A stretch of DNA of 56,452 bases from Corynebacterium sp. (GTDB taxonomy: Bacteria > Actinomycetota > Actinomycetes > Mycobacteriales > Mycobacteriaceae), in NCBI RefSeq assembly GCF_012838985.1, contig NZ_DUOE01000050.1:1-56452 (forward strand), given 5' to 3'. A program made the position numbers and the translations under genes. Below the pieces are notes generated by a model. The model worked only from the letters and a program-made list of their open reading frames with translations, was not told the DNA's origin and made no database searches. This document shows positions 1-56,452 of the stretch, in pieces (the first letter of the stretch is position 1; every line of letters starts with the position of its first letter).

Positions 1-230
1 ACCACCTCACCGCCTGGGCCCAGGGCGGCAACACCAACATCAGCAACCTGACCATGTTGTGCGGGGTGCACAACGCCCGCAACGACGATGACCCGGACAA
101 ACCCCCGAAACACGGGCGGATGGAACGGGCCCCGGGTGGGGTGGTCCATCACCCACCGGATGGTGGTCCGCCCCGGCGGAACATCCACCCGATACGGCGC
201 TTATCCGCCATGGCCCTGATCAACCGTTAG
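1..230 (+). CDS. 3' end of an HNH endonuclease signature protein (DUF222/HNH-like), 5'-truncated by the window
   Basis: Frame from nt 3 reads HLTAWAQGGNTNISNLTMLCGVHNARNDDDP...LINR* (TAG 228-230). H-x-x-x-W-x-x-GG-x-T-x-x-x-NL-x-x-LC-x-x-H is the HNH motif. Not in the ORF track. Confidence 0.8.
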   Translation, partial: HLTAWAQGGNTNISNLTMLCGVHNARNDDDPDKPPKHGRMERAPGGVVHHPPDGGPPRRNIHPIRRLSAMALINR

Positions 231-238
231 AAAAGCAG

Positions 239-273
239 CAGGCGCCAGACCCCGTCATGGGGTCGGGCGCCTG
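239..273. terminator. Hairpin between the convergent HNH and CsoR-family genes
   Basis: CAGGCGCCAGACCCC-gtcat-GGGGTCGGGCGCCTG; on the minus strand it is followed by CTGCTTTT. Confidence 0.6.
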
Positions 274-284
274 GCAGGGCTCTT

Positions 285-542
285 CTACGCCAGGGAGAGG
301 AACATCCGCTCGAGCTTCTTCTCGTCGAGCTCGGAGCCCTCCGAGGTGAAGCACTTCTTCATTCCTGTCGAGACGATGAGGTAGCCGGCCCGGTCGATGG
401 CCTTGGCCACGGCCGAGAGCTGCATGACTGCGTCCTCGCACTCCTGGCCCTCCTCGAGCATGCGGATGACAGCCTCGAGCTGTCCCTTCGCGCGCTTGAG
501 GCGGGTGACGGAGGGCTTGACCTCTTCCGGAGTGAGCTTCAT
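285..542 (-). CDS. CsoR/RcnR/CstR-family transcriptional repressor (85 aa)
   Basis: MKLTPEEVKPSVTRLKRAKGQLEAVIRMLEEGQEC...QLSAV...GMKKC; RLKRxxGQ motif; Cys35 and Cys64. Start taken at ATG 542, 10 nt after the upstream stop. Confidence 0.9.
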   Translation of the reverse strand: MKLTPEEVKPSVTRLKRAKGQLEAVIRMLEEGQECEDAVMQLSAVAKAIDRAGYLIVSTGMKKCFTSEGSELDEKKLERMFLSLA

Positions 543-552
543 GTTACCGATC

Positions 553-2166
553 CTAATTCCGTGACAGCTGGCCATGGGTCCATGTCACATATCCGCCATC
601 GAGGTTTGCCGCCTCGATGCCCAGGTTGCCCAGGAGACTGCAGGCCACGTGTCCGCGCAGGCCGACCTGGCAGTGCACGAGGACCTTCTTGTCCCTGAAT
701 GTATCTGCATTGTTCCGGAGGTCGTCAACCGAGACGTTGACGGCTCCCGGGATCTGGCCGCGCTGGAACTCGCCCGGGGTACGGACGTCGACCAGGGTCC
801 AGCCGTCGGCGAGTGCCTCGTCGAGTTCGTTCCACTGGAAGGTGCGCTCGCCCTGGACCATGTTGTCGTTGATGAAGCCGGCCATGTTGATCGGGTCCTT
901 GGCGGAGCCGAACTGCGGCGCGTAGGCCAGTTCGAGGTCGGCGAGGTCGGTGGCGGTGAGGCCGGCGCGCATGGCGGTGGCGAGGACGTCGATACGCTTG
1001 TCGACACCGTCGCCACCCACCGCCTGCGCACCCAGGATGAGGTCGGTGTCGGCGTCGACGATGACCTTGAGGTGGATGGTCTCCGCGCCCGGGTAGTAGC
1101 CGGCGTGGTTCGCCGGGTGCAGGTGGATGACGCGGATGTTCTTTCCGGCACCGCGGGCGCGGCGCTCGTTCCAGCCGACGGAGCCGGCGGCGAGGCCGAA
1201 CACGCCGACGATGGCGGTGCCGAGGGTCGGGGTGCGCTGCACGTCGCGGCCGGTGATGATGTCGGCGACCAGGCGGCCGTGACGGTTCGCGGTCTGGGCG
1301 AGGGGCACGAGGGTGTCCTCGCCGGAGACGTGGTCGGCCTTCTCGGCGGCGTCGCCGACGGCGAAGATGAGCGGGTCGGAGGTGCGCTGCTGGTCGTCGA
1401 CCTTGATGCCGCCTCGTTCGCCGACGGCGAGGCCTGCGGCGACCGCGAGTTCGTTCGCCGGGCGCACGCCGATGCTGGCGATGACGAGGTCGGCGGGGAC
1501 GACGCGGCCGTCGGCGAGCTCCAGGGAGTCGGCGCCGATGGTGGTGGTGTCACCGTCGGTGATGACGGTGATGCCGTTGTCGGTGAGCTGCTTCTCGACG
1601 ATCGCCGCCATCTCCTCATCCAGCGGGGTGAGGATCTGCGGGGCACGCTCGATGACGGTGACGTCGAGTCCGCGGTGACGCATGTTCTCCGCGACCTCGA
1701 GGCCGATGAAACCGCCGCCGATGATGGCGACCGACTTCACGTCGTCGGTGAGTGCCGCGATGATGGCGTCGACGTCCTCGATGGTGCGCAGGTGCAGGGC
1801 ACGCCCGATGCCGGGGATCGGCGGGACGATGGGGGTGGCACCCGGGGACAGCACCAGGTGGTCGTAGGTGATGGTGTCGCCGGTGTCCGTGGTGACGGTC
1901 TGCTTCCCGCGGTCGATGGCGGTGGCGCGGGTGTTGACCCGCACGTCCAGGTTGAACCGCGCTGCGAGGGACTCCGGGGTCTGCAGGAGCAGGGAGGAAC
2001 GCTCGGGGATGACGCCCGAGACGTGGTAGGGGAGTCCGCAGTTGGCGAAGGACACGTGGCCGGAGGCCTCGAGGACGATGATCTCCATGTCCTCGTCACG
2101 ACGACGCAGTCGGGCTGCGGTGGACATACCGCCGGCGACACCGCCGACAATCACAGTGGTGGTCAT
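553..2166 (-). CDS. CoA-disulfide/persulfide reductase with C-terminal rhodanese domain (CoADR-RHD)
   Basis: GGVAGG FAD motif, SFANCGLPY redox Cys, GGGFIGLE NAD motif, YAPQF, and a C-terminal DVR...HCQVGLRG rhodanese loop. Confidence 0.92.
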   Translation of the reverse strand: MTTTVIVGGVAGGMSTAARLRRRDEDMEIIVLEASGHVSFANCGLPYHVSGVIPERSSLLLQTPESLAARFNLDVRVNTRATAIDRGKQTVTTDTGDTITYDHLVLSPGATPIVPPIPGIGRALHLRTIEDVDAIIAALTDDVKSVAIIGGGFIGLEVAENMRHRGLDVTVIERAPQILTPLDEEMAAIVEKQLTDNGITVITDGDTTTIGADSLELADGRVVPADLVIASIGVRPANELAVAAGLAVGERGGIKVDDQQRTSDPLIFAVGDAAEKADHVSGEDTLVPLAQTANRHGRLVADIITGRDVQRTPTLGTAIVGVFGLAAGSVGWNERRARGAGKNIRVIHLHPANHAGYYPGAETIHLKVIVDADTDLILGAQAVGGDGVDKRIDVLATAMRAGLTATDLADLELAYAPQFGSAKDPINMAGFINDNMVQGERTFQWNELDEALADGWTLVDVRTPGEFQRGQIPGAVNVSVDDLRNNADTFRDKKVLVHCQVGLRGHVACSLLGNLGIEAANLDGGYVTWTHGQLSRN

Positions 2167-2172
2167 ATGAGG

Positions 2173-2190
2173 ATGCTACCCCCGGGGTGT
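2173..2190 (-). promoter_or_regulatory. Putative leaderless -10 (TAGCAT) overlapped by a CsoR-type G/C-tract operator
   Basis: Minus strand reads ACACCCCGGGGGTAGCAT-cctcat-ATG(2166). The -10 is 6 nt from the start codon and there is no SD. Confidence 0.55.
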
Positions 2191-2358
2191 CTAGCGGCCG
2201 AAGATGCCGGCGAAGATGCCCGGCTTCTTGTCGGCGGCGGACTCGGTGCAGGTGCACCACTGGTTGTCCGGCACGGAGGCCTTCACCTGGTCAATATGCT
2301 GGCCGCAGCCGCTCCAGGTGGTCTTGTTGCAGGACGGGCAGTTGACGGGACGGCACAT
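2191..2358 (-). CDS. Small cysteine-rich protein (55 aa), unknown function
   Basis: MCRPVNCPSCNKTTWSGCGQHIDQVKASVPDNQWCTCTESAADKKPGIFAGIFGR*; AGGAG SD 6 nt before the ATG; G/C-rich third codon positions; below the ORF-track size cutoff. Confidence 0.85.
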   Translation of the reverse strand: MCRPVNCPSCNKTTWSGCGQHIDQVKASVPDNQWCTCTESAADKKPGIFAGIFGR

Positions 2359-2406
2359 GGGTTACTCCTGTGGGGTTGTTGGGGGTCCGTGAATATTACG
2401 AGCCCC

Positions 2407-2437
2407 AATATACCCCCCAGGGTATCCACTTTGGCAA
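2407..2437 (-). promoter_or_regulatory. CsoR/CstR-type operator ATACCC-N4-GGGTAT overlapping a putative promoter
   Basis: ATACCCCCCAGGGTAT at 2410-2425. On the minus strand TTGCCA (2437-2432) and TATATT (2412-2407) flank or overlap it. Confidence 0.75.
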
Positions 2438-2465
2438 GTGTCCGTGCCACGAATCACATTTTCCG

Positions 2466-4172
2466 CTACTTCTCCAGCAGTCGCAGCAGGTCCTCCTGCA
2501 CCTCACGGCGACGGATCTTGCCCATCTGGTCACGGGCCAGTTCCTCGAAGTGGTAGAAGGTGCGCGGCACCTTGTAGCGGGTGAGACGCTGGCGGGCGAA
2601 GTCCTTGAGGCCGTCGGGGTCCATCGCGGCGCCGTCGCGGAGCGTCACACAGGCGACGACGTCCTCGGAGCCGTCCTCGCGCGGGCGACCCACGACTGCC
2701 AGATCGACGATGTCCGGGTGATCGCGCATCGCCTCCTCCACCTCGGCGGGGTAGACGTTGAAGCCGCCCGTGATGATGACCTCCTTGATGCGGGCCACCA
2801 GGCGGATGAAACCGTCCTCCTCCATGACACCGATGTCGCCGGTGCGGTACCAGCCGTCGTGGAAGCTGTTCTCCGTCGCCTCCGGCTGGTTGAGGTAGCC
2901 GGGGAACACTTGCGGGCCCTTGACCAGGATCTCGCCCTCGGTGCCGTCGGGCTGCGTCTCGTCGAGATTCTCCGGGTCGGCGATGCGCACCAGGGTGTCC
3001 GGGAAGGGGATGCCGACGTAGCCGGGGCGGCGGTCGTCGTTCATCGGGTTACCCACGATGACCGGGGACGTCTCCGTCAGGCCGTAGCCCTCCACGAGGC
3101 GGCCGCCGGTGAACTGCTCCCACTTCTCCACCGTCGACACCGGCAGGGTCGCCGCACCGCAGAAGGCGTTGCGCACGCCGGAGATGTTGACGTTGTCCTT
3201 CTCGGCGGCCTCGACGATCTTCTCGTAGAGGGTCGGCACGCCCGGCAGCCACGTGGGGGTGCGCTTCTTCATCACGTCCATGATGAGCGGGATACGCGGG
3301 GCCGGCAGCAGGATCATCTCGCCGCCGATGTAGACCGACAGGGTGCCCACCATGGTGAGTCCGTAGGCGTGGAACATCGGCAGGGCGGCGAGCATGCGCT
3401 CGTCCTGCTCGCCGAGGCCCGGCACCCAGTTCTTGCCCTGCAGCAGGTTGGCGAAGAGGTTGCCGTGGGTGAGCTGCGCGCCCTTGGGGGCGCCGGTGGT
3501 GCCCGAGGTGTAGAGGATGAGCGCGATGGAGTCCTTGGTCACGGTCGGCTCGGACTCGATGTCGTCGCCCTCGCCGCCGATGGCGGAGCCGATGAGCACC
3601 TCCCACGGGACGGTGTTTGGGGCGGGGGCGGACAGGGCGTCACGCTGCTCCTTGACCTTCTTGATCGGCAGCTTCAGGGCCAGCTGCTTGAAGGCGGGCA
3701 TGGCCTCGATCATGTTGACCGAGACGATGGTCTCCAGGGAGGTCGTGCCGCGCAGCTTCTCCAGGGTGGGGGCGGCCTTGTCCCAGGCGATGGCGACGCG
3801 GGCGCCGTGGTCGGCGAAGGGGCCCTCCAGCTCGTGGGCGGTGTAGAGCGGGTTGTGCTCCACGACGGTCGCCCCCAGCTTGAGCACCGCGTAGAAGGCG
3901 GCGATGTGCTGCGGGCAGTTCGGCAGGATGATCGCGACCTTGTCGCCCGGGCGGACACCGAAGGCGCGCAGTCCGGCGGCGGCGCGACGGACCTGGCGGT
4001 CGAGCTCGGCGTAGGTCTGCGACTTGCCGAAGAACCAGGTGGCCGGCTTCTCGGAGTTGATGGCCAGGTTGTTGTCGTACACGTCGAGCAGCGTCGTCTC
4101 GTCGTAGTCGAGAGAGTGGGGGGTCCACTCGGGGTAGTGCTTCAACCAGGCCTTGGTCTCGAATGCCGACAT
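2466..4172 (-). CDS. fadD: Long-chain-fatty-acid--CoA ligase
   Basis: YTSGTTGAPKG AMP-binding motif, EGYGLTETSP, TGD; 568 aa. Confidence 0.9.
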   Translation of the reverse strand: MSAFETKAWLKHYPEWTPHSLDYDETTLLDVYDNNLAINSEKPATWFFGKSQTYAELDRQVRRAAAGLRAFGVRPGDKVAIILPNCPQHIAAFYAVLKLGATVVEHNPLYTAHELEGPFADHGARVAIAWDKAAPTLEKLRGTTSLETIVSVNMIEAMPAFKQLALKLPIKKVKEQRDALSAPAPNTVPWEVLIGSAIGGEGDDIESEPTVTKDSIALILYTSGTTGAPKGAQLTHGNLFANLLQGKNWVPGLGEQDERMLAALPMFHAYGLTMVGTLSVYIGGEMILLPAPRIPLIMDVMKKRTPTWLPGVPTLYEKIVEAAEKDNVNISGVRNAFCGAATLPVSTVEKWEQFTGGRLVEGYGLTETSPVIVGNPMNDDRRPGYVGIPFPDTLVRIADPENLDETQPDGTEGEILVKGPQVFPGYLNQPEATENSFHDGWYRTGDIGVMEEDGFIRLVARIKEVIITGGFNVYPAEVEEAMRDHPDIVDLAVVGRPREDGSEDVVACVTLRDGAAMDPDGLKDFARQRLTRYKVPRTFYHFEELARDQMGKIRRREVQEDLLRLLEK

Positions 4173-4246
4173 GAGGGGTGCCTTCCGCTGCTGGGTTCCT
4201 GTGAGGTGGGGCCCAGTATACGGACGGCTGCACCTATCATTGGGGC

Positions 4247-5521
4247 ATGCGCGTCGCGATGATCTCCATGCACACCTCTCCGCTCGAGCAGCCGGGCTCG
4301 GGGGACGCCGGTGGCATGAACGTCTACGTCCTCAACACCGCCCGGGAACTGGCCCGACAGGGGGTGGAGGTGGACATCTTCACCCGCGCCACCCGCCCGA
4401 GTCAGGGGGAGGTGGTGGACGTCGAGAAGGGGCTGCGGGTGATCAACATCGTCGCCGGCCCCTACGACGGCCTCGAGAAGGAGGCGCTGCCCACGCAGCT
4501 GGCCGCCTTCGCCGGCGGCATCGTGCAGTTCCACCGCTGCCACGACGACGTGGACTACGACCTCATCCACTCCCACTACTGGCTGTCCGGCCAGGTCGGC
4601 TGGCTGCTCCGCGACCTGTGGGAGGTGCCCCTGGTCCACACCGCGCACACCCTCGCGGCGGTGAAGAACGCCCACCGGGGCGACGACGACTCCCCGGAGT
4701 CCGAGGCGCGGCGCATCTGTGAGCAGCAGCTCGTCGACAATGCGGAGGTGCTCGTGGTCAACACCCAGGAGGAGACCCTCGACCTCGTCGACCACTACGA
4801 CGCCGACCCCGACCGCATCGCCGTGGTCACGCCCGGCACCGACGTGGAGCTGTTCACCCCGGGCACGGACCGCAACACCGAGCGTGCGCGGCGTCTCCTC
4901 GGCATCCCGCTGGACGCCGAGCTGGTCGCGTTCGTGGGCCGCCTCCAGCAGTTCAAGGGTCCGCAGGTGCTCATCCGGGCGACCGCGGAGATGCTCCGCC
5001 GCAACCCCGAACGCAAGCTGCGCGTGATCATCTGCGGTGGTGCCTCGGGTGCCGCCACCACGGAGCGGCAGTACATGAATCTGGCCGCTGAACTGGGGGT
5101 TTCCCGGAGGGTCCGGTTCCTGGACCCGCGCCCGCCGGAGGAGCTGGTGGCCATCTACCAGGCCGCCGACATCGTCGCCGTGCCCAGCTACAACGAGTCC
5201 TTCGGCCTGGTCGCCATGGAGGCGCAGGCCTGCGGCACCCCGGTGGTCGCCGCCCGCGTCGGCGGTCTGCCGGTCGCCGTCTCCGAGGGGGAGACGGGAG
5301 TGCTTGTCGACGGCCACGACACCGGCGACTGGGCCGACGCCCTGGAGAACCTCCTCGACGACGACGACACCCGCCTCCGGATGGCGGCCGACGCCGTCCA
5401 CCACGCGGCGAACTTCTCCTGGTCGAACTCCGCCGCACAGCTGGCCTCGGTGTACTCCGAGGTGCTGAGCCTGGAGGTCGACAACTGTCCGGAGCGTCGG
5501 GAGCGGGCCGACGGGCTCTAA
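4247..5521 (+). CDS. mshA: D-inositol-3-phosphate glycosyltransferase (mycothiol biosynthesis)
   Basis: [56 protein letters not shown]; TATCAT 6 nt before the ATG (leaderless-like). Confidence 0.96.
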
Positions 5522-5573
5522 ACGGGGGGTATTAATCCGCACGCTACCGGCGTAAACGTGGCATATTGGAATC

Positions 5574-6320
5574 ATGACCAACGGAAAGCTCATTCTTCTT
5601 CGCCACGGGCAGAGCCAGTGGAACAAATCGAACCAGTTCACCGGCTGGGTGGACGTTGACCTGACCGAGCAGGGCATCGCGGAGGCCGTCCGCGGCGGCG
5701 AGATGCTCAAGGAGGCCGGCCTCCTGCCGGACATCGTCTACACCTCCCTGCTGCGTCGTGCCATCCGCACCGCGAACATCGCGCTCAACGCCGCTGACCG
5801 TCACTGGATCCCGGTCGTCCGCGACTGGCGTCTCAACGAGCGCCACTACGGTGCGCTGCAGGGCCTGGACAAGGCCGCGACCAAGGACAAGTACGGTGAC
5901 GAGCAGTTCATGGCATGGCGTCGTTCCTACGACACCCCGCCGCCGGAGCTGGCCGACGACGCCGAGTACTCCCAGTCCGACGATGTGCGCTACGCCGCCC
6001 TGGAGAACGCACCGCGTACCGAGTGCCTCCTGGACGTCGTGAAGCGTTTCATCCCGTACTACCAGGAGGAGATCGAGCCGCGCGTCAAGCGTGGCGAGAC
6101 CGTCCTCGTCGCGGCGCACGGCAACTCCCTGCGCGCGCTGGTGAAGCACCTGGACAACATCTCGGACGAGGACATCGCGGCCCTCAACATCCCGACCGGC
6201 ATCCCGCTGGTCTACGAGCTGGATGCTGACGGCAAGGTCGTCAACCCGGGCGGCACCTACCTCGACCCCGAGGCGGCCGCCGCCGGTGCTGCCGCTGTCG
6301 CAGCGCAGGGTGGCAAGTAG
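5574..6320 (+). CDS. gpmA: 2,3-bisphosphoglycerate-dependent phosphoglycerate mutase
   Basis: [30 protein letters not shown]. Confidence 0.97.
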
Positions 6321-6330
6321 CCTGTAGGGC

Positions 6331-7584
6331 GTGTCCGCCGTTCTCGCGTTCCTGTTGGGCGTCGCCGTCACCGGCGTCGCCCTTCCGGCGTTGAACTGGG
6401 CACGTAAGCGGATAGTCCGCCACCGGTCCTCGGCCACGCTCGAGGACAACCAGGTCACCACCGTCGGCCAGGTCCTGCACCTGGCCATCCAGGGATCCCC
6501 CACGGGAGTCACCGTCGTCGACCGCGGCGGTGAGGTGATCCTCTCCAACGCCCGTGCCCACGAGATGGCCCTCGTCCACGACCGCACCCTCAACGAGCAG
6601 GTGTGGCAGGTCGCGGAGGAGGTCTTCGGGGACAAGGAGACCCGCACGCTGGATCTCTCCATGCCTTACCGACGCACGGGCAACCGCGTCTCCTCCGTGC
6701 GCGCGCTGGTCAAGCCGCTGACGCTCGTCGACGACCGCTTCGTCATCATCTACGGCACCGACGAGAGCGAGAACGTGCGCATGGAGTCCGCCCGCCGTGA
6801 CTTCGTGGCGAACGTCTCGCACGAACTCAAGACCCCGGTCGGCGGCATGGCACTGCTGGCCGAGGCCCTCCTGGAGGAGGTCGACGACCCGGATCACGTC
6901 CTGTACTTCGGTCAGCGCCTGCACAAGGAGGCCCACCGTATGGCGGGCATGATCAACGAGCTCATCTCGCTGTCGAAGCTGCAGGGCGCGGAGCCGCTGC
7001 CGGAGATGGAGCCCGTCTCCGTGGACGACGTCATCGACGAGGCCTTCACCCGCAACCAGGTCGCCGCCGACAACGCGGACATCACCCTGACCAAGGGCGC
7101 CGACTCCGGGGTCTTCGTCATGGGTGACAAGTCCCTGCTGGTCACGGCGGTGTCCAACCTCATCTCCAACGCGATCAACTATTCGCCGCAGTCGGTGCCG
7201 GTGTCGGTGTCCCAGAAGGTGGCGAACGCCGACGTCGTGCTCATCCGCGTCACCGACCGGGGCATCGGAATCTCCCCCGAGGACCAGAAGCGTGTGTTCG
7301 AGCGTTTCTTCCGCGTGGACAAGGCGCGTTCCCGTTCGACGGGTGGTACGGGCCTGGGGTTGGCGATCGTCAAACACGTGGTGGCCAACCACGGCGGTAA
7401 CATCAAGGTGTGGTCCCGTCCTGGTACGGGATCCACGTTCACCATCGAACTCCCGATTCATCATCCCGACCCTGCGCCGCCCGTGTTGACGGCGACGGGG
7501 CAGGATGATGAGGCACCATCCACCGGAGCACTGCGTCAGGCGGTGTCCCGGGTGGCGACACGTCGAAAGGACAAAGCATCATGA
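6331..7584 (+). CDS. senX3: Sensor histidine kinase, SenX3/CgtS4 type
   Basis: DFVANVSHELKTP H-box, N-box NLISNAINY, GTGLGLAI G-box; lies between gpmA and a RegX3-like regulator. Confidence 0.9.
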   Translation: MSAVLAFLLGVAVTGVALPALNWARKRIVRHRSSATLEDNQVTTVGQVLHLAIQGSPTGVTVVDRGGEVILSNARAHEMALVHDRTLNEQVWQVAEEVFGDKETRTLDLSMPYRRTGNRVSSVRALVKPLTLVDDRFVIIYGTDESENVRMESARRDFVANVSHELKTPVGGMALLAEALLEEVDDPDHVLYFGQRLHKEAHRMAGMINELISLSKLQGAEPLPEMEPVSVDDVIDEAFTRNQVAADNADITLTKGADSGVFVMGDKSLLVTAVSNLISNAINYSPQSVPVSVSQKVANADVVLIRVTDRGIGISPEDQKRVFERFFRVDKARSRSTGGTGLGLAIVKHVVANHGGNIKVWSRPGTGSTFTIELPIHHPDPAPPVLTATGQDDEAPSTGALRQAVSRVATRRKDKAS

Positions 7585-8276
7585 CGACGACCATCCTCAT
7601 CGTCGAGGACGAAGAGTCTCTCGCCGATCCGCTGGCGTTCCTCCTGCGCAAGGAGGGCTTCGAGGTGATCATCGCCGGCGACGGTCCGACGGCGCTGGTG
7701 GAGTTCGAGAAGAACGACATCGACATCGTGCTGCTCGACCTCATGCTGCCCGGCATGTCCGGCACCGACGTGTGCAAGCAGCTGCGGACGACCTCCTCCG
7801 TCCCGGTCATCATGGTCACGGCGCGTGACTCCGAGATCGACAAGGTCGTCGGCCTCGAGCTGGGCGCGGACGACTACGTGACCAAGCCGTACTCCTCCCG
7901 TGAGCTCATCGCCCGCATCCGCGCGGTGCTGCGCCGGGGCGCGGACAACGAGAGCGCCGCCGACGACGTGGACGAGCAGGTCCTCGAGGGCGGCCGCGTC
8001 CGCATGGACGTCGAGCGTCACACGGTCACCGTCGCCGGCGAGCCCGTGCCGATGCCGCTCAAGGAGTTCGACCTCCTGGAGTACCTCCTGCGCAACTCCG
8101 GCCGTGTGCTCACCCGCGGTCAGCTCATCGACCGGATCTGGGGCGCCGACTACGTGGGCGACACCAAGACCCTCGACGTGCACGTGAAGCGCCTGCGCTC
8201 CAAGATCGAGGAGGAGCCCTCCCGACCGAAGCACCTGGTCACCGTCCGCGGCCTGGGCTACAAGTTCGAGGCCTGA
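7581..8276 (+). CDS. regX3: OmpR-family response regulator, RegX3/CgtR4 type
   Basis: Receiver LLDLMLPG, GADDYVTKPYS; winged helix WGADYVGDTKTLDVHVKRLR; ATGA overlap with the kinase. Confidence 0.92.
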   Translation: MTTTILIVEDEESLADPLAFLLRKEGFEVIIAGDGPTALVEFEKNDIDIVLLDLMLPGMSGTDVCKQLRTTSSVPVIMVTARDSEIDKVVGLELGADDYVTKPYSSRELIARIRAVLRRGADNESAADDVDEQVLEGGRVRMDVERHTVTVAGEPVPMPLKEFDLLEYLLRNSGRVLTRGQLIDRIWGADYVGDTKTLDVHVKRLRSKIEEEPSRPKHLVTVRGLGYKFEA

Positions 8277-8280
8277 CCGG

Positions 8281-10926
8281 TCACCGCTCGATGGCCTCGA
8301 GCGGCGGGACGGCGGCCGCCTTCACGGCGGGGATGATCGAGGCCAGGATGCCCACGACCACCGCCGCCCCGACCATGAGCGCGATGGCGGGCCAGGGGAT
8401 CTCCTGCACCGCCAGGCCCTTCTCGCTGAGCACACGGACGGCGGCCCAGCCGGCGGCCGTGCCCGTGACGACACCCACCACCGCGCCGTGCACGGTGATG
8501 ATGAGTGACTCGACCTCGATGATGCGGCGGATGTCGCGGCGCTGGAGCCCGATGGCGCGGAGCGTGCCGATCTCGCGGACACGTTCCGCCACCGAGAGCA
8601 GCAGCGTGTTGATGATGCCCAGCGTCGCGATGACCACCGCCAGGGCCAGCAGCGAGTAGATGATGAGGAGCAGCTGGTTGATCTGGGTGCCCAGCGCGGT
8701 GCTGTACTCCGCGTTCGACTTCACCTGGACGACCAGCAGCGGGGACATGGCGTCGTCGAGGTTGCGGCGCAGCTGCGGCCCGGGGACGGAGCCGTCGGAC
8801 GTGACGAACAGCGACTGGCGGTTGACCTGGGCGGCGGCGTTGTCGAGCACCTCCTCGGCGGCGGCCCAGCTCACCGCGATGTGGCCGAGCAGGGTGGTCT
8901 CCTCGTAGATGGCGGTCACCGGGATCCAGATGGCGTTCTCCTCGACGCCGTCGAGGACCGTCAGGGGGATGTAGTCGCCGACGCGGAGGTTGTTCTGCTC
9001 CGAGTACTCGGCGGACAGGGCGGCGGCCGGGGCGGAGCCGTCGCTCATCGCACCGCTGGTGATGCCGAGGTCCATGAACAGCGAGAAGTCGTTGTCGAGC
9101 ACCGTGGTGGTGCGGTGATTCCAGTTGTCGGCCTGGAGCGGGGCGGACATGAGGGTGCCGGTCTCCGCCACACCCTTCACCTGGTCGGCCACCTCCCGGA
9201 TGTCCGGCGGGAGGAAGAGTCCGCTGCTGCTGGTCGCCCGCCCCTGCACGGAACCACCGCCGAGACTGTCGAGGACCCAGGGGGCCGTGATCGTCGACTC
9301 GATGGCGCCGGAGACACTCGCCCGCGCCGAGGCGCCGACGGTGCCCACCCCGGCGACGAGCCCGACGCCCAGGGCCAGGGCCAGGGCGGAGGTCGCGGAA
9401 CGACGGGGGTTGCGCACCGCGTTCTGCCGGGCGATGGTGCCCACGACACCCAGGGGGAGGGTGAGTATCCGGCCGAGGGTCCGGCCGACGGCCGCGACGA
9501 GCGCCGGCCCGGCGAGCACCAGCGACCACAGACCCAGGAGCACCCCGACAGCGATGAGGGACAGCCGCAGGTCCACGGAGAGCACCCGGGTGTTGACGGA
9601 ACTGATGTACGCGGCGCCGAGGATCAGCAGCGTGCTGAACGCCGCCAGTGCCCCCGCCCCCAGGAGTTTGAGGATGGGGGCGCGGGAGGAGCGGGCGTCG
9701 GAAAGATCGAAGGACTGCACCGGCGGCAGCATGGCGGCGCGCCGGGCGGGGGCGAGGGAGGCCGCCATCGTGATGACCACGCCGAAGATCAGGGGAATGA
9801 CAAAAGCCTCCGGCGGCCACACCATGCGTAACGACGCGAGCTCCCCACCCGTCGCCCCGAACACCGCCAGCAGCACCGAGACGAAGGCCACGGACAGACC
9901 GATGCCGACCACTGAGCCGGCCAACCCGACGAACGCCGCCTCCAGGACCACGCTCACTGCGACCTGCACGGTGGACACACCCAGGGAACGGAGGAGGGCG
10001 AACTCGCGGGTGCGCTGGCCGACGACCATCGCGAAGGTGTTGACGATGTTGAGGGACCCGATGAACAACGCCACCGCACCGAAGATCACCAGGATGTAGC
10101 GGACGAACTCCAGCTGCTGGAGCCGGTCATCGGTCATGCGCTCGACGATCTGCTCCGGCAGCAGGGGAGTCAGCCCCCGGTAGGTGAGCCCCAGGCGGTT
10201 GCGCACCTCCATGGGGTCGGTGCCCGGCTCCACCGAGATGACGACCTGCGAGGCGAAGTCCCCCTCGGTGAACGAGGACAGATAGGTGTCCGGGGTGAAC
10301 ATCACCCCGATCCAGCCGGTCGTCTCCCGGGGGGACTCGTAGACGCCGACGAGGCGGACGTCGAGACGCTCCCGTGGACTGATGATGAGCAGGTCGTCGC
10401 CGATCTCCAGCCCGCCCCGCCGGACGGCGTTCGCGTTGACCATGACCTCGTCGGGGGTGATGGGCCAGCGGCCGTCGAGAAGCTCGGGGACGGGGCCGAC
10501 GAGCTCCCGGAACGGGTACGCCGCGAAAGGGTGGGCGCCGGAGGAACCGGCCTGCAGGGGAGTGTCGTCCGGGCCGACGACGATGATGCCGGAGGAGCCG
10601 GCGGAACGGGTGCCCGTCGGCAGGCCGGGGCCGTCACCGATGACGTTGACGGCGCGGACGTCCGGCCAGGCGCGGATCTCGTCGATGACGGAGAAGGGCA
10701 CGCCCTGCGGGGAGGAGGTGCTGCCGACGAGTCCGACATCGACGCCGTCGACACCCGCGTCGAGGATCTCGTCGAAGGACCGGGCCAGAGACGAGGTCAG
10801 CAGCAGCGACCCGGCGATGAACGCGGTGCCCAGGACGACGGACAGGAAGGTCAGGGCCAGTCGGCCCCGGTGGGCGTGGAGGGAACGCCTGGAGACGCGG
10901 AGGACCGGAGCCAGGCGACCCCTCAT
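8281..10926 (-). CDS. FtsX-like (type VII) ABC transporter permease, duplicated-domain form
   Basis: 881 aa with two FtsX repeats ([21 protein letters not shown]; [21 protein letters not shown]); no ATPase domain. Confidence 0.85.
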
Positions 10927-11795
10927 CGCGACGCCGGGTGGACGGCCGTGAACCCTCCGGCGGCACGACGCCCGCAGTGCTCGGCGAGGATGTCATAGGA
11001 GGGCTGACCCATCAGGGCGATGAGCTCCTGGCGCATCGACTTCCACAACGGGTCCGGGTGCGTGTGGCACGCGCTCGCACCCGAGCACCACCAGTCGAAG
11101 TCCTCGCCGCCGTTGCCCCAGGCACGGCGGTCGTACTCACCGATGGTGGTGCGCAGGATCTCGACGCCGTCGGTGCGCTCCTCATAGTCCTCGTAGCGGC
11201 GCAGCGGCACCTGCCAGCACACCTCCGGCTTCTCGACGGTCAGGTCACGCCCCTCCGCCACCGCCCACTGGTGGATGGCACAGCCGGTGCCCGTGGGCCA
11301 GCCCTCACGGTTGGCGAAGATGCAGGCACCGCCGAGGGTCTTCGTCTTGAGGGACGGCTCGGCCTCACCGTCGTCACCGTCGAGCTCATCCCACTCGAGC
11401 CAGGGCTCGAGATCGATGGCCTCCCCCGTGGCGAAGTACTCGTCCACCCCCTTAGGGCGGTGCTGCCAGTACTTCGCGGGCATCTCGTGGACGGCGTTGT
11501 ACAACTGGTCGCGGTCGGTCTCATCGGCGAGGTAGGCACCGTGGACGCAGCAGCCGATGTCGGTCTGCTGGAAGTCGATGCCCTGGCACGCCTCCTGCCC
11601 GAAATGGCAGGTGTAATGGGATTCCACCCAGGTCAGGTCGATGCTGAAGGTGTGGAGGGGATCTTCGGGATTGACGAACTCGAACCACTCCCGCGGAAAG
11701 TCGGGGGCGGCCTCAGCGCCGGCGAGAATCTGCTTGCCGGCGGGAGAAGACTCGGGGAAACCCAGAAAAACCTGGGTGGAACGTGGGCGATTCAC
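10923..11795 (-). CDS. Conserved Cys-rich hypothetical protein (DUF3109-like)
   Basis: [10 protein letters not shown]...GCCVHGA...GACIF...GCAIH...KPEVCWQVP; start chosen at GTG 11795 to avoid overlap with ppx. Confidence 0.7.
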
Positions 11796-11829
11796 ACTTG
11801 TCCACGTTAGACCGTCTACCCTTGAACAT

Positions 11830-12780
11830 GTGCGACTAGGTGTATTGGACGTGGGCAGTAACACTGTCCACATGGTGGCGGTTGACGCCCGTAACGGTGG
11901 TCACCCGACCCCGATGAGCGACTGGAAGACGAGTCTGCGACTCGTCGAGCTCATCGACGGCGACGGTGCCATCGGCGACAAGGGCGTCAAGAGGCTGACG
12001 AATGCCGTGGCGGAGGCCGCGGACCTCGCGAAGACCCTCGGATGTCAGGAGGTCATGTCGTTCGCGACCTCGGCGGTCCGTTCGGCGACGAACTCCGATG
12101 AGGTCCTCGACTCCGTGGAGGACGAGACAGGCGTGCGCCTCGAGGTCCTCTCCGGTGAGGACGAGGCGCGGCTGACTTTCCTCGCGGTGCGCCGCTGGTA
12201 CGGCTGGTCCGCCGACCGCATCACCAACCTGGACATCGGCGGCGGCTCCCTCGAGCTGTCCACCGGTTCCGACGAGACCCCCGACGTCGCGATCTCCCTG
12301 GATCTCGGCGCCGGTCGACTCACCCACCAGTGGTTCAACACCGACCCGCCGGAGCGCAAGAAGGTCAACCTGCTCCGTGACTACATCGACGCCGAGCTCG
12401 TCGAGCCCGCTCGTCAGATGCGCGCCTACGGCACCGCCGGCCTGGCTGTCGGAACGTCGAAGACCTTCCGCACCCTCGCCCGACTCACCGGTGCCGCACC
12501 CAGCGCCGAAGGCCCCTACATCAAGCGCACCCTGACCGCACCGGGTCTGCGCCAGCTCATCGCCTTCATCTCCCGCATGACCGCCGCCGACCGCGCGGAG
12601 CTCGAGGGCATCAGTTCGGACCGTTCACACCAGATCGTCGCCGGTGCACTCGTGGCCGAGGCCAGCATGCGTGCCCTCGGCCTGGAGAAGATCGAGATCT
12701 GCCCCTGGGCGCTGCGCGAGGGTGTCATCCTCCGTCGCATCGACAAGGGGCTCGATCAGATCCCTGAGGAAAGGAAGTGA
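11830..12780 (+). CDS. ppx: Ppx/GppA exopolyphosphatase
   Basis: [43 protein letters not shown]. Confidence 0.92.
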
Positions 12781-12782
12781 CC

Positions 12783-13598
12783 ATGAGCGACAAGCAGCTG
12801 ACAGTCGCAGAGTTGCTCGCCCGCTCCGGCCGGGACACGGGGGACAGCAAGGCCCCCCGCCCTCGCCGTCGACGCAGCCTGGAGGAGGGCGGCATCTCCG
12901 TCGCCGAACTCACCGGGTCGATCCCGGCCGTCAAGGCCAAGCCCGCCGAGTCGAAGCACTCGTCCGTGCCGATCGACGCACCCGCGGAGGAGACGCCGAC
13001 TCCCGCCGCACAGGAACTGAGCCCGGTCGACAGGACCGCCGCCAAGGTCGCTGAGAAGCAGGCGGAGAAGACCGCGAAGACCGAGAAGGCCGCGAAGGTC
13101 GAGAAGCCGGCCTCCCCGACCCCGGGCACCGACGAGACCGTCGTGTTCCAGAAGGTCCAGGGCGAGGAGCCGGAGAAGGCTGCCCCGGCCCCCGAGACCG
13201 GGGAGATCCCGGCGGTCAAGACCGCCACAGCCACAGCCACCGCCACCGTCGCACCGGAGGTGGACGTGGAGGAGGCGGACGTCGAGAAGCAGGCGGAGCC
13301 TGACACTCTCGAGGACGCCGAGGACACCGGGGAAGTCGAGGAGAAGACCTCGGTCACCGGTGTGATCCTCATGGCGCTGATCGGCATCGTGCTCGGTGTC
13401 GTGGTGTTCAAGGGCTTCGAGCTGCTGTGGGAGAACTTCTCCCGTCCGGTGGTCGCCGTGCTGGCTGTCGTGGCGACGGTGGGGATCGTGGGTGTCGTGA
13501 AGGCCCTGCGTACCGTGAACGACGGTCTGTCGATGTTCCTGGCGGGTCTCGTCGGTCTGGTGATGACGTTCGGGCCGCTGGCGGTCGTGCTCATCTGA
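12783..13598 (+). CDS. Conserved actinobacterial membrane protein ([10 protein letters not shown]-terminus, low-complexity linker, 3 C-terminal TM helices)
   Basis: Hydrophobic C-terminus; conserved position between ppx and proC; start could be GTG 12777. Confidence 0.75.
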
Positions 13599-13620
13599 CC
13601 GATGTGGCACTCTGGTGGCC

Positions 13621-14436
13621 ATGACGAAAATTGTGGTTATCGGAGGAGGCAAGATCGGCGAGGCGCTGATCTCGGGTCTCGTCAACGCGGGGGTCTCCCC
13701 GCAGTCGATCACGGTCACCGGCCGTCGTGCCGAGCGTGGCGAGGAGCTGCGTGAGCGCTACGGGGTGCGTGATTCGACCGACAACCGGCAGGCCGCCGAG
13801 GACGCCGATGTGGTGTTCCTGTGCGTGAAGCCGAAGATGATCATCGATGTGCTGGGGGAGATCAGCGGGGCCATCGAGGAGAACGACGTCACCACCGTGC
13901 TCGTCTCCATGGCGGCGGGTGTCCCGCTGGCCGCGATGGAGGACGCCGTCGTCGCCGGTACTCCGGTCGTGCGTGTCATGCCGAACACCCCGATGCTGGT
14001 GGGTCGTGGCATGAACGCCATCGCGACGGGGCGCTTCGTCACCCCCGAGCAGCTGGAGCAGGTGCAGGAGCTCCTGTCGGCCGTGGGTGAGGTGCTGCCG
14101 GTGGAGGAGTCGGACATGGACGCCGTCACGGCGCTCGCGGGTTCCTCGCCCGCCTACTTCTTCCTCGTGGCGGAATCGCTCATCGACGCCGGCGTCTCCC
14201 TGGGGCTCACCCGCGACGTCGCGGAGAAGCTGGTGGTCACCTCCGCCGCAGGTGCGGGCATCATGCTGTCCGAGTCCGGGCAGGATCCGGCGACCCTGCG
14301 TGCCAACGTGTCCTCCCCGGCGGGCACCACGGTGGCGGCGCTGCGGGAGCTGGAGGAGTCGGGTATCCGCGGGGCTTTCTTCCGGGCCACGGAGGCCTGC
14401 GCGCGACGTTCGGAGGAGCTCGGCAACACCCCCTGA
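13621..14436 (+). CDS. proC: Pyrroline-5-carboxylate reductase
   Basis: [27 protein letters not shown]. Confidence 0.95.
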
Positions 14437-14583
14437 GGGGTATCATGGTGGGAAATTCGGAAAAATCGGGCACTTAAGTCGCAGCAGTCACACAATTCAC
14501 GCTAAGCTTGTCCAAGCACGTGCGTGTCCGTCCTGCGGGAGGGGAAGCCTGCAGCGCGCCACATGCTGAAGGGTTGGATGAAT

Positions 14584-14775
14584 ATGACTAATGCAGACAA
14601 GGGCACCTTTCTCACGGTTGCGGAGGTCGCGGAGATCATGCGCGTCTCGAAGATGACCGTGTACCGGCTGGTTCACTCCGGTGACCTGCCGGCGGTCCGC
14701 GTGGGCCGTTCCTTCCGTGTTCACGAGAAGGCGGTCGACGACTACCTGGACTCCTCGTACTACGAGGTCGGTTAA
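14584..14775 (+). CDS. Excisionase-like HTH DNA-binding protein (63 aa)
   Basis: FLTVAEVAEIMRVSKMTVYRLVHSGDLPAVRVGRSFRV; conserved actinobacterial gene after proC. Confidence 0.9.
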   Translation: MTNADKGTFLTVAEVAEIMRVSKMTVYRLVHSGDLPAVRVGRSFRVHEKAVDDYLDSSYYEVG

Positions 14776-14788
14776 GCCCCTGAGCGTC

Positions 14789-14830
14789 ACTGCGGCGCCG
14801 GTCACTCCTGTGGGTGACCGGCGCCGCAGT
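14789..14830 (+). terminator. Intrinsic terminator-like hairpin
   Basis: ACTGCGGCGCCGGTCAC-N8-GTGACCGGCGCCGCAGT followed by CTTT. Confidence 0.7.
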
Positions 14831-15001
14831 CTTTCCGCCGCTTTCAAAGGGGAGTCACTTTTGGTCGCCCGGCAGGGCGCCGGTATGATGGACCGCATTC
14901 GTGCCGACGGTACCTACCCGCGCAGCCAGCGTGGCCGAGAGTGCACCTCGAGGAATGTCGGCAGGTTAAGTACGTACTCACTCACTATCTGAGGAGACCC
15001 C

Positions 15002-15103
15002 ATGGGTTCTGTCATCAAGAAGCGCCGCAAGCGCATGTCCAAGAAGAAGCACCGCAAGATGCTGCGCCGCACCCGCGTTCAGCGCAGGAAGCTGGGCAAG
15101 TAA
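15002..15103 (+). CDS. 30S ribosomal protein bS22 (33 aa)
   Basis: [33 protein letters not shown]; GAGGAG SD; missed by the ORF track. Confidence 0.95.
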
Positions 15104-15111
15104 GCCGTGAA

Positions 15112-15149
15112 CACCACAGGCCGTCTCCTCCGGGAGACGGCCTGTGGTG
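15112..15149. terminator. Bidirectional terminator hairpin
   Basis: Perfect 17-bp stem CACCACAGGCCGTCTCC/GGAGACGGCCTGTGGTG between convergent genes. Confidence 0.75.
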
Positions 15150-15161
15150 ATTCCGGGTGCC

Positions 15162-16232
15162 TCACAGCTCGTGTGGGGCGCCGGGCGGACGTTTCCGGAC
15201 CAGCCGCCAGGAGCCCACGCTCACGGCCGTGGTGAGCAGTGCGGGCAGTCCGAAGGTGCGGACCGCGCGCCGGACCGAACGGTAGTCACGGATCTGCCAG
15301 CCGCGGCGCTCGGCCTCCCTGCGCAGCTTGGTGTCCGGGTTGATGGCCACCGCCGTGCCGACCATCGAGAGCATGGGGATGTCGTTGATGGAGTCCGAGT
15401 AGGCGGTGCAGCGCTGCAGGTCGAGCTGCTCGATGGCGGCCAGGGCGGCGACGGCGTGCTTCTTGCCGGGCCCGTGGAGGATGTCACCGACGAGACGTCC
15501 GGTGAACCGGCCGTCCTCCACCTCGGCGACGGTGCCCAGCGCCCCGGTGAACCCGAAACGCTTCGCCAGGATGTGGGCCAGCTGGACGGGCGTGGCCGAG
15601 ACCAGCCACACCTGGTGGCCGGCGTTGAGGTGCATGCGGGCCAGCTCGCGGGTGGCGGGCCAGGCCTTGTCGATCATGGAGGAGTCGACGATGTCCTCGC
15701 ACAGTTCCACGAGCTCGTCGACACGCCTGCCCTTGATGAACTCGAGGGCCTGGTTACGGCCCTCGGCGACGTCGGCGGCGTTCTCGGAGCCCGTGAAACG
15801 GAACTTGATCTGCTTCCAGGCGATGGGGAGGACCTCGGAGGGGCGGAAGTACTTCCGGCGGGCCAGACCCATCGCGAACACGATGAGGGAGGAACCCTGG
15901 ATGAGGGTGTTGTCCACGTCGAAGAAGGCGGCGGCGCCGACGTCCTGGGGGATGTCGGGGTCCGGTTGCGAGATGTGGATGCCGCCGGCGGCCTCGATGG
16001 AGCCGGAGACGGAGTCGACGCCCGAGGAGAAGGCGTCGAGCTCGATGCCGAAGGTCTCCCGGACGGCGGCGGCTGCGGCGGCCTCACCGGCGGTGCGCTG
16101 GGACTCCTCGTCGATGGGCGGCAGGGCGCGGTCCTCGAGGAAGCGGCGCAGGTTGCCTCGCGTGGCGCTCCAGCTGGCGAGGAACTCCGCAGGCGTTCCG
16201 GGGAACAGGGGATCCGGGTGGGAGGGGCTCAC
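15162..16232 (-). CDS. HAD-IB family hydrolase (SerB-like)
   Basis: AFFDVDNTL motif I, LVSAT, GKK, YSDSIND; start chosen at GTG 16232. Confidence 0.85.
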   Translation of the reverse strand: MSPSHPDPLFPGTPAEFLASWSATRGNLRRFLEDRALPPIDEESQRTAGEAAAAAAVRETFGIELDAFSSGVDSVSGSIEAAGGIHISQPDPDIPQDVGAAAFFDVDNTLIQGSSLIVFAMGLARRKYFRPSEVLPIAWKQIKFRFTGSENAADVAEGRNQALEFIKGRRVDELVELCEDIVDSSMIDKAWPATRELARMHLNAGHQVWLVSATPVQLAHILAKRFGFTGALGTVAEVEDGRFTGRLVGDILHGPGKKHAVAALAAIEQLDLQRCTAYSDSINDIPMLSMVGTAVAINPDTKLRREAERRGWQIRDYRSVRRAVRTFGLPALLTTAVSVGSWRLVRKRPPGAPHEL

Positions 16233-16317
16233 GTCGCGGTCCGAGCCTTCCTGTGTGTTTGGGTGGACGGGTGGGGCGGTATCGTGTCCATGGTAGGCCC
16301 GGATGAAGGAGACTGTG

Positions 16318-16554
16318 ATGGCTGAGTCGGTGGAGCTGCTGATCCGGTCGACGTGTGGCTCGTGTGGGCGCGTCGAGAAGCAGATCACGCCTGTCGTCGA
16401 GGCGGCGGGGCTGTCCCTCGCCGTGGTGGACGTCGATGAGGACCGGGGGCTGAAACTCGAGTTCGGGGACCGTGTTCCGGTGGTACTCGTCGACGGCGAG
16501 GAGTTCGCCTGCTGGGAGGTCGACAGTGACGAACTGGCGGCGGCGCTGGCCTGA
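16318..16554 (+). CDS. Glutaredoxin-like protein (mycoredoxin/DUF836-like)
   Basis: CGSC motif, RVPVVLVDG; AAGGAG SD. Confidence 0.82.
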   Translation: MAESVELLIRSTCGSCGRVEKQITPVVEAAGLSLAVVDVDEDRGLKLEFGDRVPVVLVDGEEFACWEVDSDELAAALA

Positions 16555-16682
16555 CCGGGCGGGGCGGCTGTGGATTTCCCGCCCATCGGGGGTATCCTTT
16601 TGTATGATCCGCCCCGTGGGTGCGTGTACAGCGCGCCCCGGGGTCTGTGAATTGAAGTAAGCGGAAAGCGGTGAAGGAAAAC

Positions 16683-18014
16683 GTGAGTGTGCTCGTCGTG
16701 GGAATGTCTCACAGGTCAGCACCGGTCGCCCTCCTCGAGCGGCTGAGCATGGACGAGACGGTCCGCCACGACACGACCTCGCGCCTGGTGGAACGCCCCT
16801 CGCTCAGCGAGGCGATGATCGTGTCCACCTGCAACAGGCTCGAGATCTACTCGGTGACCAACTCGTTCCACTCCGGCGTCCAGGACGTCGTCGAGGTGCT
16901 CCACGAGATCTCCGACGTCGACATCGACACCCTCCGCGGCTACCTCTACGTCCGGTACGCGGACGCGGCCGCGGAGCACATGATGGTCGTCGCCTCCGGA
17001 CTGGACTCCATGGTCGTCGGCGAGCAGCAGATCATCGGCCAGGTGCGCACCGCGTACCAGGAGGCCAGTGAGAAGGGCACCGTCGGCCAGACGCTGCACC
17101 GCCTGGCCCAGACCGCCCTGCACACCGGCAAGCGTGTGCACTCGGAGACCGACATCGACGACGCGGGAGCCTCCATGGTCTCCGTCGCCGTCGACGAGGC
17201 CCTCGGGCACCTGCGCACCGACAACCTGGAGGGCAGGGTCGCCCTCGTCCTCGGGGCCGGCGCGATGGCCTCCCTGGCGGCGACGCACCTGGGACGGCTC
17301 GGTGTGGAGAAGCTCGTCATCTCCAACCGCACCCGCAGCCGCGCGGAACGCCTCGCCGAGCACTCCCGTGAGGCGGGCGTCCCGGCCGACGTCATCGACT
17401 TCGACGACCGTGCCTCCGCCCTGTCCTACGTCGACCTCGCGGTCTCCGCGACGGGCGCCGACGACTTCACCATCACCCCCGCCGACATCCCGGCGGAGCG
17501 CCCCCGCGACCTCATGCTCGTCGACCTGTCCATGCCGCGTGACATCGACGACGCCGTCGTCGAGTCCGAGGGCGTGCACCTGGTCAACATCGAGCGCCTC
17601 CACCAGACCATCTCCGGCCGCGGCGAGAACGCCACCGGCCACGAGGAGGCGCTGGCCATCGTCGCGGAGCAGCTGCAGGAGTACAGCTCCGAGCAGCGGG
17701 TCCGCGACGTCGTCCCCGCCGTGTCCGCCCTGCGCCGGCACGCCGCGGAGCTCATCGAGTCGGAACTGGACCGCCTGCGCGGGCGTACCCCGGCCATCGA
17801 CGACCCCGACTTCGAGGAGGTGTCGCGGACGGTGCGCCGGGTCGTCGACAAGCTCCTCCACGAGCCGACCGTGCGCGTGAAGCAGCTCGCCGCCGAGTCC
17901 GGCGTCGTGTCCTATGAATCCGCGCTCCAGGAGCTGTTCGGCCTCCAGACCGAGGCTCCGGCCGTCGCCGTCGACGTCGCCGACCTGCCCGAGGGCAAGC
18001 TCACCACCAACTAA
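16683..18014 (+). CDS. hemA: Glutamyl-tRNA reductase
   Basis: [35 protein letters not shown]. Confidence 0.97.
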
Positions 18015-18025
18015 GGAGAACACAC

Positions 18026-18925
18026 GTGACCCGCACGACCCTGAAGATCGGTACCCGCCGCTCCAAGCTCGCCACCACCCAGGCCGGCCACATGCGCGAC
18101 GCCCTCATCGCCGAGGGGTACGACGCTGAACTCCACCTGGTCACCACCGAGGGTGACGTGAACATGGCGCCGGTCGAGCGTATCGGCGTGGGCGTGTTCA
18201 CCCAGCGCCTGCGTGAGGTGATGGCCGCCGGTGAGTGTGACATCGCCGTCCACTCCTTCAAGGACCTGCCCACCGCCCCGGACGAGCGTTTCCACCTCGT
18301 CGTCCCCGTGCGTGCCGACGCCCGCGAGGCGCTCATCGCCCGCGACGGCCTCACCCTGGACACCCTGCCGGAGGGCGCCCGCGTGGGCACCTCCGCCCCG
18401 CGCCGCATCTCCCAGCTCAAGGCACACCGCCCGGACCTGGACATCCGCCCGCTGCGCGGCAACATCGAGACCCGCATGGGCTACGTCACCGACGGTGAGC
18501 TCGACGCCGTGGTGCTGGCCTACGCCGGCCTGTCCCGCGTCGAGATGGGCGACCGCGCCACCCAGGTCTTCGGCCCGGAGATCATCCTCCCGGCCCCCGC
18601 CCAGGGTGCGCTGGCCATCGAGTGCCGCGCGGACGACGAGGAGGCGATCGCCGCGATCGACAAGCTCCTCGACACCGACGCCTTCACCTGCGCCACCACC
18701 GAGCGCATCGTGCTCAACCGCCTGGAGGCCGGCTGCACCGCCCCGGTCGCCTCCCACTCCACGATCGACGCGGACGGCACGATCCACCTGACCGCCGGCG
18801 TCTTCGCCCTCGACGGTTCCGAGCAGCTCCTCTACGAGGGCACCGGCACCGATCCGGTGGCCCTCGGTGAGGCCGCCGCCGCCGATCTCCTCGGCCGTGG
18901 CGCCGCGAATCTCATCGACCGGTGA
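18026..18925 (+). CDS. hemC: Hydroxymethylbilane synthase
   Basis: [48 protein letters not shown]. Confidence 0.97.
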
Positions 18926-18951
18926 TGATTTCGCTGTAGACTGGTCAGACC

Positions 18952-19323
18952 ATGGCTGTTCTCAAGATCACCGACCGGCAGGTCACCGTCACCCTGGACT
19001 GGTGGGAGAAGATCGCCGCCCGGCGTTCCCACCTCACCATCCCCACCCGGGTCATCACGGACGTCCGGGTGGTCGAGGACGCCTGCAGCCTGGCCGCCGC
19101 CGTACCCGCGCACAAGCGGGCCCCCGGCACCCGGATCAGGGGTGTGACCAGCACGGGCACCTTCACAGCCAACGACGGCTCCCGTGCCAGCACCTTCGCG
19201 GTGTGCCACGGCCGGGGCCCGGGCATCCTCATTGACCTGCAGTCCGCGACGGTCAACCGCATCATCATCTCCACCCCGAAGGCGGACGAGTACGCCGAGA
19301 AGCTGGCGCGCATCGTGCGCTGA
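18952..19323 (+). CDS. Hypothetical protein (123 aa)
   Basis: ORF fills the gap after hemC; RAPGT motif; codon usage matches neighbours. Confidence 0.7.
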   Translation: MAVLKITDRQVTVTLDWWEKIAARRSHLTIPTRVITDVRVVEDACSLAAAVPAHKRAPGTRIRGVTSTGTFTANDGSRASTFAVCHGRGPGILIDLQSATVNRIIISTPKADEYAEKLARIVR

Positions 19324-19514
19324 CCCCGCTGACCCCGCTGGCCCCGCAGTGACCCCGGGGTCACATTTTTTCGTAATCCGGGCTTCCTAAATTAAGGTGT
19401 GAATACCACACCATCATTTCCCCGTGATCGTATGGCCCCCTTATAGGCACGAACACGGGTGTCGATGTGTTTCCAGACCTGTTGTGAGCATTCCCCACAC
19501 TAGAAAAGATCCGT

Positions 19515-21191
19515 ATGAGCATGGCCCCTCAGACCTCCCAGCCGGGAAAGGTCGTCTTCGTCGGTGCAGGCCCCGGTAACCCCGATCTGCTGACCGTGCG
19601 AGCCCGCGAGGTACTCGCCGGCACGACCATCGCAGTGACCGACCCAGGCGTGCTCACCGGCGTACGCGAGGTGCTCGCCTCGGCGCTGCCCGTCCCCCAG
19701 GAGCGTCTCGACGCCGCCGAGGCCGAGTACGAGCGCATCTGCGCGGAGGCCAAGGCCGCGGGTGCCCGCCGCCGACCCCCGCGCCCGCCGGCCCCGACCG
19801 CCGCGGACGTCCGTGAGGTCGTGGAGGGTGGCACGGCGGACGTCGTGAAGCAGCTGTCCGACGCCCTCGCCGAGAACAACGGCGACGTCATCCGCCTGGT
19901 GACCGGCAACCCGCTCACCCGTGACCAGACGATGGCGGAGATCGCCGCCGTCGCCGCCGCCGGACTGGAGTTCCAGGTCGTGCCGGGCATGTCCCTGCCC
20001 TCGACCGTGCCGTCCTTCGCCGGCATCGCACTCGGCTCGACCTACACCGAGACCGACGTCACCGAGAACAACGTCGACTGGGACCAGCTCGCCTCCGCCC
20101 CGCAGCCGCTCGTGCTGCAGGCCACCGCAGACGACCTGCCGACCATCGCCGCGGAACTCACTGAACGGGGCATGGGACCCGAGACCCCCGTCTCCGTCAC
20201 CGTCAACGGCACCACCCGCCTGCAGCGCACCCACGACGTCACCCTGGGCACCCTCGGCCGCCTCGACGCGGAAATGCCCGGCCAGCTCGTGGTCACCCTG
20301 GGCAAGGGCGTCGACGACCGCACCAAGTACTCCTGGTGGGAGAACCGCCCGCTCTACGGCTGGCGCGTGCTCGTGCCGCGCACCAAGGAGCAGGCCGCGT
20401 CGATGAGCGCCCGACTCTCCGGCTACGGCGCGATCCCGCAGGCCGTGCCGACGATCTCCGTCGAGCCGCCCCGCAACCCGGCGCAGATGGAGCGCGCCAT
20501 CAAGGGCATCGTCGAGGGCCGCTACCAGTGGGTCGTGTTCACCTCCGTCAACGCCGTCTCCGCGGTGTGGGAGAAGATCGTCGAGTTCGGCCTCGACGCC
20601 CGCTCCTTCGCAGGTGTCCGCCTGGCGGCCGTCGGCACGAAGACCGCCAAGGCCATCAGCGACCTGGGCATGACCCCCGAGCTGCTGCCGGCCGTGACCG
20701 AGCAGAACGCCGCGGGCATCGTCAAGGTGTTCCCCGAGTACGTCGAGGACCTCGACCCCGTCGGGCGCGTCCTGCTGCCGCGGGCGGACATCGCCACCGA
20801 CGTCCTCGTCGACGGACTCGTCGACCTGGGCTGGGAGGTCGACGACGTCGTCGCCTACCGCACCGTCCGGGCCGCCCCGCCGTCCGCCGACATCCGCGAG
20901 ATGATCAAGTCCGGTGGCTTCGACGCCGTCTGCTTCACTTCGTCCTCGACGGTGAAGAATCTCGTCGGCATCGCCGGTAAGCCGCACCCGCGCACCATCA
21001 TCGCGTGCATCGGTCCCATGACCGAGGCCACCGCGAAGGAGATGGGCCTGCGCGTCGACGTGGTCCCGGAGATCGCCGAGGTCCCGGAACTCGTCGACGC
21101 TCTCGCGGACCACGTCGCCGGACTGCGTGCCGCCGGGCAGCTGCCGCCGCCGCGCAAGAAGCGCCGCACGCGCCGGAAGACGACCTCCTAG
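19515..21191 (+). CDS. hemD: Bifunctional uroporphyrinogen-III C-methyltransferase-like/uroporphyrinogen-III synthase
   Basis: FVGAGPGNPDLLT N-terminal domain; WWENRPLYG linker; HemD domain (VFTSVNAV, FTSSSTV, CIGPMT). Confidence 0.92.
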   Translation: MSMAPQTSQPGKVVFVGAGPGNPDLLTVRAREVLAGTTIAVTDPGVLTGVREVLASALPVPQERLDAAEAEYERICAEAKAAGARRRPPRPPAPTAADVREVVEGGTADVVKQLSDALAENNGDVIRLVTGNPLTRDQTMAEIAAVAAAGLEFQVVPGMSLPSTVPSFAGIALGSTYTETDVTENNVDWDQLASAPQPLVLQATADDLPTIAAELTERGMGPETPVSVTVNGTTRLQRTHDVTLGTLGRLDAEMPGQLVVTLGKGVDDRTKYSWWENRPLYGWRVLVPRTKEQAASMSARLSGYGAIPQAVPTISVEPPRNPAQMERAIKGIVEGRYQWVVFTSVNAVSAVWEKIVEFGLDARSFAGVRLAAVGTKTAKAISDLGMTPELLPAVTEQNAAGIVKVFPEYVEDLDPVGRVLLPRADIATDVLVDGLVDLGWEVDDVVAYRTVRAAPPSADIREMIKSGGFDAVCFTSSSTVKNLVGIAGKPHPRTIIACIGPMTEATAKEMGLRVDVVPEIAEVPELVDALADHVAGLRAAGQLPPPRKKRRTRRKTTS

Positions 21192-21206
21192 TCCCGGAAG
21201 CCTCAC

Positions 21207-21305
21207 GCGCCTGTCTCAACCTGTCGAATCTGTTCTCGAGGGCATCCCGCGACCTGCGGAGACGATGACCCCGTCCAGACAGAATCGACAGGTTGAGACA
21301 GGCGC
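21207..21305. repeat. 99-bp palindromic intergenic element (REP/MITE-like)
   Basis: 27-bp terminal inverted repeat with 1 mismatch: GCGCCTGTCTCAACCTGTCGAATCTGT ... ACAGAATCGACAGGTTGAGACAGGCGC. Confidence 0.8.
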
Positions 21306-21411
21306 TTCCGGCATCAGGCGCATGCACTCCTGAATTCGTGGGAGCAGGCGAGCGCCTATGATGGCGGGGAACACCGACTGACCCACTTTTCCGGAAGGAC
21401 CAGCGCCCGCT

Positions 21412-22431
21412 GTGACTGACCAGTCCACCCCTTTCCTGTCTGTGCCCACCCGTCGCCCGCGCCGCCTGCGCTCGAACCCGGCGATGCGTGAGCTCGTCGC
21501 GGAGACGGCTCTGCGCCCGGCGGATCTCATCCTGCCGATGTTCATCGCCGACGGCATCGACGCCCCGCGTGCGATCTCCTCGATGCCGGGCGTGCAGCAG
21601 CACACCCTGGACTCCCTCAAGCGCGCCGCCCACGAGGCCCTCGAGGCCGGGGTGCGTTGCGTCGACCTGTTCGGCGTGCCGCTCGACGAGGACAAGGACG
21701 CCGACGGCACCCCCTCCTGCCGGGAGGACGGCGTGCTCAACCGCGCGCTGGTCGCCATGCGTGAGGAGTTCGGCGATGACCTGCTGCTCATGGCGGACAC
21801 CTGCCTCGACGAGTTCACCGACCACGGCCACTGCGGTGTCGTGCGGGAGGACAGGTGGGGGCGGGCGGTCGTCGACAATGACGTCACGCTGGACCTCTAC
21901 CAGAAGATGGCGGTCGCGCAGGCCGACGCCGGCGCCCACATCGTCAGCCCCTCCGGCATGATGGACGGCCAGATCCTGGCCATCCGTGAGGCTCTCGACG
22001 CCGCCGGCCACGAGGATGTCTCGATCATGGCCTACTCCGCGAAGTACGCCTCCGCCTTCTACGGTCCGTTCCGTGAGGCCGTCGGGTCCTCCCTCGAGGG
22101 AGACCGTCGCACCTACCAGCAGGACCCGGCGAACCTCCGGGAGTCGCTGCTGGAGGCGGAGCTCGACATCGACGAGGGTGCCGACTTCATCATGGTCAAG
22201 CCGGCCATGCCCTACCTCGACGTGCTCGCCGCCGTCGCCCAGATGTCCCCGGTCCCGGTCGCCGCGTACCAGGTGTCCGGCGAGTACGCGATGCTGCAGG
22301 CCGCCGCCGCCAACGGCTGGCTGGATCTGGAGGCCGTGATGATGGAGTCGCTGACCTCCATCAAGCGTGCGGGTGCGAACCAGATCCTCACCTACTTCGC
22401 GACGGACGCGGCCCGACTGCTGAACCGCTGA
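21412..22431 (+). CDS. hemB: Porphobilinogen synthase
   Basis: [50 protein letters not shown]. Confidence 0.97.
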
Positions 22432-22994
22432 TGACGGACACCGAGAAGGACACCGGCACCGGGAAGAGGCCGGAGGCGATCCGCCTCATGCTGCTGTTGT
22501 TCGCGGTGGCGGTCGGCGGGGAGATCATCCACCAGATCCTCAACATCACCATCGGGTTCATGGACCCGTCCGCGCTCCTCGCCGCCGCGAAGGAGGCGAT
22601 GAGCGCGGAGCAGATCGCGGAGATCTCCGAGAGCGGTCTCCGGACCACGGTCATGGCGTCGATGCTGCTGGCCGGTGGTCTGGGCATCGCCGTGATGGGC
22701 CTGCTGGCGTTCATGCTGGTGCTCATCCACCGACGCTCCAGCTACGCGGGGCTGGCGCGCCGCATGCTGCTGGTGTTCGGCTTCTACTTCGGCTTCCGCA
22801 TCCTCATGCTGTTCATGGCCAGCCCGGGCGGAAACAACGTACCCGTGGCAATGTATCTGGTGGACGGCAGCGTCCAGATCCTGGTGGGCGTGGCCGCTGT
22901 CCTGGGTCTGATCTTCTCCTTCCGGGAGGAGACCCTGAAGTGGACCCGTGAGATCGACGCATCCGGCAGACGGATTGACCCGCGAAGGAAGTGA
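22431..22994 (+). CDS. Hypothetical 4-TM membrane protein
   Basis: TGATG overlap with hemB; four hydrophobic segments. Confidence 0.75.
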   Translation: MTDTEKDTGTGKRPEAIRLMLLLFAVAVGGEIIHQILNITIGFMDPSALLAAAKEAMSAEQIAEISESGLRTTVMASMLLAGGLGIAVMGLLAFMLVLIHRRSSYAGLARRMLLVFGFYFGFRILMLFMASPGGNNVPVAMYLVDGSVQILVGVAAVLGLIFSFREETLKWTREIDASGRRIDPRRK

Positions 22995-23010
22995 ACCGCC
23001 AGTGCCCAGC

Positions 23011-23502
23011 ATGTTCCCCGGTATGGTCCCCTCGCCGGACGACCCCAACCGCGGTCCCCGGCGGACGTCGTCCGCGGCCGGGTCGGGCACCTGGCCCGGC
23101 GCGCTGAAGTGGGGGTACTACGTCTCCGTGGCGGCCGCGATCCTCATGGTGGTCACCGGCCTGGTCGGGTTGGCGCACGATCACGGGGCGGATCCCGGGG
23201 TCAGTGCGGAGGTCGTCGACGCCTTCCACCGCAACGTGCGTTTCATCGGCGTCTACAACATCATCGCGGGTCTGACCGTCGCGGCCCTCGCGGCGCAGCT
23301 GAGGTCGGGTGGCAGGATCTCCCGCCGCATCCTGGTGGGTGTGTTCGCGCTCTCCATCTTCTTCAACATCGCGGCCTTCGCCATCCAGGTCAGCGGGTTG
23401 GCGGCTGTCGTGATCTGCGTGCTCCTCGGTGTGGCGGCCGTCATGATCTTCCGCCCGGACGCCAACGCCTACATCGCGCGGATGAGCAGCAGCAACGACT
23501 AG
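23011..23502 (+). CDS. Hypothetical 4-TM membrane protein
   Basis: Four hydrophobic segments; start uncertain (23002-23023). Confidence 0.7.
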   Translation: MFPGMVPSPDDPNRGPRRTSSAAGSGTWPGALKWGYYVSVAAAILMVVTGLVGLAHDHGADPGVSAEVVDAFHRNVRFIGVYNIIAGLTVAALAAQLRSGGRISRRILVGVFALSIFFNIAAFAIQVSGLAAVVICVLLGVAAVMIFRPDANAYIARMSSSND

Positions 23503-23512
23503 TCTGACGGGC

Positions 23513-26122
23513 ATGGACCGCAATGATCAGGTGACGTCGGCGCTCGAGGAGGCCCGGGCTGCGGCGCGGGCTGTCGGGATCGACGTCGACACCGGGCCGC
23601 TGCAGGTCGACGACGACCGCCCGAAGGTCTCCTACGCCTTTGAGCTGGAGGGACTCACCGACGCCCCCGACGTCGCCGACATCGAGGTGGCGCTGGAGGA
23701 GATCCCGGGTGTGCGGGCCCGGGTGGTGTTCCCCAAGGCGACCGTCTGGATCACCGCCCCCGACACCGTCGACCCGGATGACCTGGCGGCGGTGATCGCG
23801 TGCTTCGGTGTCCGCGCCACTCTCACCGACTCCTCGTTGCGCCGGCGCATCATGCGTCCGGACCCGGTGGAGCGGACGCGTCCGAAGGTCCGGGCCAGCC
23901 GACTTCCCTGGAAGTACCGTCGTCACCTCCAGGATGAGGAACGTAACCTGGAACGTGCCCGGCGCTCCGGCTTCCTGCTGGAGCAGGAGGAGCGGGAGCG
24001 GCTGGAGGCCGCCCAGCCGCGGGACCTGCTGTTCACGGCCCGGGATCTGCTCACCCCGACCCGTTTCATCGTCAGTCTCATCCTCGCGGTGCCGGTGCTG
24101 CTCATGTCCCACCTGCAGCCGCTCCAGTTCGACGGCTGGCAGTGGCTCTCCCTGGGGTTGGCGCTGCCGGTGGTGACCTGGGGTGCCTGGCCCTTCCACC
24201 GGGCGATGGTCGGTGGCGCGCGCCGCGGCCTGACGGCGTTGGACGCCGCCAGTTCGGTGGCGGTCATCGCGGCGACGATCTGGTCGATCGTCATGCTGTT
24301 GTTCACCCCGGCCGGTGACCTGGGCTGGAACTCGACGCCGCACTGGTTCGCGTTCCAGCAGCAGCGCATCGTCGACGGCGAGCTCTTCCTCGACGTGGCG
24401 TGCGGCATGACGGTGCTGCTCCTGGCGGGGCGGCTGCTCACGATGCGCACGCGCGTCAGTCTGCTCGAGGAGGTGGACTCCCGCAGGCCGGGGCCGCAGC
24501 ACATGGTGCTCGTGGCGCCGAAGACCCGGGCGGCGGGCACCCCGGCCCGCAGCCGCGCCGAGGAGGAGTGGATCCCTCTCCAGGAGGTCAACGTCGGCGA
24601 CGACATCATCATCCTGCCGGGGGAGCTCATCCCCGTGGACGGCACCGTGGTGGGTGGTTCGTGCACGGTCAACCGGGGGCTCATCAACACGGGCGGCCGG
24701 GACAACGAGCAGGTGAAGGTCAACTCCTACGTGCATGCGGGTTCCCGCAACCTGGACGGCCGGATCAAGGTCCGTGTCGTCCACACCGGGCACCGCACCC
24801 GCCTGGCGGCGATCCACCGCTGGGTGGAGGAGGCCAACATCAAGCAGCACCGGTCGACACTGCTGTCGACCCGGACCGCGGCCATGCTCATCCCGGCGGC
24901 GCTCAGCCTGGCGGCGCTGGATTTCCTGCTGTGGGTGCTCATCGCCGGCAACTTCAACGCGGCCTTCGCCACCTCCCTGGCGGTGCTCGCCTCCGTCGCC
25001 CCGGTGGCCCTGGCGCTGTCCCCGGCCCTGGCCATCCGCCACGGCATCGAGGCGGCGGCACGGCACGGGATCCTCATCCGGGACGGGGCGACGATCCGGC
25101 GGATGGAGATGGTCGACACGGTGATCTTCAACCGGGTGGGCACGTTGGCGGAGAACGTCATGACGGTGGAGTCCGTCACCGCCGCCCGCGGGGAGAACCC
25201 GGAGCTCATCCTCCGTGTCGCCGGTGCCCTGGCGCTCGAGTCCGATCACCCCGTCTCCCGGGCCCTGGTGAAGGCGGCCCGCGAGGCCCGTGACACCGGT
25301 GCCGGCGGTGACGACGTCCCGCACTGGATCGAGGTGGCGCACGCGGAGAGCGACGGCGCGGGCACCTTCCGCGGTCTCATCGAGCTGCCCGTGACCGCCC
25401 CCGACGGCACCGTCACCATGACCCAGGTCGAGGCCTCGCTGTGGCGTCCCCGCACCATGTCCGACCTGCACGGGCGCCTGGCGGCGGCGGTCGTCTCCGG
25501 CGGCACCCCCCTCGTGGTGCGTTGGAAGGGCCGGGACCGCGGGGTCATCAGCCTGCACGACACCGTCAAGGACGACGCCCAGGAGGCCGTCGAGCAGCTG
25601 GAGCAGCAGGGCATCGAGACGGTCATGCTCTCGCGGGACACGTACCCGGTGGCGCGTCGGTACGCGGACCGCATCGGTGTCTCCCAGGTGCTGGCGGGCA
25701 TCGCCCCGGCGAAGAAGCCGCAGACCGTCCGTGCCGTGCACACGCAGGGCGCGACGGTGGGCATGGTCGGCGACGTCTCCGTGCTGTCCTCCCTGCGGGT
25801 GGCGGACGTGGGCATCCTCGTCGGTGACGGTGACGCCGGCGACGAGGTCGACCAGATCACGCACTCCGGGCACCCGGACGTGGACGTCATCGTGCTGCGG
25901 CAGGACGTCTCCGCGATCCCGGAGCTCATCGCCCAGTCGCGCCGGGTGTGCCGCATCATCGACCAGAACATCCTCTTCTCCTGGGTCTACAACGGGGTGG
26001 CGCTGGTGGCCTCCGTGGCGGGTGTCCTGCACCCGATGGCGGCGACCGTCCTCATGCTCGGCTCCTCCCTCCTCATCGAGGCCCGCTCCAACAGCGCGCG
26101 TACTTTCCGGCGCGTCGTTTAG
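23513..26122 (+). CDS. P1B-type (heavy-metal) ATPase homolog with degenerate catalytic motifs
   Basis: HMA-like N-terminus, WGAWPFH, PGELIPVDG, SDHP, QNILFSWVYN, LHPMAA; FNRVGT in place of FDKTGT. Confidence 0.85.
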   Translation: MDRNDQVTSALEEARAAARAVGIDVDTGPLQVDDDRPKVSYAFELEGLTDAPDVADIEVALEEIPGVRARVVFPKATVWITAPDTVDPDDLAAVIACFGVRATLTDSSLRRRIMRPDPVERTRPKVRASRLPWKYRRHLQDEERNLERARRSGFLLEQEERERLEAAQPRDLLFTARDLLTPTRFIVSLILAVPVLLMSHLQPLQFDGWQWLSLGLALPVVTWGAWPFHRAMVGGARRGLTALDAASSVAVIAATIWSIVMLLFTPAGDLGWNSTPHWFAFQQQRIVDGELFLDVACGMTVLLLAGRLLTMRTRVSLLEEVDSRRPGPQHMVLVAPKTRAAGTPARSRAEEEWIPLQEVNVGDDIIILPGELIPVDGTVVGGSCTVNRGLINTGGRDNEQVKVNSYVHAGSRNLDGRIKVRVVHTGHRTRLAAIHRWVEEANIKQHRSTLLSTRTAAMLIPAALSLAALDFLLWVLIAGNFNAAFATSLAVLASVAPVALALSPALAIRHGIEAAARHGILIRDGATIRRMEMVDTVIFNRVGTLAENVMTVESVTAARGENPELILRVAGALALESDHPVSRALVKAAREARDTGAGGDDVPHWIEVAHAESDGAGTFRGLIELPVTAPDGTVTMTQVEASLWRPRTMSDLHGRLAAAVVSGGTPLVVRWKGRDRGVISLHDTVKDDAQEAVEQLEQQGIETVMLSRDTYPVARRYADRIGVSQVLAGIAPAKKPQTVRAVHTQGATVGMVGDVSVLSSLRVADVGILVGDGDAGDEVDQITHSGHPDVDVIVLRQDVSAIPELIAQSRRVCRIIDQNILFSWVYNGVALVASVAGVLHPMAATVLMLGSSLLIEARSNSARTFRRVV

Positions 26123-26167
26123 GCCCCAATTACCCCCGACTACAACTTTTGGACCACAATGGTGCAC

Positions 26168-27226
26168 ATGACTCGTCGTTCCATCCCCGATGCCCCGCTC
26201 CTTGCCGCTGCTGCCGGCCGTACCCCGTCCCGCACCCCGGTGTGGTTCATGCGTCAGGCAGGACGTTCGCTGCCCGAGTACCTGAAGGTCCGTGAGGGGA
26301 TCTCCATGCTGGACTCCTGCTTCATGCCGGAGCTCCTCGCGGAGATCACCATGCAGCCGGTCCGCCGCCATGACGTCGACGCCGCGATCCTCTTCTCCGA
26401 CATCGTCGTGCCGCTGCGTGCGGCCGGCGTCGGCGTGGAGATCGTCGCCGGTCGCGGCCCGGTGATGGACAAGGCCATCACCACCCGCGCCGACATCGAG
26501 GCCCTGCCGATCCTGGACCATGAGGTCACCGAGGTCACCGAAGGTATCGGCATCATCCTGGACGAGCTCCAGGACCACCAGGCCCTCATCGGTTTCGTCG
26601 GCGCCCCCTTCACCCTGGCCAGCTACCTGGTCGAGGGTGGCCCGAGCAAGAACCACGAGAAGACCAAGGCCATGATCCACGGTGAGCCGGACACCTGGCA
26701 CACCCTCATGGAGCGTCTGACCCCGACGATCGTCTCGTTCCTGCGCCAGCAGATCGACGCGGGCATCGACGCCATGCAGCTCTTCGACTCCTGGGCCGGT
26801 TTCCTCACCGAGCGTGACTACCGCGAGCACGTCCTGCCGTACTCCGTGGAGATCCTCAAGGAGATCGAGGGCGAGATCCCGCGCATCCACTTCGGTGTCG
26901 GCACCGGTGAGATCCTCGGCGCGATGTCCGAGGCCGGTTCCGAGGTCATGGGCGTCGACTGGCGTGTGCCGCTCGACGTCGCCGCCGAGCGCATCCACGC
27001 GGCCTCCGGCCCGAAGGTCCTGCAGGGCAACCTGGACCCGGCGATCCTGTTCGCTGGCCGGGAGGCCGTGACCTCCGAGGTCGCCCGCATCAAGGCCGAG
27101 GCGGCCCGTGCCATCGAGGCCGGTCACGCCACGTCCCACATCTTCAACCTGGGCCACGGCGTCCTGCCGAACACGAAGGCCGAGGACATCACCGAGGCCG
27201 TCGCCATCATCCACGAGGAGAACTAG
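26168..27226 (+). CDS. hemE: Uroporphyrinogen decarboxylase
   Basis: PVWFMRQAGRSLPEY, AAILFSDI, GAPFTLASY, QGNLDP, FNLGHG. Confidence 0.97.
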   Translation: MTRRSIPDAPLLAAAAGRTPSRTPVWFMRQAGRSLPEYLKVREGISMLDSCFMPELLAEITMQPVRRHDVDAAILFSDIVVPLRAAGVGVEIVAGRGPVMDKAITTRADIEALPILDHEVTEVTEGIGIILDELQDHQALIGFVGAPFTLASYLVEGGPSKNHEKTKAMIHGEPDTWHTLMERLTPTIVSFLRQQIDAGIDAMQLFDSWAGFLTERDYREHVLPYSVEILKEIEGEIPRIHFGVGTGEILGAMSEAGSEVMGVDWRVPLDVAAERIHAASGPKVLQGNLDPAILFAGREAVTSEVARIKAEAARAIEAGHATSHIFNLGHGVLPNTKAEDITEAVAIIHEEN

Positions 27227-27228
27227 CG

Positions 27229-28644
27229 GTGGAACCCACCAGGTACGCCATCATCGGCGCCGGCCTCGCCGGCCTGACCAGCGCCTACGAGATCCGCAAG
27301 GTGGATCCGAAGGCCGTCATCCATGTCTTCGAGGCGGAGGACCGCATCGGTGGCAAGCTGTTCACCGTGCCCTTCGACTCGGGTCCCACCGACATGGGCG
27401 CCGAGGCGTACCTGGCCCTGCGTTCCGACGCGACCGACTTCTTCACCGAGCTCGGCCTCGCCGATGACCTGGTCAGCCCTTCGGGGCTCCGGTCGCTCGT
27501 CTACTCCGACGGGGAGCTGCGGGGCCTGCCGGCCGGCGGCGTCATGGGCATCCCGTCCTCCTCCGGCCCGGTGGAGCACGTCGTCTCCGCGGAGACCGCG
27601 GCGCGTATCGACGCCGAATCCGACGCCCCCTCCATCGACTGGGAGGTGGGGGGCGACGTGAGCGTCGGAAAGCTCGTGTCGGAGCGTTACGGCGCGGAGG
27701 TCACCGACCGCATCGTCTCCGCCCTCCTGGGCGGCGTGTACTCCTGCGCGGCCGAGGACCTCGGTGTCCGGGCGACGGTGCCGCAGCTCGCGGAAGCCCT
27801 CGACGAGCTCGTCGAGACGGGGCAGCCGGTCACCCTGGCCGCCGCCGTGAAGATCTGCGAGGCACGCCGCACCCCGCGCGACCCGGGGGCGACCCCGGCG
27901 CCGGTGTTCGCCACCTTCCGGCACGGCTACGCGCAGGTCTACGAGACGCTGGCGGAGAAGTCCGGGGCGGACATCCACCTCGACGCCTTCGTCTCCTCCG
28001 TCACCCGTGACCTGCGTGGCTTCCACCTCAAGGGGCCGGGCGTGAACCCGGAGGAGCCGTATGACCGGCTCATCGTCGCCACCCCGGCGCCGACCACGGC
28101 ACCGCTGCTCAGGGACGTCGCCCCGGCGGCCTCCGCGGCGCTGAAGTCCGTGAAACTGGCGTCCTCGGCGGTGGTGGGCATGAAGTTCGACTCGGACGAG
28201 GGACTGCCGGAGAACTCCGGCGTGCTTGTGGCCATCGACGAGCCCGGCGTGCAGGCCAAGGCCTTCACCTTCTCCTCCCGCAAGTGGCCGCACATCGGCG
28301 AACGTGGCGGGGCGCTGGTCCGCGCCAGCTTCGGGCGCTTCGGCGACGACGCCCTGGTGCGCGCCGAGGAGGACCTGCTCGTCGACGCCGCCCTCGATGA
28401 CCTCCGGACGATCACCGGTTTCGACGGCCGCGCCGCCGGCCTGTCCGAGATCTACGTCCAGCGCTGGTTCGGTGGGCTCCCGCGTTACGACGAGACCCAC
28501 CTGGCCACCGTCGCCACGGTCCGGGAGGCCGTCGCGGAGGTCCCGGGACTCGAGGTCACCGGCGCGTGGGCCGGGGGAGTGGGCGTGCCCGCCGTCATCG
28601 ACGACGCACGCGCCGCCGTCGCCCGCGTGATCCAGGTAGGATAA
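27229..28644 (+). CDS. hemY: Coproporphyrinogen/protoporphyrinogen oxidase (HemY/CgoX)
   Basis: IIGAGLAGL, EAEDRIGG, DMGAEA, SSRKWP; follows hemE. Confidence 0.92.
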   Translation: MEPTRYAIIGAGLAGLTSAYEIRKVDPKAVIHVFEAEDRIGGKLFTVPFDSGPTDMGAEAYLALRSDATDFFTELGLADDLVSPSGLRSLVYSDGELRGLPAGGVMGIPSSSGPVEHVVSAETAARIDAESDAPSIDWEVGGDVSVGKLVSERYGAEVTDRIVSALLGGVYSCAAEDLGVRATVPQLAEALDELVETGQPVTLAAAVKICEARRTPRDPGATPAPVFATFRHGYAQVYETLAEKSGADIHLDAFVSSVTRDLRGFHLKGPGVNPEEPYDRLIVATPAPTTAPLLRDVAPAASAALKSVKLASSAVVGMKFDSDEGLPENSGVLVAIDEPGVQAKAFTFSSRKWPHIGERGGALVRASFGRFGDDALVRAEEDLLVDAALDDLRTITGFDGRAAGLSEIYVQRWFGGLPRYDETHLATVATVREAVAEVPGLEVTGAWAGGVGVPAVIDDARAAVARVIQVG

Positions 28645-28673
28645 ACGCCCGTAACCAGCCCGGAGTCCCGGGC

Positions 28674-28714
28674 CCGGACGAGGGAGCCGTACCCGGTGCT
28701 GCGACAAGACGGCC
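28674..28714 (+). ncRNA. Guanidine-III (ykkC-III) riboswitch
   Basis: CCGGACGAGGGAGCCGTACCCGGTGCTGCGACAAGACGGCC fits the class pattern CCGGACGAGG..GCCGUACCCGGU..GACAAGACGGC (pseudoknot GCCGT/ACGGC) and sits directly upstream of an SMR gene. Confidence 0.9.
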
Positions 28715-28739
28715 AAGAAGGTTCCCCGTGTCCGTCACC

Positions 28740-29054
28740 ATGTCCTGGATCATCCTCGTCCTCTCCGGAGCGTTCGAGGCGGTGTGGGCGATCGCGCTCG
28801 ACAGGTCCGTCGGGTTCACCCGCCTGTGGCCCTCGGTCGTGTTCTTCGCCGCGCTCTTCGTGTCGATGGGCGGCCTGGCGATCGCCCTCAAGCAGCTGCC
28901 CGTGGGCACCGCGTACGCGGTGTGGGTGGGCATCGGGGCGTCGATAGCCATCGTGTGGTCCTTTGCCACGGGGCAGGAGGCCTTCACCCTCCTCAAGGCC
29001 CTGTTCCTGACGATGATCATCGGCGGGATCATCGGACTGAAGGTGGTCAACTGA
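28740..29054 (+). CDS. gdx: SMR-family guanidinium exporter Gdx (SugE)
   Basis: [20 protein letters not shown] (Glu13), [14 protein letters not shown]; 104 aa, 4 TM; alternative GTG start at 28728. Confidence 0.9.
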
Positions 29055-29103
29055 CCGGGGGGAAAGTTTAACCCCGGTTGACCCCGGTCGTATGATGGTG
29101 GCC

Positions 29104-30420
29104 ATGACTCTGAGCTCCCTGACCTCCGCACGCACCCAGAAGTCCGCGCAGCTGCACGAACGTGCCCGCACCCTCATCCCCGGTGGGGTGAACTCCCCGG
29201 TCCGCGCCTTCGGTTCCGTCGGCGGCCAGGCCCGTTTCATCGACTCCGCCCACGGTTCCACGCTCGTCGACGTCGACGGCAACGAGTACGTCGACCTCGT
29301 CTGCTCCTGGGGCCCGATGATCAACGGCAACGCCCACCCGGAGATCACCGACGCCGTCGTGCAGGCCACCGCGAAGGGTCTGTCCTTCGGTGCGCCGACC
29401 GAGGCGGAGATGCAGCTCGCCCAGATGATCATCGACCGCACCTCCGTCGAGGAGGTCCGCCTGGTCAACTCCGGCACCGAGGCCACCATGTCGGCCGTGC
29501 GCCTGGCGCGTGGCTTCACGGGCCGTTCCAAGATCATCAAGTTCGACGGCTGCTACCACGGCCACGTCGACGCGCTGCTGGCCGCCGCCGGTTCCGGTGT
29601 GGCGACCTTCGCGCTGCCGGACTCCCCGGGCGTCACCGGCGCCTCCGCGGCCGACACCATCGTCGTGCCCTACAACGACCTGGCGGCCGTGAAGCAGGCC
29701 TTCGCCGATCACCCGGGTGAGATCGCCGCGGTCATCACCGAGGCGGCGGCCGGCAACATGGGCACCGTCGCCCCGCGTGAGGGCTTCAACGCCGCACTCA
29801 AGGAGGTCGCCCACGCCGACGGCGCGCTGCTCATCATGGACGAGGTCATGACCGGTTTCCGCACCTCCTACTCCGGCTGGTACGGCGTCGACGGGGTGGC
29901 CGGTGACCTGACCACCTTCGGCAAGGTCGTCTCCGGTGGCCTGCCGGCCGCCGCCTTCGGTGGCCGCGCCGACATCATGGAGCACCTCGCCCCCTCCGGC
30001 CCCGTCTACCAGGCGGGCACCCTGTCGGGTAACCCCGTCGCCATGGCCGCCGGCATGGCCTCCCTGCGTCTGGCCTCCGAGGACATCTACCCGCTGCTCA
30101 ACCAGCACGCCGACCGCCTGTCCGGCATGATCTCCGAGGCCCTGACCCGCGAGGGCGTGGCGCACCACATCCAGCGCGCCGCCACGATGTTCTCCGTGCG
30201 TTTCGCCGAGGGGGAGGGCCACAACTTCGCGGACATGAAGGCCGCCGACACCTTCCGTTTCCCGCCCTTCTTCCACGCGCTGCTCGACCACGGTGTCTAC
30301 GCCCCGCCGAGTGTCTTCGAGACCTGGTTTGTGTCGACCGCCCTGAGCGACGATGATTTCACCCGTATCGAGGAAGCTCTCGTCCCGGCCGCCCAGGCCG
30401 CGGCCGCCGCCACCGCGTAA
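29104..30420 (+). CDS. hemL: Glutamate-1-semialdehyde 2,1-aminomutase
   Basis: [46 protein letters not shown]; TATGAT 7 nt before the ATG. Confidence 0.97.
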
Positions 30421-30436
30421 AGGAAACACACCCTCC

Positions 30437-31039
30437 ATGTCGCACACGATCGTCCACCTCATCCGTCACGGTGAGGTCCACAACCCGGAGCGCATCCTCT
30501 ACGGCACCATCCCGGGCTACCACCTGTCCTCCCGGGGCCGTTCGCAGGCGGCCCGCGTGGCCCGCACCTTCGAGGACCACGACGTCACCTTCCTCGGCGC
30601 CTCCCCGCTGCAGCGCGCCCAGGAGACCGCGGAGCCTTTCGCGGAGACGCTGCTCCTCGACGTCGAGACGATCCCCGAGATCGTCGAGGCCGGCAACCGC
30701 TTCGAGGGTCTGCGCACCAAGGGCTGGAACTCCCAGCTGTGGAATCCGGTGCGCTGGCCGCTCATGTTCAACCCCTTCGAGCCGAGCTGGGGCGAGGCCT
30801 ACGTGGACATCGCCGAGCGCATGATGGGGGCCGTCGAGCAGGTCCGCCGGAAGGCGGAGGGCCATGAGGCGATCCTCATCAGCCACCAGCTGCCGATCGT
30901 CATGGTGCAGCGCAGCGTCATGGGTGTGCCCCTGGCGCACGCCAGCCGCCAGTGCGAGCTGGCGTCGGTCACCTCGCTCGTCTTCGACGGTGACCAGATC
31001 ACCGACATCTTCTACACCACCCCCGCGAAGGACATCTGA
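30437..31039 (+). CDS. Histidine phosphatase family protein
   Basis: LIRHGEVHNP, SPLQRAQETA, SHQLPI. Confidence 0.88.
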   Translation: MSHTIVHLIRHGEVHNPERILYGTIPGYHLSSRGRSQAARVARTFEDHDVTFLGASPLQRAQETAEPFAETLLLDVETIPEIVEAGNRFEGLRTKGWNSQLWNPVRWPLMFNPFEPSWGEAYVDIAERMMGAVEQVRRKAEGHEAILISHQLPIVMVQRSVMGVPLAHASRQCELASVTSLVFDGDQITDIFYTTPAKDI

Positions 31040-31040
31040 C

Positions 31041-31640
31041 ATGCGCCTCCGTGCCATCGCGGCCGTGCTCGGCGTGGCCGCGCTGACGCTGACCGCCTGC
31101 GGCCAGGACCCGGACGCCGCGAAGAGCGCCGTCGCAGTGGGCGGCACCTTCCAGTTCCACTCGCCCGGCGGGAAGACCACGATCTTCTACGAGGAGTCCG
31201 ACCGGGCCCCGCTGCCGGACATCTCCGGTGACTCCCTCATGGAGGAGGGCACGGAGATCTCCCTGTCCGATTACGCGGGCGAGGTCGTCGTGCTCAACGC
31301 CTGGGGCCAGTGGTGCGCCCCGTGCCGCTCGGAGGCGGATGACCTGCAGCGTGTCCAGGACGAGATCACCCCGCTCGGCGCGACCATTCTGGGCATCAAC
31401 GTCCGCGACTACAACCGGACGATCGCGCAGGACTTCGTCATCGACAACGGCCTGACCTACCCGTCGCTCTACGATCCGCCGTTCCGTTCGGCCGCCGCCC
31501 TCGGTGGCGTGCCGACGTCGGTCGTCCCGACGACGATCGTGCTGGACCGCCAGCACCGTCCGGCCGCGGTGTTCCTCAAGGAGATCACCGACAGGGAGCT
31601 TCTCGACGCCGTCCTGCCCCTCATCGAGGAATCCGCATGA
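31041..31640 (+). CDS. TlpA/ResA-like thiol-disulfide oxidoreductase lipoprotein (CcsX)
   Basis: Lipobox LTAC, WGQWCAPC, VPTT. Confidence 0.9.
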   Translation: MRLRAIAAVLGVAALTLTACGQDPDAAKSAVAVGGTFQFHSPGGKTTIFYEESDRAPLPDISGDSLMEEGTEISLSDYAGEVVVLNAWGQWCAPCRSEADDLQRVQDEITPLGATILGINVRDYNRTIAQDFVIDNGLTYPSLYDPPFRSAAALGGVPTSVVPTTIVLDRQHRPAAVFLKEITDRELLDAVLPLIEESA

Positions 31641-32431
31641 CGGAGCTCGGTCAGCTCTTCGCCGACGCCGCCGCCTCCGGGCCGTTGATCCTGGGCCTGC
31701 TCGCGGCGGCCGCCGCCGGTCTGGTCAGTTTCGCCTCCCCGTGCGTGGTGCCGCTGGTGCCGGGGTACATGTCGTACCTGGCGGGCATCGTCGGCGGTGA
31801 GGTGCGGCATGACGCGGAGCACGGCGCCGTCGTGACGAAGAAGCGCCAGTGGGCGGTCGCGGGTGCGGCGCTGATGTTCATCCTCGGATTCACGGTGGTG
31901 TTCGTGCTGGCCACGGTCACCGTGTTCGGGGCGATCAGCATGCTCACCCTCAACGCGGAGACGCTCATGCGGGTCGGCGGCGTGGTGACCATCCTCATGG
32001 GCATCGTGTTCATGGGCATGATCCCGGCGCTGCAGACCGACACCCGCATGGCCCCGAAGCGTCTGACCACCTGGCTCGGTGCGCCGCTGCTCGGCGGCGT
32101 GTTCGCCCTGGGCTGGACCCCGTGCCTGGGCCCGACCCTGGCGGCGATCATCTCCGTGTCCGCCGGCACCGAGGGCATGACCGCCGTCCGCGGCGTGGCC
32201 CTCATCATCGCCTACTGCCTGGGTCTCGGCCTGCCGTTCCTGGTCATCGCGCTGGGCTCCGCCCGGGCGATGCGCACCATCGGCTGGCTGCGCAGGCACT
32301 CCCGCAAGGTGCAGATCTTCGGCGGTGTGCTCATGATCCTCGTGGGCCTCGCCCTGCTCACCGGCGCGTGGGCACACTTCATCAACTTCGTGCGTCAGTG
32401 GACCGTCGAGTACGGCGCCACCATCATCTGA
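31637..32431 (+). CDS. ccdA: Cytochrome c biogenesis protein CcdA
   Basis: SFASPCVVPLVPGY and GWTPCLGP motifs. Confidence 0.92.
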   Translation: MTELGQLFADAAASGPLILGLLAAAAAGLVSFASPCVVPLVPGYMSYLAGIVGGEVRHDAEHGAVVTKKRQWAVAGAALMFILGFTVVFVLATVTVFGAISMLTLNAETLMRVGGVVTILMGIVFMGMIPALQTDTRMAPKRLTTWLGAPLLGGVFALGWTPCLGPTLAAIISVSAGTEGMTAVRGVALIIAYCLGLGLPFLVIALGSARAMRTIGWLRRHSRKVQIFGGVLMILVGLALLTGAWAHFINFVRQWTVEYGATII

Positions 32432-32457
32432 CACGTTCCCCCTAGGAAGAGAGAGCA

Positions 32458-34116
32458 TTGCGTACGGTCGTCACGTACCTCAAGAAGTCCTGGCACTGGC
32501 TGACCAGCATGCGCACCGCCCTGGTGCTGCTGTTCCTGCTGGCCATCGCCGCCATCCCCGGCGCCCTGCTGCCGCAGCGCTCCCTCAACGAGGAGAACGT
32601 CAACGAGTACATCGCCAACAACGGCCGGCTCGCCGAGTTCTACGACCGGCTGCAGCTCTACGACGTCTTCGAGGCCACCTGGTTCCTCGCGATCGTGGTG
32701 CTGCTGACGATCTCCCTCATCGGCTGCATCCTGCCGCGTTCCTGGGACCACTACTTCGCCTGGAAGACCCCGCCCACCCGTGCGCCGCGGAACCTGGCCC
32801 GCCTGCCGCTGCACGCGGAGGGTGGCGTCGACAAGCCTGTGGAGCAGGTCGCCGACGAGGCGCGGGGCCTGCTCCGGCGCTGGCACGTCGCCGAGTACCA
32901 GCCCACCGAGGACCGCGCGGGCAAGCTCTCGTTGGCGGCCGAGCGGGGCTACGCGCGTGAGCTCGCCAACCTGCTGTTCCACCTGGGACTGGTCGGCATG
33001 ATCGTCACCGTCGCGCTGGGCCGGATGGTGTACTACGAGGGCCAGGTCATCGTGGTCACGGAGTCCGGCAACTACGAGACCCCGCCGATCGACCAGAACA
33101 CCGAGTTCTGCAACACCTCCACCGCGAACTTCGACTCCTTCCGTGCCGGCCCGCTCTTCGACGGCACCGGCCTGACCACCTTCTGCTTCGACGCGCACGA
33201 CTTCTCCGCGGACTACCTGCCCAACGGCCAGGCCGAGATGTTCACCTCGAACGTCTCCTACGCCGTCGGCGACGACATCCACAAGCCGAAGTCCGAGTGG
33301 ACCGACTACCAGCTCAAGGTCAACCACCCGCTGCGCATCGAGGGCGACCGCGTCTACCTCCAGGGTCACGGCTTCGCGCCGACGTTCACGGTCTCCTGGC
33401 CCAACGGTGAGTCCCGTACCCAGACGGTCCAGTGGCGCCCCGACGACCTGACCTACTTCCTGTCCTCCGGCGTCATGCGTTTCGACCCGCCCGCCGGCAT
33501 GTACCCGGAACTCATCGACCGTCGTGAGAACCAGATCGCCATCCAGGGCCTGTTCGCCCCGACGGCGCAGTGGGACGGCGAGAACAACGAGCTGCTCACC
33601 TCCCGCTTCCCGGCGATGACAGACCCGGCCGTCGCGATCGACATCTACCGCGGCGACGCGGGGCTCGACACCGGCCGCGCGCAGTCGATCTTCAGCCTCG
33701 ACACCGCGCTGCTGCACTCCGGTCAGCTGCAGAAGATCGAGCGTGTCAACCTCACCCGCGGCGACTCCGTCACGCTTGACGACGGCACCGTGGTCACCTT
33801 CGACGGCGCCAGCGAGTTCGCCAACTTCCAGATCTCCCGCGACCCCTTCCAGCCGTGGGTGCTGGCCACCACGATCATCATGCTGGCCGCCCTGGTGGGT
33901 TCCCTGCTGATCAAGCGTCGCCGCATCTGGATCCGCCTCACCCCGCGTGAGGACGGCGGCACCCACGTCGAGCTCGGCGGCCTGGCGCGCACCGACCGCG
34001 CCGGCTGGGGCCCGGAGTTTGACCGGATCCACCGGGAGCTGCTGGGTCTGCCTGACCCGGACGAGGTCGACGAGGATCTCCTCGTGCCCGAGGATGCCCG
34101 CCTCGCCTCCAACTAA
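32458..34116 (+). CDS. resB: Cytochrome c biogenesis protein ResB/CcsB (system II)
   Basis: LTSMRTALVLLFLLAIAAIPGALLPQ, GCILPR, LFHL, VNHPL. Confidence 0.9.
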   Translation: MRTVVTYLKKSWHWLTSMRTALVLLFLLAIAAIPGALLPQRSLNEENVNEYIANNGRLAEFYDRLQLYDVFEATWFLAIVVLLTISLIGCILPRSWDHYFAWKTPPTRAPRNLARLPLHAEGGVDKPVEQVADEARGLLRRWHVAEYQPTEDRAGKLSLAAERGYARELANLLFHLGLVGMIVTVALGRMVYYEGQVIVVTESGNYETPPIDQNTEFCNTSTANFDSFRAGPLFDGTGLTTFCFDAHDFSADYLPNGQAEMFTSNVSYAVGDDIHKPKSEWTDYQLKVNHPLRIEGDRVYLQGHGFAPTFTVSWPNGESRTQTVQWRPDDLTYFLSSGVMRFDPPAGMYPELIDRRENQIAIQGLFAPTAQWDGENNELLTSRFPAMTDPAVAIDIYRGDAGLDTGRAQSIFSLDTALLHSGQLQKIERVNLTRGDSVTLDDGTVVTFDGASEFANFQISRDPFQPWVLATTIIMLAALVGSLLIKRRRIWIRLTPREDGGTHVELGGLARTDRAGWGPEFDRIHRELLGLPDPDEVDEDLLVPEDARLASN

Positions 34117-34222
34117 AGTTGGGGAAAGGGTGGGCCGAGGGTTGGAATCGGCCTGGCCGGTGGGGTAGCGTCTCAGAGGTATCTCACCGGCCCACCTGAC
34201 TATCTGAGGGTGTCCTACACAC

Positions 34223-35218
34223 ATGACCGTCAACCAGACTCTCTCCAACTTCTCGGACGTCGCCTTCCAGTCGGCGTTCATCATCTATGTGCTGGCACTT
34301 GTCCTGTCGCTCGTCTACTACGGGCGCATGCAGGGCGTCATCGACGCCCGCCGGGCCCTGGCACGCGCCGAGCAGAAGGAACTGGTGGCGGTCGGTGACA
34401 GCGGTTCCACCGTGCTCGACGACACCCCGGACCTCTCCGAGGTGGAGAGGCTCGAGGCCGGTGCCAACAAGTTCGGCGGCATGACGCAGGCGATGGTGTG
34501 GCTGGGTGTCATCGTGCACTCCGTCTCCGCCGTCCTGCGCGGACTGGCCACCAACCGCTTCCCGTTCGGCAACCTCTACGAGTACGTGCTGGTCACCACC
34601 GCGTTCATCATGATCGGCGCGGCCCTGGTCATCCAGCGCCGTGAGTGGCGCGTCGTCTGGCCGTGGCTCCTGGTGCCGATCCTCATGCTCCTCTTCTTCG
34701 GCGGCACCAAGCTCTACGCCGACTCCGCCCCGGTCGTCCCGGCGCTGCAGTCCAACTGGCTGCCGATCCACGTCTCCATCGTCTCCTCCGGCGCCTCCCT
34801 CGGCGTGCTCTCCGGTATCGCCTCCCTCCTCTACCTGCTGCGCATCTGGCAGCCGCAGGGCAGGGAGCACGGCTTCTTCGGCGCCCTCGCCAAGCCGCTG
34901 CCGAGCGCCAGGAAGCTCGACGGCATGGCCTACAAGACCGCCATCCTCACCCTGCCCGTCTTCGGCCTGGGCATCGTCCTCGGTGCGATCTGGGCGGAGG
35001 CCGCCTGGGGCCGCTTCTGGGGCTGGGACCCGAAGGAGACCGTCTCGCTGATCTCCTGGGTCCTCTACGCCGCGTACCTCCACGCCCGTGCGACCGCCGG
35101 CTGGCGTGACTGGAAGGCCGCGTGGATCAACATCGCGGCCCTCGCGACCACCATCTTCAACCTGTTCTTCATCAACATGGTCGTCTCCGGCCTCCACTCC
35201 TACGCGGGCCTCAACTAG
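34223..35218 (+). CDS. ccsA: Cytochrome c synthase ResC/CcsA (system II)
   Basis: WWD motif GAIWAEAAWGRFWGWDPKET, WLPIHV, GLHSY. Confidence 0.93.
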   Translation: MTVNQTLSNFSDVAFQSAFIIYVLALVLSLVYYGRMQGVIDARRALARAEQKELVAVGDSGSTVLDDTPDLSEVERLEAGANKFGGMTQAMVWLGVIVHSVSAVLRGLATNRFPFGNLYEYVLVTTAFIMIGAALVIQRREWRVVWPWLLVPILMLLFFGGTKLYADSAPVVPALQSNWLPIHVSIVSSGASLGVLSGIASLLYLLRIWQPQGREHGFFGALAKPLPSARKLDGMAYKTAILTLPVFGLGIVLGAIWAEAAWGRFWGWDPKETVSLISWVLYAAYLHARATAGWRDWKAAWINIAALATTIFNLFFINMVVSGLHSYAGLN

Positions 35219-35270
35219 CCGGAGGCAGGCTAGACTTGATCCGAACAGCTTCATCAGAAGGAGTCGGACA

Positions 35271-35531
35271 GTGACAGGCACGTCAGCACCCAGGAAGAAG
35301 ACCGGCAAGCCCGCCGGCGATGATCCGGTGCTCCTCGACCTCGGTGCCCGGCTGGCCCAGCGCCGCCGCGACATCGGGGCGCTGCAGGCGGACATCGCGG
35401 AGAAGGCCGGGGTCTCCCGGTCGACGCTCCACACGATCGAACACGGCGGTACGGGGGTCCGCTGGGAGAAGGTCGCCGCCGTGGCCCACGCCCTCGGCCT
35501 GGCCATGACCTTCGAGGTCACCGGCGAGTAG
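35271..35531 (+). CDS. XRE/HipB-like HTH regulator (86 aa)
   Basis: LGARLAQRRR...QADIAEKAGVSRSTLHTIEHG; AAGGAG SD before the GTG. Confidence 0.8.
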   Translation: MTGTSAPRKKTGKPAGDDPVLLDLGARLAQRRRDIGALQADIAEKAGVSRSTLHTIEHGGTGVRWEKVAAVAHALGLAMTFEVTGE

Positions 35532-36608
35532 TCAGCCGCTGACCACCGCGTCCCACACGCGGAGCATGCCCACGGGCATGGAGGCGTCGGTGGGGTACGC
35601 CATGTTCCCCGGGTCGACGTCGAGGGTGATCCGCCGGCCCACCCACGGAGCCCACTCGGCGGAATTGTCCCGGTACACCGATTTCTCCCCGAGGCTGATC
35701 TCGGACATCCGCTGTGTGTACGGATCCCCCGGACCATGGAACGCGGTGATCTCCCGCGGCTCGTCCAGGATCAGGGTGTAGTACCGGTTGCTCTCGGGCT
35801 CACCGTTCGGGGACCGTTCGCCGCGCATCATCTCGCTGGTGCTCTTCTCCGAGACGACACCGGTGAAGCGGATCTGCCCGGCCGTCGGCCCAGTCTCCAG
35901 CTGTGGTGCGGTGGGTGCCGGGGAGTGCCTGGCGCCGGTGCGGACCACCTCCAGGCCGGAGTGGTCGGTGGAGGGGAACCATGTGAGCTCCTCATGGTCG
36001 GGCAGTGCGCCGAGCGCCTCGAAGACCGTGGGTTCCCCGGCCTTGACCAGTGAGGTCCCCTCCGGGCGGTAGAGCGTGCTCGTGCCCTCCCGCTGCATGG
36101 ACATGTAGTCGATCTGGTACACGCCGGCTCCCGCGCGGGAGCCCTCCAACCGCACCCGGCTGCCGCCGTTACCGGCGGCCCCGTCGATGAGGTAGTCGGT
36201 CGACCGGAGGAGCTGCCCGTCGGCGTCGGTGGTGTACAGGTGGATGCGTGCGAACTCCCTGCTGTCGACCCTGAGCAGCATGTCCGGCCGGTCGTCGCCG
36301 GTGGCCTCCACGATGGCGTAGGACCACGTGCCCGTGGGGTGGAAGCGGCTCCCGCGGTCCTCCGCGTGGACGGGAGGATCCTGCAGGGCGCGGAGGTAGG
36401 CGTCGGCGAGCTGGTCGCCGCTCACCGTGTCCTCCCCGGCGAGGGTGGACCGGGGTCCGGCGGCATCAGCGGCCGCCGTCTCGGTGACCACCACCGTCTC
36501 CACGATGACCTGGTCGTTCCCCGCACTGCAGCCGGCGAGGAGGAGGGCGGTGGACAGGCTGAAAAGAAGGCGCACGGGTGCTCCCTGGGACAGGTAAGGG
36601 GTGGTCAC
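35532..36608 (-). CDS. Putative lipoprotein of unknown function
   Basis: Lipobox LLAGC after a hydrophobic stretch; Thr/Val-rich linker; start may be the GTG near 36575. Confidence 0.7.
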   Translation of the reverse strand: MTTPYLSQGAPVRLLFSLSTALLLAGCSAGNDQVIVETVVVTETAAADAAGPRSTLAGEDTVSGDQLADAYLRALQDPPVHAEDRGSRFHPTGTWSYAIVEATGDDRPDMLLRVDSREFARIHLYTTDADGQLLRSTDYLIDGAAGNGGSRVRLEGSRAGAGVYQIDYMSMQREGTSTLYRPEGTSLVKAGEPTVFEALGALPDHEELTWFPSTDHSGLEVVRTGARHSPAPTAPQLETGPTAGQIRFTGVVSEKSTSEMMRGERSPNGEPESNRYYTLILDEPREITAFHGPGDPYTQRMSEISLGEKSVYRDNSAEWAPWVGRRITLDVDPGNMAYPTDASMPVGMLRVWDAVVSG

Positions 36609-36892
36609 GGGCGGGGCTCCGCCGGTGGATCATCGTCGGTGTCGGGCTCACGGTAGCGTTCCTCGGCGCGCCTGCGGCGTTCCTCTTCCTCCCGCTCGGC
36701 GGCCTCCCGGGCGCGACGCTGCTTGAAGCGGTCCTTCTCGATCTTCCACAGGAACTCCTCGTCGTCGTCCGGCCCCTTGATGGCACGGGGCTGCGGTGCC
36801 GCCTGATTGCGCTGCCATGTCTTCGGCCCGAAGGCCTTCCACACGAGCACAACGGCGACCACGACCAGCAGTACGAGTAACAGACGTCCCAT
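36605..36892 (-). CDS. Small membrane-anchored hypothetical protein
   Basis: MGRLLLVLLVVVAVVLVWKAFGP..., KGPDDDEEFLW motif. Confidence 0.75.
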   Translation of the reverse strand: MGRLLLVLLVVVAVVLVWKAFGPKTWQRNQAAPQPRAIKGPDDDEEFLWKIEKDRFKQRRAREAAEREEEERRRRAEERYREPDTDDDPPAEPRP

Positions 36893-36927
36893 GTGGCCCA
36901 CTCTAATGGCAGCAGTAGACTGCAGGT

Positions 36928-37263
36928 GTGACTGCACCAGATACTCCCCAGCACCCTTCCGACGCGCCCCCGGAGCTTGATCCGGCGGTCCGCCGCCAGG
37001 CGAACATGGCGCTGTTCAAGTACGGCGGCGCCCGCTTCGGGCTGTTCGTGGTGTTGACCATCGTGATCCAGCTGTTCGCCGTGCTCATCGACGCCCCCGT
37101 GCCGCTCGTCATGTCCGCCCTGCTGGCCCTGCTCGTGGCGTTCCCGTTGTCGATGCTCGTGTTCAAGGGCATGCGCATCGAGGCGAACCGTTCCGTCGGC
37201 GCCTGGAACGCGCAGCGCAAGGCCCGCAAGGAGTGGGTCAAGCGGGAGCTGGACGCCCGTTAA
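36928..37263 (+). CDS. DUF4229-like 2-TM membrane protein
   Basis: KYGGARFGLF...LLVAFPLSMLVF; usual position next to menA. Confidence 0.75.
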   Translation: MTAPDTPQHPSDAPPELDPAVRRQANMALFKYGGARFGLFVVLTIVIQLFAVLIDAPVPLVMSALLALLVAFPLSMLVFKGMRIEANRSVGAWNAQRKARKEWVKRELDAR

Positions 37264-38195
37264 CGTCCGAAGAGGAGCGCGATCACCAGCATCACGGGCA
37301 GTGAACCGAACGTGGTGAGGAAGACGGTGTCGCGCGCGATGATCATGCCGCGCTGGTAGGAGGCGGCGAAGTTGTACACGTTCTGCGCCGCGGGGAGCGT
37401 GGCGAGGATGACCGAGGCGTAGAGTTCGTTGCCCTCCAGCCCCAGGCCGAGGGCGATGCCCCACGCGATGAGCGGCATGCCCACCAGCTTGAGGGCGGTG
37501 GCGACGATCGTGCCCGGACGGTCGGCCGGGGTGGTCAGGGGCGCGGTGTTGCGTAGCGACGCACCGAAGCTGATGAGGATCATCGGGATCGACGCGCCGC
37601 CGAGGATCTCCAGGGGACGCATGACCGGGTCGGGGATCTGCAGACCGACGAGTGCCACGACCAGGCCGAGCACCGAACCGATGACCACGGGCGAGAAGAC
37701 CGCCGTGCGCACCGGTTCCCAGATGCGGGCCACCCGGGAGCGGCCGCCCGCGTCCCCGGAGACCAGTCCCGCGAGGATGAACGGCGTGAACACGACCATC
37801 TGCAGGACGAGGACCGGCACGACGTAGGTGGCCTCACCGAGGACGTAGACGCTCACCGGCAGGCCGATGTTCACCGAGTTGAAGTAGCAGGAGGAGGCCG
37901 CGCCCATCGTCGTGGTGGGCAGGTCCTGCCGGAAGAACAACGCCGAGGCGAGGATGTAGACGAGGGCGGTGGCGACCGTCGCCAGGAAGATGACGAGGAT
38001 GACCGGCGTGAACAGCGTGGCCGCATCCGACTTCGCCACCGAGGAGAACAGCAGCGCGGGGGACGCGGCGTAGAACGCGACCCGGTTGAGCACGAGACGT
38101 TCGCGGTCGTCCCTGATCACCCCGGTGCGTGAGAGGACCACGCCGACCGAGATGACAGCCAGGATGATGGCGAAGCCGGTGATGACTCCCGACAT
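37260..38195 (-). CDS. AEC (auxin efflux carrier) family transporter
   Basis: LNRVAFYAASPALLF, NSVNIGLP, LPAAQNV; about 10 TM. Confidence 0.87.
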   Translation of the reverse strand: MSGVITGFAIILAVISVGVVLSRTGVIRDDRERLVLNRVAFYAASPALLFSSVAKSDAATLFTPVILVIFLATVATALVYILASALFFRQDLPTTTMGAASSCYFNSVNIGLPVSVYVLGEATYVVPVLVLQMVVFTPFILAGLVSGDAGGRSRVARIWEPVRTAVFSPVVIGSVLGLVVALVGLQIPDPVMRPLEILGGASIPMILISFGASLRNTAPLTTPADRPGTIVATALKLVGMPLIAWGIALGLGLEGNELYASVILATLPAAQNVYNFAASYQRGMIIARDTVFLTTFGSLPVMLVIALLFGR

Positions 38196-39110
38196 CTACA
38201 GGCCCGGCGCGTTGAGGAAGAGCACCGCCGCGGTGATGACGGCCCACACCAGCATGGCCTGGCCCGTCGTCTTGATGAGCGGGATGAGTGCGGGCCCCCG
38301 GTTGCCGCGCAGGGCGACGAGGATGCCCTTGAGCGCCAGCGGCAGAGCCAGCAGCGCCAGCACCAGGAACCACAGCTGCGTGGCCAGGAGCAGGGAGACG
38401 ACGAACGGCGTCAGCGCCAGCGCCGTGTAGAGGTACCGGGTGTTCCGGTCCCCGAGACGCACCGCGAGGGTCACCTTGCCGGAGGCGGTGTCCGAGGGGA
38501 TGTCACGCAGGTTGTTGGCCAGGTTGACCGAGGAGGAGATCGCACCGATCGCCACCGCACCCCCGAGACCGATCCAGGAGACCGCCCCGGCCTGCGTGTA
38601 CTCGGTGCCCAGCACGGCGACGAGACCGAAGAAGATGAACACCGCGACCTCGCCGAGCCCGCGGTAGCCGTAGGGGTTCTTGCCGCCCGTGTAGAACCAG
38701 GCACCGAGGATCGACAACGCCCCGAGCAGGATGAACCACCAGGCGCTCGCCAGGGAGAGTGCGATGCCCGCCACCGCGGCCACCCCGAAGGAGAGGAACG
38801 CCGCCCGCTTGACGTCCGCGGGCTGCGCCAGACGTCCGCCCGTCAGGCGCGCCGGGCCGGTGCGGTCCTCGTCGGTGCCGCGGATGCCGTCGGAGTAGTC
38901 GTTGGCGTAGTTCACGCCGACGATGAGCGCCCACGCGACCACGAGCGCCAGCAGCGCCCGCCACCAGGAGAAACCACCGGCGAAGGCGGCGGCTCCGGAA
39001 CCGACGATGACGGGAGAGAAGGCGTTGGGCCAGGTGTGCGGGCGCGCGGCCTGCCACCAGTCCCGGGGCGTGGCGGGGTAGGGGTGAAGATCAACGGACA
39101 TGGGGCTCAT
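38196..39110 (-). CDS. menA: 1,4-dihydroxy-2-naphthoate polyprenyltransferase
   Basis: ARPHTWP, NYANDYSDGIRGTD, PYGYRGLGE, NNLRDI. Confidence 0.95.
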   Translation of the reverse strand: MSPMSVDLHPYPATPRDWWQAARPHTWPNAFSPVIVGSGAAAFAGGFSWWRALLALVVAWALIVGVNYANDYSDGIRGTDEDRTGPARLTGGRLAQPADVKRAAFLSFGVAAVAGIALSLASAWWFILLGALSILGAWFYTGGKNPYGYRGLGEVAVFIFFGLVAVLGTEYTQAGAVSWIGLGGAVAIGAISSSVNLANNLRDIPSDTASGKVTLAVRLGDRNTRYLYTALALTPFVVSLLLATQLWFLVLALLALPLALKGILVALRGNRGPALIPLIKTTGQAMLVWAVITAAVLFLNAPGL

Positions 39111-39116
39111 TGTGCT

Positions 39117-40079
39117 TCATCGCCGCCGCGGACGCCGAGCCGGGGTCCGGTGCCCGCCCGCCAGGCGGTCCAGCGTGCGGTCCCAGTCGGGGGAGGTGGG
39201 GGCGGTGACGTCGAGAAGTCCGCCGTCCGGCAGCGGGATACGCAGGGAGTGCGCGTGCAGGAACATCCGGCGGCCCCCGAGGCGGGTGATCTCTGCGGTG
39301 AAACGCGGGTCACCGTAGCGGGAGTCCCCGGCGATGGGGTGCCCCGCGTGGCTGGAGTGCACGCGGATCTGGTGCTTGCGGCCGGTGATCAGCTGCGCGC
39401 GGATGAGCGTGGCGCGCTGGCCGAAGCGACGCTGCACCTTCACCAGGGTGAGGGCGTCCTGACCGTCGGGGTGGACGGTGACGCCGGAGTCGGTGGTGAG
39501 CAGGGGGGCGTCGACACGCGGGAGCTGCCCGGGCCAGGACCCCCGGACGAGTGCGAGATAGTGACGCTCGACGTCACCCGCCCGCAGGGCCTCCTGCAGG
39601 TGACGCAGCATGGTCGGCCTCTTCGCCACCATGAGCAGACCGGACGTCTCCCGGTCGAGACGGTGTGCCAGTTCGAGCTCCTCCCCCGGGCGGAGCTCCC
39701 GCAGCGCCTCGATGACGCCGGCCTGCACACCCGTGCCGACGTGGACCGCCAGGTCGGCGGGCTTGTTCAGCACCAGCAGATCAGCCGACTCATGCACGAT
39801 CGCCCCCGCGACCGCCTTCTTCACCGGGCCCGGCACCGTCACCCTGTCCGGCGGGGGCAGATCCATCGCCGGCACCGAGATGACCTCACCGGCCGCGAGG
39901 CGGTGGTCCGGTCTGGCCCGACGACCATCGACCCGCACCGCACCCTTGCGCAGCAGACGGAAGATCAGGCCCGCCGGAACCCCCTTGAGACGGGAACGGA
40001 GGAACTTGTCCAGGCGACGCTCGGCGTGCTCCTCGGAGACGGTGATCTCGTGGGCGGGGGAGCGTCGATAAGCATTCAT
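39117..40079 (-). CDS. RluA-family pseudouridine synthase with S4 domain, RluC-like
   Basis: RLDKFL...LRKGAVRVDG S4 domain, NKP, HRLDRETSG catalytic Asp, TGRKHQIRVH, GDSRYG, MFLHA. Confidence 0.88.
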   Translation of the reverse strand: MNAYRRSPAHEITVSEEHAERRLDKFLRSRLKGVPAGLIFRLLRKGAVRVDGRRARPDHRLAAGEVISVPAMDLPPPDRVTVPGPVKKAVAGAIVHESADLLVLNKPADLAVHVGTGVQAGVIEALRELRPGEELELAHRLDRETSGLLMVAKRPTMLRHLQEALRAGDVERHYLALVRGSWPGQLPRVDAPLLTTDSGVTVHPDGQDALTLVKVQRRFGQRATLIRAQLITGRKHQIRVHSSHAGHPIAGDSRYGDPRFTAEITRLGGRRMFLHAHSLRIPLPDGGLLDVTAPTSPDWDRTLDRLAGGHRTPARRPRRR

Positions 40080-40160
40080 GTCGGCTACACCCTACCTTGC
40101 GCCTGGCGCAGGCATAGTGGCAGGCAACCCCGGGAACCGGAAAGTAAGGTGGTGCGGGCT

Positions 40161-41027
40161 ATGTGGATATCGTATGTGCTGGGCCAGGCGGTCAGCTTCT
40201 TCTTCACCCTCTTCCGGATGATCCCGCTCGCGTGGAACAACCGCTTCTCGAGGACCCGGTTCCCGCAGGAGGGCGACGTGGTCATCTCGCTGACCTCCCA
40301 CGGTGAGCGCCTCAACCGCGTGTACTACACACTCGAGTCGATTGTGCGCGGGCATACCCGGGCGCCGGTCGTGCTGTGGCTCGACAGGAAGGACTACGAA
40401 TCCGAGTGGCCGCGGTCCCTGCGCCGCCTCGTCGGCCGCGGACTCCAGGTGCGCTGCTCCGACGGGCTCTACGGCCCGCACACCAAATACTGGGGGCAGT
40501 TCCGTGAGGTCATCGGCACCGGCACCCGCGTCGCCACCATCGACGACGACATGATCTACCCCGAGTGGTTCCTCGAAAGGCTGCTGTTCATCGGGGACCT
40601 GCGCAACGACGTCGTCATCGCCTACCGCGCGCACCGCATCGAACTGCGCGACGAGAAACTGCTCCCGTACGTGAAGTGGAGCGCCGTCGACACCTGCCGC
40701 GCCAGCTTCCTCCACTTCGCCACCGGCGTCTCCGGGGTGCTGTACCCGGCGAGCTTCATCGACTACGTCGTCGAGCAGGGCGACGTCTTCCTGGAACTCA
40801 CCCCGCGTGCCGATGACGTCTGGCTCCACGCCTGCGCCCTGCGCTCCGGGCACCAGGTCCGGCAGGTCTACTCGCACCCGCGGAACTTCGCGGTGGTGCC
40901 GTCGACGCAGTCGGGTGCGCTGGTCATCGGCAATACGCTCATGGGCGGCAACGACGAGCAGATCAACCGCGTCTACACCGCCGAAGACGTGGCGAAACTG
41001 CTCGCGGCGAGCCGCTCGGAGGACTGA
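40161..41027 (+). CDS. Putative glycosyltransferase (GT-A fold)
   Basis: ISLTSH, GPHTKY, TIDDDMIYP DxD motif, TGVSGVLYP, ADDVWL. Confidence 0.75.
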   Translation: MWISYVLGQAVSFFFTLFRMIPLAWNNRFSRTRFPQEGDVVISLTSHGERLNRVYYTLESIVRGHTRAPVVLWLDRKDYESEWPRSLRRLVGRGLQVRCSDGLYGPHTKYWGQFREVIGTGTRVATIDDDMIYPEWFLERLLFIGDLRNDVVIAYRAHRIELRDEKLLPYVKWSAVDTCRASFLHFATGVSGVLYPASFIDYVVEQGDVFLELTPRADDVWLHACALRSGHQVRQVYSHPRNFAVVPSTQSGALVIGNTLMGGNDEQINRVYTAEDVAKLLAASRSED

Positions 41028-41039
41028 GGCGGCAACAGG

Positions 41040-41121
41040 CGTGCAACTCCGGCCGGGTGCGCGGAGAACGAGGAGTCCCTGACCTGGGCTTTCAGGAATC
41101 GCCGGAGCGGAGAGTTGCACG
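41040..41121. repeat. 82-bp intergenic element with 10-bp terminal inverted repeats
   Basis: CGTGCAACTC ... GAGTTGCACG between convergent genes. Confidence 0.45.
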
Positions 41122-41146
41122 GTTGTTCGCGGCGCCTCCGCCGGCC

Positions 41147-42295
41147 TCAGCCCGCCGTGCCGAACAGACGCCCCACGCTCCGGCGGTCCACCTTCCCCGG
41201 CCCCGTGAGCGGGAACTCGGCCACGCGCCGGAGGTCCTTCGGCAGCTGCCAGCGGGGGAGATGGTCGAGCCCCTCGATGACCTCGCCCGGGGTGGCGGGA
41301 CCGGTGTATGCGGCGACGATGGCCTGGCCCAGCCGCGGGTCCGGGATGCCGACCACGCAGGCGCCGGTGACCCCGGGCACGGCGAGGAGGGCCTGCTCGA
41401 GGACCTCCGGCTGGAGTTTGAGACCCCCTGAATCGATGATCGCATCGAGGCGGCCGGTGACCGTGAGTCGCCCGTCCTCGATGCGACCCGCATCCGAGGT
41501 GGCGAACCAGCCGGGTTCCGCGAAGGCCTCGTGCTCCGGGTCGTTACGGTAGCCCTGCGCGATCATCGGGCCGCCCAGGTGGATGCGGCCGGGGTCGGTG
41601 CGGTCGACACGCACCCGCGCGCCGGGCAGGGGACGGCCGTCATAGACGCAGCCGCCGGCGGTCTCGGAGGACCCGTAGGTGGTGACCACCGTGATCTGCA
41701 TGTCCTCCGCCGCCTGCGCGAGCTGCGGGTTGAGGGCGGCGCCGCCGACGAGGACGGCGTCGAAGAGGCGGAGGGCCTCGATGCCCTGGAGGGTGTCCAT
41801 GAGCTTGGCCAGCTGCATCGGGGTGAGCGCGGTGTAGCAGCGGTCGCCGGTGGCGTGGAGTTCCCCGGCGGCGGAGGCGAAGTCGGCGGTGTGGAAGCCG
41901 GTGGCCAGATCCAGGGTGAGGGGGTCGACGCCCGCGATGAGCGAGCGGATGAGCACCTGCAGGCCGGCGATGTGGTGCGCGGGCATGGCCAGCAGCCACT
42001 GCCCCTCGCCGCCGAGCCGCCGGTGGGTGGCGTCCGCGCTGGAGACCAGGTTGGCCGGGGTGAGCAGGGCGCCCTTCGGGATGCCGGTCGAACCGGAGGT
42101 GGCCACCACCAGGGCGATGCCCGGGGAGATGGGCTGCCCGGCGCGCTGGGAGTCCCGGAGCAGGGTAGCCCGGGCCGCGTCGTCGCCGGGGACCGGCAGG
42201 AGGGTGCGCTGTCCGGCGATCGCCTCCTCCAGCACCGGCAGGATGGCGACGGGGTCGCGCGGGTCGACGACGAGGGGTTCCAGGAGGCGGGTCAC
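41147..42295 (-). CDS. menE: o-succinylbenzoate--CoA ligase
   Basis: TSGSTGIPKG, TYGSSETAGGCVYDG, SGGLK; lies in the men cluster. Confidence 0.92.
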   Translation of the reverse strand: MTRLLEPLVVDPRDPVAILPVLEEAIAGQRTLLPVPGDDAARATLLRDSQRAGQPISPGIALVVATSGSTGIPKGALLTPANLVSSADATHRRLGGEGQWLLAMPAHHIAGLQVLIRSLIAGVDPLTLDLATGFHTADFASAAGELHATGDRCYTALTPMQLAKLMDTLQGIEALRLFDAVLVGGAALNPQLAQAAEDMQITVVTTYGSSETAGGCVYDGRPLPGARVRVDRTDPGRIHLGGPMIAQGYRNDPEHEAFAEPGWFATSDAGRIEDGRLTVTGRLDAIIDSGGLKLQPEVLEQALLAVPGVTGACVVGIPDPRLGQAIVAAYTGPATPGEVIEGLDHLPRWQLPKDLRRVAEFPLTGPGKVDRRSVGRLFGTAG

Positions 42296-42332
42296 GGGGG
42301 TTGATCCTAGCCTGGCGCCGGGTGCTTCCCGG

Positions 42333-42944
42333 TCAGAGCGAGCCGCGGATCTCCTTCATCTCGGCGATCTCGGCCCGCTGGGTCCTGACGATCCGCTCGG
42401 AGAGCGTCCGGGCCTCCTCGTTCTGGCCGTTGTCCAGGTGCCTGCGTGCCATGCTGACCGCTCCCTCGTGGTGGTCGATCATGTGGTCGAGGAAGAGTTC
42501 CTGGGCTTCGGGGGTGTCGGCGTCCCGGATCTCGGTGAGCTGTCCGGGGTCGAGCATGCCGTCCATGTCGGAGTGGTCCATGTCGGTGGCCTCCGGTGGC
42601 GGGGCGTGCCAGCCGTCGAGCCAGGCCCGCATCTGCCGGGATTCCTGTACCTGGGTGTCGCGGATACGTTCCGCGAGTTCCTCGACGCGCGGGTCGAGGC
42701 CCTCCTTGGCCAGGATGATCCCGGAGAGTTCCACGCCCTGCTCGTGGTGGGGGATCATCCTCTGGACGAACTCGATGTCGTCCTCGTTGTTGTTCGCGGG
42801 ATGCTCGACGGGGTCGCGTGTCTCGGGGGCGCTTGCGCCCGGGTCGACGGCGGTGCTGGTGCCGTCGCCGTCGTCGGGGCCGGAGCAGGCGGCCAGGGTG
42901 AGTGAGGCGGCGAGGGCGGCGAGGCCGAGGCGGATCTTCTTCAC
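42333..42944 (-). CDS. DUF305 (CopM-like) lipoprotein
   Basis: Lipobox LAAC; twin MIPHHEQG and MIDHHEGA motifs; AAGGAG SD before GTG 42944. Confidence 0.85.
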   Translation of the reverse strand: MKKIRLGLAALAASLTLAACSGPDDGDGTSTAVDPGASAPETRDPVEHPANNNEDDIEFVQRMIPHHEQGVELSGIILAKEGLDPRVEELAERIRDTQVQESRQMRAWLDGWHAPPPEATDMDHSDMDGMLDPGQLTEIRDADTPEAQELFLDHMIDHHEGAVSMARRHLDNGQNEEARTLSERIVRTQRAEIAEMKEIRGSL

Positions 42945-43047
42945 GGGGTTCTCCTTAGCTTCACGCAGTGTTGTGACCCACGCTACATATCGCCGCGTGT
43001 GCATGTGCTGTGCTGGGGGCACAGGGCCCTCAGCGACCTCAGCGCCC

Positions 43048-43575
43048 TCAGCGGACGATCAGGTCGGCGCGCTCCCACGGCCGGTGGTGCTCCAGGAAGG
43101 GGATCTCCTCGGCCATCCACTCGTCCCAGAACTTCTCCGCCTCTTCCCGGGAGCCGTTGACACCGCTGGCCACGTCCCGCGCCAGGCCCCGCTCGCGGGC
43201 GACGTCGAGGTCGACGTCCACCCAGATGAGCGCGTCGACGTAGGGGGCGGCCTCGAGGCGGCCCGCCCCGGTTCCCTCGACGATGAGCAGCTCCGTGTCG
43301 GCCGGGACCTCGATCGAGCCCTCCCTCCCCATGCGGACCCAGCCCGGTGGCCGGTAGGAGACGGGGTGGCCGGCGCGGTAGGGGAGGAGGACGGCGTCGA
43401 CAAGCAGGGGCGCCCAGTCGAAGAAGGAGTGGTGCCACGCGAGATCATCGGTGGCCACCACGCACGCCGCGTCGTGCCCGGCGGCGAGACGCCGGGCCAG
43501 CGTGGTCTTGCCGCTGGCGCCGTGGCCGTCGATCGCCAGCACGGCGCGGGGCGGGAGGTCGAGCCGGGAGAGCAT
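43048..43575 (-). CDS. Uridine-kinase-like P-loop NTPase (175 aa)
   Basis: AIDGHGASGKTT Walker A, TDD, IVEG; TGATG overlap with menB. Confidence 0.8.
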   Translation of the reverse strand: MLSRLDLPPRAVLAIDGHGASGKTTLARRLAAGHDAACVVATDDLAWHHSFFDWAPLLVDAVLLPYRAGHPVSYRPPGWVRMGREGSIEVPADTELLIVEGTGAGRLEAAPYVDALIWVDVDLDVARERGLARDVASGVNGSREEAEKFWDEWMAEEIPFLEHHRPWERADLIVR

Positions 43576-44537
43576 CAGTAGTAGAAGGGGTACTGGTCCC
43601 ACTCGGGGTCGCGCTTCTGCAGGAAGGCGTCGCGGCCCTCGACGGCCTCGTCGGTCATGTAGGCCAGACGGGTGGCCTCGCCGGCGAAGACCTGCTGGCC
43701 CATGAGTCCGTCGTCGGTCAGGTTGAACGCGAACTTGAGCATGCGCTGCGCGGTGGGGGACTTGCCGTTGATCTCGCGGGCGACCTGGATGGCCTCCTCC
43801 TCCAGGGCGCCGTGGTCGGCGACGATGTTGACGGCACCCATGCGCTGCATGTCCTCGGCGGAGTAGGAACGGCCGAGGAAGAAGATCTCGCGGGCGAACT
43901 TCTGGCCGACCTGCTTGGCCAGGTAGGCGGAGCCGTAGCCGGCGTCGAAGGAGCCGACGTCGGCGTCGGTCTGCTTGAAGCGGGCCTCCTGGCGGGAGGC
44001 GATGGTCAGGTCGCAGATGACGTGGAGGGAGTGTCCGCCGCCGGCGGCCCAGCCGTTGACGACGGCGATGACGACCTTCGGCATGGTGCGGATGAGACGC
44101 TGCACCTCGAGGATGTGGAGGCGGCCGCCCTCCACCCTGGTGCGGGCCTCGTCGACGGTGGAGACGTCCGCCGCGGCGTCGTCGGAGTCGTGTTCGCGGG
44201 CGTACTGGTAGCCGGAGCGGCCGCGGATGCGCTGGTCGCCGCCGGAGCAGAACGCCCAGCCGCCGTCCTTCTCCGAGGGGCCGTTGCCGGTGATGAGGAT
44301 GACTCCGACGTCCGGGGTCCGGCGCGCGTGGTCGAGTGTGCGGTAGAGCTCGTCGACGGTGTGCGGGCGGAAGGCGTTGCGCACCTCGGGGCGGTCGAAG
44401 GCGATGCGGACGATGCCGTCCCGGCGCTCCGTGCCCACGTGGCGGTGGTAGGTGATGTCGGTGAGGTTCTCGAAGCCCTCGACCGCCTTCCACTGGGAGG
44501 CGGCGAAGGGATTGTCTGTGCTGTAGCTGCGGGTCAT
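43575..44537 (-). CDS. menB: 1,4-dihydroxy-2-naphthoyl-CoA synthase
   Basis: RPEVRNAFRPHT, FCSGGDQ, GGGHSLHVICD, GSFDAGYG. Confidence 0.97.
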   Translation of the reverse strand: MTRSYSTDNPFAASQWKAVEGFENLTDITYHRHVGTERRDGIVRIAFDRPEVRNAFRPHTVDELYRTLDHARRTPDVGVILITGNGPSEKDGGWAFCSGGDQRIRGRSGYQYAREHDSDDAAADVSTVDEARTRVEGGRLHILEVQRLIRTMPKVVIAVVNGWAAGGGHSLHVICDLTIASRQEARFKQTDADVGSFDAGYGSAYLAKQVGQKFAREIFFLGRSYSAEDMQRMGAVNIVADHGALEEEAIQVAREINGKSPTAQRMLKFAFNLTDDGLMGQQVFAGEATRLAYMTDEAVEGRDAFLQKRDPEWDQYPFYY

Positions 44538-44542
44538 GCCCT

Positions 44543-44845
44543 TCAGCTTAGGTTGAGCCCCCGGGCGTGGTCGTTGATCACCCGGGCGAGGCGCACGTCG
44601 CGGACGGTGAGCCCGCCGACGTCATGGGAGGACAGGGCGACGTCGACCTGCCCGTAGGTGAGGGTGATGTCGGGGTGGTGGTCGGCCTCCTCGGCGGAGG
44701 CGCCGATGAGGTTGACCAGGCGCAGGCCGGTGGCGAAGTCCCCGGTGTCGAAAGAGGCCTCGATGTGTCCGCCCCTGTTCTTCCAGCCGGTCAGGTCTGC
44801 GTCGGCGATCTCGGCGGCGCTCAGGATCTTCTTCGTGTCTGTCAT
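44543..44845 (-). CDS. Pterin-4a-carbinolamine dehydratase family
   Basis: EEADHHPDI, SSHDVGGLT. Confidence 0.88.
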   Translation of the reverse strand: MTDTKKILSAAEIADADLTGWKNRGGHIEASFDTGDFATGLRLVNLIGASAEEADHHPDITLTYGQVDVALSSHDVGGLTVRDVRLARVINDHARGLNLS

Positions 44846-44916
44846 GGGAACCATTGTCCGGGAGAATCGGCTCCCGCGCCATGATGTGCACGGGCTGTCC
44901 GCCTACTGTGGAGTCC

Positions 44917-45915
44917 ATGCACATCGATGAGATCCTGGACCGTTCCCATGTTGTCGCGCTGCCGATGGCGGTGCGGTTCCGCGGTGTCGACACGCGGGAG
45001 GCGCTGCTCATCGACGGTCCCGCGGGGTGGGGCGAGTTCGCCCCCTTCCTCGAGTACGACGCGCGCGAGTCCGCGGCGTGGTTGCGCGCGGGGCTGGAGG
45101 CGGCGTTCACGGGTTTCCCCGCCCCCCGACGCTCCGTCGTCGAGGTCAACGCCACCGTCCCGGCGGTGGCCCCCGGGGAGGTCGAATCGGTGCTGGCCCG
45201 CTACCCGGGGTGCCGGGTGGTCAAGGTGAAGGTCGCCGAGGCGGGGCAGACACTCGCCGATGACGTCGCGCGTGTGCAGGCGGTGCGCGCGGTGCTGCCG
45301 CAGGCGGTGGTGCGTGTCGACGCCAACCGGGGCTGGACCGTCCCCGAGGCCCTCGAGGCCGCCCGTGTCCTCGGCCCGCTCGACTACATGGAGCAGCCCT
45401 GCCACTCGGTGGAGGAGCTGGCGCAGCTGCGTGGCGAGCTCATGCGCGCCGGGCTGTTCGTCCGCGTCGCCGCCGACGAGTCCATCCGCCGGGAGGAGGA
45501 CCCCTACCGGGTGGCCGAGCTGCGCGCGGCGGACGTCGCCGTGGTCAAGGTCGCCCCGCTGGGTGGGGTGCAGCCGGTCCTCGACCTCACGGAGCACCTG
45601 CGTGCCCGGCACATGGACGTCACGGTCGCCTCGGCCCTGGACACGGCCGTCGGCATGAACGCCGGGCTGGCCGCGGTCGCCGCCCTGCCGGTCCTCGAGG
45701 ACGACGACGGTCTCGACGTCCCGCCCGCCGCCGCGGGCCTGGCCACCGGGTCACTGTTCGTCGAGGACGTCGCCGCGCCGCGGGAGATCGTCGACGGCCA
45801 CATGTCCGTGGAACCTGTCGTCCCTGACCCCGCCCGCCTGGCCGCCTTGGAGGCACCTGCCGATCGGCGTGACTGGTGGTTCGCCCGGGTCCGCGAAGCG
45901 TACCGGTACGTGTAG
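44917..45915 (+). CDS. menC: o-succinylbenzoate synthase
   Basis: GWGEFAPF, KVKVAE, RVDAN, EQP, AADES, KVAPLGG. Confidence 0.93.
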   Translation: MHIDEILDRSHVVALPMAVRFRGVDTREALLIDGPAGWGEFAPFLEYDARESAAWLRAGLEAAFTGFPAPRRSVVEVNATVPAVAPGEVESVLARYPGCRVVKVKVAEAGQTLADDVARVQAVRAVLPQAVVRVDANRGWTVPEALEAARVLGPLDYMEQPCHSVEELAQLRGELMRAGLFVRVAADESIRREEDPYRVAELRAADVAVVKVAPLGGVQPVLDLTEHLRARHMDVTVASALDTAVGMNAGLAAVAALPVLEDDDGLDVPPAAAGLATGSLFVEDVAAPREIVDGHMSVEPVVPDPARLAALEAPADRRDWWFARVREAYRYV

Positions 45916-45925
45916 TTTGAGCCTC

Positions 45926-46357
45926 ATGAGCGACCCCTGGAATGACGACACCCGCCACCTCGGCCCCACCGGTGCGGGCGGGGAGCCGCCCCGTCAGTAC
46001 TTCCCGTCCGAGCAGGAGCAGCAGCAGTACCAGCAGCCCGACTACCAGCAGTACATGGTTCCGGAGCCGCAGAAGCCGGCCTCGGGAGGCGGCGGTGCCC
46101 TGCCCATCGTCCTGGGTGCCCTCTTCGGCCTCACGCTGCTCGCGGCCGGCCTGTTCTTCTTCCTGTGGCGCAACGCCGCGGCGGAGCTGGCGAAGCCGGT
46201 GCCGCCGGTGACGGTGACGCAGACGACGTCGGTGACCGTGACGGAGACGACCACCGCGCTGCCGTCCCTGCCCACCCAGCTGCCCACCGAACTGCCCACC
46301 GAACTGCCGGAGATCGACATCGAGGGCTGGTTCAACGACCTGCTCGGCACGCGGTAG
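45926..46357 (+). CDS. Hypothetical single-TM protein with Gln- and Pro/Thr-rich segments
   Basis: One TM helix, [12 protein letters not shown] 12-bp repeats; TAGTTT 7 nt before the ATG. Confidence 0.7.
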
Positions 46358-46413
46358 CCACCGGGTGGTCACCGCAGGTCGGCCCGCCGGGCCCGCTCAG
46401 TAGACTCAGGCAC

Positions 46414-48042
46414 ATGGTCAACCAGGTCAACCAGAACGCACAGCCGGACTCCGTGGAGCTGGCGCAGGTCGTCGTCGAGCAGCTCTCCCGCCACGTCAGT
46501 GATGTGGTGGTGTGCCCCGGGTCGCGGAACTCCCCGTTGAGCCTGGCACTGCTCGCGCGGCAGGACATCAGGGTGCACGTGCGTCACGACGAGCGCTCCG
46601 CCGCCTTCCTCGCCCTCGGCATCGCGCGGGTGCAGAAGCGCCACGTGGCCGTCGTCATGACCTCCGGCACCGCCGTGGCCAACTGCCTGCCCGCGATGGT
46701 GGAGGCGTACTACTCCCACGTCCCGCTCGCGGTGGTCAGCGCCGACCGGCCGCGCCGCATGCAGGACACCGGGGCCAGCCAGACGATCGACCAGGTCGGC
46801 ATCTTCGGCCGTTACGCCCCGACCACGGAGATCTCCGCGCGGAGCCACGTCCCCGAGCTGGCGGAGGCGTTCACGACGCAGCTGCAGGTGCACGTCAACG
46901 TGGAGCTGGACGCGCCGCTCGTCGGTGCGCAGCTGCCGGAGACCCCCGCCAACCGGACCCTGGGCCGCGCGCCGGGTCCCCGCCCGCACGACCACGGCGA
47001 GGTCGCCGTCGACCTGAGCCGGGACACCCTGGTCATCGCCGGCGACGAGGCCTGGGCCGTCGAGGGCCTGGAGGACGTGCCCACCATCGCCGAGCCGACG
47101 GCCCCCGCCCCCTACCGCCCGGTGCACCCCCTGGCGGCGGGTATCTTCCGCAAGCCGCAGATCAGCGCCGACGACTACGTGGTGGAGACGAAGCCGGAGC
47201 AGGTCATCATCGTCGGGCACCCGACGCTGCACCGTGACGTGCTGGGGCTCATCAACGACCCGGACATCGAGCTCATCACCCTGTCCCGCACCGCCGACTT
47301 CACCGACCCGCGGCCGGACTCGCGTCGCGGCACCCGCGTGCGCACGAGCGGTGAGCCGACGAAGCAGTGGCTGAAGATCTGCGACGCCGCCTCGGACCTG
47401 GCGGCCGACACCGTCCGTCTGGTCATCGCCGACCCGAACCACGGTTTCACCGGCCTGCACGTGGCGGCGGCCGTCTCCGACACGCTCGGCACCGGTGACA
47501 CGCTGGTGCTCGGAGCCTCGAATCCGGTGCGTGACGCCAGCTTCGTCGGCCTGCCCTACGACGGCGTCGACACGTATTCGCCGCGGGGGGCCGCCGGCAT
47601 CGACGGCACCGTCTCCCAGGCGGTCGGCATCGCCCTGGCCACCCAGTCCGCGCACCCCGATGAGCCGCGTGCCCCGCGCACCGTCGCTCTCATCGGTGAC
47701 GTCACCTTCCTCCACGACGTCGGCGGTCTGCTCATCGGCCCCGCCGACGCGCACCCGGAGAACCTCACGATCGTGGTCGCCAACGACGACGGCGGCGGCA
47801 TCTTCGAGACCCTCGAGATCGGCGCCCCCGAACTCCGCGCCTCCTTCGAGCGGGTCTTCGGCACGCCGCACGGGGTGTCGCTCAGTGATCTGTGCGCGGG
47901 CTTCGGCGTCCAGTACCAGGAGGTCACGGGGCTGCACGAGCTTCTCGACGTCCTCAGCGAGCCCCACGACGGCTTCACCGTCATCGAGGCACGCACCACC
48001 CGGGCCACGCGCCGGGCGATGCACGAGGCGCTCAAGAAGTGA
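46414..48042 (+). CDS. menD: SEPHCHC synthase
   Basis: [49 protein letters not shown]. Confidence 0.96.
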
Positions 48043-48488
48043 GGGCGGGCATCGGGCGGCGCGGCCGGCAGCTGGTGCTGCTGCTGTGGGCCGCGGTGAT
48101 GCTCGGGGCGGTGGCGCTGGTCGTGGGGCCCCTCCTCAACGACCGGGCCATCAACGAGGACCCGGGGCGGGCGCTGGCGACCGTCACCGGCGTGAGCCGG
48201 GTGCGCACCACCGTCGACTTCCGCGATGAGCAGGGCATCTACCATGCGCCGTCGACCGGGCTGCTGTATCCCACGGGTCTCGGTGAGGGGCAGCGCGTGT
48301 GGGTGACCTACGCGAAGGACAACCCGGACCTGGTCAAGGTGGAGGGCCGTGAGTGGACCCTGTCCATCATCCCGTCCTTAAGTGTCGCTCTAGTGACAAC
48401 GGTTATCGCTGCCGTATTGTGGTGGGCAATCGGTCGCGTCACCAGGCCGCGGCCCAGTTCACCCGAAGTTCGCCCGACGTTGACCTGA
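48039..48488 (+). CDS. DUF3592-like membrane protein
   Basis: GTGA overlap with menD; TM-soluble domain-TM layout; LLYPTGL motif. Confidence 0.75.
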
Positions 48489-48529
48489 AGCTCAGGCCGG
48501 CGTCGTCCAGGTAGGAGAACATGACGTCC

Positions 48530-49729
48530 ATGCGTGTTGCCATTGTCGCCGAGTCCTTCCTCCCCAACGTCAACGGTGTGACCAACTCAGTCCTCCGCGT
48601 GCTGGAGCACCTGCACCGGGAGGGGCATGAGGCGATGGTGGTGGCCCCGGGGGCCCGGGATTTCCAGGAGGAGATCCACGAGTACCTCGGCTTCGAGATC
48701 GTGCGCGTGCCCACCGTGCGCATGCCGCTCATCGACTCGCTGCCGATCGGCGTCCCCAACGCCACCGTCACCGAGGCGCTGCGTGACTTCAACCCGGACA
48801 TCATCCACCTGGCCAGCCCCTTCGTGCTCGGTGCCGCCGGTGCCTACGCCGCCCGGCAGCTGCGCATCCCGGCGGTGGCGCTGTACCAGACGGACGTCGC
48901 CGGTTTCGCCTCCAAGTACCACCTCACGCCGCTGGCCGCCGCCGCCTGGGAGTGGACCCGGCACATCCACAACATCTGCCAGATGACGCTGGCACCCTCG
49001 TCGCTGACCATCGCGGACCTGGAGTCCCACGGCATCAACAACGTGCGCCACTGGGGGCGCGGCGTCGACGCGGTGCGTTTCCACCCGGAGAAGCGTGACC
49101 CGGGGCTGCGCCGTCAGTGGGACCGCTCGGGCCGGAAGAAGATCGTCGGTTTCGTCGGCCGTCTCGCCGCGGAGAAGGGCGTGCACCGCCTCGCCTCCCT
49201 GCACGGTCGCCGCGACATCCAGCTGGTCATCGTCGGTGACGGCCCCTCCCGCCCGGAGCTGGAGGAACTCATGCCGAAGGCCGTGTTCACCGGCGCCCTC
49301 GGCGGTGAGGAGCTGGCCCGCGCGTACGCCTCCCTCGATCTGTTCGTCCACGCCGGCGAGTTCGAGACCTTCTGCCAGGCCATCCAGGAGGCCCAGGCCT
49401 CCGGCGTCCCGACCATCGGCCCCCGCGCCGGCGGCCCCGTCGACCTCATCCAGGAGCGCTACAACGGCCTGCTTCTCGACGTCGACACGTTCTCCCGCGA
49501 CCTCCCCGTCGCCGCCGAATGGCTCCTCCACCCCGAGCGCCACGACGCCCTGCGCCACAACGCCCGCACCTCGGTGGCGAACAAGACCTGGGAGTCACTG
49601 TGCGGGCAGCTCCTCGGCTACTACGAGGAGGTCATCGAGGAGACCCGTCGCGTCCCGCTGACCTTCTTCGGCCCGCGCCCCGAGCTGCCGCTGTGGGCGG
49701 CCCGGGCACTGGGCGCGCGCGTCGCCTGA
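48530..49729 (+). CDS. mgtA: GDP-mannose-dependent alpha-mannosyltransferase (GT4)
   Basis: MRVAIVAESFLPNVNGV, YQTD, VGRLAAEK, ETFCQAIQEA; syntenic after menD; start 48521 or 48530. Confidence 0.85.
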   Translation: MRVAIVAESFLPNVNGVTNSVLRVLEHLHREGHEAMVVAPGARDFQEEIHEYLGFEIVRVPTVRMPLIDSLPIGVPNATVTEALRDFNPDIIHLASPFVLGAAGAYAARQLRIPAVALYQTDVAGFASKYHLTPLAAAAWEWTRHIHNICQMTLAPSSLTIADLESHGINNVRHWGRGVDAVRFHPEKRDPGLRRQWDRSGRKKIVGFVGRLAAEKGVHRLASLHGRRDIQLVIVGDGPSRPELEELMPKAVFTGALGGEELARAYASLDLFVHAGEFETFCQAIQEAQASGVPTIGPRAGGPVDLIQERYNGLLLDVDTFSRDLPVAAEWLLHPERHDALRHNARTSVANKTWESLCGQLLGYYEEVIEETRRVPLTFFGPRPELPLWAARALGARVA

Positions 49730-49753
49730 GACCGACTCGCCTAGACTCTAGGC

Positions 49754-50443
49754 GTGGCTAAGGCAGACCTGGACAAGAAACCCTTCGACGTGGCGTCGAT
49801 GTTCGACGCCGTCGGTGAGAAATACGACCTGACCAACACGATCCTGTCCTTCGGGCAGGACGCCCGGTGGCGTCGCCGGACCCGGGAGCGGCTCAACCTG
49901 CAGCCGGGGGAGAAGGTCCTCGACCTGGCCGCCGGAACGGCCGTCTCCACCGTGGAGCTGGCCAAGTCGGGTGCCTGGTGCGTGGCCTGCGACTTCTCCC
50001 AGGGCATGCTCGCCGCCAGCCGGGACCGCGACGTGCCGAAGGTCTGCGGCGACGGCATGCAGCTGCCCTTCGCGGACAACACCTTCGACGCCGTGACCAT
50101 CTCCTACGGTCTGCGCAACATCCACGACCACGAGGCCGGCCTCCGGGAGATGGCGCGGGTGACCAGGCCGGGTGGCCGTCTGGCCGTCGCCGAGTTCTCC
50201 ACCCCGGTCGTGCCCGTGTTCGGCACGCTGTACAAGGAGTACCTCATGCGCCTGCTGCCCAAGGTGGCGCGCGTGGTGTCCAGCAACCCGGCGGCCTACG
50301 AGTACCTCGCGGACTCCATCCGCGCGTGGCCGGGCCAGGAGGGGCTGGCGCGGGTGATCAACGCCAACGGCTGGGAGAACGCCGGCTGGCAGAACCTCAC
50401 CTTCGGCATCGTGGCGCTGCACTCGGCGACTAAGCCGTTGTAG
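49754..50443 (+). CDS. menG: Demethylmenaquinone methyltransferase
   Basis: [33 protein letters not shown]. Confidence 0.95.
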
Positions 50444-51689
50444 ACCACAGGGGGGTGTCCCGCCGCACCCGCGACACGGCCGCGCCGGACAGGCGCCAGG
50501 CGCTGGCGATGAGGTCGCGGTCCTCGTCGGTGATGAGGTTGCCCATGAGGCGCGCCGCCGCCGGCATGATGACCGCCCCCACCGGTCCGCGCAGCCCCAG
50601 CGGGCCGACGAGCGGCAGGAACTTCGGGTACGTGAGCAGCCGCGCGGCGGTGCGGGCCAGCAGGAACGCCTCACCGTAGGTCTCACGCAGCAGGTGCGGC
50701 CACACGAGGGTGAGGTCGCGCCGGCCGGCGTCGACAAGCAGGTCGACGGCCATCTCGGCGGACTCCAGTCCGTAGTCGATGCCCTCGCCGTTGAGGGGGT
50801 TGACCAGGGCGGCGGAGTCGCCGATGAGCATCCAGTTGGGTCCCGCGACGTTGGAGACGGCACCCCCCATCGGCAGCATCGCCGAGGTGACGTCCTGCTC
50901 GGGGCCCAGCTGCCACTCCTCCCGCTTCTGCGCCGCGTAGTGGGAGAGCAGCTTCTTCGTGTTGACCTTCGCCGGGCGGGCGTCGGTGGACAGCGCGCCG
51001 GCGCCGAGGTTCACACGCCCGTCGCCGAGGGGGAAGATCCAGCCGTAGCCGGGCTGGACGGTGCCGTCGGCGTCGAGAAGCTCGACGTCGGAGTGGATCC
51101 ACGGCTCCGTGGACAGGGGGGAGGTGCAGTAGGAGCGGGCGGCGATGCCGTAGACCTCGCCGCGGTGCCACTGACGCCCCAGCAGCTTGCCGAACGTCGA
51201 GCGCACCCCGTCCGCGACGAGCACCCAGCGTGCCCGCACCTGCTTCCCGACACCCCCGTGACGCACCGTCACCGTGTCAATGCGCCGTCCCCCGTAGGTC
51301 ACCGCCGTGGCCGTCGCGTCCTCCCACAGGGTGGCGCCGCGTTCCACGGCGGTGCGCACGATCAGGTGGTCGAACTCGGTGCGCGGCATCGCCGAACCGA
51401 GGGTGCCGTAGTGGCCGTCCGGCCAGGGCGCGGTGACGGAACCGCCGAATCCGCGCAGCTTGAGGCCCTTGTTGTGGTAGTCGCGGGTCACCTCGTCCGC
51501 CAGCCCCAGCCGGCCCAGCTGACGGATGGCCCGCGGGGTGAGCCCGTCGCCGCAGGTCTTGTCGCGGGGGAAGGTGGCGGCGTCGACGAGCAGGACGTCG
51601 AGACCCGCATCGGCCGCATGGATCGCGGCAGCCGCACCCGCGGGACCCGCGCCGACAACAAGGACATCCACGTCACTGACCACACTCAT
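50430..51689 (-). CDS. menJ: Geranylgeranyl reductase family; probable menaquinone reductase
   Basis: [37 protein letters not shown]; located between menG and the polyprenyl synthase. Confidence 0.8.
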
Positions 51690-51789
51690 GCGCACCATTG
51701 TGGCACCCTGACTACGGAGGGCGGCAACTTTGGACTACGGTTGAACCCGATCAACCTGACCCTCATCACCGTTGCAAGGACATTCCGAC

Positions 51790-52806
51790 ATGACCCACGG
51801 CACTACCTACCAGCCCAGCCCGGCGGGGCACGTGGACCTGGGAGACGCCGAGCTCAACGAGCGCATCGCGACCGGAATGACCGAGGTCGAGGTCATGCTG
51901 CGCGAGGAACTGGCGAAGGGCGAGGACTTCCTCGTCGACAAGGTGACCCACCTGCTCACCGCCGGAGGCAAGCGTTTCCGCCCGATGATGACGCTCCTGG
52001 CCTCCCAGTACGGCCCCCGCGCCGGCTCCCTCGAGGTGGTCAAGGCGGCCGCCGTCCTGGAGACGGTGCACCTGGCCACCCTGTACCACGACGACGTCAT
52101 GGACGAGGCCGAGCTGCGCCGCGGCGTCGACTCCGCCAACGCCCGCTGGGACAACTCCGTCGCCATCCTCGCCGGCGACATCCTCTTCGCCCACGCCTCC
52201 CGCCTCATGAGCGAGCTGGACACCCACACCGTCGGCCACTTCGCGCAGACCTTCCAGGACCTGGTCACCGGCCAGATGCGCGAGACCATCGGCGCCGAGG
52301 GCCGTGACCCCGTCGAGCACTACATGGACGTCATCCGCGAGAAGACCGGCGTGCTCATCGCCTCCTCCGGCTACCTCGGCGCGTACCACGCCGGCGCCAG
52401 CGGGGAGCACCGGGACGCCCTCCACCGCATCGGCATGGCCGTGGGCATGATCTTCCAGATCGTCGACGACATCATCGACATCTTCTCCGACCACGAACAG
52501 TCCGGCAAGACCCCCGGCACCGACCTCCGGGAGGGCGTGTTCACCCTCCCCGTGCTCTACGCGCTCGAGGAGGAGGGCGAGGTCGGCGACGAGCTCCGTG
52601 CACTGCTCACAGGCCCCCTCACCGCGGACGAGGACGTGGAGAAGGCCCTGGAGCTCCTGGGGCGCTCCCAGGGGCGTCAGCGTGCGCTTGACGACGTCCA
52701 CCGCTACCTCGCCGAGGCCGAGTCCCAGATCGCCCGCCTGCCGGAGTGCGCCGCCACCGACGCGCTACGACTGCTGGCCGGCTACACGATCCGCCGCGTC
52801 GGCTAG
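51790..52806 (+). CDS. Polyprenyl diphosphate synthase
   Basis: GGKRFRP, HDDVMD..RRG (FARM), KT, FQIVDDIID (SARM). Confidence 0.93.
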   Translation: MTHGTTYQPSPAGHVDLGDAELNERIATGMTEVEVMLREELAKGEDFLVDKVTHLLTAGGKRFRPMMTLLASQYGPRAGSLEVVKAAAVLETVHLATLYHDDVMDEAELRRGVDSANARWDNSVAILAGDILFAHASRLMSELDTHTVGHFAQTFQDLVTGQMRETIGAEGRDPVEHYMDVIREKTGVLIASSGYLGAYHAGASGEHRDALHRIGMAVGMIFQIVDDIIDIFSDHEQSGKTPGTDLREGVFTLPVLYALEEEGEVGDELRALLTGPLTADEDVEKALELLGRSQGRQRALDDVHRYLAEAESQIARLPECAATDALRLLAGYTIRRVG

Positions 52807-52898
52807 CCGCATTCAGGTGCCCTGAGCAGCCGATTTGCTCTTTGCTCGGGATGTCATAGTAGAGTGTGTAACGCACCACGCAAGCGGTGCTGAAGTTT

Positions 52899-52981
52899 GC
52901 CAGATTGCCCGAGCGGCCAAAGGGAGCGGACTGTAAATCCGCCGGCTCACGCCTACAGAAGTTCGAATCTTCTATCTGGCA
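52899..52981 (+). tRNA. tRNA-Tyr(GTA)
   Basis: GCCAGAT acceptor stem, GCGGA-CTGTAAA-TCCGC anticodon arm, long variable arm, GTTCGAATC. Confidence 0.96.
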
Positions 52982-52988
52982 CACGGAT

Positions 52989-53026
52989 GAGAACCCATCC
53001 GGACAGTAATGTCCGGGTGGGTTCTC
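52989..53026 (+). terminator. Hairpin after tRNA-Tyr
   Basis: GAGAACCCATCCGGACA-gtaa-TGTCCGGGTGGGTTCTC. Confidence 0.7.
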
Positions 53027-53053
53027 TGCATTTCGGGGTGGGGGAGCGCGACA

Positions 53054-53153
53054 CGTTCGGAAGGACACATTCGGAGGCGGGGTCGTCCCGAACGTGTGAG
53101 GGGCCGTGGGGTGCCCTCTCGGAGGTGTCCGTCCGTACATGTCCTTCCGAACG
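53054..53153. repeat. 100-bp palindromic intergenic element (REP/MITE-like)
   Basis: Terminal inverted repeat CGTTCGGAAGGACA/TGTCCTTCCGAACG (14 bp perfect, 22 bp with 3 mismatches). Confidence 0.7.
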
Positions 53154-53404
53154 AGCAGAGGCGTCTGGGGCGTCCCTGGCGGCGCCGGCGGCCCCGTCCC
53201 GACCCCGGCCCGCCGGGGTGCCTCAAGCATGCATCCCGCAAGCCACTTTAAAGCGCGTCCACAGCGCGTTTATAGCGCTCTATAAAGCGTCGAAAAACAT
53301 CAGTTGACCTGGCGATTTGTGTTCATACGCTACATCGGGTTAATCTTTACAAGGCTTCAACGGAGCGGCCAAGAGAAATCAAGGCCACAACTTCAAGAGG
53401 CTGT

Positions 53405-53477
53405 GCCCCCTTAGCTCAGTCGGCAGAGCGTTTCCATGGTAAGGAAAAGGTCATCAGTTCGATTCTGATAGGGGGCT
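53405..53477 (+). tRNA. tRNA-Thr(GGT)
   Basis: GCCCCCT acceptor stem, TTTCC-ATGGTAA-GGAAA, GTTCGATTC. Confidence 0.96.
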
Positions 53478-53542
53478 CTGTTTCTTTTCTCCCTCGGTCA
53501 CGAGCAACCGTCGGTGGCTGGGAGAGTGCGAAACAGTCACCT

Positions 53543-53614
53543 GGCGGTGTAGCTCAGTGGTAGAGCAAGCGACTCATAATCGCTGTGTCGCGGGTTCAAT
53601 TCCCGCCATCGCTA
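53543..53614 (+). tRNA. tRNA-Met(CAT), elongator type (Ile2 not excluded)
   Basis: GGCGGTG acceptor stem, AGCGA-CTCATAA-TCGCT, GTTCAATTC. Confidence 0.93.
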
Positions 53615-53694
53615 CCGGTTGACCGCCGGAGGGGACATTTCGGAAGAGATTGCCCTTCTGGTAAGGTGAACCGTGCTGTTTGATCAGCGCACCA

Positions 53695-53770
<76 letters not shown>

Positions 53771-53772
53771 AT

Positions 53773-53813
53773 ACGGGCCGGTCATCGAGGAACACTCCTC
53801 GGGACCGGCCCGT
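53773..53813 (+). terminator. Hairpin after tRNA-Trp
   Basis: ACGGGCCGGTC...GACCGGCCCGT followed by TCTGCTT. Confidence 0.6.
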
Positions 53814-53887
53814 TCTGCTTGCCGGGGTAAGGCTCTGGTAGGCTCATCTGAGTCCTGAACACGAGAGAACATTTTGCGAGGAGTGCT

Positions 53888-54211
53888 GTGACCGATCGAC
53901 AGCCCAACCAGCCCGGTGCTACCCGTCCCACGGGTAAGCGTCAGCTCGCCGGTGTCGGCACGACCTCGAGCGCTTCCTACGAGGCGAAGCGTGTCGTGAA
54001 GACCGACCAGGAGGACGAGAAGCCCGGTGGTGGCGTCGGCTCCTTCATCCCGGAGGTCGTCTCGGAGATGCGGAAGGTCATCTGGCCGACCGCGCGCCAG
54101 ATGGTCATCTACACGCTCGTCGTGTTCGCCTTCCTCATCGTGGTGACTGCGCTGGTGTCCAGCGTGGACTTCATCACGGGCCTCGGAGTTGAGAAGGTTC
54201 TCACTCCTTAG
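53888..54211 (+). CDS. secE: Preprotein translocase subunit SecE
   Basis: EVVSEMRKVIWPT followed by a single TM helix. Confidence 0.95.
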   Translation: MTDRQPNQPGATRPTGKRQLAGVGTTSSASYEAKRVVKTDQEDEKPGGGVGSFIPEVVSEMRKVIWPTARQMVIYTLVVFAFLIVVTALVSSVDFITGLGVEKVLTP

Positions 54212-54338
54212 GTACAGTCGTCACCATCAGTTGTCATCCCGCCGGGCCCGTCGAGGTCGGCGGGATTATTCATTGGGCCGCGGCCGCTAGACTGGCGCGC
54301 AAGGCCCGCCACGTAAGAAGACACGTCTGGAGCACACA

Positions 54339-55208
54339 ATGACCGACGAGAACACCACCAACGACGAGTTCGACACCGAGAACTCCGACATCAGCGACGC
54401 CGAGCGACTCCTCGGCGACGACCCCTCCAACGCCGACGAGACCATCGCCGCCGAGCCGGCCGTCGCCCCGACCACCGAGGAGGACGAGGCTGAGAAACCG
54501 GAGCAGGACGAGGTGGCCGCTGCCGCCGCCGCCCTCGGTGACACCACCGAGGAGGACGCGGAGGCCGAGTACCGTCGCCGCCTGCGTCGTTACGTCTCCG
54601 AGCTGAAGAAGCTCCCGGGTGACTGGTACATCATCCAGTGCTACTCGGGCTACGAGAACAAGGTGAAGACCAACCTCGACATGCGTGCCCAGACCCTCGA
54701 GGTCGAGGAGTATATCTACGACGTGGTCGTGCCGATCGAGCAGGTCATCGAGATCAAGGACGGCAAGCGCAAGCTGGTGAAGCGCAAGCTGCTGCCGGGT
54801 TACGTCCTGGTCCGCATGGAGATGAACGACAAGGCGTGGTCCGTGGTGCGTGACACCCCGGGTGTCACCAGCTTCGTGGGCAACGAGGGCAATGCCACGG
54901 TGGTCAAGCACCGCGACGTCGCGAAGTTCCTCATGCCGAAGGAGGCCTCCGTCGAGGGCGAGGCCGCGGCGGTCACCGCGGACGGCGAGAAGGTCGTCGC
55001 CATGCCGGACGAGCAGGCGAAGCCGACCGTCGCGATCGACTTCGAGGTCGGCGAGGCCGTCACCATCCTCACGGGTGCGCTGGCGTCCGTCTCCGCGACG
55101 ATCTCCGAGATCGACCCGGCGACCGGCAAGATCCAGGCGCTGGTGTCCATCTTCGGTCGTGAGACCCCGGTGGAGCTGACCGCGGACCAGATCGAGAAGA
55201 TCAACTAG
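54339..55208 (+). CDS. nusG: Transcription termination/antitermination factor NusG
   Basis: WYIIQCYSGYENKVK, PGYVLV, TPGVTSFVG, KOW domain SIFGRETPVEL. Confidence 0.97.
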   Translation: MTDENTTNDEFDTENSDISDAERLLGDDPSNADETIAAEPAVAPTTEEDEAEKPEQDEVAAAAAALGDTTEEDAEAEYRRRLRRYVSELKKLPGDWYIIQCYSGYENKVKTNLDMRAQTLEVEEYIYDVVVPIEQVIEIKDGKRKLVKRKLLPGYVLVRMEMNDKAWSVVRDTPGVTSFVGNEGNATVVKHRDVAKFLMPKEASVEGEAAAVTADGEKVVAMPDEQAKPTVAIDFEVGEAVTILTGALASVSATISEIDPATGKIQALVSIFGRETPVELTADQIEKIN

Positions 55209-55224
55209 GTCACCTGCCGACGCA

Positions 55225-55262
55225 CCCCCGTTCCCCGCACCGCGCGGGGAGCGGGGGATTTT
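55225..55262 (+). terminator. Terminator after nusG
   Basis: CCCCCGTTCCCCGC-accgc-GCGGGGAGCGGGGG-ATTTT. Confidence 0.7.
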
Positions 55263-55449
55263 GGTTGCGGCCCCCGGTGCCGTAGGCTTGACCCTCGCGC
55301 GTGTACGTATGCGTGAACCCGAAACATTCATCCCCGGTGGCCGGGATACGCGGAGACCCAGCGGCAGACGCTGGCAGCGGGGCCCGGCATCCGGACGGGG
55401 GTCGACATCATCGTGACGGCCCACCGGTATCCAGGAACGAGGTAATTCG

Positions 55450-55884
55450 ATGGCTCCCAAGAAGAAGAAGGTCACCGGCCTGATCAAGCTGCAGATCGAG
55501 GCAGGCGCCGCCAACCCGGCTCCCCCGGTCGGCCCGGCTCTCGGTGCCCATGGTGTCAACATCATGGAGTTCTGCAAGGCCTACAACGCCGCCACCGAGT
55601 CCCAGCGTGGCAACGTGATCCCGGTTGAGATCACCGTCTACGAGGACCGCAGCTTCGACTTCATCCTGAAGACCCCGCCGGCAGCCAAGCTGCTGCTCAA
55701 GGCCGCTGGTCTGCAGAAGGGTTCCGGCGTGCCGCACACCCAGAAGGTGGGCAAGGTCACCATGGCACAGGTCAAGGAGATCGCCGAGACCAAGCAGAAG
55801 GACCTCAACGCCCGCGATATCGAGGCCGCCGCCAAGATCATCGCCGGCACCGCCCGCTCCATGGGCATCGAGGTCGAGGGTTAA
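55450..55884 (+). CDS. rplK: 50S ribosomal protein L11
   Basis: [32 protein letters not shown]. Confidence 0.98.
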
Positions 55885-55911
55885 TTCCCTCCCCCTTCCT
55901 CTGAACATCAC

Positions 55912-55942
55912 GTGGCAGGGCCCGCTTCGGCCCGCTGACCAC
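55912..55942 (+). promoter_or_regulatory. Putative L1-binding autoregulatory RNA site
   Basis: GTGG-CA-GGGCC-cgcttc-GGCCC-GCTGA-CCAC asymmetric-loop stem directly upstream of rplA. Confidence 0.65.
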
Positions 55943-55968
55943 ACCAATCCGCACAAGGAATTGCAACA

Positions 55969-56452
55969 ATGAGCAAGAACTCCAAGGCATACAAGGCCGC
56001 AGCTGAGCTGATCGACAAGGATCGCGTCTACTCCCCGCTGGAGGCCGCGAAGATCATCAAGGAGACCTCCTCCAAGAACTTCGACTCCACCGTCGACGTC
56101 GCGATCCGCCTGGGCGTTGATCCGCGTAAGGCCGATCAGCTGGTCCGTGGCACCGTCTCCCTGCCGCACGGCACCGGTAAGACCGTCCGCGTCGCCGTCT
56201 TCGCCGCCGGCGAGAAGGCCACCGAGGCTGAGGAGGCCGGCGCTGATGTCGTGGGCACCGACGAGCTGATCGAGCAGATCACCGCCGGCACCATCGACTT
56301 CGACGTCGCCATCGCCACCCCGGACCAGATGGCCAAGGTCGGCCGCGTCGCCCGCGTCCTGGGCCCGCGTGGTCTCATGCCGAACCCGAAGACCGGTACC
56401 GTCACCACCGACGTCGCCAAGGCTGTCGCCGACGTCAAGGGCGGCAAGATCT
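55969..56452 (+). CDS. rplA: 50S ribosomal protein L1 (3'-truncated by the window)
   Basis: [11 protein letters not shown]...[25 protein letters not shown]...[16 protein letters not shown]. Confidence 0.98.

Follow-up and report, generated by a model that had tools for sequence, protein, structure and literature searches.

Among the systems closest to the locus analysed here is the ScCsoR (SCO0620) circuit of Streptomyces coelicolor, in which the repressor recognises the site ATACC-n6-GGTAT, is released by polysulfide via persulfidation of Cys37, and autoregulates (Lu et al., 2020, PMC7533328). ScCsoR and Rv1766 fall in SSN cluster 3, whose x-C-x-C members, from actinomycetes and for the most part uncharacterised, are candidate persulfide sensors (Fakhoury et al., 2021, PMC8643695); what is reported for Rv1766 is hypoxia co-expression only (PMC4916473). 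The cst operons of Enterococcus faecalis and Streptococcus mitis pair a CstR-type repressor with a CoADR-rhodanese fusion (PMC9405070, PMC8643695), and in the E. faecalis CoA-persulfide reductase (CoAPR) both Cys42 and Cys508 are required for turnover under the swinging-pantetheine model (PMC9405070). An Antarctic Arthrobacter plasmid carries a SUL module in which a ‘small hypothetical protein’ is listed (Romaniuk et al., 2018, PMC6305408). Copper CsoR/RicR regulons share the repressor fold and a similar G/C-tract operator, and are marked by a C-H-C site, TAC-X9-GTA operator spacing and copA/copZ targets (Tan et al., 2014, PMC3902906).

Here, we analysed a 56,452-nt stretch of a Corynebacterium genome (hereafter the window; contig C186 of a 2.4-Mb genome, 93% complete), which encodes a CsoR-family repressor, a CoAPR-like enzyme and a Cys/His microprotein side by side. 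Like ScCsoR, the repressor has two Cys residues 29 apart, no His and the same 16-bp operator, and its circuit likely includes autoregulation, with PDO and TauE among the boxed genes. Unlike ScCsoR, it is encoded behind the microprotein and CoAPR genes, at the end of their operon, PDO and TauE lie in trans, and the predicted regulon adds peroxiredoxin, VKOR, TsoY and DUF2202 genes. The E. faecalis and S. mitis operons have a cluster-10 repressor with the wedge Asn, where the present one is of cluster 3 and has Gly; in addition, the operator has one base fewer than the N5 form of S. mitis, the microprotein occupies the place of the single rhodaneses RhdA/RhdB, and the host makes mycothiol, with mshA (TIGR03449 above cut-off) in the same window. 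A microprotein homologue maps to the Arthrobacter plasmid sulfur module, which differs from the Corynebacterium operon in having no CoAPR, and the small protein is not analysed in the available part of that paper. The copper CsoR/RicR type is a separate system in this genome. Sensor, operator and enzyme are each already known in kind (PMC7533328, PMC8643695, PMC9405070, PMC11672702); what is new is that a cluster-3 CstR, a CoAPR and an unnamed microprotein occur together, heading a predicted seven-site regulon. Taken together, the comparisons make it probable that this is a persulfide-responsive CstR operon with a dispersed regulon. The switch is known yet poorly studied in actinobacteria, and the locus is a compact test case for it.

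Gene order and promoter region

An initial annotation of this DNA had described three co-oriented genes between an HNH gene and fadD, the first of them encoding a six-Cys microprotein. We recovered the same three minus-strand ORFs (Table 1), separated by intergenic gaps of 24 and 10 nt, with the six Cys residues in place; the HNH-like gene is partial (Pfam E = 0.005, under the cut-off), and the fadD flank matched PRK05605 above the cut-off. These ORFs most probably make up a single operon, which a predicted hairpin (−39 kcal/mol; z = −7.9; 0 of 200 shuffles equally stable) likely ends, toward the convergent HNH-like gene; this hairpin was not among the results of a simple terminator scan. An upstream repressor ATG at 575 overlaps coaP, and is the less likely start. 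The locus is covered by contigs of RNA libraries made from compost and sludge; some of these contigs also extend over fadD and may be DNA, and the contigs lend no support to transcription or to the operon limits.

Table 1. Positions of features at the operon and of the perfect 16-bp boxes in the genome.
Feature	Contig	Position	Strand	Remark
55-aa Cys/His microprotein gene	C186	2191..2358	-	first gene; unnamed family
CoA-disulfide-reductase/rhodanese fusion gene (CoAPR, coaP-like)	C186	553..2166	-	537 aa; Pyr_redox_2, dimerisation and Rhodanese domains
CsoR-family x-C-G-C repressor gene	C186	285..542	-	85 aa; PF02583; last gene
GC-rich hairpin with short U-run	C186	226..285	-	folding energy against shuffles
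Candidate -35 hexamer TTGCCA	C186	2432..2437	-	sequence; 19 nt ahead of -10
16-bp operator ATACCC-N4-GGGTAT (N4 box), ScCsoR/CstR type	C186	2410..2425	.	predicted; matches ScCsoR site; upstream of microprotein-coaP-repressor operon
-10 hexamer TATATT	C186	2407..2412	-	overlaps downstream arm of operator
RBS AGGAG of microprotein gene	C186	2365..2369	-	sequence
Degenerate 13-bp G/C tract with TAGCAT	C186	2173..2190	-	TAGCAT 6 nt ahead of coaP ATG
N4 box	C80			upstream of PDO-rhodanese and TauE
N4 box	C20			upstream of TsoY-family membrane protein gene
N4 box	C149			upstream of VKOR
N4 box	C160			upstream of peroxiredoxin gene, then SLAC1/TDT channel
N4 box	C168			upstream of second peroxiredoxin gene
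N4 box	C174			at divergent DUF2202/PALP pair

At the head of the operon, the palindrome spans most of the −35/−10 spacer and the start of the −10 element; an overlap with a −10-like hexamer had been described in the initial annotation. A simple sigma-70 scan returned no promoter at the locus because the −35/−10 spacer is 19 nt. This was the commonest spacing of the TTG hexamer among 68 distinct homologous boxes (19 nt in 19, 17 nt in 11, 18 nt in 6 and 16 nt in 1), and TAnnnT stood in the same register in 53 of the 68. RBS-like sites were seen ahead of most microprotein homologues, and in three relatives the −10 hexamer lies 7 nt ahead of the ATG, which fits leaderless transcription. A one-mismatch search for the box restricted to the window gave two matches, a number that 11 of 100 shuffles also reached, so the window alone does not establish the box. 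Among 26 chosen Corynebacterium loci, the box lies upstream of the microprotein gene in 23, and the other three are from genomes lacking the repressor.

A second operator had been proposed at 2177-2190, and this now looks doubtful. The tract is one base short with one half-site mismatched, and we rejected it as a conserved element: in an alignment of 27 Corynebacterium loci, from chosen, mostly trio-bearing genomes, just 2 have it (its own and that of genome G027). In G487, the genome next in closeness, the G-tract has been lost, and the TAGCAT before coaP is kept in the three closest genomes. If the element acts as an internal promoter or operator at all, it would be a weak one.

Repressor, enzyme and predicted regulon

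The repressor matched PF02583 (E = 6.6e-20; 71.7 bits against a cut-off of 22.8), and its best PDB matches were SpCstR (7mq1) and MtCsoR (2hh7). As first noted, it carries Cys35 and Cys64 with Gly60, giving an x-C-x-C fingerprint without His. It has neither the C-H-C site nor the second-shell Tyr of copper sensors, with Gly60 and Glu34 at these positions, and it also lacks the wedge Asn of Firmicute CstR proteins (cluster 10), Gly60 aligning with Asn55 of SpCstR. A 2024 review describes the donor chemistry of Asn-less sensors as unknown (PMC11672702), and this group of CstR proteins may prefer other donors. The initial annotation had called for a phylogeny; in a tree of 86 rows and 87 columns, with seven duplicate or fragment rows excluded and with ScCsoR and other biochemically characterised sequences absent, the window repressor split from eight C-H-C proteins at 100/100 support and joined a C. 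spheniscorum protein in one 99/90 clade. The repressors of C. spheniscorum and C. argentoratense, both 87 aa and encoded in the same trio, group with the window protein and are 60% and 68% identical to it, and the available Table S1 of PMC8643695 contains 87-aa cluster-3 proteins for both species. These orthologues, matched on species and length rather than accession, would place the repressor in SSN cluster 3 by proxy. By sequence comparison, then, the repressor is a member of the actinobacterial CstR group that has ScCsoR as its type, and it is likely a persulfide sensor of a known type. Comparison thus supports the earlier idea that a His-less, two-Cys protein of this kind senses persulfides, and the precedent is already actinobacterial, in ScCsoR (PMC7533328) and, as a prediction, in cluster 3 (PMC8643695).

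In the PDB, the 537-aa enzyme matched 8a56, which is E. faecalis CoA-persulfide reductase, best of all (E = 2e-156), and 3nta and 3icr came next. It has a CDR domain with the redox Cys and, at the C terminus, a rhodanese domain with the active Cys, and its Cys43 (in SFANC), Cys499 and Arg504 correspond to Enterococcus Cys42, Cys508 and Arg513. These three residues are invariant in the 27 aligned loci, as are Arg19, Arg21 and Arg22, which we take to be the basic residues with a role at the CoA phosphates. The CoA-disulfide reductase equivalog TIGR03385 was the best model for the enzyme yet scored below its cut-off (427.9 against 578.8), and the mycothione reductase model TIGR03452 fell far under its own (102.9 against 635.65). 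The protein is likely a CoA-persulfide reductase, judging from these matches. CoA is held as a cofactor in the E. faecalis model, and by analogy a mycothiol host could therefore load sulfur via the rhodanese Cys.

Next, we searched the whole genome for the box. Perfect 16-bp copies number seven against 0.008 expected from 6-mer frequencies, and the seven N4 boxes sit at sulfur, thiol-redox or uncharacterised genes (Table 1). The box at the operon fits the published ScCsoR site exactly, and the ATACC-n6-GGTAT operator is predicted both at the repressor’s own promoter and at sulfur-detoxification promoters. In contrast, four TACCC-N5-GGGTA boxes lie upstream of copA, copZ, a P1B-ATPase/CueP pair and CopC, all of them copper genes; the TAC-X9-GTA form in this genome is confined to such genes, whereas the window box has X8, and in this way a single base in the operator spacing sets the predicted seven-site regulon apart from the copper one. 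In 89 further loci, no N4 box out of 88 had copA, copZ or a C-H-C csoR gene as its assigned target, in contrast to 8 of 11 N5 boxes (two are unassigned and one, at locus L069, serves a microprotein gene). The spacing rule is local rather than universal, because the S. mitis cst operator and the L069 box are both of the N5 form.

The box also followed the repressor across the genus. In 200 Corynebacterium genomes we found a perfect box in 66 of 78 with the repressor (absent from 12) versus 10 of 122 without it, counts that overstate significance since related genomes are not independent; a reversed-pattern control matched in 10 of the 200. Five genomes that have the microprotein and lack a CstR-type repressor contained no box, and four of these keep a C-H-C CsoR. 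The trio itself was also proposed for a co-occurrence check, and microprotein, coaP and repressor genes were indeed found within 2.5 kb of one another in 37 Corynebacterium genomes. The initial annotation had stated that the system lacks Sqr, PDO and TauE. This is correct for the operon and incorrect for the genome, where PDO and TauE are boxed on contig C80 and an SQR-like gene without a box lies on contig C87, so that the supposedly missing partners are present in trans. The predicted regulon includes general thiol-redox genes, namely peroxiredoxin and VKOR here and thioredoxin and AhpD-like genes in other genera. Through the regulon, reactive-sulfur stress would be connected with two more unnamed families (TsoY and DUF2202) and with the microprotein, which is very common yet unannotated.

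Comparison thus gives good support to an autoregulated reactive-sulfur module with a His-less CstR-type repressor in a mycothiol organism, as the initial annotation had it, and we propose that a reactive-sulfur (persulfide) regulon, dispersed over the genome, has its control hub in this operon. By analogy with ScCsoR, the 85-aa repressor would occupy the 16-bp box that overlaps the −10 element, autoregulating its own operon, and would be released once Cys35 is persulfidated or cross-linked to Cys64. By analogy with E. faecalis CoAPR, the rhodanese Cys499 would be loaded with sulfane sulfur by a persulfide of the cell, perhaps that of mycothiol, and bound CoA would ferry the sulfur to Cys43/FAD, where NADH would reduce it to H2S. 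The PDO/TauE branch would oxidise and export sulfur. The microprotein, made first, may take up sulfane sulfur and be unloaded by rhodanese domains.

Microprotein sequence, linkage and competing readings

The microprotein has Cys at positions 2, 7, 10, 18, 35 and 37 (6 of 55 residues) and His21, in the motif C2-x4-C7-x2-C10, W15-x-G17-C18-G19-x-H21, then C35 followed by Cys or His and a hydrophobic/basic tail. In 114 sequences Cys2, Cys7, Cys10, Cys18, Cys35, His21 and Trp15 are invariant, and the residue following Cys35 is Cys in 33 and His in 81. Pfam and NCBIfam profile searches with the microprotein returned no family, and a profile search with the 114 members gave scattered weak matches only (best E = 0.003). 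The AF2 model (mean pLDDT 75) consists of a beta-hairpin and a helix, at 76-84 across the first 40 residues. Foldseek gave no match to this model at E ≤ 0.001, VIA-align none at Z ≥ 2, and a PDB sequence profile search chance-level matches only, which is no proof that the fold is new. Nor was there a profile or fold match to the sulfur carriers TusA and DsrE or to any Pfam family.

Metallothioneins of the MymT type have a very high Cys content and few aromatics. The microprotein does not resemble them, given its Cys fraction, its invariant Trp15 and its predicted hairpin-helix fold. Its C-terminal tail, the pattern of which is present in 109 of 114 members, presumably resembles the MinD membrane-targeting helix. 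We rejected an amphipathic membrane anchor, the hydrophobic moment exceeding that of shuffles in 2% of sequences only and being equalled in 149 of 1000 column permutations; that some members have no tail also leaves this reading unsupported. A predicted complex of microprotein, rhodanese domain and Zn scored 0.10. Fusions were also considered: there are 31 longer proteins, and the 18 inspected look like read-through or frameshift products of rhodanese, TauE, MMPL and CoAPR neighbours, so the longer forms were not counted as real fusions.

Relatives of the microprotein form 1,221 clusters at 50% identity (E ≤ 0.001), and we estimate ~2,500 microprotein-like stretches in GTDB. Searches located the microprotein in 43 of 401 genomes of Actinomycetota (own genome counted) and in 68 of 200 Corynebacterium genomes, one of the latter hits being weak and one having internal stops, and members also occur in Polyangiales and Deltaproteobacteria records. 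As a single lead, the Atlas neighbours of one divergent member are mostly from Ascomycota and Streptophyta. In one large-genome genus, none of 11 genomes searched yielded the microprotein, although two of them carry a CstR-type repressor; this absence, together with the fungal and plant look-alikes, means that its role need not be sulfur-specific. A literature search covering few subscription journals found no study of the microprotein or of a Corynebacterium CstR.

To examine linkage, we used 78 non-duplicate loci from the best 80 of 587 confirmed GTDB matches. The repressor lies within 6 kb of the microprotein in 49 of the 78, and an N4 box accompanies it in 61. Its neighbours include CoAPR in 24 of the 78, PDO in 20, TauE in 14 and a stand-alone rhodanese in 12; the proposal that the microprotein stands in place of PDO and TauE is accordingly rejected, as in other genera it adjoins both. 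In this sample of the best 80 of 587, at least one link (repressor, CoAPR, PDO, TauE, rhodanese or N4 box) was present in 75 of 78 loci, and a repressor or a rhodanese, PDO, TauE or CoAPR gene lay within 6 kb in 63 of 78, against a background for gene linkage of 2.3% of random 12-kb windows in our own fragmented genome. Among the 200 Corynebacterium genomes, the repressor is present in 62 of the 68 with the microprotein.

The microprotein probably has a part in clearing reactive sulfur from the cell. If the regulon is as proposed, we tentatively favour the microprotein as a zinc-thiolate sulfur acceptor or carrier (five Cys, His and a further Cys/His), because nearly every enzyme encoded beside it has a rhodanese domain and because it remains next to coaP in genomes without repressor and box. 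The broader version, in which it founds a zinc-thiolate sulfane-sulfur carrier family of actinobacteria, myxobacteria and probably fungi and plants, passing sulfur from mycothiol or protein persulfides to rhodanese domains so that a CoA-bound reductase clears persulfide in a mycothiol cell, we regard as unlikely as it stands. Were the microprotein to carry sulfur, it would represent a new class of carriers, whose range may extend to eukaryotes.

Only slightly less likely is that the regulon is as proposed and the microprotein is a Zn/Cu buffer against mis-metallation in sulfide stress, never a sulfur carrier; other roles share the remaining probability. The seven potential ligands suit this, as does the Cys/His alternation at the last of them, which is typical of a metal ligand; moreover, every one of the weak matches listed by Foldseek (E of 4 or more) is a zinc finger, and one source labels a member a Zn-ribbon protein. 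A carrier is better matched by the tight linkage to coaP, with the microprotein in 53 of 55 Corynebacterium genomes that have coaP and the pair persisting in genomes without the repressor, and by the scarcity of copA, which adjoins just 5 of 78 loci (best 80 of 587).

That the repressor is a general thiol-oxidation sensor (of H2O2, hypochlorite or disulfide stress), with persulfide one inducer among several, appears improbable. The peroxiredoxin and VKOR genes among the boxed targets point this way, as do thioredoxin and AhpD/CMD genes next to the microprotein in 9 and 5 of the 78 loci (best 80 of 587), and CstR quickly forms disulfides with H2O2 in vitro. However, the dominant partners in that sample are the persulfide-specific ones counted above, and polysulfide releases ScCsoR, which has the same box, both of which favour the persulfide-responsive operon. 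Finally, a copper-resistance unit under a copper CsoR, with the microprotein a MymT-like metallothionein, is hardly credible: CsoR-family operators are alike, the ScCsoR site resembling CsoR and RicR sites, and the microprotein is small and Cys-rich, but the repressor has neither the His nor a Tyr before Cys35, copper sites take exactly the form seen at this genome’s copper genes, and genomes with a C-H-C CsoR only have no 16-bp box. The second CsoR-family gene of the genome, on contig C4, encodes a separate C-H-C CsoR.

Boxed genes elsewhere in the genome

We found the predicted CstR-type operator (ATACCC-N4-GGGTAT; 16-bp box) at several further genes of the window's genome, G000. Because the TsoY gene sits behind such boxes both here and in the close relative G487 (L179), the arrangement suggests a reactive-sulfur role for this uncharacterised (seleno)protein family. 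The boxed VKOR-family gene is kept in the close relatives G027 and G487, and DUF2202 is boxed in G027 as well; at locus L039 a DUF2202 gene lies downstream of the microprotein gene. Both peroxiredoxin genes have a similar ABC-type gene upstream, and the arrangement is possibly a duplicated cassette.

Features and their positions
Feature	Position	16-bp box
TsoY-family membrane protein gene (NF047644, above cut-off)	G000:C20:6107-7452 (L112)	upstream; one perfect, one with 1 mismatch
PALP/SbnA-like and DUF2202 genes	G000:C174:5382-7075 (L116)	in between
Two near-identical PRK13189-like peroxiredoxin genes	G000:C160:918-2730; C168:3443-4261	one each
VKOR-family gene	G000:C149:3671-4328 (L113)	preceding
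SQR-like flavoprotein gene	G000:C87:605-1894 (L183)	absent
YeeE/TsuA thiosulfate transporter fused to TusA/YeeD domain	G000:C189:6334-7698 (L182)	perfect box absent
mshA, phosphoglycerate-mutase-like gene, sensor kinase/response regulator pair, in that order	window 4247-8276	
Agromyces boxes ahead of coaP and repressor	L079:3797-4190; L108:4095	N3
Tail-less microprotein family members	L078:6001-6126; L067:6001-6135	

Operator spacing and distant repressors

Around the boxes, the most frequent layout was a 19-nt -35/-10 spacer (19 of 68; window 2412-2437 and homologous promoters), which is atypical of a simple repressed promoter. The Agromyces box is one base shorter, a possible shift in operator spacing. 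Five larger genus genomes (G004, G017, G468, G537 and G547; loci L023, L026) encode a more distant x-C-G-C repressor, C-G-Y in one, and neither a perfect 16-bp box nor a microprotein match was found in them; these repressors possibly serve a different regulon.

Microprotein variants and neighboring genes

Microprotein paralogues are paired within one operon at seven loci (L046, L052, L090, L091, L094, L101 and L108), often with a thioredoxin gene between them. The tail-less members end just past the last Cys/His, the C-terminal tail being absent. Matches also occur in 75 plasmid records, chiefly from Rhodococcus and Clavibacter (H1-H30), frequently with no gene annotated at the matched position. 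Within the window, the stretch from mshA to the kinase/regulator pair, which presumably comprises gpmA and senX3/regX3, is ordinary conserved context.
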